Source: Candidatus Saccharimonadota bacterium
GTDB taxonomy: Bacteria; Patescibacteriota; Saccharimonadia; Saccharimonadales; Saccharimonadaceae
Reading direction: 5' to 3'
DNA length: 32,000 nt
Assembly: GCA_016700015.1 (NCBI GenBank)
Contig: CP064995.1
Coordinates: forward strand, 750,001-782,000
In this document: positions 1-32,000 of the stretch, piece after piece
Layout of the letters: each line of letters begins with the position of its first letter
Position numbering within the stretch: the stretch's first letter is position 1
Position numbers and translations under genes: made by a program
Notes under the pieces: model-generated
Seen by the model: the letters and a program-made list of their open reading frames with translations, nothing else
Told to the model about the DNA's origin: nothing
The model's database searches: none

Positions 1-615
1 GGACTTCTCGTCCGCCGTCATGTCGCGGTTACGCGACTCGGTCTTCGTGGTCCACTCGGACTCAGGAGCATCGACGTACTGACCCACCGAGTCGCCCCAC
101 ACCTGTGGGATAGTGGTAACAGTACGAGTCTGGACAACCGTTGCGGTTGCGCAGCTCTTGGCCCCATCGACCCAGTCGGTCGTGACCGTGCGCGGGCCAG
201 GGTTGGCCGGCACACAGTTCAACGCCCCGAAGGTCACAGTCCGCGTGTCGGTACCGGCCTGGTTCGCCCACTTCAGGGCGAACGTGACCGTACCGCCGGC
301 CGTGGTGTAGACACCGAGGTCGATAGTGAACTGCTCGGTGGCACCCACCTTGACGGTCTTGGTTCCACCCGACTTGCTGGCCACCGTTGCAGTGACCACC
401 ATGTCGAGGCCAGAACTAGCCGGCTCAGTGTTGGTGAACGTAGCGTTCACCTGCACGCCTGAGTTGCTACAGACAGCCGTAGCCGACTGAGACGTCGACC
501 ATGCGTAGGCCATGCGAGGACTGAGGCTCACGCCGATCACGGCGATCACCAAGATCGCCAGCCAGCGCCCTACGTTCACACGCCACTTGGGCGCACGATG
601 CGTTGTTGCACTCAT
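1..615 (-). CDS. Secreted or membrane-anchored protein of unknown function, 3'-truncated by the window edge (N-terminal 205 codons present)
   Basis: Absent from the ORF track because it runs off the left edge. Reading the minus strand from ATG 615-613 (GGAAGGGG 8 nt upstream) I find no stop through position 1. The product starts MSATTHRAPKWRVNVGRWLAILVIAVIGVSLSPRMAYA/WSTS, a signal peptide or TM anchor, then Thr/Val-rich beta-type sequence. About 63% GC with G/C-ending codons, unlike the rest of the window. Confidence 0.6.
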   Translation of the reverse strand, partial: MSATTHRAPKWRVNVGRWLAILVIAVIGVSLSPRMAYAWSTSQSATAVCSNSGVQVNATFTNTEPASSGLDMVVTATVASKSGGTKTVKVGATEQFTIDLGVYTTAGGTVTFALKWANQAGTDTRTVTFGALNCVPANPGPRTVTTDWVDGAKSCATATVVQTRTVTTIPQVWGDSVGQYVDAPESEWTTKTESRNRDMTADEKS

Positions 616-796
616 GCTTCACACCCCTTCCAGGGATTGAACGTGAGATGATCAGATTGTCAAATGCGCCTGTCATCCAGGCAAGCGCAATTACTGCGAC
701 AGCCCGATCAGGCACTCACCCCACCCCACGTGTCGGCAGGGTAGATGCTTTGGCTATATTAGCATATTGTAGATTAAATGTAAATAGTATTCTATA

Positions 797-1522
797 CTAC
801 TTATGTTTTAAAGTCTGTAGCACAAAAAATCGCTCGTGATTGCCTTTGCTACCCTTCACATCACTGTCTGCTTTATCAACAATAATATAATAATTCTTCA
901 CCCATTGTTCGAAACTTTTTAGTATGTCACGACGCACACGGTCATTTTTAATCACCCCGCTCGTGCCTACTTGGGCTTTAGTTGCCTCAAACTGCGGCTT
1001 CACCATCGCTAGTACCGTGGTAGTTGGGCAGCATAGGGTGGCAATATAGGGCAAAATATCACGCAAGCTTACAAAACTGACGTCTATCACTACAATGTCG
1101 GGGGTCAGTAGTGGCCGAAAACTGCGAATATCGGTTTTTTCGTGTAGTTCTATGCGCGCATCGCCGCGCAGACTCGGGTGCAGCTGATCGGTACCGACAT
1201 CGACAGCAATCACCTTTTTTGCGCCGTGTTGCAGAGCATAATCGGTAAATCCACCGGTGCTACTACCGACGTCGAGCACTACTTTACCTGCAAATGATAC
1301 CGTAAACATGTCAGCCACCGATGCAAGCTTTAGCCCGGCCCGGCTGACATAGCGTTCGCTCGCTGTCAGTTCTAATTCGTCATTCTCGTCGACAAAATAC
1401 CCCGGTTTACTGACCAGTTTACCCTGCACTGACACCTTACCAAGGCGTATCCAGCTCTCGGCCTGCGAGCGCGTAGGCGCCAGCCCGGCTTTCACAACCG
1501 CTTGATCAAGTCGAATCTTCAT
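797..1522 (-). CDS. tlyA: TlyA-family rRNA 2'-O-methyltransferase (S4 domain plus FtsJ-like methyltransferase)
   Basis: 241-aa ORF. N-terminal S4-like RLDQAVVKAGLAPTRSQAESWIRLGKV. SAM motif VLDVGSSTGGFTDYALQHGAKKVIAVDVG. AAGGG Shine-Dalgarno upstream. Confidence 0.9.
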   Translation of the reverse strand: MKIRLDQAVVKAGLAPTRSQAESWIRLGKVSVQGKLVSKPGYFVDENDELELTASERYVSRAGLKLASVADMFTVSFAGKVVLDVGSSTGGFTDYALQHGAKKVIAVDVGTDQLHPSLRGDARIELHEKTDIRSFRPLLTPDIVVIDVSFVSLRDILPYIATLCCPTTTVLAMVKPQFEATKAQVGTSGVIKNDRVRRDILKSFEQWVKNYYIIVDKADSDVKGSKGNHERFFVLQTLKHK

Positions 1523-1534
1523 ACCCTTATGGTA

Positions 1535-3214
1535 TCAGGGATACATAATCTGCTCAATCTGGCGCGCCACATTGGCAATATAGGCATAGGAATAGCCTTT
1601 AGTCATGATCGTCAAAACATAACTACCCTTTGGCCCATACACGATCGCCGTGTCATGCACGTAGTCCCACAAAAATCCTACTTTGTCGTACACCGTGCCC
1701 TTGACTCCTGTTGGAATACCATAGCGGTAGGTGTGTGTGCTGAGTGAGTGCAACAGGTGGTCACGGTACGCACCGCCTACCAAACTGCCATTTTCCAGAC
1801 CAATCATAAACTTTGTCAGGTCGGCCGCTGTGGTATGTACCGCTTCGGGGTGCGTAAAGGTCGTACCGCTACTAAACCCAAGCGAATAGACATAGTTATT
1901 CATGGCATCGCGTCCGAACTGGCTGAGCCACTCCACAGCACACGGGTTAGTACTGGCAATCGTCATACGGTCGAAACAGCCGCTAACCGTCGTATCGAGC
2001 ATTGGGTCATCCCAGTGCACCGTACCGTCGTCCATAGCCTGGAACAAGCGCTTGGCGACAAATAGCTTGTACGTGCTGGCACTGGGGATACTTTCGTCGG
2101 CCCTGCCGCTGGCACTCCAGCCCTGCCCGCCGAGCTGTTGCACGGCAATCCGCACATTTTGCGTGCTGGTAGCATAGGCTACATAGGCGCGTAGCCCAGC
2201 CTCACTGTGGCTGTAGCTGCGGTTATAGGCTACCCCAGGTGCAACTGGCTGCAGCTGCACGGTAAGGCTAATCGGCGTGTCGGAAAGCAGCGCCGCTTCA
2301 AGTTCCGCTGCAACCGCATCGACGTCGAGCGACTGCCCAGGGGTACCAGCCGTGCGAGCGGTTTCGTTCCCATCAACCACCGCCACTGTGGTCGACACTG
2401 GCGCAACTTTCAGCTTGTCATTTATGGCTTCGATGTACTGTTTGATCGATTCTTTGTTCGCAACAAGCGCTGCCGATGTCGGTTGAGTGTCAATCTGCAG
2501 CCAGCCTGCCTTTGTGGGTGGGTCAGGGGTATAGGTTCCTTTGCCTTCCACAGTAATAGTAATGGGCTTAGCCAGAACTGTTTTGGCCTGCAAGGTGGCA
2601 CTAGCGATTGCTTTGTCGGGCCGCTGGGGAATGAGTGGCTTTGAAGGCACAGCAATGGTAGTTTTTTCACTACTATAGCTACCAGCTATCAGGGCATTGC
2701 GCACCTCACTGGCCGACACATGGTAGCCGTTTTGCGCTGGCGTAACCTCTAGCTGCCCGTTCTTGATTGCTAGCGTTGCATCGACGGGTTCGCTCGATAA
2801 CTGCGCAGCAACATCAGTTGTTACTTTTGTTACTTGCTGACCATCAAAACTCACATCGAGCGTACTCACCTGCGGCCATTTGAATAATAGTGAAAATGGA
2901 ATAAAGCGCTGCCACAAAGGGTACGCGACCAGCTGCTCACTCATGCGCTCGGCATTCACCGACGCACCTAGTTTGGTAAGTGGCGTCACGATCGCTCTAC
3001 TGCCGGTTTTTAGTTCCACATTGGTGCGTTCGAACTGCTGCTGGAACTGGCTCGACAGATCGTTTTGCTTATGCAGTGCTACCCATTCACCGCCCACTTT
3101 TGCAAGCGGCACGGCTGATTCATACGGGTACAGTAGCTGTACGCAAAGAACAAGCAGCAAAATCGCCGCCTGTATCACTGCCAGCCGCTTCACCTTGCGC
3201 ACATGGGGGTGCAT
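1535..3214 (-). CDS. Membrane-anchored serine hydrolase with C-terminal class-A beta-lactamase-like domain
   Basis: 559 aa with an N-terminal TM helix (LAVIQAAILLLVLCVQLLY) and a long extracytoplasmic linker region. The C-terminal domain has S-x-x-K (SASTYK), S-x-N (ASTN) and K-x-G (DKVGF) motifs in canonical order. Confidence 0.8.
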   Translation of the reverse strand: MHPHVRKVKRLAVIQAAILLLVLCVQLLYPYESAVPLAKVGGEWVALHKQNDLSSQFQQQFERTNVELKTGSRAIVTPLTKLGASVNAERMSEQLVAYPLWQRFIPFSLLFKWPQVSTLDVSFDGQQVTKVTTDVAAQLSSEPVDATLAIKNGQLEVTPAQNGYHVSASEVRNALIAGSYSSEKTTIAVPSKPLIPQRPDKAIASATLQAKTVLAKPITITVEGKGTYTPDPPTKAGWLQIDTQPTSAALVANKESIKQYIEAINDKLKVAPVSTTVAVVDGNETARTAGTPGQSLDVDAVAAELEAALLSDTPISLTVQLQPVAPGVAYNRSYSHSEAGLRAYVAYATSTQNVRIAVQQLGGQGWSASGRADESIPSASTYKLFVAKRLFQAMDDGTVHWDDPMLDTTVSGCFDRMTIASTNPCAVEWLSQFGRDAMNNYVYSLGFSSGTTFTHPEAVHTTAADLTKFMIGLENGSLVGGAYRDHLLHSLSTHTYRYGIPTGVKGTVYDKVGFLWDYVHDTAIVYGPKGSYVLTIMTKGYSYAYIANVARQIEQIMYP

Positions 3215-3220
3215 GCTACT

Positions 3221-3229
3221 ATTTTAGCA
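3221..3229 (-). promoter_or_regulatory. Extended -10 box TGCTAAAAT, 6 nt upstream of ATG 3214 (leaderless geometry)
   Basis: Plus strand reads attttagca, whose reverse complement is TGCTAAAAT. It lies in the 28-nt gap between two genes and no Shine-Dalgarno is present. Confidence 0.45.
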
Positions 3230-3242
3230 CTTATGCTTACGT

Positions 3243-3716
3243 TTATTCGACCAGTGGTATGGTAGTGCTAACAGTATAGAGTCCACTGCCCGGGTCTTTG
3301 CGCAGTATTTTTAGTTCATTGATAGAGCGATGTTCACCCCTAGCAAAGGATCCGCTGCCATTTTTTAGTGTCACATGAGGCTGATACTTATCATATGCAT
3401 AGGTAGTATCAACAGTGGGAACAATCTCTTCTAATGCGTCCATCGCCAGTTGATGCAGCAATAGTAGTTCGGCTGTCCGCGCCATTCGTCGCACACGCTC
3501 AGTATGCGCCGGCCCAAACCAGTCTTCACCTTCACCGATCAGGTCAACTGCGCCAAATCGATGCAAATCAACACGAAGGAGTGACCCAAACTCGTGAGCT
3601 TGAGCTTCACTCATCATACAAGGAGGAGTCACTGTGAGATGGAGAGGACTACGCGTCTCCCAGCTGCTGCCTTCATCGAGCACGAGCGCAGTATATGTCT
3701 TCGATTCAATCGACAT
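3243..3716 (-). CDS. 2H phosphoesterase superfamily protein (LigT / 2',5' RNA ligase-like)
   Basis: Two H-x-T/S-x motifs (HLTV and HVTL) at the spacing expected for the 2H fold. I chose the start at ATG 3716 (MSIESK...), 1 nt after the efp stop. The track ORF start at 3773 would overlap efp by 56 nt. Confidence 0.6.
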   Translation of the reverse strand: MSIESKTYTALVLDEGSSWETRSPLHLTVTPPCMMSEAQAHEFGSLLRVDLHRFGAVDLIGEGEDWFGPAHTERVRRMARTAELLLLHQLAMDALEEIVPTVDTTYAYDKYQPHVTLKNGSGSFARGEHRSINELKILRKDPGSGLYTVSTTIPLVE

Positions 3717-3717
3717 A

Positions 3718-4278
3718 TTATTTCTTTCGCTCACGGTATTCACCTGTCGTCGTATCGACGCTGATGATATCACCCACTTTAATAAATGCCGGTACTTTCA
3801 CGGTAATGCCGGTTTCAAGCGTCGCGTCTTTCAGCACACTGCTGGTGGTATCACCTTTCACCACATCTTCGGTGTAGGTGACCGTAAGATATAGGTTTTT
3901 CGGTAGCTCGACGTTGATGACTCGTTCCCCGAAAAACTGCAGGCTGAGCATATCGCCTTCTTTTAGGTAGCCTTTGGCATCATCCATCAGCTCGGCAGGC
4001 AGTTCGTGCTGCTCAAAGCTTTCTGGGTCCATAAAGAAGTAGGTAGCGCCATCGTTATAGAGATACTGCACTTGCTTGGTGCGCACCTCGGCTGGCTCAA
4101 TCTTATCCTGGCCCTTAAACGTTTTTGGCAGCACACTGCCGTCGAGCAGATTTTTCAGCTTCACATTGACAATACTGCCACCGCGGCCCATGACTTTTTG
4201 GCCATATTCAATTACCCGGTAAGGCTTGCCATCAATCTGGCACACAACACCTTTTTTGAGATCAGTTGGTTGGTACAC
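3718..4278 (-). CDS. efp: Translation elongation factor P
   Basis: 186 aa. N-terminus MYQPTDLKKGVVCQIDGKPYRVIEYGQKVMGRGGSIVNVKLKNLL is typical of EF-P, including the KPGKG-region equivalent. Confidence 0.95.
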   Translation of the reverse strand: MYQPTDLKKGVVCQIDGKPYRVIEYGQKVMGRGGSIVNVKLKNLLDGSVLPKTFKGQDKIEPAEVRTKQVQYLYNDGATYFFMDPESFEQHELPAELMDDAKGYLKEGDMLSLQFFGERVINVELPKNLYLTVTYTEDVVKGDTTSSVLKDATLETGITVKVPAFIKVGDIISVDTTTGEYRERKK

Positions 4279-4281
4279 GCC

Positions 4282-4479
4282 CTACCCCTGAGCAACAAAT
4301 GGCATCAGCGCGAGATGGCGAGCGCGCTTAATAGCAACTGCCAGTTGGCGCTGCTGCTTGGCGCTAAGGCCCGTTTTGCTGATTGGTTCGATTTGACCAT
4401 ACATATTGATGTAACGCATCAATGTTTTGGCGTCCTTGTAGTCAAAATAGACTGGTGCATCTTTCTTAAATCGTTTCAT
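4282..4479 (-). CDS. rpsR: 30S ribosomal protein S18
   Basis: 65 aa. [49 protein letters not shown] is the canonical S18 core. GGAGAA Shine-Dalgarno upstream. Confidence 0.95.
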
Positions 4480-4482
4480 ATT

Positions 4483-4830
4483 CTATTCTCCATTAATCAT
4501 TGCTTCAAATTCTTCGTCCGATACCGGTTCGCAGTACCGCTCTACGTCGGCCGCCACATCAGCCGGCGAGCTTGCGGCGATATTTAGTTCAACACTAAAT
4601 ACGTCGCCTAGCGCGAGCGCAGCCCCTTTTTTGCCTAACAGCTCTGCAGTGGAAACCGGGAATACCCCATACCAATTGCAGCATGCGCACTCAGTTCCTT
4701 GCTCTTGAATTGGCTCATAGCTCGGGTCTCCATCAAGCTGTAGCGACATTGCAGTTAGCCAAGAAACACCTACAGGCTCATCAATGGCATGAAGGGCTTC
4801 TAATGTTTTCATTCGTAAAGTGTTTAACAT
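4483..4830 (-). CDS. Hypothetical acidic protein encoded between ssb and rpsR
   Basis: 115-aa ORF with an AAGGAA Shine-Dalgarno 5 nt upstream. Gaps to both neighbours are tight (11 nt and 3 nt), so it is operon-embedded. I recognise no family. It contains ECACCNWYG and RYCEP cysteines. Confidence 0.7.
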   Translation of the reverse strand: MLNTLRMKTLEALHAIDEPVGVSWLTAMSLQLDGDPSYEPIQEQGTECACCNWYGVFPVSTAELLGKKGAALALGDVFSVELNIAASSPADVAADVERYCEPVSDEEFEAMINGE

Positions 4831-4841
4831 ACTATTTCCTT

Positions 4842-5303
4842 CTAGAAGGGAATCTCTGACAGATCAATCGGCTTGTCATCGATATCTTCGATCACAACAT
4901 CTTTGCTTTTACTCGCGCTTTTTGGTGCAGATTGGCTAAAATCATTCTCGCCACTGCTGCTACCGCCGCCGCGACCACCGACAAAGTTGAAGTCTTCCAC
5001 ATTTACTTCGACAGCCTGGCGTTTGTTGCCATCTTTGTCGTCGTAGCTACGCTGATCGAGTCGTCCGCTGACAAGCAGCGCATCGCCCTTTTTCACGTAC
5101 TGTGCGATGATTTCGCCGGCCTTACCCCAGGCAACACAGTTAATGAAGCTGGTTTGCTCCTGTGTCTGGCCGTCTTGGCCTTTCCAACTGCGACTGACAG
5201 CGAGGCTGAAGTTGGCGACAGATTGGCCACTCGGCGTCGTACGCATTTCAACATCGCGCGTCAGATTACCCATCAGGATTACTTTATTAAAACCTTTTGC
5301 CAT
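4842..5303 (-). CDS. ssb: Single-stranded DNA-binding protein
   Basis: 153 aa. OB-fold N-terminus MAKGFNKVILMGNLTRDVEMRTTPSGQSVANFSLAV, a Gly-rich linker and the acidic tip DLSEIPF. Confidence 0.95.
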   Translation of the reverse strand: MAKGFNKVILMGNLTRDVEMRTTPSGQSVANFSLAVSRSWKGQDGQTQEQTSFINCVAWGKAGEIIAQYVKKGDALLVSGRLDQRSYDDKDGNKRQAVEVNVEDFNFVGGRGGGSSSGENDFSQSAPKSASKSKDVVIEDIDDKPIDLSEIPF

Positions 5304-5331
5304 ATCCCTACTTCTCCTTGCCTACCCGTTA

Positions 5332-5688
5332 CTATTCTTCGCTATCTTCGTCTTCGTCGCTGTTTGCTCGACGCTCTTTGGCTTCAGCCAGTGCCTTGCG
5401 ACCCTTTTCGTCGACAGTCACAAGCAGGTAGCGCAGTACTTCGTCGGTGATGTTAAGTGTGTTGCTGATTTTTAGCGGAGCATCAGCTGGCAGCTTAACA
5501 TCCATGTATACATACACGGCAAAATCTTCGCCTTTGATGCGATACGCTAGGCGCTTCTTACCCCAGTTGTCTTCTTTGACGATCTCACCACCGTTGCTTT
5601 TGACAAGTTTTCGCACTTTGTCGAGTGGTGCTTCCAGATCTACTTCGAGATCTGGGTGAATAAGAACGGTTAGTTCATATTCTTTCAT
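5332..5688 (-). CDS. rpsF: 30S ribosomal protein S6 with acidic C-terminal tail
   Basis: Start set at ATG 5688 (MKEYELTVLIHPDL...), preceded by AAGGAGG. The track start at 5811 adds 41 non-S6 residues and overlaps the pheA promoter region. Confidence 0.9.
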   Translation of the reverse strand: MKEYELTVLIHPDLEVDLEAPLDKVRKLVKSNGGEIVKEDNWGKKRLAYRIKGEDFAVYVYMDVKLPADAPLKISNTLNITDEVLRYLLVTVDEKGRKALAEAKERRANSDEDEDSEE

Positions 5689-5763
5689 AGATGGAACCTC
5701 CTTTGGCATCCATTTACGGATAGTTAGTCTGTTGCAACTAACCTCAGGTTGATAACAGATGTA

Positions 5764-5792
5764 ATTATACGCTATTTCAATCTGTATGTCTA
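5764..5792 (-). promoter_or_regulatory. Candidate rpsF-operon promoter TAGACA-17-TATAAT
   Basis: The reverse complement of 5764-5769 is TATAAT, and of 5787-5792 is TAGACA, with a 17-nt spacer. This predicts a ~69-nt leader containing a 7-bp hairpin at 5722-5743. Confidence 0.4.
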
Positions 5793-5793
5793 G

Positions 5794-5802
5794 TGGTACA
5801 AT
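5794..5802 (+). promoter_or_regulatory. Extended -10 box TGGTACAAT, 7 nt upstream of pheA ATG 5810 (leaderless geometry)
   Basis: Read directly as tggtacaat aggacgc ATG. No Shine-Dalgarno is present. Confidence 0.5.
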
Positions 5803-5809
5803 AGGACGC

Positions 5810-6616
5810 ATGCTCGTAGGGATCCAAGGCCAAGCCGGCTCATTTCATGAACACGTCGCCAAGCAGTGGTATGGCGATACTGCTGAGATTGCCTATTTTA
5901 CGTCGTTTGCTAACCTTTTCGACGCCTACGAAGCCGGTGATATCGATGCTGTCGTGGCCGCGGTTGAAAACACACTCTATGGGTCGATCAACGATGTCTA
6001 TCAGCTTGTCGAGCGCTGCAGCGCGCCAATTATTGGCGAGGTCAAACTGCCCATTACCCACAACCTGATTGCTAGGCCAGGTGCGAAACTTGGCGACATC
6101 ACCGAGATCTACTCGCAAATTATGGCACTTAGCCAATGCCACGACACGGTTCGTACTCTTCTGCCTATGGCCGAAATGGTCGAGTATTTTGACACCGCCG
6201 CAGCTGTTGAGTACGTCAAATCGCTTGATTCACCTCATGCGGCTGCTATCGCGAGTGAGCAAGCTGCTCACCTGCACGGAATGACTATTCTGAGGGCGGG
6301 TGTTCAAGATGACCCAACAAATATCACGCGGTTTCTTATTCTCGAAGACCGCGCGACCGACCCTATGGCCAACCGTGCTTCGCTCGTCATTACCACCAGC
6401 CACAAGCCAGGTGCGCTCGCCGAAGTACTTGCTGTGTTTGCCAATGCCGGCATCAACCTCGTCAAGCTTCAGTCCCAGCCTATTCCTGGCAAGCCGTTTG
6501 AGTATAAATTTTTCATAGTCGTCGATGCTGCCGGCAATACCCTACGTAGTCTCGTTGCTGCCATCGAAAAAAGCGACCATCAGGTCACTCTTCTCGGCGA
6601 ATACGTCGCGGCCTAG
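5810..6616 (+). CDS. pheA: Prephenate dehydratase with C-terminal ACT domain
   Basis: PDT-domain start MLVGIQGQAGSFHEHVA. ACT region ASLVITTSHKPGALAEVLAVFANAGINLVKLQSQPIPGKPFEYKFFIVVD. Start chosen at 5810 from the promoter geometry; the track start is 5786. Confidence 0.85.
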   Translation: MLVGIQGQAGSFHEHVAKQWYGDTAEIAYFTSFANLFDAYEAGDIDAVVAAVENTLYGSINDVYQLVERCSAPIIGEVKLPITHNLIARPGAKLGDITEIYSQIMALSQCHDTVRTLLPMAEMVEYFDTAAAVEYVKSLDSPHAAAIASEQAAHLHGMTILRAGVQDDPTNITRFLILEDRATDPMANRASLVITTSHKPGALAEVLAVFANAGINLVKLQSQPIPGKPFEYKFFIVVDAAGNTLRSLVAAIEKSDHQVTLLGEYVAA

Positions 6617-8857
6617 CTACAGCGTATCGTCTTCTATGCTGCTGGTGGCATCTAGGTCGGCCATACTACTAATAAGCACGTCGCGCGGGCGGGCGCCATC
6701 GGCTGGGCCAATGATTCCCTGTTCTTCCATTTCTTCGATAATTCGCGCTGCTCGAGCATAACCGACGCGTAGTTTGCGTTGCAGCAGGCTCGTACTGGCT
6801 TTGCGACTCTGAATCACCACTGCCACCGCGTCACGGAACATGTCATCTCCGCCTTCGTGGTCAAAATCCATCACCACGCCACCCTTGCCATTAAGGTGCA
6901 CAGGCTGACTAATAATTTCGTCATTGTACTGCGGTGCACTCTGCATCCGTAAGTGATCGGTCACCTTGTTGACCTCTTCGTCCATCACCCATGCACCCTG
7001 AATACGCTTTGGCTTTGGCATCGTGGCGGTTTTCATGAGCATGTCACCCTGCCCCAGCAGCTTCTCGGCACCAATTTGGTCTAAAATCGTGCGGCTATCG
7101 ACTTGGCTCGCCACCGTAAAGGCAATGCGGGCCGGAATATTGGCTTTAATCAGGCCGGTGATCACATCGACACTCGGACGCTGAGTTGCCAACACCAGAT
7201 GAATACCGACGGCACGGGCTTTCTGGGCAATACGTACCACCAGCGCCTCGACATCACGCGCGGCCACCATCATTAGGTCGGCCAGCTCGTCAATCACAAT
7301 CACCACATACGGCATCGTACCCTCATCAACTTCTTGCATATTGCCGTCTTCGTCTTCGACGCTTACATGGCCGCCGCGCTTTTTGATCTTGTCGTTGTAG
7401 CTTTTGATATCGCGCACCTTTTCTTCGGCAAGCAGTGTGTAGCGACGCTCCATCTCGTTCACCGCCCACTTGAGCGCGCTGATGGTTTTTTCTGGCTCCA
7501 CAATCACTGGTGTCAGCAAGTGTGGAATTTCGCTGTAGGGTGCCATTTCCACCTGCTTTGGATCGACCAAAATCAGCTTCATATCACTCGGACTGTTGCG
7601 GTACAGCAGGCTGGTGAGCAGCGTGTTGATCATCACCGATTTACCGCTACCCGTCTGACCTGCAATCAAAAGGTGGGGCATTTTGTTGAGCTCACCTACT
7701 ACTGGCGCACCAGAAATATCTTTACCAACGGCAAAAGCTAGCGGCTCGTCGGCTTTGACCCATTCACTACTTTCCAAAATACCGCGAATACGCACATCGG
7801 CAGCCTTTTTGTTCGGCACCTCTATACCCACGGCTTTTTGGCCAGGGATTGGCGCTTCCATACGCAGGCTGCTGGCTGCAAGGTTTAGCGCGATGTTGGT
7901 TTCGAGTGCGGTAATACGGCTAAGTTTTATACCGGCCGGCGGTTTAAGCGTGTACTGCGTTACCTTTGGCCCAATGTTAGCGCCTTCCATTTCGACATCA
8001 ATACTAAACTCGCGCAGCGTGTTCTGAATAATATGCGCATTCTGCTGGATGTCACCGGCATCGGCCGGACTTTGCTTTTTCTCGAGTAGTTCCAGGCTCG
8101 GTGCTTTCCAGTTCGGATCACTGACTGCTAGCATGGCAGCTTTTTCTTCGGCCTCTTTGTCTGGCTTGACACTGTTCTTCAAACTTGCAAGCCGTGCTTT
8201 CTTCTGATCTTCAGGGGTAAGCATCGGTACGCCCGCATTGAGCTTGAAATCGGCCATTGGTGCGTTGGTCTTGGCATCAGCTTCAGCAGCTTTGCGCATA
8301 ACAGCCACATTGGCGTCATCTTCGCTGCTGCGACGGAACAGTCGTGCAATTGCTGCCAGCACATCCCCAACAGCTTTCTGCATAACAAACAGCGCTGTGA
8401 TGAGAATGAGTACCAGGTAAATAAAGGCGGCAACTGGCGTATTAACAAGTGAAAGCATGCCGCTGTTCACCGTATCACCCACCACGCCCCCAGTAGTTGC
8501 CTGACCATCCTGGCGCATCAGCCCAAACAGGCCCGCAAACCACACGATGAGCAGGAGTGAAGCAAACTTCATAATGCCAGGTAATTTATTGTTTTCGACG
8601 CGAAAAACAGCGACTGCCACGTATACACTAACGAGCGGCAGTATGTAGGTGGCATACCCGATAGTGCGCAGCGATGCATCCCTGACCCAATCGAATGCCG
8701 GACCGCTAGCGCCAAACCAAGAGATCACAAGTAGAATTGCAAATACAATCAACAGCACGGCTAGTGTTTGCGACCAAAACCCAATCGGCAGCGCATGCTG
8801 CGGTGCTTCAGGCTTTTTATTTTTTTTGCCCCTATGTTTTGATGATTTTCTAGCCAT
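6617..8857 (-). CDS. ftsK: DNA translocase FtsK/SpoIIIE
   Basis: 746 aa with N-terminal TM helices. Walker A GQTGSGKS, VVIVIDELADLM, HLVLATQRPSVDVITG, and a C-terminal gamma (winged-helix) domain SLLQRKLRVGYARAARIIEEMEEQGIIGP. Confidence 0.95.
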   Translation of the reverse strand: MARKSSKHRGKKNKKPEAPQHALPIGFWSQTLAVLLIVFAILLVISWFGASGPAFDWVRDASLRTIGYATYILPLVSVYVAVAVFRVENNKLPGIMKFASLLLIVWFAGLFGLMRQDGQATTGGVVGDTVNSGMLSLVNTPVAAFIYLVLILITALFVMQKAVGDVLAAIARLFRRSSEDDANVAVMRKAAEADAKTNAPMADFKLNAGVPMLTPEDQKKARLASLKNSVKPDKEAEEKAAMLAVSDPNWKAPSLELLEKKQSPADAGDIQQNAHIIQNTLREFSIDVEMEGANIGPKVTQYTLKPPAGIKLSRITALETNIALNLAASSLRMEAPIPGQKAVGIEVPNKKAADVRIRGILESSEWVKADEPLAFAVGKDISGAPVVGELNKMPHLLIAGQTGSGKSVMINTLLTSLLYRNSPSDMKLILVDPKQVEMAPYSEIPHLLTPVIVEPEKTISALKWAVNEMERRYTLLAEEKVRDIKSYNDKIKKRGGHVSVEDEDGNMQEVDEGTMPYVVIVIDELADLMMVAARDVEALVVRIAQKARAVGIHLVLATQRPSVDVITGLIKANIPARIAFTVASQVDSRTILDQIGAEKLLGQGDMLMKTATMPKPKRIQGAWVMDEEVNKVTDHLRMQSAPQYNDEIISQPVHLNGKGGVVMDFDHEGGDDMFRDAVAVVIQSRKASTSLLQRKLRVGYARAARIIEEMEEQGIIGPADGARPRDVLISSMADLDATSSIEDDTL

Positions 8858-8902
8858 AACTTGTATGTATTGTACTCTGTTTTTATCTGTTATGTACAGC
8901 GT

Positions 8903-8932
8903 ATTGTATCGATTTCGGGAAATCGATACAAT
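8903..8932. promoter_or_regulatory. Perfect 13-bp inverted repeat with 4-nt loop (ATTGTATCGATTT cggg AAATCGATACAAT)
   Basis: Read directly. It lies between the rnj stop (9025) and the ftsK start (8857). A 13-bp perfect stem is very unlikely by chance in 32 kb. No U-tract follows on either strand, so it is not a canonical terminator. Confidence 0.5.
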
Positions 8933-8988
8933 TGTTCGTATTCTCGGAACAGATTGAGCGAGCTAAATCTGTTCACCTGAATACTCCA

Positions 8989-8997
8989 ATTGTAGCA
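8989..8997 (-). promoter_or_regulatory. Extended -10 box TGCTACAAT upstream of ftsK (predicts ~125-nt leader)
   Basis: The reverse complement of attgtagca is TGCTACAAT. The same 12-mer TTATGCTACAAT recurs upstream of rnj. Confidence 0.4.
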
Positions 8998-9024
8998 TAA
9001 ATTACTACAAAATGCAATAGTCTG

Positions 9025-11157
9025 CTAGTAGCTGTGACCACCTTGACGAATGACGGGCTCTATCGCCTCTGTATCTGGATATTGCTTTGGAGGAAATTTA
9101 CGCTGATTTGGGGTAGGTGCAAATGGCCGCCTCGCCTGCGGCTGCCCTTGCTTTGCAGGTTGTGGTGCGCGGCCAGTTGGTGGTTTCATCGACACACCGA
9201 TTTCGTTGATAACCGGGATCACAATAGGTGTACGGCGGGTTTGGTCGTACAAAATATGCGTTATTTCGTCTTTGATCTCTTTTTTGACGACATCGAGATC
9301 ATACTTACCACTGAAACTACGGGCGGCTTTTTGCTTCAAGTAGGCACGAATCATACCCATTAATTCTTCGCTATCACGTAGATAAATAAACCCACGGCTA
9401 ATGATATCAGGGCTGGTGAGCAGGCGGCCGTTACCTCGAGCAATTGTCAGCACCACCACAAACATGCCCTCTTGGCTCATATGAATACGGTCTTTGAGCA
9501 CTACCTCACTCACCACCGCCCCGCTGTCGTCGTACATAATACCACCCACGGGCACGCGGCCGATCTTGCGCGCGCCTTCGTGATCAAATTCAACAATATC
9601 ACCAGCGTCACAAACAAAGATGTTATCGCGTGGGATGCCGCACTCTTTCTCGGCAAGCTCGGCGTTGTGCACGAGCATATGGAACTCGCCGTGATTCGGC
9701 AGATAGTACTTGGGATTCACGGCAGTGATCACGCGAATATGATCTTCGTAGTACCCGTGCCCCGAAAGGTGAAGCGGGCCAATGCCAGTAAGGTGTGTTT
9801 TGCCATTTTGGATGATTTCACCACCTTCGCGCATCAGGCCATCGACCGTGCGCACGACGTACTTTTCGTTGCCCGGGATCGGATTACTGCTCAGCACTAC
9901 GACATCAGTATTTTTAATCTTGATGTACTTGTGTGCACCAGTGGCCATACGGTTGAGCACAGCGCTAAATTCACCCTGACTACCGGTACAAACAATGGTA
10001 ATCTTGCTGTCGGGTAGCTTAATGATATCTTCCATCTTCATGACGGTGTCTTTGGGCACCTTGATCGCCCCCGTACGCAGCGCAACTTCGAGGTTTTGGA
10101 TCATACTATAGCCTGCAAAAGCTACTTTACGACCGTGCTTTTGCGCTTCCTCGAGAATCATTTGCATGCGGTGCAGCTGGCTTGAGAAGCTACTAATGAT
10201 CACTCGGCCGTTCGGGTATTTTTCCATCACTTCACCCATGCTGTGCTGAATATCAAACTCACCATGCGTATGCGTGCCATCGCTTTCACAGTTGGTGCTT
10301 TCATTCATGAAAAGCAGAAAACCTTCTTTCGTCGCGATCTCGGTGATGCGCTCGAAGTCGAACTTCTTGCCATCAACAGGGTTTTCTTCAATACGCCAGT
10401 CGCCACTACTGAGAATGTTGCCAACAGGCGTGCGCACCACGACTGCTGTAGCATCGGGAATACTGTGGTTTACACGTACTAGCTCGATACTAAATGAATC
10501 ACAAATTTGTACACTATCGTGCGCTTCAGGGTTCATTTCGCGGTAATCAGGGGTATAGCTGCCATCAGTTTCGTCCATCTGACGCTGCAACATTCCGATG
10601 GTAAATTTGCTAGCATACACTGGCGCAGGAATTTTTACCGCCAGGTGACGAAAGGCACCAATGTGGTCGAGATGACCATGCGTAAACACCTGAGCACGAA
10701 TTTTGTGCCTGTTTTCTTCGAGCCACGTGATATCTGGCGTAATGTAGTTGATGCCGGGATAGTCAGCACCCGGGAACAGAAAGCCCATGTCGATGACAAT
10801 GATGTCGTTGTCGTATTCAATGGCCGTCATGTTTTTGCCGATACCCATTTCGCCTACACCGCCGATAGGAATCACCTTGAGCGTTGGACGTGGTGCACGT
10901 GGTCGCTTGGGCTGATCGGCCAAGCTGAATTGGCGACCCTTGTAGCCGTTGTAAACACTTTTGTTTACCGGCACATTGATCATATGCTGGCTAGCCTGCA
11001 TATTCACATTTTCGCTGGTACGGCGCTGGGCGCGGAATACCTCACCCTTGCGGGTGGTAGTGGCGTTGAGCACGGTATTGTTACTTTTTGGTTTTGCCTG
11101 GTTAGGGCGCTTGCTGGCATCATCTGCCATGGGTTTTGTGAGTCGTCGTTGACCCAT
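9025..11157 (-). CDS. rnj: Ribonuclease J (metallo-beta-lactamase / beta-CASP) with basic N- and C-terminal extensions
   Basis: 710 aa. Core has VIPIGGVGEMGIGKNM and the HGHLDHIG zinc motif. About 95 extra basic residues at the N-terminus and about 60 Pro/Gln/Lys-rich residues at the C-terminus. GGAG Shine-Dalgarno upstream. Confidence 0.9.
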   Translation of the reverse strand: MGQRRLTKPMADDASKRPNQAKPKSNNTVLNATTTRKGEVFRAQRRTSENVNMQASQHMINVPVNKSVYNGYKGRQFSLADQPKRPRAPRPTLKVIPIGGVGEMGIGKNMTAIEYDNDIIVIDMGFLFPGADYPGINYITPDITWLEENRHKIRAQVFTHGHLDHIGAFRHLAVKIPAPVYASKFTIGMLQRQMDETDGSYTPDYREMNPEAHDSVQICDSFSIELVRVNHSIPDATAVVVRTPVGNILSSGDWRIEENPVDGKKFDFERITEIATKEGFLLFMNESTNCESDGTHTHGEFDIQHSMGEVMEKYPNGRVIISSFSSQLHRMQMILEEAQKHGRKVAFAGYSMIQNLEVALRTGAIKVPKDTVMKMEDIIKLPDSKITIVCTGSQGEFSAVLNRMATGAHKYIKIKNTDVVVLSSNPIPGNEKYVVRTVDGLMREGGEIIQNGKTHLTGIGPLHLSGHGYYEDHIRVITAVNPKYYLPNHGEFHMLVHNAELAEKECGIPRDNIFVCDAGDIVEFDHEGARKIGRVPVGGIMYDDSGAVVSEVVLKDRIHMSQEGMFVVVLTIARGNGRLLTSPDIISRGFIYLRDSEELMGMIRAYLKQKAARSFSGKYDLDVVKKEIKDEITHILYDQTRRTPIVIPVINEIGVSMKPPTGRAPQPAKQGQPQARRPFAPTPNQRKFPPKQYPDTEAIEPVIRQGGHSY

Positions 11158-11263
11158 AAATTATTTGTTCTCCTTATTGATATGTATAAAATAATTTCAA
11201 AATCATGTATTCAGAGGTGAGAGGTTTTTGGTAGCTGTCGTGTTCCCTCTCTGAAGTGTTTGT

Positions 11264-11272
11264 ATTGTAGCA
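11264..11272 (-). promoter_or_regulatory. Extended -10 box TGCTACAAT upstream of rnj (predicts ~100-nt leader)
   Basis: The reverse complement of attgtagca is TGCTACAAT. It sits in the 199-nt intergenic region. Confidence 0.4.
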
Positions 11273-11356
11273 TAACTGCTCCAGTAATTCAAGACGACTC
11301 GTCGATAAGATATCTGGGTAACGTAAACGCTACATTGCCCAGCTTACTATTAGAAA

Positions 11357-12214
11357 TTATCGACGAACAGTACCAGTGGAGTCTTGGGCAGCCTGCCATT
11401 TGGCAATAATCTGACCGATCTGATCATCAGTCATAGCATAAGGATCACCAAATGGATCAACTAGTCCTTCACATTCTAGCGTATCAGCAATGGCTCGAAG
11501 GACCATCCGCCGATCAAGCTTCTTTGCGCCATAGGCAACCTGACGAGTTAACGTATCGTGCGGCGAGAAAATGACACCTCTAGCTGATTTTAGTTCATCA
11601 ACAACAAATACTCGACTATTCTCTATCCCCATACGATCAATCACATGTTGCGTGCCGGTATGTGCGGCGCCCTGGACTACACCAATTCGCTTGCCCGGAT
11701 ACTCCCCGGCGAGAGCTAAGAGTTGATATGCGCACAAATCCTCTCTGCGCCTATCACTCAAACCAGAGTACATTGCGTAATCTATCACCGACCTAAAGAA
11801 CCGTCGATGATCTCCGCTGCGAGCCATAGAGGAGATATTTTCGTCGTATAGATCCTCTCTGTGAGTATCATAGATATCTTTTTGTTCCTTGCGCGCATCA
11901 ATAAGCCTTATTGCCTTTACTGTACCCTGTCTCTGTAGCTCATTTACCAATTTATACACAACATCACTACAAATACCATCAAGTTGTGCAATGGGTATAT
12001 CGCCACATATGACAGATTGCAGAAGCGCTTCATGCTTCGCGACATCTCCCTCTGATACACCGATTGCCTCGAGTGCAACAACCTCACAACCCCGTAGGCT
12101 TTTTGCTATTTCAACGGCCATATCGGGCGTATGCTCACAGTACACAAAATGAAATGACGTGCCAGGCGGCACTTCTTGTTCTTTGTGTTCTGGTTGCGGC
12201 TCACGAATATTCAT
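11357..12214 (-). CDS. Hypothetical protein, possible TraB/GumN/Tiki-superfamily member (paralog 1)
   Basis: 285 aa with ordered motifs FHFVYCEH ... VVALEAIG ... RLIDAR ... RREDLCAYQLL ... IGVVQGAAHTGTQH. These resemble the GTxH / E / RDxxM / VGxGH pattern of the TraB/Tiki family, and the protein is alignable with the next gene. Confidence 0.5.
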   Translation of the reverse strand: MNIREPQPEHKEQEVPPGTSFHFVYCEHTPDMAVEIAKSLRGCEVVALEAIGVSEGDVAKHEALLQSVICGDIPIAQLDGICSDVVYKLVNELQRQGTVKAIRLIDARKEQKDIYDTHREDLYDENISSMARSGDHRRFFRSVIDYAMYSGLSDRRREDLCAYQLLALAGEYPGKRIGVVQGAAHTGTQHVIDRMGIENSRVFVVDELKSARGVIFSPHDTLTRQVAYGAKKLDRRMVLRAIADTLECEGLVDPFGDPYAMTDDQIGQIIAKWQAAQDSTGTVRR

Positions 12215-12235
12215 AGTTGTAGGGTAATTGTCTAC

Positions 12236-12244
12236 ATTGTATCA
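12236..12244 (-). promoter_or_regulatory. Extended -10 box TGATACAAT upstream of the 11357-12214 gene
   Basis: The reverse complement of attgtatca is TGATACAAT, 21 nt upstream of ATG 12214. Confidence 0.4.
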
Positions 12245-12278
12245 TAAAATGTAGAAAAAGTCAATACTCGTGTGAACA

Positions 12279-13022
12279 CTATAGCTTGTTCAGCCTCTCA
12301 ATAAAATAGTTCATCGCTTCGTCAACATCTTCATCAGTTGGTTTACGACCAAACATTTGGCAGCGCAGGGCGCTACAATAGGGACCGAAGTTCGTGATCT
12401 CCTGTGGAAAGAGTGGCAGACGATCGTCGGGATGAGAAATAAACACTCGTGAAGTGCATGCCCGTTTTGCCATATGATGACTCACCCTGGTGTGTATAGA
12501 GCCTTGAAACACCGCGTAGCTCGCAGCGCCAAATTGCTCAATATCGCGCACAAGCTGCTTAGTTACAATGGCATCCCGGGCATTGACTGCCCTCGCGTCG
12601 AGTTCGAGTATGTGCCGCATCAGTTGCCGCAGCGCTACACGATTTTTCCCGGCTTGAACACCATCAACCCATTCACGCAATAGGCAATCAACATAGTGTA
12701 CAAGCTGCGCAACTCTATGATCACGGGAAATATCGAGGAGTAATAGCCGCTTTTCACTGTTTTCGAACTTCGAAGCGACATGACTTATGAACCCATCTTC
12801 TCTCCCTGACGACTTTATAATGTCAGCTCTGCGCAGGTCATCATGTGGGTCAAAAATACGGTTGAGCACACGCTCAATCGCTTCACGCTCATCCATCGAC
12901 TCCCCTACCGCTTCAACCGCGATTACTTCAGCATCGCTTTGGGCAAGCGACTCCACTATAGGTGAATAGTTCACCTTAGTGTGATTTGCCAGCGTGAAAG
13001 TGATGATGGGTCGATGTGACAT
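12279..13022 (-). CDS. Hypothetical protein, possible TraB/GumN/Tiki-superfamily member (paralog 2)
   Basis: Motifs ITFTLANH ... VIAVEAVG ... LLLDISR ... ARDAIVTKQLV ... YAVFQGSIHTRVSH are collinear with paralog 1. Start chosen at ATG 13022 (MSHRPIITF), 7 nt downstream of TGCTACAAT. The track start at 13058 is a TTG. Confidence 0.5.
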   Translation of the reverse strand: MSHRPIITFTLANHTKVNYSPIVESLAQSDAEVIAVEAVGESMDEREAIERVLNRIFDPHDDLRRADIIKSSGREDGFISHVASKFENSEKRLLLLDISRDHRVAQLVHYVDCLLREWVDGVQAGKNRVALRQLMRHILELDARAVNARDAIVTKQLVRDIEQFGAASYAVFQGSIHTRVSHHMAKRACTSRVFISHPDDRLPLFPQEITNFGPYCSALRCQMFGRKPTDEDVDEAMNYFIERLNKL

Positions 13023-13029
13023 GCCGCTC

Positions 13030-13038
13030 ATTGTAGCA
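13030..13038 (-). promoter_or_regulatory. Extended -10 box TGCTACAAT, 7 nt upstream of ATG 13022 (leaderless geometry)
   Basis: The reverse complement of attgtagca is TGCTACAAT. Read directly. Confidence 0.45.
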
Positions 13039-13117
13039 ACCACCCCACCAGATACCAATCATAAGCAGTCAGATAAAAAGTTTACCCGACCGCCCTAACA
13101 CCTATAAGTACTTCTTT

Positions 13118-13693
13118 TTAACCAACCTGTGCTAGAATCTCCGGCATACGCACAAAATCGTCGATAAGTGTTTGCCGCAAGCTACCGTTATACAGTGCTG
13201 CTGCTGGATGATACAGCGGTACGATCACCAGCGCGTGTTCGCCAAACCGGATACGCTTGGGCTGACCATGAATCTGGCTTATGTACATACCCGGCAGAAA
13301 ATATTCCATACTGTGCCGGCCGAGCGTCACCACAACTTTTGGCTGAATAATCTCAAGCTGCTGCAAAAGGTATGGCCAAAAAGCGCGTTTTTCCTCTGGC
13401 TCTGGATCACGATTGTTTGGTGGACGATACTTCACGATATTGGTGATATACACGTCATCGCGCTGCATGCCGGCTGCAGCGAGCATTTCATTGAGGAATC
13501 TGCCACTTGCGCCGACAAATGGTAACCCCTGTTCGTCCTCTGCCTTACCTGGCGCTTCGCCAATGAAGACGATGTCGGCATCGGGGCTGCCATCACCCAT
13601 GACCAGCTGCGTCGCCGACTCACGCAAATGAACGCAGACATCGGCAGCGATGATCTCATCGCGGAGCGCAATAAGTTGGTCTAATTTCGTCAT
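13118..13693 (-). CDS. Uracil-DNA glycosylase, family 4-like
   Basis: 191 aa. Motif A GEAPGKAEDEQGLPFVGASGRFL and motif B LYHPAAAL. The whole protein has a single Cys. A TATACT -10 (13700-13705) lies 6 nt upstream of the ATG. Confidence 0.85.
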   Translation of the reverse strand: MTKLDQLIALRDEIIAADVCVHLRESATQLVMGDGSPDADIVFIGEAPGKAEDEQGLPFVGASGRFLNEMLAAAGMQRDDVYITNIVKYRPPNNRDPEPEEKRAFWPYLLQQLEIIQPKVVVTLGRHSMEYFLPGMYISQIHGQPKRIRFGEHALVIVPLYHPAAALYNGSLRQTLIDDFVRMPEILAQVG

Positions 13694-13708
13694 ATCACTA
13701 GTATAGGG

Positions 13709-13987
13709 CTACTGCCGAGTTTTGCGAGACCGCGACGTATTTTTTGATCTGTGAACGTAGATTGTCCAAAACTTATACTTTATAAAAAGCCAAATAAACC
13801 AGCCGAGGAGAATGATGCTCGAAAAAATTGGGGCAAGGCTTCGTCCGCCCGCTACTCGAGAACCATCCCCCTCTATGCCAAGTATCGGATAAATAACCAC
13901 TGCGTCAACCGCTGCGCCTACCAGGATGATAAATACCAGTATGACGAGCGTATTGGTTATTTCATCCGAGCGGCGTTTTTTGCTCAT
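13709..13987 (-). CDS. Small membrane protein (two predicted TM helices)
   Basis: 92 aa. Hydrophobic segments LVILVFIILVGAAVDAVVIYPIL and IFSSIILLGWFIWLFI with basic termini. A TATACT -10 (13995-14000) lies 7 nt upstream of the ATG. Confidence 0.6.
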   Translation of the reverse strand: MSKKRRSDEITNTLVILVFIILVGAAVDAVVIYPILGIEGDGSRVAGGRSLAPIFSSIILLGWFIWLFIKYKFWTIYVHRSKNTSRSRKTRQ

Positions 13988-14054
13988 GCCGTATAGTATA
14001 TACCATTTCTACACATGGTCAGTGAGTCGGTGCTGTCATGCCGGCCGTAGAGAA

Positions 14055-14252
14055 CTACATTTTAGATTTGCGAGCAAGCATATTCACGCATTTCGTTGCC
14101 CACGCCAGCACAAACGGCCAGGCCCATAGATACATATTCCAACCAACATTACTAGAAACCCGGCAATAAGTAAGCATCTGGTGAATGCCTTCTGTTAATG
14201 ATGCGCCATCGCGCACCGTACCAGGTACGTATATGGCTGCGTAACCATGCAT
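14055..14252 (-). CDS. Small hypothetical protein with hydrophobic C-terminal segment
   Basis: 65-aa ORF whose ATG (14252) directly abuts the stop (14253-14255) of the upstream 45-codon ORF. Contains WNMYLWAWPFVLAWATKCVNML. No homology recognised. Confidence 0.35.
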   Translation of the reverse strand: MHGYAAIYVPGTVRDGASLTEGIHQMLTYCRVSSNVGWNMYLWAWPFVLAWATKCVNMLARKSKM

Positions 14253-14390
14253 CTACTTCTTATTGTTGGTAGGTTTTTGATCGAGTTTGCTCAAGATCCA
14301 GCCAAACAAAAGTGGCAGCACATAGGCGAGCAGCTTCTGCACCGTGGGGCTACGCAGCATAGAACCGATTGTTTGTGTGGGCTTTGCCAT
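14253..14390 (-). CDS. Small single-TM protein (45 aa, below the ORF-track size cutoff)
   Basis: Hand translation: MAKPTQTIGSMLRSPTVQKLLAYVLPLLFGWILSKLDQKPTNNKK*. A TACAAT -10 (14398-14403) lies 7 nt upstream of ATG 14390, the same geometry as neighbouring genes. Confidence 0.4.
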   Translation of the reverse strand: MAKPTQTIGSMLRSPTVQKLLAYVLPLLFGWILSKLDQKPTNNKK

Positions 14391-14461
14391 AGCTACTATT
14401 GTAGCGGAACGACGCAAAAAGAGTAAGTGAAAAACCGAACCAGCAGTTGTACCGATATGGA

Positions 14462-15052
14462 TTAGCTGGTAATAGTAGCCTCTCGACCGAGTCGTGTTTC
14501 GATTGGTGTGTAGCGCACGAATCGATCAGCATCATAAAGGCCTGCGAGAGTGCCGGGGTCCATGACGACAAGTGGCTGGCCATCGCCAAGCACGCTCAGT
14601 GTCGTATGACTATCGAGCGCTACAAAGCTATGGGCGGGTCGGTCATCCCCTGGCCGCTTGGCATAGTAGAACTTGCTAGGCACGAGCGTGTCGGTCGTAC
14701 GGATTGTCCCTGTTTCAAGCACCAAATGCTGATAGTCAAGCGCTGGGAGTAAGCCCGTGTCTAGGCGGCCCGCTAGCGCGAACGGTAGCGTGTGACAGTT
14801 GTAGGCAGGTGCGTGCACGGGGCTCAAAGCGCGCGTTTGCGCGAAATAGCCCACCGCACGCCGTGCCATCTCATCTGCGAGTGAAATAGTTCGGACGTGG
14901 CGTTCGCCCAGCTGATAATACTGGTAGCCACCCTCATGATCCCATATAGGTTCACCTCCGCTACGGAGACCCACTACCCATTGACCATCAATCTGCCCAA
15001 GCTGCTGGTGGACACCGACGACAGGTTTGAGGAATAGTTCCAACTGTGCCAT
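14462..15052 (-). CDS. Hypothetical protein (contains YNCHT motif; possible papain-like/LRAT-like fold, very tentative)
   Basis: 196-aa ORF with clean protein-like sequence. TGATATAAT (15061-15069) lies 8 nt upstream of the ATG. I recognise no family confidently. Confidence 0.7.
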   Translation of the reverse strand: MAQLELFLKPVVGVHQQLGQIDGQWVVGLRSGGEPIWDHEGGYQYYQLGERHVRTISLADEMARRAVGYFAQTRALSPVHAPAYNCHTLPFALAGRLDTGLLPALDYQHLVLETGTIRTTDTLVPSKFYYAKRPGDDRPAHSFVALDSHTTLSVLGDGQPLVVMDPGTLAGLYDADRFVRYTPIETRLGREATITS

Positions 15053-15060
15053 ATCTCTAT

Positions 15061-15069
15061 ATTATATCA
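15061..15069 (-). promoter_or_regulatory. Extended -10 box TGATATAAT, 8 nt upstream of ATG 15052
   Basis: The reverse complement of attatatca is TGATATAAT. Read directly. Confidence 0.45.
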
Positions 15070-15078
15070 CAGTTGGTA

Positions 15079-15174
15079 CTAATAGTCAATCTGCGCGGAC
15101 TGGTCAACACCCTTCATGGTGAGGCTCAGGCGGCCACGCTCGTCGATGCTAGTCAGCAACACGTTGAAGTGACG
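15079..15174 (-). pseudogene. Orphan remnant of a pnp 3' end (last ~25 codons plus a 6-codon extension and stop)
   Basis: 15100-15170 aligns by hand to 15654-15724 (the true pnp 3' end) at about 80% identity (56/70). The remnant translates to RHFNVLLTSIDERGRLSLTMKGVDQSAQIDY*, against pnp ...KVLLTGIDERGRLSLTMKGVDQ*. Within the last 21 aligned codons the differences are nearly all synonymous. Confidence 0.7.
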
Positions 15175-15189
15175 TTATATGCGCGAGCG

Positions 15190-15198
15190 TGATAAAAT
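15190..15198 (+). promoter_or_regulatory. Extended -10 box TGATAAAAT, 6 nt upstream of ATG 15205 (leaderless geometry)
   Basis: Read directly as tgataaaat caaatt ATG. Confidence 0.45.
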
Positions 15199-15204
15199 CA
15201 AATT

Positions 15205-15597
15205 ATGGCAAAAGCTATACCGTTATATCGCTACTATAAGACAGAAACAGGCATTCTGCTTGTGGTAATTTTGATTAATATTGCTAGTCTCTTTCAACAT
15301 CCCCGACACTTCTCATTTGCGGTAATAGTTTTAGGTATTTCCTGTATCCTCGGTTTGACACAAAATAAGAATTTATTAAAGAAAAAACGATTCCGAAAAG
15401 CAGTCTACTTATCCCTTGCTTTTTCTTGCTTATTGATTTTACTCTACACGTACTGGTCTGTACTAGGACCAAGCGGATGTAGTGCGTTCTTTGGAGATCG
15501 CATATCTTGCTACGATACGTTTGGGTATTATGCCTCAGAATTAGTTTTTGTTCCACTAATCTTACTTTTTATTACGTATCCTCTTCGTGGAAAATGA
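15205..15597 (+). CDS. Low-GC integral membrane protein of unknown function (about 4 TM helices)
   Basis: 130 aa with hydrophobic runs (GILLVVILINIASLF, FAVIVLGISCILGL, VYLSLAFSCLLILLY, LVFVPLILLFITY). About 38-40% GC against ~50% in the flanks. It is one of the few plus-strand genes in this stretch and is followed by a strong hairpin. Confidence 0.7.
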   Translation: MAKAIPLYRYYKTETGILLVVILINIASLFQHPRHFSFAVIVLGISCILGLTQNKNLLKKKRFRKAVYLSLAFSCLLILLYTYWSVLGPSGCSAFFGDRISCYDTFGYYASELVFVPLILLFITYPLRGK

Positions 15598-15603
15598 CGT
15601 ATG

Positions 15604-15640
15604 AAAAATGTCCCGAGCGTGCCCGGGACATTTTATTATT
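15604..15640. terminator. Bidirectional rho-independent terminator between the 15205-15597 ORF and pnp
   Basis: An 11-bp perfect stem, aaaatgtcccg (15605-15615) with cgggacatttt (15624-15634), and an 8-nt loop. An A-tract and a T-tract flank it, so a U-run follows on both strands. Confidence 0.75.
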
Positions 15641-15650
15641 CACGCTATAA

Positions 15651-17765
15651 CTACTGGTCAACACCTTTCATCGTCAGGCTCAAGCGGCCGCGTTCGTCGA
15701 TACCGGTCAGTAGCACTTTCACGATTTGGCCTTCCTTTAGTACATCTTCTACCTTTTCGACACGCTTGTCGGAAAGCTGCGAAATATGCACCATGCCATC
15801 GGTCCCGGGCATGATGTTCACAAAGGCACCGAAGTCTTTAATAGTGACAACCTTGCCGGTGTAGACTTTACCGACTTCTGGCTCTTCGGTCAGACCGCGG
15901 ATCCAGTCGAGCGCTCGCTCGATGCTAGCGGTGTCGCTGCTGGCAACTGTGATGAGACCATCATCTTTGATGTCGATCATGGCACCGGTTTCAGCCGTAA
16001 TCTTGTTGATCACTTCCCCGCCCTTACCAATCACTGCACCAATCTTTTCTGGATTGATCTTGATCTTTTCGATACGCGGTGCATACGGGCTTAGCGCTTC
16101 CCGTGGACCAGCAAGTGTTGAGAGCATGTGATCGAGAATGTATTTGCGGCCCGGTGTGCTTTTGCGAATCGCTTCGGCAAGTACTTCTACCGGCAGCCCG
16201 TGGAGTTTCATGTCCATCTGCACAGCTGTGACACCGCTAGCGGTACCAGTGACCTTGAAGTCCATGTCGCCGGCAAAATCCTCGGCATCGGCAATATCAC
16301 TTAGCACGTAGGCTTTGTCGCCATCCATCATCAGCCCCATAGCAATACCGCTAACTGGTGCCTTTAGGGGCACACCAGCGTCCATAAGGGCGAGGCACGA
16401 GCTACAGGTAGCAGCCATGCTGGTGCTACCGTTTTGGCTCATGATTTCGGTGACGCTACGGATTGCGTACGGGAATTCTTCTTCACTTGGCAATACTGGA
16501 ATCAATGCGCGCTCAGCCAAGTAGCCGTGGCCGATTTCGCGTCGTCCCGGACTACCAAGGCGACGAACTTCGCCGACCGTATAGCCTGGGGCATTGTAGT
16601 GGTGCATGTAGCGGCGCTCGCCGTCAGTGATTTCCATGGTATCAACCATCTGGGCAAAGCTCAGCGGCGCTAGGGTGACGATGTTCATCCCTTGGGTGAC
16701 ACCGCGGGTAAACAGGCTGCTCCCATGCGCGCGTGGCAAAAGCCCGACTTCGCTACTAAGGGTGCGGATATCATCGAGACCACGACCATCAGGCCGTTTA
16801 CCATCGGCGACAATACCCTTGCGAACATCTTTGTGAACTGCCATCGTAAAGGCTTCGTCGTATTCATCTTTCACGTCAGCGTAGGTTTCACCTACCTTTT
16901 CGGTCATGGCTTCATGGAATGCCCAGCGGAGTTCATTGACCATCTCGTTGCGCTCCGGGTATGGCGCACGGATCTTTTCGCCCAATTTGCCATCAACCCA
17001 TGCATCAACCGCCGCTTGGATGTCTTCATTTGGCAGCACCAGCGTGTATTCCTGTGCGACAGGAGCAACTTTTGCAGCAAGTTCACGCTGCAAAGCGATT
17101 GCAGGCTGCAGGGCTTTTTGCGCCCAGGCAATACCGTCTATAACCACTTCTTCGTCAACTTCATTGGCACCAGCTTCAACCATCGTGACACCGCTTTCAA
17201 TACCAGCTACCACGAGGTCGAGGTCGCTAGCCGCACGCTCTTCGGCAGTCAAGAATGCCTTAAATTCGCCGGCCACACGACCAACACGCAGACCAGCCAC
17301 TGGACCATCAAATGGCGTACCAGTCAGCATGAGCGCGCTACTGGCAGCGATCATTGCCACCATGTCGGGACGGAAATTCGGATCCATGCTCAGCACACTG
17401 CTGACCACCTGGACTTCTTGGCGATAGCCCTTTGGAAAGAGTGGGCGGATAGGGCGGTCGATCAAGCGGCCAATCAAAATCGCTTCGTCACTTGGGCGGC
17501 CTTCGCGCTTGATAAAGCGACTACCGCTGATTTTGCCGGCTGCATACATTTTTTCTTCGTAGTCGATGCTCAGGGGGAAATAGTCGAGTACAACAGGCTT
17601 AGTACCAACCATCGCCGTGCCGAGCACCACCGTGTCACCGTAGGTAACGAGCACACTGGCGGTGGTGCGAAAGCCCACACGGTTGACTTCGAGTGTTAAT
17701 TTCTTGCCGCAAAAATCGGTAGAAACGGCAATAATATCCTTGCCATTAGGGTTAATGATAGACAT
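15651..17765 (-). CDS. pnp: Polyribonucleotide nucleotidyltransferase (PNPase)
   Basis: 704 aa with two RNase PH domains, a KH domain (KIGAVIGKGGEVINKI) and a C-terminal S1 domain (GKVVTIKDFGAFVNIMPGTDGMVHISQL). AAGGAG Shine-Dalgarno upstream. Confidence 0.97.
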   Translation of the reverse strand: MSIINPNGKDIIAVSTDFCGKKLTLEVNRVGFRTTASVLVTYGDTVVLGTAMVGTKPVVLDYFPLSIDYEEKMYAAGKISGSRFIKREGRPSDEAILIGRLIDRPIRPLFPKGYRQEVQVVSSVLSMDPNFRPDMVAMIAASSALMLTGTPFDGPVAGLRVGRVAGEFKAFLTAEERAASDLDLVVAGIESGVTMVEAGANEVDEEVVIDGIAWAQKALQPAIALQRELAAKVAPVAQEYTLVLPNEDIQAAVDAWVDGKLGEKIRAPYPERNEMVNELRWAFHEAMTEKVGETYADVKDEYDEAFTMAVHKDVRKGIVADGKRPDGRGLDDIRTLSSEVGLLPRAHGSSLFTRGVTQGMNIVTLAPLSFAQMVDTMEITDGERRYMHHYNAPGYTVGEVRRLGSPGRREIGHGYLAERALIPVLPSEEEFPYAIRSVTEIMSQNGSTSMAATCSSCLALMDAGVPLKAPVSGIAMGLMMDGDKAYVLSDIADAEDFAGDMDFKVTGTASGVTAVQMDMKLHGLPVEVLAEAIRKSTPGRKYILDHMLSTLAGPREALSPYAPRIEKIKINPEKIGAVIGKGGEVINKITAETGAMIDIKDDGLITVASSDTASIERALDWIRGLTEEPEVGKVYTGKVVTIKDFGAFVNIMPGTDGMVHISQLSDKRVEKVEDVLKEGQIVKVLLTGIDERGRLSLTMKGVDQ

Positions 17766-17860
17766 ATAGTGTCTCCTTTCTAAAGTGTAGAGAGTAACAG
17801 GTAGTAATTCGCCTACGTCGAACTTCTATCTATCACCATCCACACGTGTTTTCACTTTGT

Positions 17861-17869
17861 AGTATAGCA
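17861..17869 (-). promoter_or_regulatory. Extended -10 box TGCTATACT upstream of pnp (predicts ~90-nt leader)
   Basis: The reverse complement of agtatagca is TGCTATACT. It lies in the 163-nt intergenic region. Confidence 0.4.
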
Positions 17870-17880
17870 AAGAATCTCAT

Positions 17881-17903
17881 AAAAAGGGAGAGGCCTCTAC
17901 TCC
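17881..17903 (-). terminator. Candidate rho-independent terminator after the 17929-18438 gene
   Basis: The minus strand reads GGAGTAGAGGCCTCTCC followed by CTTTTTAT. That is a 6-bp GC-rich stem with one bulge and a GGCC loop, then a U-run. Confidence 0.4.
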
Positions 17904-17928
17904 GAAGGCGCGGCATCATATCTGTTAG

Positions 17929-18438
17929 CTACTGCAGTTCAATGGGTGTGCATAGCGACGCTAAATCATCGGCACTATTGATACCAATCCCATACGGGCT
18001 GTTAGTAGACTTGAGCAATGTGACGTGAGGCTGGCTTAGGCGGATCGCAGGATCAAATCTATCACGCATTGCCCTTTCAAGCGCGCGAAGACCTACAATC
18101 TCAACACTACCTATTAGTGTCATTTGCGTCTCTCCCGCCTGATTGGGCTTACGACATACGTAGTAGTCACCCGTCAGCCCGGCCCACCTGAACTCATGGT
18201 CCTGCTCGGCAAAATATTCCTGCAAAAAGGTGACTAATTCGGCTTCTTTCGCAGCATCGCCCCGTGCGAGTGCACGAAGTTTTGCGATCGATACATGATA
18301 TTCTTCTTTCGGAAGTAGCTCGGTGCCGTCAATCACTAGCGGAGAGATGGCTGGCACACTGTGCGTCACATCAAGCATAGCATAGCCTTTCAGCCCGCCG
18401 TCATACCATACATCTCGCCCAAGTTCTTGCCGACTCAT
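17929..18438 (-). CDS. 2H phosphoesterase-like protein (second, divergent copy)
   Basis: 169 aa with H-x-S-x (YHVSI) and H-x-T-x (PHVTLL) motifs about 90 residues apart. A TACACT -10-like box lies 6 nt upstream of ATG 18438. Confidence 0.5.
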   Translation of the reverse strand: MSRQELGRDVWYDGGLKGYAMLDVTHSVPAISPLVIDGTELLPKEEYHVSIAKLRALARGDAAKEAELVTFLQEYFAEQDHEFRWAGLTGDYYVCRKPNQAGETQMTLIGSVEIVGLRALERAMRDRFDPAIRLSQPHVTLLKSTNSPYGIGINSADDLASLCTPIELQ

Positions 18439-18642
18439 ATAGCTAGTGTACTACGTAAATATATACTCGATCACTTCATCGCCGCGGCGAGAAAGGTTGG
18501 TAATACCGTCAAGTTGTTCTGAATTCCCACCTGTATTGTCTTGTGAATTCATGATACTTTTGTTTATTATATCAGATAGATGCAAATAATGCAACAATTC
18601 GCTGTGATTTATAAGGTTTTTTACTACTTTTGGCTAGTAGCG

Positions 18643-18648
18643 TACAAT
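18643..18648 (+). promoter_or_regulatory. -10 box TACAAT, 6 nt upstream of hpt ATG 18655 (leaderless geometry)
   Basis: Read directly as tacaat agcact ATG. A possible -35 TTTACT lies 17 nt upstream. Confidence 0.45.
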
Positions 18649-18654
18649 AGCACT

Positions 18655-19239
18655 ATGAACGAGCGCTATCGCCTGCTCTTGGACCGAGATGAAGTCAATC
18701 AGCGGATTAGCGAGCTGGCGCGGCGCATCGTTGTTGATCATTTCGACGATGATCCGCTTTTCGTCGGACTCCTGCGCGGTGCCGCCCCTTTTGCAAGTAA
18801 ACTCATGTTTGAAATCGCTCGGCAGCCCGCCGGACTGCACCCTGAGCTTGACTACATGATGGTTAGTACCTACGGTTCATCGCACCACGCCGGTGAACCA
18901 CGCATTGTCACCGACCTTTCACCAACAACAGTGGTCTATGATCGCAAGGTCATCATCGTGGATGACGTGCTTGATCGTGGCATCACTGCAGAGTACGTCA
19001 CGCGACACCTACAGGGGCTTGGCGCCGTCAGTATTGAACTAGCCGTGCTTGCACAGAAAAATGTCGAGCGGGCATACCCTATCGAACCAACCTACTGCGG
19101 CTTCAATGCTGGCGACAAATGGCTAGTCGGTATGGGAATGGATGATGCTCAGAGTGGCAACGAACACTATCGCTGGCTTGAAGAGGTGTGGGAAATCAAG
19201 CGCGACGATACACCGCCGCAGCTGGCGCTACTTGGCTAA
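18655..19239 (+). CDS. hpt: Hypoxanthine(-guanine) phosphoribosyltransferase
   Basis: Start set at MNERYRLLLDRDEVNQRISELARRI. PRPP-binding motif KVIIVDDVLDRGIT. The track start at 18580 adds a 25-residue hydrophobic junk extension. Confidence 0.85.
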   Translation: MNERYRLLLDRDEVNQRISELARRIVVDHFDDDPLFVGLLRGAAPFASKLMFEIARQPAGLHPELDYMMVSTYGSSHHAGEPRIVTDLSPTTVVYDRKVIIVDDVLDRGITAEYVTRHLQGLGAVSIELAVLAQKNVERAYPIEPTYCGFNAGDKWLVGMGMDDAQSGNEHYRWLEEVWEIKRDDTPPQLALLG

Positions 19240-19698
19240 GTTGATGCAGGAAATTGTCGCCGATACAGGACCGAGCTCTACCAGTTCGCCAACTTTTTTT
19301 GCTATGAGCTGTTTTGCAATTGGCGCGTGGCAGCTCACCCATATCACGCCATCGCTATGTTGACCCGCCTTGTGCGTCCAATCACCAGCAATCATATAGC
19401 GCTTGCCGTCGCTCAGCACGACTGTATCGCCAATACCCACAGTTCCCCGCTTCTTTTTAGGTGTCTGCAGGGTGCTCGCACGAATAAGACTACGTAGCTT
19501 GTGTAGTTCTGCCGCTAGCATTGACTGTTTGTCGCGCACTGCTTCAAACGGCGAATTGTCGTGCCAAGTCTCGCTACTTTGGGTAAATGCGTCTTGAAAG
19601 TCTACCCCAAGGTCTTGGATTTCTTTCTCAAGCGTCGCGATACGCTGCTGGGCGTAGGCGCGATCTTCTGGCAATAAGTAAATTTCATGCTTCATCAA
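19228..19698 (-). CDS. GreA/GreB-family transcription elongation factor-like protein
   Basis: 156 aa. N-terminal coiled coil (QQRIATLEKEIQDL ... SETWHDNSPFEAVRDKQSMLAAELHKL) and a C-terminal FKBP-like domain (IGDTVVL ... VSCHAPIAKQLIAKKVGELVEL). AAGGAG Shine-Dalgarno upstream. Overlaps the hpt 3' end by 12 nt. Confidence 0.7.
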   Translation of the reverse strand: MMKHEIYLLPEDRAYAQQRIATLEKEIQDLGVDFQDAFTQSSETWHDNSPFEAVRDKQSMLAAELHKLRSLIRASTLQTPKKKRGTVGIGDTVVLSDGKRYMIAGDWTHKAGQHSDGVIWVSCHAPIAKQLIAKKVGELVELGPVSATISCINLAK

Positions 19699-19763
19699 TA
19701 AGCTCCTTTATATATAAGAGGCTATTGATCCGGCTCGTCCGGATGTAGCGCGATAATTGTTCC

Positions 19764-19772
19764 ATTATACCA
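19764..19772 (-). promoter_or_regulatory. Extended -10 box TGGTATAAT for the GreA-like gene
   Basis: The reverse complement of attatacca is TGGTATAAT, immediately downstream of the rpsO terminator. Confidence 0.45.
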
Positions 19773-19799
19773 AAATCCGCCCTTTCGGGCGGGATTTTT
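19772..19799 (-). terminator. Rho-independent terminator of rpsO
   Basis: The minus strand reads aaaaatCCCGCCC-GAAA-GGGCGGattttgg. That is a GC stem with a GAAA tetraloop followed by a U-run, starting 6 nt after the rpsO stop. Confidence 0.75.
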
Positions 19800-19804
19800 G
19801 GCGG

Positions 19805-20071
19805 TTACTTGCGTAAACCTAGTTTGTCGAGCACTGCTTTGTAGGCTTCAAAGTCCGTATTTTCGAGGTATTTCAGCAATTTCTTGCGCTTGCCTACCAT
19901 CTGAATCAGCCCGCGGCGCGCCATGTGGTCGTGCTTGTTGGCTTTTAGATGTTCAGTCACCTCTTTGATACGAGCCGTCAAAATCGATACCTGAGCCTGC
20001 GGGCTCCCGACGTCGTTTTTGCCTACCTGAGTCAAAGCAATAGCTTTCGCTTTTTCATCTTTTGTTATCAT
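19805..20071 (-). CDS. rpsO: 30S ribosomal protein S15
   Basis: 88 aa. GSPQAQVSILTARIKEVTEHLKANKHDHMARRGLIQMVGKRKKLLKYL is the canonical S15 sequence. Confidence 0.95.
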   Translation of the reverse strand: MITKDEKAKAIALTQVGKNDVGSPQAQVSILTARIKEVTEHLKANKHDHMARRGLIQMVGKRKKLLKYLENTDFEAYKAVLDKLGLRK

Positions 20072-20079
20072 AATCAGCT

Positions 20080-20088
20080 ATTATAGCA
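20080..20088 (-). promoter_or_regulatory. Extended -10 box TGCTATAAT, 8 nt upstream of rpsO ATG
   Basis: The reverse complement of attatagca is TGCTATAAT. There is no Shine-Dalgarno in the 8-nt gap. Confidence 0.45.
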
Positions 20089-20116
20089 ATGTTTTGCGTA
20101 TTATTCAAGACAGCCA

Positions 20117-20145
20117 TTGTCACGTGCCTTCAATAGTTATATAGT
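20117..20145 (+). promoter_or_regulatory. Sigma-70-type promoter TTGTCA-17-TATAGT
   Basis: TTGTCA at 20117-20122, a 17-nt spacer, then TATAGT at 20140-20145. Read directly. Confidence 0.55.
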
Positions 20146-20181
20146 ATCACTCAATGGTCGTCTACAGACGGGAGTGAGAAG

Positions 20182-20409
20182 ATGTACCAGCAAGATCTTT
20201 ACATCCGGTGTCCCCGCAGCGCTTTTGAAGCAAACCTCTACCGGCTACGAATTGCTGCCGAATCGTGGGGGTTGGAGATGGAAGTCCTGCACGCGCGGGC
20301 GTTCCGTAACCCGCAGCGTTTGGGGGTACGTTCGAAAGAGGCCATCGTGAGACTCAGTGGCACCGACAGAAATGAGCTCACCGAGTTCGTCGCTGGGGTG
20401 CACTTCTAA
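20182..20409 (+). CDS. Small hypothetical protein (75 aa), stand-alone transcription unit
   Basis: GGGAG Shine-Dalgarno about 7 nt upstream of the ATG. MYQQDLYIRCPRSAFEANLYRLRIAAESWGLEMEVLHARAFRNPQRLGVRSKEAIVRLSGTDRNELTEFVAGVHF has an alternating strand/helix pattern. The other overlapping frames read as Arg/Ser/Thr-rich junk. A promoter lies upstream and a terminator 18 nt downstream. Confidence 0.5.
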   Translation: MYQQDLYIRCPRSAFEANLYRLRIAAESWGLEMEVLHARAFRNPQRLGVRSKEAIVRLSGTDRNELTEFVAGVHF

Positions 20410-20426
20410 CATCCCACCTCCCTTGA

Positions 20427-20468
20427 CCCGTAGTTTCTCCACAGCAGAGACTACGGGTGTTTTCTTTG
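20427..20468 (+). terminator. Rho-independent terminator of the small plus-strand unit
   Basis: Stem cccgtagt(tt)ctc (20427-20439) pairs with gagactacggg (20447-20457), with a 7-nt loop, followed by tgttttctttg. Confidence 0.7.
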
Positions 20469-20472
20469 TCTG

Positions 20473-21135
20473 CTACGTGGTGATACCAAGTGACTCAAGT
20501 GTCGAGGCTGCTTCGATATGCCAATCAGCGATGGCGGTGCGGCGCAACTGGCTGCAATACGCACCGGTGCCCAGTGCTTCGCCAATGTCAACGGCGAGAC
20601 TACGAATATAGGTACCACTGCTTACATGTGCACGGATTTTCAGCGCAGGATACTGATAATCAATCAGATCAAGTGAATATACCGTCACTGTGCGCTCTGG
20701 CATCTCGACAGCCTTGCCTTCACGGGCTAGTTTGTACGCCCGCTGACCATTGATTTTTATAGCGCTAAATACCGGTGGTTGCTGGACTATATCGCCTGTA
20801 AACTGCGTTAATACTTGTACTATGCGCTCACGTGATAGCTGCTCGGCCGATACCTCTGTTAGCTCGCCTTCTGGGTCGCCCGTCGTGCTCAACTGCCCTA
20901 GCACAAACGTCGCCTCGTACACTTTGTCGAGTTTGCTATAGTTCATAGCATTTCGACATTCCTTACCGGTGACAAGAATCATTAGCCCAGTCGCAAACGG
21001 ATCGAGCGTACCTGTATGTCCTACCTTCACCTTTTTACCGGCTTGCTGGCTGAGTACGCGACGAACCCGCGCCACGACGCCAAAACTGGTCATGCCAGCT
21101 GGTTTATCAACCAAAATAATCGTATCGGTATACAT
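20473..21135 (-). CDS. truB: tRNA pseudouridine-55 synthase TruB
   Basis: 220 aa. LVDKPAGMTSFGVVARVRR and the catalytic-Asp motif KVGHTGTLDPFATGLMIL. Confidence 0.95.
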   Translation of the reverse strand: MYTDTIILVDKPAGMTSFGVVARVRRVLSQQAGKKVKVGHTGTLDPFATGLMILVTGKECRNAMNYSKLDKVYEATFVLGQLSTTGDPEGELTEVSAEQLSRERIVQVLTQFTGDIVQQPPVFSAIKINGQRAYKLAREGKAVEMPERTVTVYSLDLIDYQYPALKIRAHVSSGTYIRSLAVDIGEALGTGAYCSQLRRTAIADWHIEAASTLESLGITT

Positions 21136-21155
21136 ACGAGGATAATTATACCCTA

Positions 21156-22883
21156 CTATTGACCAGGTATCTTGAACTGAGCTGGGTCGGCAGTCACCGC
21201 AGGAGCAGCCGGAGTAATGGGTGGTGGACCAAGTATGCTACCAAGAGTATCGGGTACCGAAGCGCTCCCAAGCGGGCCAGCTGTTTCACCTGGAAGTGGT
21301 GGCAGGGTCGAAAAGTCTGGCATAGGTGGCAGGGTCGGTAATCCAAGCGGCGGGGCAGCTGGGGGTGAACTTGGTACTAACCCTGCTGGAACAGGATTAG
21401 GCGCGCCACCAATAACTGGCGGGCCAAAGGCTTGGTTGACAGCATCCATCGCTTCACTATGGTTTGCTCGATTCTGAGCATCAATTTCTGCAAGCGTTGG
21501 CGACGACACACTTGGCGCGGGCGGCTGAATTGCATCAACATGTGCCGTAGGTGGCACCGATATGTTACCAGCAAAGACGTCTTGCACCGACGGCTCGTTG
21601 TCGGCCTGATCAATCGTGCCATTAATTGGCGCCTGATAGGTTGGGGCACCGGACATATAGCCACTCCCACCATGACTTAGGATGGTGTGGTTTCGATCGT
21701 CAGCAACTTCACGACGTTTTTCTTCAGCAGCAATCTCGGTTGTCGCGTTAAGTGTGCCTCCAAGACTTGGTTCATAGGCCTCTTGCTCTGTTTTTGTTTT
21801 CCACTGATCCATGGCCACTGGCCCACGCAGAGGGGCATTCTGATCAACAGCTACATTCATAGCTGGCGCGGCACTCGGTACAGACGGTGCAGTTAGCGGA
21901 GCTATGTCGGCCTGTTTGGCGATTTCTTCCTCAGCTCGGCTAATCGCCGCCTGGGATTCTTTGGCTGCCACTTGTTTTGTAACTTCCTCGACGTTTCCCT
22001 CTGGAACATGCGAGATGGATAGCGCGCCGGCATCTTCTTTCTTCGCTAAGGCTGGCTCAGCTTTATCGACTTTCGCCGACTCGCCTTCCTTCATATCACC
22101 ATTGTCTTTTAAGGGAGTCGAGATCGCGTTGTCCGCCTGTAATTTCGTCGCAACCAACTGCTGGTTGGCGCCTGCCGACATGAGTTGTGCGGCAATTGTC
22201 ATGACAGCTGCATTCGTGTGGTCGTTGCTAAACCTATCAGTAGCGGCAACAATTCCTGTCAGAAATGCCGTCGCAATTTGTTCATCGATGATCGCCTTAT
22301 CTGTCTTGAGTGCTTCAGCGAGGCTAAATAGCATTTCAGAGAAACTGCTCGCCTTGGTGTCTGACCACTCAATTCCGCCAAGGTTACTTGGCGTATCAAG
22401 CGACACCGCCGCCACCGTTGCATCATGCAAAATTTTGCCATGACTTTGCAAGGCCTTATCGAGATCTTCTTCCTTTTTGACACCAATAGCCAGCACAAAT
22501 TCAACATTGTAATCACCTTGGCTAAAATCGAGATCGTTCTGGCTGATCGTAGTACGATACGGCGTGATAAAGATTTTCACCATGTCATCGACAACTTTGT
22601 AGCGCAAGTGGTCGGCCTTCTCCTTACTAAGAGCAATGATGAAATCTCGCAGACTATCTACCGTATTCTCAAATGTTTTGGCCGGCTCCAAAAACTCGAT
22701 CGCCGGAGGAATTGCACCGCTAAACACCGCTGTAGCGTGTTTGTCGAGCTTGTTGATCAGCAGCGTAATCGCCAGTGCCGCACTCAGCTCATCGACAGTT
22801 GGGTTACTATTAACCGTCACCAGCACATTGTTGCTGTCTTTTATTTTGTCGACAATCTGTTGCTTAACGCTGGTGTCTGCCAT
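21156..22883 (-). CDS. DHH/NrnA-like protein with apparently degenerate catalytic motifs and a long Pro/Ala-rich C-terminal tail
   Basis: 575 aa. The N-terminal ~330 aa follow the NrnA layout by eye (VTVNSNPTVDELSAALAITLLINKLDKHATAVFSG; FLTGIVAATDRFSNDHTN). It sits directly upstream of truB, where DHH phosphoesterases occur in many bacteria. The C-terminal ~240 aa are low-complexity (PPAAPPLGLPTLPPMPDFSTLPPLPG). Confidence 0.55.
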   Translation of the reverse strand: MADTSVKQQIVDKIKDSNNVLVTVNSNPTVDELSAALAITLLINKLDKHATAVFSGAIPPAIEFLEPAKTFENTVDSLRDFIIALSKEKADHLRYKVVDDMVKIFITPYRTTISQNDLDFSQGDYNVEFVLAIGVKKEEDLDKALQSHGKILHDATVAAVSLDTPSNLGGIEWSDTKASSFSEMLFSLAEALKTDKAIIDEQIATAFLTGIVAATDRFSNDHTNAAVMTIAAQLMSAGANQQLVATKLQADNAISTPLKDNGDMKEGESAKVDKAEPALAKKEDAGALSISHVPEGNVEEVTKQVAAKESQAAISRAEEEIAKQADIAPLTAPSVPSAAPAMNVAVDQNAPLRGPVAMDQWKTKTEQEAYEPSLGGTLNATTEIAAEEKRREVADDRNHTILSHGGSGYMSGAPTYQAPINGTIDQADNEPSVQDVFAGNISVPPTAHVDAIQPPAPSVSSPTLAEIDAQNRANHSEAMDAVNQAFGPPVIGGAPNPVPAGLVPSSPPAAPPLGLPTLPPMPDFSTLPPLPGETAGPLGSASVPDTLGSILGPPPITPAAPAVTADPAQFKIPGQ

Positions 22884-22921
22884 TGGTGTTCCTGTTGTTT
22901 CTTTTATCAGAGTTTGAATTC

Positions 22922-22951
22922 ACTATACCATAAGTGATTTACAGGCGTCAA
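22922..22951 (-). promoter_or_regulatory. Promoter TTGACG-18-TGgTATAGT for the DHH-like/truB unit
   Basis: The reverse complement of 22946-22951 is TTGACG, and of 22922-22930 is TGGTATAGT. Confidence 0.5.
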
Positions 22952-22966
22952 CAACTTGCTCACACT

Positions 22967-22994
22967 TTACAAACAGGGGTTATTCGTCTATAAT
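22967..22994 (+). promoter_or_regulatory. Promoter TTACAA-16-TATAAT for rpsT
   Basis: TTACAA at 22967-22972 and TATAAT at 22989-22994. An AAGGA Shine-Dalgarno lies 8 nt upstream of the ATG. Confidence 0.55.
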
Positions 22995-23042
22995 CAGCTG
23001 TTGATTGTAATAATAAGCTAGTAACAAGCGAAGGAACCTCCT

Positions 23043-23399
23043 ATGCCAATCATCAAATCAGCCATAAAACGCATGAAACAGACTGCAAAGCGCCGAGAGC
23101 GCAATGTTAGCATAAAGCGTGACATCAAATCTGCAGTTAAAGCATTCACCGCAAAGCCAAGCAGCGAAACGCTGAGTGCTGCTCAGAGCGAAATCGACAC
23201 TGCGGTAAAGAAAAAACTACTTAACAAGGCAACGGCTGCACGCCGCAAGGCCGGCCTCGCCAAAACTGCCAAACAAGCAGGTGTAAAACTCGCCGCTAAG
23301 AAAAAGGTTGTAGCAAAACCAGCCGCTGTCAAAAAGCCAGCTGCCAAGCCTGTCGCAACCAAAAAAGCTCCTGTAAAAAAGCCTGTAGCCAAAAAATAA
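23043..23399 (+). CDS. rpsT: 30S ribosomal protein S20 with Lys/Ala/Pro-rich C-terminal extension
   Basis: MPIIKSAIKRMKQTAKRRERNVSIKRDIKSAVKAF is the canonical S20 N-terminus. The last ~35 residues are AKKKVVAKPAAVKKPAAKPVATKKAPVKKPVAKK. Confidence 0.9.
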   Translation: MPIIKSAIKRMKQTAKRRERNVSIKRDIKSAVKAFTAKPSSETLSAAQSEIDTAVKKKLLNKATAARRKAGLAKTAKQAGVKLAAKKKVVAKPAAVKKPAAKPVATKKAPVKKPVAKK

Positions 23400-23416
23400 C
23401 CTTTAGACTATCAAAC

Positions 23417-23446
23417 AAAACCCGCCGCATTTGCGGCGGGTTTTTT
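23417..23446. terminator. Bidirectional rho-independent terminator between rpsT and the deaminase gene
   Basis: aaaa-CCCGCCGC-attt-GCGGCGGG-tttttt. An 8-bp GC stem flanked by an A-run and a T-run, between convergent stops at 23399 and 23455. Confidence 0.8.
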
Positions 23447-23454
23447 CAGCAGAG

Positions 23455-23970
23455 TTACGCGAGCCGCGGATCAACCATTTTGCCGTTACGCAGTAATTCA
23501 GGCAGTGCAAGGTACTCGAATGAGATCTCAGTTATTGTAACCCCAGAATGGCGGAGAATTTCATCACCCACGAGGATATTTTCGATCCAGTGATCGTTGG
23601 TGTGATTGAGTGGTAAGCGAACAATCTCACGTACGCCCATTTCAGCAATCGCACGATCACAGTCCGTGCAGCCAATCCACGCGGCAACAAGTGTTGAGTC
23701 GACAACTCGGCGACCACGACGCACTGCATCGTGAAGGGCGCGACGTTCAGCGTGCTCAGTAATTTCGTATTTCCGTGGACGTTCATGGTTTTTGGGGTCA
23801 TCTGCATCAAAACCAGGCATGAGAGAATTCCAACCTCGTCCAATGACCTCACCCGTTTCACCGAGTAACACCGCACCAGTCCATGACGAACGATCGGTGC
23901 TGTGCTGAACCGCAAGCCGGCACGCCTCAAGCATTGCCTCATCGATGACTTCTTGTCCAAAACCTCGCAT
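23455..23970 (-). CDS. Deoxycytidylate (dCMP)/cytidine deaminase family zinc enzyme
   Basis: HAERRAL (H-A-E) and GCTDCDRAI (C-x-x-C) zinc motifs at the correct spacing. Start chosen at ATG 23970 (MRGFGQEVIDEAML...). The track start at 24057 would overlap holA by 46 nt. Confidence 0.75.
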   Translation of the reverse strand: MRGFGQEVIDEAMLEACRLAVQHSTDRSSWTGAVLLGETGEVIGRGWNSLMPGFDADDPKNHERPRKYEITEHAERRALHDAVRRGRRVVDSTLVAAWIGCTDCDRAIAEMGVREIVRLPLNHTNDHWIENILVGDEILRHSGVTITEISFEYLALPELLRNGKMVDPRLA

Positions 23971-24011
23971 ATACACAATAGTATGCACTCCACTGGTTGA
24001 GCGAGCAAGCA

Positions 24012-24986
24012 CTAGCGCGTCGCAATAGAAATGAGCAGCCGATCGACTGCATCCCATGGAGCAATATGTGATAGCTTCATATTGGCATCGAGGCTAGCGG
24101 CAAGACCCAATATACTGCGTAACTCGGCGCGGGTTATTTGCTTCGAAAGTGCTGCGAGCTTCTGTGCTACATAGGGATGGATGCCAAATGCGATCGCCTC
24201 CCCCTCTGCCATTACAACTGTAGCATACTGTACAAGTTGCCCTATCAGCAGCGCATAAACCTTTTGCGGCTCTTCACTCAGCCTTAGGTTCTCAACCATG
24301 CGCCTAGTCGCTGCGCTGTCGCGTCGTACGGCGAGCTCAAACAGTTCAAATATATTCTCGTTGGTATTTGGTGGCAGTACGGCATCAATTGACGAGCTGG
24401 TGACTTCAGGCAGTGCAGACAGCGCCTCGAGCGCTACGTAGAGCCGCATCTGGTCAATAACGTAGCGCCCCGGCCTGTCTCCTGGAGTAAGTGCACGCTC
24501 AACCATCTGCTGCAACTGTGCTTTTTGGACCTTGCAACCAAGCGCTTTGGCTTCTCTAGCCAGCCATTCGATCGCTCGGTACGTATCCCGATCGGTTAGC
24601 GGATCACAGGTGATAACCATTGCCCCTGCTGCGATTGCTTTGTATGCTTTTGTTCGGCGGTCTGGGTACGCCTCACGCAGTACCATGTGGTTATCAGTGC
24701 TGGCTCGTGCGCACATATCGGCGCACAGCTGCCACATAGTAGTGTTTTCAGACAATGCGCGGATTACTGGTAACTCTGTTAGGCCAAAAAGCGACGAGCC
24801 GACCATGTAATCAGTCAGGATTGCTGCGTTGATCGTCTCGCCATCGATGCGCCGAATGACTAAGCCAGTCTCACGACTAATCCGCCGCACTTCTTGTTCG
24901 GCAAAATAATCGTTTGCTCCCGTAATCAGATATAACACCGTAGAACTATTGTACCACTTGACATGCTGAGCAGACGTGCGTGCCAC
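24012..24986 (-). CDS. holA: DNA polymerase III delta subunit (HolA)-like
   Basis: 324-aa ORF. N-terminus ...VLYLITGANDYFAEQEV resembles the HolA start, and the size and helical C-terminus fit. An alternative GTG start at 24938 lies 9 nt downstream of TGGTACAAT (24948-24956) and would remove the 41-nt overlap with mutM. Confidence 0.6.
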   Translation of the reverse strand: MARTSAQHVKWYNSSTVLYLITGANDYFAEQEVRRISRETGLVIRRIDGETINAAILTDYMVGSSLFGLTELPVIRALSENTTMWQLCADMCARASTDNHMVLREAYPDRRTKAYKAIAAGAMVITCDPLTDRDTYRAIEWLAREAKALGCKVQKAQLQQMVERALTPGDRPGRYVIDQMRLYVALEALSALPEVTSSSIDAVLPPNTNENIFELFELAVRRDSAATRRMVENLRLSEEPQKVYALLIGQLVQYATVVMAEGEAIAFGIHPYVAQKLAALSKQITRAELRSILGLAASLDANMKLSHIAPWDAVDRLLISIATR

Positions 24987-25818
24987 GCCCAGCTACGCGC
25001 AGCTTTTCAATCGTCACCGCACAGCGTGGACATGCTTGGCCTTCACGGCGAAATACGCGGGCAAAGTCGATATAGCTCCCTCGCTTGCCCTCAGCATTCA
25101 CATAGTTGCGATCGGTGCTGCCACCTTTTTCGATACTGAGATTCATAACGTACTTGATCTCATGAAGTAGCAGCGCCAATTGCTCATCGGTTAGCTCACG
25201 TACTCGCGTGGCTGGATGGATTTTTGCGCCCCACAGTGACTCGTCGGCGTAGATATTGCCAACTCCTGCTAGCACCGTCTGGTCGAGGATAGCAGCTTTG
25301 ATTGTCGTGTTGCTGCGACGGCAGACACGTGGAATAAACTCGTTGCTCGTAAACGCTTCTTCGAGTGGTTCCGGCCCAACCCGCTGCATAAAATCAATAT
25401 TCGGCACCTCCAAGGTAGGGTGCAATTTCATCCAACCAAATTTACGCTGATCATTGAAGTAGAGGTGTGAACCGTCATCAAACGTAATGTCGACACGCGT
25501 ACTCCGATCTGGAAGCTCGCCAACAAGTGAATCGTTTGGATGCCCTGCACCAAAAACTTGCTCACCGCGATATACTAATTGTCCAGTCATTTTGAGGTGT
25601 ATCACTAGTGTATAGCCGCTACCTAGCTCAATCAGCAATACTTTCGCGCGACGGCGGATTGCCACGACCCGCGCACCATAAAGAAACTCTCTGACATCTG
25701 TGGGATTATTGGGAAAACTCTTGGGTGAGTCGATGCAGTGTGCACGAGTAATTTTAAGGCCGACAATAAGCCCTTCTAGGCCCCGACGGACGGTTTCAAC
25801 CTCTGGTAGTTCAGGCAC
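24946..25818 (-). CDS. mutM: Formamidopyrimidine-DNA glycosylase (Fpg/MutM)
   Basis: Fpg requires N-terminal Met-Pro-Glu-Leu-Pro-Glu-Val. The only compatible start is GTG 25818, giving (M)PELPEVETVRRGLE. C-terminal zinc finger CPRCAVTIEKLRVAGRGTHVCSACQ. The track start at 25887 adds 23 residues. Confidence 0.9.
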   Translation of the reverse strand: MPELPEVETVRRGLEGLIVGLKITRAHCIDSPKSFPNNPTDVREFLYGARVVAIRRRAKVLLIELGSGYTLVIHLKMTGQLVYRGEQVFGAGHPNDSLVGELPDRSTRVDITFDDGSHLYFNDQRKFGWMKLHPTLEVPNIDFMQRVGPEPLEEAFTSNEFIPRVCRRSNTTIKAAILDQTVLAGVGNIYADESLWGAKIHPATRVRELTDEQLALLLHEIKYVMNLSIEKGGSTDRNYVNAEGKRGSYIDFARVFRREGQACPRCAVTIEKLRVAGRGTHVCSACQVVQ

Positions 25819-25834
25819 GGAAGTATTGCACTTT

Positions 25835-26755
25835 CTAGGGCTGACCATTCCGCGTATAGCTTGCAAGCAACTCAATCTGCCGCACAATCGCTACTAGCGA
25901 CCATGTGTGAGAGTAGTAACCAAAATGCGTCACATTGGTCCGCTTTACATCAATCGGTGGCATAGTATCTGGTACTTTAATCGCATTCACCACCGTCATA
26001 ATACCCTCTTCGGGGCATATGTTGTCTTCGGAACCAATCATTACACTCAGTGGAATACCTTGGTCAGTAACTCTTTGTAGTTTAGACGCCACTAGCGCTG
26101 GGTCTGTACCGGTAATAGCGGCGACATCGTTTCGCAGTGCCAGCGGCCGTGTGAAAAGTGAATAGCCCAGTCCAAGCGCTGCCTGTGCAAGGCCAATCTT
26201 GCCCGGAATGTCTTCTTTACGCAAACTATATAGACCTTCGCGCACACCTTTGCTCATCATAGTATGCGGCCGCTCGCCCGGTGTTAGCCACGCCGGCCCT
26301 GCAAACGATAAGCCCTGTACAGACTCAGGGGTTGCCAGAGCAGCATCGATGATCGCTTCATTGCCCCGGGAGTACCCATGCAGCACTGTTATCCAGTCGC
26401 TACCTTTTTCTTGCAGTATCGCTTCAAGCGCGGTCATGAAGGCTTCGCGGCGATAGGCAGGCTCGTCGCGTACCGACATTGCAATACGGTGGTCGGGATA
26501 TGTGACACCCGCAACTAAAAAGTTTCCGCCATCGGCAAGCGCACTACTAGCCGCCCTCACCATCGCTTCGTCCTCTGCCCATCCCTGTGAATACGGAACC
26601 AGCACATCAGGTGAGCCATAGCGTTGCTGCGTAAAAACTGATGGGTTGAAAATATGCAGAATCATCCGCCCAAATTGGGTTTCAACATCGATCTTTTCTT
26701 CGCGAACGGCCAGCGTATCGCGAGCAAAACTTGTCGCATCAATCACTCGTACCAT
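25835..26755 (-). CDS. Alpha/beta-fold hydrolase
   Basis: 306 aa with nucleophile elbow HGYSRGN (G-x-S-x-G). The overall length and pattern fit an alpha/beta hydrolase. A TATAAT (26765-26770) lies 9 nt upstream of the ATG. Confidence 0.65.
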   Translation of the reverse strand: MVRVIDATSFARDTLAVREEKIDVETQFGRMILHIFNPSVFTQQRYGSPDVLVPYSQGWAEDEAMVRAASSALADGGNFLVAGVTYPDHRIAMSVRDEPAYRREAFMTALEAILQEKGSDWITVLHGYSRGNEAIIDAALATPESVQGLSFAGPAWLTPGERPHTMMSKGVREGLYSLRKEDIPGKIGLAQAALGLGYSLFTRPLALRNDVAAITGTDPALVASKLQRVTDQGIPLSVMIGSEDNICPEEGIMTVVNAIKVPDTMPPIDVKRTNVTHFGYYSHTWSLVAIVRQIELLASYTRNGQP

Positions 26756-26807
26756 AGTATTTTCATTATACGCTTAGTAGCTGAGCATAGGTAGTGCCCT
26801 ACTACGT

Positions 26808-29300
26808 TTAGAAGCTATACGGTGATTTCACCCCGTCGACCACAGCTTGGCCACCGCGCGTTTTTTGGTCTAGCGTTGGCCCACCTGCTGATGCAAAGCT
26901 GATCTCGGGAATATTCGTGTAGGTATCGAGTAGACCGCCGCTACTTTTGACTGTTCTGAGGCAATAGGTTTTGCCGGCCGCCGCACCTGTAGTAGTAAAA
27001 ACAAAATCCCACAGTCCGTCACTACCATTTGCAATCGACGAACTTACCACAAATGGATCTGTCTCGTAATATGCCTGCAACACTGTAGGCCTCGCTCCAT
27101 TCACTGGGTCATTGCCCCCGCTCGAGATCACCGCACCACTTGCAACGGACGTATTGTCAAAGTACTGTAAAGTACCGTTTGACTGTGGTACCCGGTAGTA
27201 GACCTTTTCTTGAAAACCATCGACAAACATTGCTGGTGCTTGTGGCAAGCTGGGTAGTTGCACCTGGAAGTTGATGCCAATCCCTGTTCCATTAATTTGC
27301 GTTGCCGATGTTATACCCCAGCTGTCAGTGGCACTCCCAAATATTTCTTGTGATCCAGTAGATAAGCTGCCCGATCCACTTGAGTATATATTGTCGCCAT
27401 TATTACCAGTAATCATAAGCCCAAATGAGTTCCCAGAAGGAGATTCACTGCCCTGCACTGTCAATTCAATCCCGTCTATGATCGCCGACGTAGGTATGTT
27501 GAAGTTAAATCCCGTTACATTTAGTATTTTAGTGACTTGCCCGACAGAGTTTGCAATACCAGTTACCATTGCGTCAGTATTGTCGATAAGTCTAGCATTT
27601 GCTTCATTTACCCACGCAATTCCAATCCCAGATGAGCTTAGTGACGATGGATCTTGCGTATCAGTCATCGCCACTAGTTGCATAAAGTCCGTGTAAGATT
27701 CACCAGAAAACGCGGTGTCACATGACCCGGACTTCTCTGCGTACTGTAGCTTGAAGTCCTGGGCCGACGCAGGTAGAGCAGCGACATTAATGGCCAGTCT
27801 CTGGCGCAAACGTATTGGTGTTCCTGTGGCAACATTTGTTATTGGCGTATCCTGCGCGACCAAAGGCGCACCCGGCGTAGCACTATCGGCATTGGTGAAC
27901 CAGCGGTAGTTAGCTTGCGTGATGGTTGGTGTAGCTACCACAATCTCGGGCATGACACTATACGAGCCGTTCAATACTGCACCAAATCCATCGACAATCC
28001 TCATACAGTAGCGCTGACCAAAGCTTGCTCCCGAAGTGCTTAGTACGATATCCCATAGTCCGTCCTGACCTGCAGGTATAGTGCTAGCCATCGTCATGGT
28101 CGCCGACTCATGGTAGCGTTGTCCGACAGCAGTGATACCACTGCGCGTTGGGTCATTGGCGCTAGTCACATAAGTAGCTCCATCTGCTGGAGTGGGGTTA
28201 GTACTGTACCGAACGACAGTTGAAGCAGTAACATTTGCGTATGTCTCACTAGTAAAGGAGCTGTCGCATACGTTGTCAGCCCCACGAGCGGCAAACTGAA
28301 GTGTGTAGGTACGAGTGGTCACTGCTGTTGCCATTGAGCCCCCGCTCGCCACCCCAAGATTGATGCGTAGCCGAAACTGAGCGTCCTTTTCGACTGAGGC
28401 TGCGGTATCAATAGCAGCAAGTGGCGTCGACGCTGTCGTGCTATCGGTATTCGCGAACAGTCGGTATGATGCCTGTGAAATCGTTGGAGCAGGTTTTAGC
28501 GCAATTAAATGGCCAATATTTACCGCAGTAGCGGCGGCTGTCATCGTCTTTGTGCCAGATGCTCCACTTGTTGCTTGCAAGACATACTGCGTGCCGCTTG
28601 TCGTACGAGTCGCAGCCGAACCCCCCGTGCTTGCATCTTGCCCTGCAAGGGTCATACTACTCCCGACGGTGACCGTGGTACCGGTTGCCGTGCTATAGGC
28701 AGCAACAAGCATGGCGTTGGGCACTGTTGTTGTGACCGATGGCGCGATCATCGCTGTGTTCGAGGCATTTGCCTGGCTACCGGCGACATCGATCGGGTCA
28801 CCTATATCAACACCCGTAAAGCCAACGATCACGCCAGATGCTTTCTGAGTACCGTTAAAGGTAAAGACGTACGGGCCTGAATCACTCGGGCCAACAATCT
28901 TGTAGTACGTGGTGCTCTTGAGGGTTGTAGTGCTGTCTGCACTTCCACTTGGTACGGCTTTCCAATCATACGGCGCTGATTGCGTTGGTGGAGTAATCGT
29001 AGTACCCGTGCCACCTCGGACCGACACAACGGCTATAAGAACATCGCCAGCGAGAGTTCCTGTCGGTTGAGCTATCGAGAGAGTTGTCGCACCAGCCGCA
29101 TTGTTGCCAGTTCCTGCGGCACGGTACGCCACCGCCGCACTAACTGGCCGCATGACGAGTACTGTTATCAATAAAACTAAGACAACTACAGCCACAACCC
29201 GAGGGGATCGCCTGTGCAAGAGTCTCAGCAGGTTATTAGAACTTCTTCTTATACGCAAAGCTGATCTCCCCCGCACGTGCATAGTTATTCTGTCCAGCAA
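26808..29300 (-). CDS. Large secreted repeat protein (surface/adhesin-like) with duplicated module and nested insertion
   Basis: 830 aa with a signal/anchor sequence (RRSPRVVAVVVLVLLITVLVMRPVSA/AVA). Module aa ~273-455 (ASYRLFANTDS ... DGLWDIVLSTSG..RYCMRIV ... MPEIVVA) recurs at aa ~458-540 plus ~701-803 (ANYRWFTNADS ... DGLWDFVFTTTG..TYCLRTV ... IPEISFA). The start is uncertain: 29300, 29282, or a TTG just after the upstream stop. Confidence 0.8.
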   Translation of the reverse strand: MLDRITMHVRGRSALRIRRSSNNLLRLLHRRSPRVVAVVVLVLLITVLVMRPVSAAVAYRAAGTGNNAAGATTLSIAQPTGTLAGDVLIAVVSVRGGTGTTITPPTQSAPYDWKAVPSGSADSTTTLKSTTYYKIVGPSDSGPYVFTFNGTQKASGVIVGFTGVDIGDPIDVAGSQANASNTAMIAPSVTTTVPNAMLVAAYSTATGTTVTVGSSMTLAGQDASTGGSAATRTTSGTQYVLQATSGASGTKTMTAAATAVNIGHLIALKPAPTISQASYRLFANTDSTTASTPLAAIDTAASVEKDAQFRLRINLGVASGGSMATAVTTRTYTLQFAARGADNVCDSSFTSETYANVTASTVVRYSTNPTPADGATYVTSANDPTRSGITAVGQRYHESATMTMASTIPAGQDGLWDIVLSTSGASFGQRYCMRIVDGFGAVLNGSYSVMPEIVVATPTITQANYRWFTNADSATPGAPLVAQDTPITNVATGTPIRLRQRLAINVAALPASAQDFKLQYAEKSGSCDTAFSGESYTDFMQLVAMTDTQDPSSLSSSGIGIAWVNEANARLIDNTDAMVTGIANSVGQVTKILNVTGFNFNIPTSAIIDGIELTVQGSESPSGNSFGLMITGNNGDNIYSSGSGSLSTGSQEIFGSATDSWGITSATQINGTGIGINFQVQLPSLPQAPAMFVDGFQEKVYYRVPQSNGTLQYFDNTSVASGAVISSGGNDPVNGARPTVLQAYYETDPFVVSSSIANGSDGLWDFVFTTTGAAAGKTYCLRTVKSSGGLLDTYTNIPEISFASAGGPTLDQKTRGGQAVVDGVKSPYSF

Positions 29301-32000
29301 TCATATGCACCTTAAATGTCACCATATCGCCCGCAACCGGCGTACATGCACCGAGCGGCGATGCAACCGTCACCTGTACCCAAGTTGCATTACTTGACAC
29401 TGCATTGCCACTTGTACTGCACGCCGTACCACTACTGTCGACATACATTGCAACTGTCACTTGATCGGTCGTGGTTGATGTCCCCCAGCCCCAGATCTTA
29501 AGATTTGTCATACTGCCCGTGTCGTAATCGCTGGGTAGCTGGTAGCGAGCATACACATCGTAGTCCTGTGCACTCGCTTGGGTGGTTGTCCAAGCATAGT
29601 AATTATGTGTCTCTGTGGCGGCACAGACGCCCGTGTTGATATTGAGTCGTGAGGAGCCAGAGCAAAAATCGCTGCTGAGTGAGCCGTTATTGTTAGTTCC
29701 GTCGCCAGTGAACGTTGCTCCTGGGTACTCTGCCGAGAGTGTAATTTGAGCGCTCGGTCGACCAGTACCTACATAGAGGAGTCCGCTTGCGCCAAGTGTG
29801 ATACCGTCGCTCGTACTGCCAATCACCACTTGATTTGTGCTTGTATCGGCCGTCAGAAGAGTGACACTGCTCGCATTTTGAATTTGGAGAGCACTTGCGC
29901 TAGTCGTCTTGAAAAGATTGGTTCCTGTCCACGTATTATTGGCACTGAGGCTAGCACCCGAGCCACTCCCAATACAATCTGCCCATGCTCCATTCTGGTA
30001 GCAGCGAAACTTGTTAAGGCTAGTGTTGTAGTACATGGCCCCGTTGAAACCACCTGGGTCAGTTGCTTGATTGTATGAATCGAGTACGAAGAGTGCGGCA
30101 TTACTATCGGTTCCGGGTAGTCCTATCTGCACCGTAAAGTTAGTCGTGTCAGCCGTAAATAAATTTACTCCAGCGGCATTGTTGATCTGCACGGCCGTTG
30201 TTGAATTGGTCGCATTCTGCAAATTCACTCGTCCACCTACACCGAAGTCACCATTAAACTGCACACTTTGCCCAACTGTCAGTGCACCGCTTATCTGGGC
30301 TGCCGACCCAACACTCAGCCCGCCATTAATGATCGCGTCGCCCACCAACTGCGTGTTGCCATTAACAGACAACGTACCGAGCTCTGCCCCTCCGGCCTCG
30401 AGTTGCTGAACGTAGGCACCACCGACGTCATAGGTTGTAAGTGTATTGGACGTGTAATTAATGACGTAGGCGTAGCGGCCAACAACGCTCACAGCGATTG
30501 GCAAGTTACCGGTTCCAACAGTTCCAACACTAGCAGGAGCGGTCGGCGTCGATACATCATAAATACCGAGGGTGTTACCGGTTCCGTTTGTGACGTATAC
30601 GTAGCGGCCTTGCACACTGAGAGACTGGGGTGAAGACCCAGTCGCAACTGAGCCGACGCTGGTTGGCGAAGCAGGATTCTTCACGTCAATCACATTGAGT
30701 GCGCTACCGCCATTGTCAATAATATAGGCATAGCGACCCTGAACCGAAACTGCTTTTATATTCGTCCCGATTACTAGTGAGCCTATTACGCTCAGGCTGG
30801 CGGGGTTACTAATATTCACAATGTTTAGTGTTGAGTTAGTATTATCAACAATATAGGCATACACACCCTGAATATAGACTGACTGCAATGCGCCTGCACC
30901 GATACTAAGCGAACCTGCAACGATTGGTGCGGACGGATTACCGACATCGACAATGGTAAATGTGCCGCTGTTACTACCGACGTAGGCGTAGCGACCTTGC
31001 ACATACACCGAATATGCGCCAGCGACTGATGCTGACCCCATACTCGTTGGGCTTGCTGGGTTACTAACGTCATATATGCTTAATGTGTTACCAACTGCAC
31101 TTGTCACGTAGGCGTAGCGACCTTGCACCGCCACGAAATAGGCGTTAGTACTCGAGATGGTGCCAACACTGACTGGGCTTGCTGGGTTACTTACATCAAA
31201 GACTTTAAGGGCACCAGACGTCGAGTTTGTAGTATAAGCATAACGGCCTTGCACAGCGACTGATCGGGTCGCCGTACCCACGGCCACTGAACCAAGTGAA
31301 GCAGTTGGTAGTCTGCCGCTGACATAGAGTTGGCCAGTACTTGTGCCAAGCGTGCCAACCATGAGCCGATTTGCAGTCGTGTCAACCCTCATAACCGTCG
31401 TTGAGCCAGCTGCATTTTGAACCTGAAAAGCTGTTGCGCTATCAACCTTGATTAAGTTGGTAGACGTCCAGGTGTTACTTGCCCCTACCTGCGCAAAAGC
31501 ACTCGAATCCAACCCATCCAGTAGGTCGGAGTTGAAGCTGTAGGCGCTGGAGGCTAGTTTGTTTCTGGGGGTCATAGGTCCTTCAGTGTAGGATTCACAA
31601 GATGCACCAGTACAGGTAGCTGTAGCGGGGGTTGGGAGCTCTATCTCAAAGTACAGGGTAGCAGTGTCGGTGGTACTAAAGATATTAGCAGGCAGACTCG
31701 ATACATCACCGAGCTGGACACTGAACAGACCGCCAGTGGTGACAGTAACACCAGTACTAGCGCTATTGGCACGTTGCTCACTCCACTTTAGGGTTCCCCC
31801 ACTACTGGCATCATAGATACGGAATTTCATGTTGTAGGTACCAGCAGCCATAGGGTTACCAGAAGCATCGGTCAGGCGGCCTTGGAAGTTTAGCTTGTAG
31901 GGGATGGTGGTGAGGGCGTGAATATTATTAGATACGCAAAACAGCGCTACAAATCCGGAGATAAATGGTAGCGCGAACAATAACAACAACGATTTTTTAG
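29236..32000 (-). CDS. Very large secreted protein with seven LVIVD-type beta-propeller repeats; 5' end just outside the window
   Basis: The frame stays open from the track start (TTG 31989) to the window edge (...KKS-LLLLFALPFISGFVALFCVSNNIHA/LTT = signal peptide). Seven ~43-aa repeats (VQGRYAYV..N.L.IYDVSNPASP.SVG) match the LVIVD repeat pattern. Triplicated F.V.NA.G...L.VDT.N..V.IG segments are also present. Confidence 0.85.
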   Translation of the reverse strand, partial: KKSLLLLFALPFISGFVALFCVSNNIHALTTIPYKLNFQGRLTDASGNPMAAGTYNMKFRIYDASSGGTLKWSEQRANSASTGVTVTTGGLFSVQLGDVSSLPANIFSTTDTATLYFEIELPTPATATCTGASCESYTEGPMTPRNKLASSAYSFNSDLLDGLDSSAFAQVGASNTWTSTNLIKVDSATAFQVQNAAGSTTVMRVDTTANRLMVGTLGTSTGQLYVSGRLPTASLGSVAVGTATRSVAVQGRYAYTTNSTSGALKVFDVSNPASPVSVGTISSTNAYFVAVQGRYAYVTSAVGNTLSIYDVSNPASPTSMGSASVAGAYSVYVQGRYAYVGSNSGTFTIVDVGNPSAPIVAGSLSIGAGALQSVYIQGVYAYIVDNTNSTLNIVNISNPASLSVIGSLVIGTNIKAVSVQGRYAYIIDNGGSALNVIDVKNPASPTSVGSVATGSSPQSLSVQGRYVYVTNGTGNTLGIYDVSTPTAPASVGTVGTGNLPIAVSVVGRYAYVINYTSNTLTTYDVGGAYVQQLEAGGAELGTLSVNGNTQLVGDAIINGGLSVGSAAQISGALTVGQSVQFNGDFGVGGRVNLQNATNSTTAVQINNAAGVNLFTADTTNFTVQIGLPGTDSNAALFVLDSYNQATDPGGFNGAMYYNTSLNKFRCYQNGAWADCIGSGSGASLSANNTWTGTNLFKTTSASALQIQNASSVTLLTADTSTNQVVIGSTSDGITLGASGLLYVGTGRPSAQITLSAEYPGATFTGDGTNNNGSLSSDFCSGSSRLNINTGVCAATETHNYYAWTTTQASAQDYDVYARYQLPSDYDTGSMTNLKIWGWGTSTTTDQVTVAMYVDSSGTACSTSGNAVSSNATWVQVTVASPLGACTPVAGDMVTFKVHMIAGQNNYARAGEISFAYKKKF
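30400..31262 (-). repeat. Seven tandem ~129-bp coding repeats (LVIVD blades) inside the large surface-protein gene
   Basis: DNA-level periodicity is visible as a recurring gtaggcgtagcg(a/g)cc(t)tgcac-like segment near 30470, 30600, 30725, 30855, 30980, 31100 and 31235. The repeats are diverged, not identical. Confidence 0.7.

Follow-up and report, generated by a model that had tools for sequence, protein, structure and literature searches.

The 3' end of pnp occurs twice in a stretch of 32,000 nucleotides from a Candidatus Saccharimonas genome (the whole of which is referred to below as the window), once at the end of the gene itself and once as a separate fragment (the 'orphan'), which raises the question of how a housekeeping gene came to leave a second terminus behind. 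The gene (15651–17765, minus strand), an essential one that acts in RNA degradation, is intact and functional-looking, and encodes a polynucleotide phosphorylase of 704 amino acids with two RNase_PH domains, a KH_1 domain and an S1 domain (Pfam). The closest relative found, a sister species that we call 'species E', has a PNPase that is 93.2% identical to it, and its pnp is the most similar to that of the window among all genomes recovered.

A repeat search of the window returned a single such direct repeat, 67 nt in length and 82% identical, at positions 15099–15165 and 15653–15719 (a spacing of 554 nt), and translation and alignment identified it as the last ~23 codons of pnp. The copy at 15653–15719 (minus strand) is the 3' end in current use, comprising codons ~682–704 plus the stop. 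The orphan translates as ...NVLLTSIDERGRLSLTMKGVDQSAQIDY and the pnp 3' end as ...KVLLTGIDERGRLSLTMKGVDQ; they differ at 12 of 66 aligned nucleotides, with eight synonymous and two non-synonymous codon differences (N/K and S/G). The preliminary description of this locus had reported a duplication 554 bp apart at about 80% identity, with 42 of 48 positions identical in the stop-proximal part and differences that were nearly all synonymous, and realignment reproduced each of these observations, including the same count of 42/48. The similarity is significant, the number of such repeat pairs expected by chance in the whole window being ~9e-14 (binomial estimate). The longest run of exact identity between the two copies is 13 nt, in a comparison in which the orphan copy was later overwritten.

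Between the two copies lies mem130 (15205–15597, plus strand), an open reading frame convergent with pnp that encodes a 130-amino acid protein with four hydrophobic segments by hydropathy. Its GC content of 0.37 and GC3 of 0.32 (against a GC3 of 0.38–0.59, mostly 0.44–0.59, in neighboring genes) bear out the low-GC cassette with a polytopic membrane protein that had been described there. It is a near-orphan gene: we found one close and five remote relatives, the remote ones located elsewhere and none of them beside pnp, and neither it nor orf196 (described below) gave a Pfam match even at E = 10. Between two haplotypes of the species its diverged 5' part shows a dN/dS of 0.18. A promoter-like site (GTGACG-18-TAAAAT with TG, 15169–15198, plus strand) precedes mem130, with a −10 element that ends 6 nt before the ATG and a putative −35 element that spans the junction between cassette and orphan. 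Leaderless-type promoter spacing of this kind is common in the window. On the pnp side of mem130 is a hairpin (15605–15634; inverted repeat I7) with 14-nt arms that are 93% complementary and an A-run and a T-run on its sides, which is predicted to act as terminator for the convergent pnp and mem130. It folds on either strand (−18.2 and −21.9 kcal/mol on the two strands; z = −4.0 and −5.1), as the bidirectional terminator of the preliminary description would, with a stem of 13–14 bp rather than the 11 bp given there.

An unoccupied counterpart of this site, which the same description had proposed to look for in related genomes, exists in species E, where it was seen in 24 contigs read; species E loci with the empty site are L098, L100–L111, L113, L114 and L116. 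There, pnp ends in ...GVDQSA* and is followed 38 nt on by orf196, with an identical promoter and with the hairpin missing. Because of this empty site, the terminator, mem130 and its promoter can be regarded as an insertion. In the window the orf196 promoter (TTGACT-17-TATAAT with TG, an 11/12 match; 15061–15089, minus strand) has its −35 element beginning 3 nt past the ancestral pnp stop, and in species E this sequence comes directly after pnp. The gene orf196 (14462–15052, minus strand), identified by sequence comparison as a conserved hypothetical and the immediate downstream neighbor of pnp in the empty-site species, encodes a protein 95% identical to P0002 of species E and evolves with a dN/dS of 0.11–0.13; an AlphaFold2 model built from a three-sequence alignment reached a pLDDT of 52, insufficient for searching by fold. 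Neither mem130 nor orf196 is present in more distant species, and in 80 species-representative loci no tblastn match was obtained for mem130, orf196, orf92 or orf169. The polarity of the change, a gain relative to an empty ancestor, is one that we infer by parsimony from one sister species.

The orphan is composed of two parts. The right part (15091–15147, minus strand; IDERGRLSLTMKGVDQSA plus the former stop), which was aligned with 13 empty-site loci, is identical to the pnp terminus of species E except for a C at 15093, which turns TAG into CAG (0/48 mismatches, then a single one at offset 54), and a comparison with one species E locus (L110) gave 3 mismatches in 248 nt. Because this part matches a real pnp terminus base for base, the orphan can be regarded as a displaced, once-functional pnp end. 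The left arm (TTC AAC GTG TTG CTG ACT AGC, FNVLLTS; 15148–15168, minus strand) aligns in frame as pnp-like sequence and matches no known allele, with 11/24 mismatches against species E pnp, 10/24 against the pnp of its own genome, and a best match of 16/24 among 80 other species. The breakpoint between the two parts, at AGC|ATCGAC, is sharp (11/24 mismatches on the left versus 0/48 on the right, relative to species E; Fisher p = 8e-7); across the same switch point the last 72 nt of the window's own pnp show 6/24 and 6/48 mismatches to species E, a comparison without power. Judged by these alignments, the left 18–24 nt of the orphan are a third, unmatched allele; in JGI metagenome contigs there were 0 matches to the exact orphan junction and 0 to any allele encoding NVLLTSIDERGRL. 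The stop six codons after Q (15079–15081) had been put forward as the ancestral pnp terminus, but the TAG of the sister species sits at the orphan codon CAG (15091–15093), two codons after Q, and the more distal stop is therefore not ancestral. No present function of the orphan is evident.

The right part of the orphan belongs to a longer block (14236–15147, minus strand) that also includes the promoter, orf196 and orf54 and that has recently been shared with species E, to which it is 92.3–93.3% identical at the nucleotide level, while flanking identities are 81.5% for pnp, 82.5% for RNase J and 79.6% for FtsK. The synonymous divergence from species E is correspondingly discordant, with a dS of 0.175 for the block versus 1.52 for pnp. 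The clean synonymous pattern of the orphan does not stem from a recent insertion; from ATCGAC onward, the orphan lies within this E-like block, and it looks like pristine coding sequence because it was exchanged with the sister species, itself serving as a homology arm. The block is 96–99% identical among sublineages that differ by 6% in pnp and therefore moves between genomes. The UDG gene is likewise a recombination mosaic, with a further E-like tract at 13500–13322, and at least three recombination breakpoints fall within 2.5 kb, with block identity discordant with that of the flanks.

In 'H', a haplotype of the same species, the cassette and its junctions are those of the window and the orphan is reduced to a relic of ~26 nt, which is short and whose homology to pnp rests on its position and ~14/18 matches. 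Its orf196 allele encodes a protein 69% identical to that of the window and has a dS of 2.0, which fits vertical divergence. Because H has the cassette with only this relic of the orphan, the duplication is probably old. The two island alleles (13340–15345; window type and H type) are exchanged between conspecific strains, as comparisons with two of their loci showed: one (L087) is 100% identical to the window over 23921–15346 and then 27% divergent, and the other (L112) has dense mismatches over 13610–13340 and then ~1%. The breakpoints of the island swap, between strains that are 99–100% identical, thus lie at 15345/15346 and ~13340.

In our view the orphan is probably a displaced pnp terminus that was left as a scar when recombination, rather than a mobile element, produced the insertion. 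Several features that would mark such a displacement are observed: the pnp body is joined to a new 3' end and to new downstream DNA, the old end is kept as an orphan, the two ends come from diverged functional alleles, and mem130 is a compositional outlier. Comparison with the sister species, which is still in this state, indicates an ancestral arrangement in which pnp ended in ...GVDQSA* with the orf196 promoter three bases past the stop. DNA imported from a related Saccharibacterium, carrying pnp followed by the terminator and the convergent mem130, would then have recombined homologously inside pnp, while its other end was joined illegitimately ~23 codons before the resident stop. This event would have given pnp both a terminator of its own and a substitute 3' end, brought in mem130 with its promoter, and pushed the resident last ~23 codons 554 nt downstream, to remain as a dead fragment between two back-to-back promoters. 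No donor genome with the order pnp-terminator-mem130 was found outside this species.

The H haplotype suggests that the insertion is an old event, since two diverged island alleles both have the cassette, and that in H the orphan may have shrunk to ~26 nt in a manner consistent with deletion between two GTGTTG repeats. In the allele of the window, divergence statistics indicate a subsequent exchange with species E by homologous recombination; it ran from the IDERGR-coding part of the orphan to the end of the block, across orf196 and orf54, and used the orphan as its left homology arm. Finally, pnp and the 3' two-thirds of mem130 have become identical between strains through recent recombination within the species. 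Of the two origins offered in the preliminary description, recombination with a diverged relative that imported the cassette gives the best fit; the history is more layered than was proposed there.

A close known parallel is found in Rhs, CdiA and T6SS effector-immunity loci, in which C-terminal displacement with orphan fragments has been explained by homology-facilitated illegitimate recombination (Jackson et al. 2009; Kirchberger et al. 2017, PMC5361080), a combination of one-sided homologous and illegitimate recombination having been proposed as the mechanism behind the orphaned 3' regions of Rhs and T6SS loci (PMC5361080). As in those systems, a conserved gene body runs into an acquired 3' end that is followed by a new gene, the former 3' end is kept just downstream without a promoter and with its old neighbor, the alleles come from diverged lineages, there is no integrase, and later shuffling proceeds by ordinary homologous recombination. 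Unlike them, pnp encodes a housekeeping RNase rather than a polymorphic toxin, no diversification results because the displaced end and the incoming one specify identical protein sequence, mem130 is convergent and not an immunity partner, and there is a single displacement and no array. We rejected a polymorphic toxin/immunity orphan array: both ends are the same S1-domain tail of PNPase, and mem130 and orf196 have no toxin or immunity match.

[quoted passage not shown] 2002; Meier & Wackernagel 2003; cited in PMC5361080 and PMC3240628), and a linear donor with one-sided homology would give exactly the structure seen here, and it is the process that we propose at pnp. Natural transformation by way of the com system is known in Saccharibacteria (PMC10633639). 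Insertion in a putatively transformable lineage would be the best explanation for the locus, competence being known from the literature for other Saccharibacteria.

The order of events might also have been the reverse, with mem130 already the neighbor of pnp and the orf196 block arriving later from an E-like donor together with a pnp tail of ~70 nt. Homology would then have anchored the block on the udg side, with an illegitimate join behind the mem130 promoter, and the orphan would never have been this lineage's own terminus. A recent E-like origin is clear for the sequence that extends from the orphan's right part to orf54, and both the further E-like tract in UDG and the mobility of the block between genomes agree with such an arrival. 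However, the corresponding position in H is occupied by a 31%-diverged allele of orf196, accompanied by the same promoter and by a relic resembling pnp, and the adjacency of mem130 and orf196 is therefore much older than the E-like import. In addition, the sister species has orf196 without mem130, which by parsimony makes orf196 the older neighbor, and the left arm of the orphan is not E-like, though it should be if the whole orphan had come with the donor. We consider this order of events unlikely.

Integrative elements (phages, ICEs and genomic islands) enter the 3' ends of tRNA, tmRNA and protein genes, and their attP site carries a replacement 3' end. The preliminary description had offered an element of this kind, integrated into the 3' end of pnp, as the other origin. 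The 554-nt unit could accordingly be a small integrative cassette whose circular form carried an attP-like mimic of the pnp 3' end and whose recombinase is encoded elsewhere, or the remnant of a larger element that has lost its integrase. As with such elements, direct repeats derived from the target 3' end flank the insert exactly, pnp is intact, the original end is displaced and a relative has the empty site; the junction also falls at the same point in both haplotypes, and the composition of mem130 is atypical. Joined in circular form, the left arm of the orphan and the present pnp 3' end give one continuous, uninterrupted pnp-like reading frame, with the allele switch at AGC|ATCGAC. A frame of this kind is also expected from a Campbell-type single crossover, as it is from a site-specific attP.

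Against a site-specific cassette stands the outcome of our searches for the machinery and for recurrence. The only ORF of the cassette is mem130, and no recombinase was found there, in the neighboring hypothetical ORFs scanned (11357–19698) or among ten gap ORFs from the larger pnp-udg gaps of relatives, which carry varied cargo with no integrase or recombinase by Pfam; the absence of integrase and transposase noted earlier held in Pfam, PHROG and PADLOC searches, and mem130, orf196, orf54, orf65 and orf92 had no match in any of the three. The cassette DNA had no phage match and the mem130 protein no plasmid match. A search for further copies of mem130 and for similar 3'-end duplications, which the preliminary description had suggested, uncovered no second locus: mem130 is found here, in one species, its remote relatives do not lie beside pnp, and a six-frame HMM search for pnp C-termini detected an orphan pnp end in 0 of 80 other species (species-representative loci). 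The cassette is a 554-nt unit with one gene and without integrase or excisionase, its repeats in their present form, one copy having been overwritten, share 82% identity and no exact run longer than 13 nt, its promoter style is that of the host lineage, and the later E-like recombination explains the allele switch in the orphan equally well. We therefore regard a site-specific origin as rather improbable. A transposable element with target-site duplication was rejected, there being no transposase and no terminal inverted repeats (the sole inverted repeat inside the cassette is the terminator hairpin), and the duplication being ~70 nt long and diverged.

In Campbell-type insertion-duplication, a circular donor with an internal gene fragment leaves two chimeric copies of that segment flanking the insert. 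The orphan is indeed chimeric, but a circular double-stranded donor of ~0.55 kb or more would be required, for which there is no evidence, and its chimerism is explained more simply by the later E-like import.

The empty site could in turn be the product of loss, if the common ancestor had both cassette and duplication and the sister species lost them by recombination between the 70-nt direct repeats, restoring an intact pnp. Such recombination would yield exactly the observed empty site and is evidently frequent in this region, but the same insertion would be needed at an earlier date, so that only the timing changes; moreover, no other species has mem130 near pnp, and the ...QSA* terminus of species E resembles the 1–3-residue extensions after Q in other relatives. 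We judge this reading to be very unlikely. It is just as hard to credit that the pnp terminus of Saccharimonas is a recurrent, sequence-specific entry for very small integrase-less cassettes with a pnp-tail mimic, mobilized in trans or by the competence/recombination machinery, in which case the window and H types would have arisen by separate insertions at one and the same nucleotide, and the orphan's left arm would be the half of an attP-like site that the cassette brought with it. The repeat is short, and nothing else speaks for chance similarity (~1e-13 expected, with an orphan right part that is identical to a real pnp end in another species), tandem duplication in situ followed by drift (that part being identical to the other species' end and the differences synonymous) or an assembly artefact (at least five independent assemblies agree on the arrangement at 99.95–100% identity), to all of which we assign a negligible probability.

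Taken as a whole, the locus is a real scar, though a fairly ordinary one, left by an exchange of DNA among related bacteria. It adds one more example to an already known process, is no new kind of mobile element, and reveals no new mechanism or function. What it provides is a record, at single-nucleotide resolution, of how accessory genes enter and move in the tiny genomes of Saccharibacteria without mobile-element machinery, with the 3' end of a housekeeping gene as the homology arm and the displaced gene end as the record of the event. The locus suggests that the interval between pnp and udg, which ranges from 3 to 5480 nt across 62 species, is a natural landing site. The block of orphan genes crosses species boundaries faster than the surrounding core genes diverge, and the whole agrees with the natural competence recently found by experiment in the phylum (PMC10633639). 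The locus also carries a caution, that a pseudogene fragment with a freshly coding look need not be young, since recombination with another species' live copy can renew it.

The pnp gene (15651–17765, minus strand) encodes a protein of 704 aa with two RNase_PH domains, a KH domain and an S1 domain, ending in KVLLTGIDERGRLSLTMKGVDQ and a stop. A repeat search returned a single outstanding direct repeat in the window, in which this 3′ end (15653–15719) recurs at 15099–15165 (67 nt, 82% identical, 554 nt apart); a binomial estimate gives ∼1e-13 such pairs expected by chance. The second, downstream copy (the 'orphan') translates in frame as NVLLTSIDERGRLSLTMKGVDQSAQIDY followed by a stop, with an in-frame stop just before it and no start codon. 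The two tails show 12 differences over 66 nt (8 codons synonymous, 2 non-synonymous) and are identical at 42 of the 48 stop-proximal positions. The duplication and its mostly synonymous divergence, originally seen by hand alignment, are borne out by this computed and significant alignment. The same arrangement of pnp, cassette (the 554-nt insert) and orphan is found in at least five independent assemblies at 99.95–100% identity, which rules out an assembly artefact.

The preliminary description read this region as an insertion scar with a displaced terminus, and the corresponding empty site exists in a sister species (a Candidatus Saccharimonas sp., 'species E'). A search of 5.8 billion proteins clustered at 90% with the product of orf196 (14462–15052; QQS21694.1), the first gene beyond the orphan, yielded only two other clusters, one of which led to species E, present in 24 contigs read (the longest 595 kb). 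Its PNPase is 93.2% identical to that of the window and its pnp gene, the closest to the window's, is 81.6–82.2% identical at the nucleotide level (77.9% for the best of 80 other species). At every species E locus pnp encodes 706 aa ending in KVLLTGIDERGRLSLTMKGVDQSA and a stop, with orf196 38 nt after it; the spacer is a TTGACT-17-TATAAT promoter, the same as that following the orphan in the window, and none of these loci has a terminator or mem130 (the cassette gene) between the two genes. From ATCGAC to GCG (15147–15094) the orphan is identical to the true pnp terminus of species E, and the window shows 3 mismatches over 248 nt to contig L110. Since its right part (15091–15147) matches that terminus, the orphan is, as judged from sequence, best read as the displaced pnp end. 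The next codon (15093) is TAG in species E versus CAG in the window, which places the ancestral stop two codons after Q and not six; the preliminary description was thus correct overall and in identifying a displaced terminus, and erred in small details such as this stop.

The right part of the orphan belongs to a block (14236–15147, also comprising the promoter, orf196 and orf54) that is 92.3–93.3% identical between the window and species E, as compared to 81.5% for pnp, 82.5% for RNase J, 79.6% for FtsK, 72% for the TruB region and 67% for the hpt/orf169 region. The dS value is 0.175 for orf196 versus 1.52 for pnp. Because orf196, unannotated and lineage-restricted, is far less diverged than the essential genes on either side, we conclude that the two species exchanged the block well after they had diverged, and it is to this secondary recombination that the orphan owes its look of a recent insertion. 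The block has an abrupt left boundary at AGC|ATCGAC, ahead of which 11/24 positions mismatch species E, against 0/48 past it (Fisher p = 8e-7). The remaining left arm of the orphan (15148–15168; TTC AAC GTG TTG CTG ACT AGC, FNVLLTS) reads in frame and resembles pnp, and this allele has no match among 80 species (best 16/24) or in JGI metagenome contigs. Two species E sublineages that are 6% apart in pnp differ by only 1–1.7% in the block, indicating that it spreads by recombination, for which the last ∼25 pnp codons would form the left arm. The uracil-DNA glycosylase gene (udg, 13118–13693) is likewise mosaic: positions 13500–13322 are 95–100% species E-like, flanked by sequence at 50–70%, and leftwards from ∼13340 the window matches a conspecific haplotype ('type H').

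Across the window and contigs L098, L101, L113 and L115, the block (pnp tail, orf196, orf62) is 96–99% identical; these lineages differ by 6% in pnp or ∼20% in UDG, with L115 carrying a different UDG, and the pattern resembles a gene-specific sweep, driven by recombination, across species lines. The ∼540 nt between orf54 and UDG (13700–14236) hold orf65 (14055–14252) and orf92 (13709–13987), a stretch absent from species E and type H, and left of 13922 the window also diverges from another assembly (L083), adding one more indel or variant to the interval.

Purifying selection acts on the orf196 protein (dN/dS about 0.12), which occurs in only three 90% clusters. Its invariant residues (His15, His39, Asn-Cys-His 85–87 and His141) form a pattern that we take to be reminiscent of LRAT or NlpC/P60-type Cys-His hydrolases. 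It has no Pfam match even at E = 10, and its AlphaFold2 model has a pLDDT of 52. An inverted repeat (15027–15053 and 15063–15089, core CCAACTGTG and CACAGTTGG; 7/9 conserved in type H) brackets the −10 element of its promoter and its first codons, and could be an operator.

Type H, represented by five contigs, is 100% identical to the window over 23921–15346, 27% divergent over 15345–15168, and reconverges with it at ∼13340. It carries the window's pnp end, terminator and both promoters. Its mem130 is 90% identical in amino acids, and the dN/dS of 0.18 in the diverged 5′ part argues that mem130 is a real gene. Its orf196 allele is only 69% identical (dS about 2), a divergence like that of pnp between the two species. 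The inter-promoter spacer is ∼26 nt in type H versus 81 nt in the window, and retains TCAAAG and ACCAGT where the two ends of the orphan would lie; in the window orphan, the 55 nt missing from type H are bordered on either side by GTGTTG, which would allow a slippage deletion. One old insertion may therefore be common to both island alleles, the type H relic being too short to prove homology by itself. The orphan would have decayed in type H and been renewed in the window by species E-like import, with the orphan itself serving as left homology arm.

The duplication fits one-sided homologous plus illegitimate recombination, in which imported DNA would have been joined so as to give pnp a new 3′ end along with new DNA, leaving the old 3′ end downstream as the orphan. 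A proposal in the literature explains orphaned 3′ regions at Rhs and T6SS loci in the same way (PMC5361080), and Saccharibacteria take up and recombine DNA via the com system (PMC10633639). An attP-like or Campbell-type origin is conceivable, as a circle would join the left arm and present pnp end into a single unbroken pnp-like frame; a later species E-like exchange accounts for this chimerism with no added assumptions.

Within the cassette we find one gene, mem130 (15205–15597, plus strand; four hydrophobic segments), a promoter-like site matched by sequence (15169–15198, plus strand) and a hairpin (15605–15634) that folds well on both strands. The GC (0.37) and GC3 (0.32) of mem130 are the lowest among the 26 window ORFs. 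A complete HMMER search of 1.84 billion representatives recovered only five remote relatives (30–41% identity to mem130 in the family alignment), with four TM segments and invariant P-x-HFS, W, C-x3-FG-x4-C and E, defining a very small four-TM protein family. None matches pnp-neighbourhood loci outside the window species; the one readable relative (1307–1729 on forest-soil contig L117) neighbours NUDIX, HTH_26 and DUF2975 genes, with no pnp-like fragment on that contig. The suggestion that the cassette might be a mobile element did not hold up: ORF list, Pfam, PHROG and PADLOC scans revealed no recombinase in it, mem130 is known from this locus only, and neither a phage match to the cassette DNA nor a plasmid match to the protein was found, so that nothing indicates self-mobility. 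Its promoter layout, with the −10 ending 6 nt ahead of the ATG, recurs often in this genome and points to a related organism as donor. −10-like TAnnnT hexamers ending 6–9 nt before the ATG, without a Shine-Dalgarno sequence, precede many window genes (for example 1535–3214, 13118–13693, 14462–15052, 15205–15597, 17929–18438, 19805–20071 and 25835–26755), suggesting that their mRNAs may be leaderless; clear GGAG-type sites precede pnp, RNase J and the S20 gene instead.

Saccharibacteria vary in what lies between pnp and udg. Of 80 species-representative loci, 62 have udg after pnp, at distances of 3 to 5480 nt and with cargo unrelated between species (subtilase, second RNase J, helicase, FHA protein, DUF2130, SocA/Panacea-HTH protein, Type ISP/MmeI-like methyltransferase, glycoside hydrolase and proline-rich membrane proteins). 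Ten interval ORFs scanned against Pfam included no integrase, and the 80 loci contain no second pnp C-terminus and no match to mem130, orf196, orf92 or orf169. At the window locus, the many nearby breakpoints argue that recombining with diverged DNA is routine.

As for consequences, pnp can presumably read through into orf196 in species E, and in the window would now have its own terminator. There orf196 appears to keep its promoter, back to back with that of mem130, and the orphan between them, lacking a start codon, would have no evident role. Displacement of a 3′ end by recombination is a known process, of which this is a new example, unusual in affecting a housekeeping gene of an ultrasmall genome.
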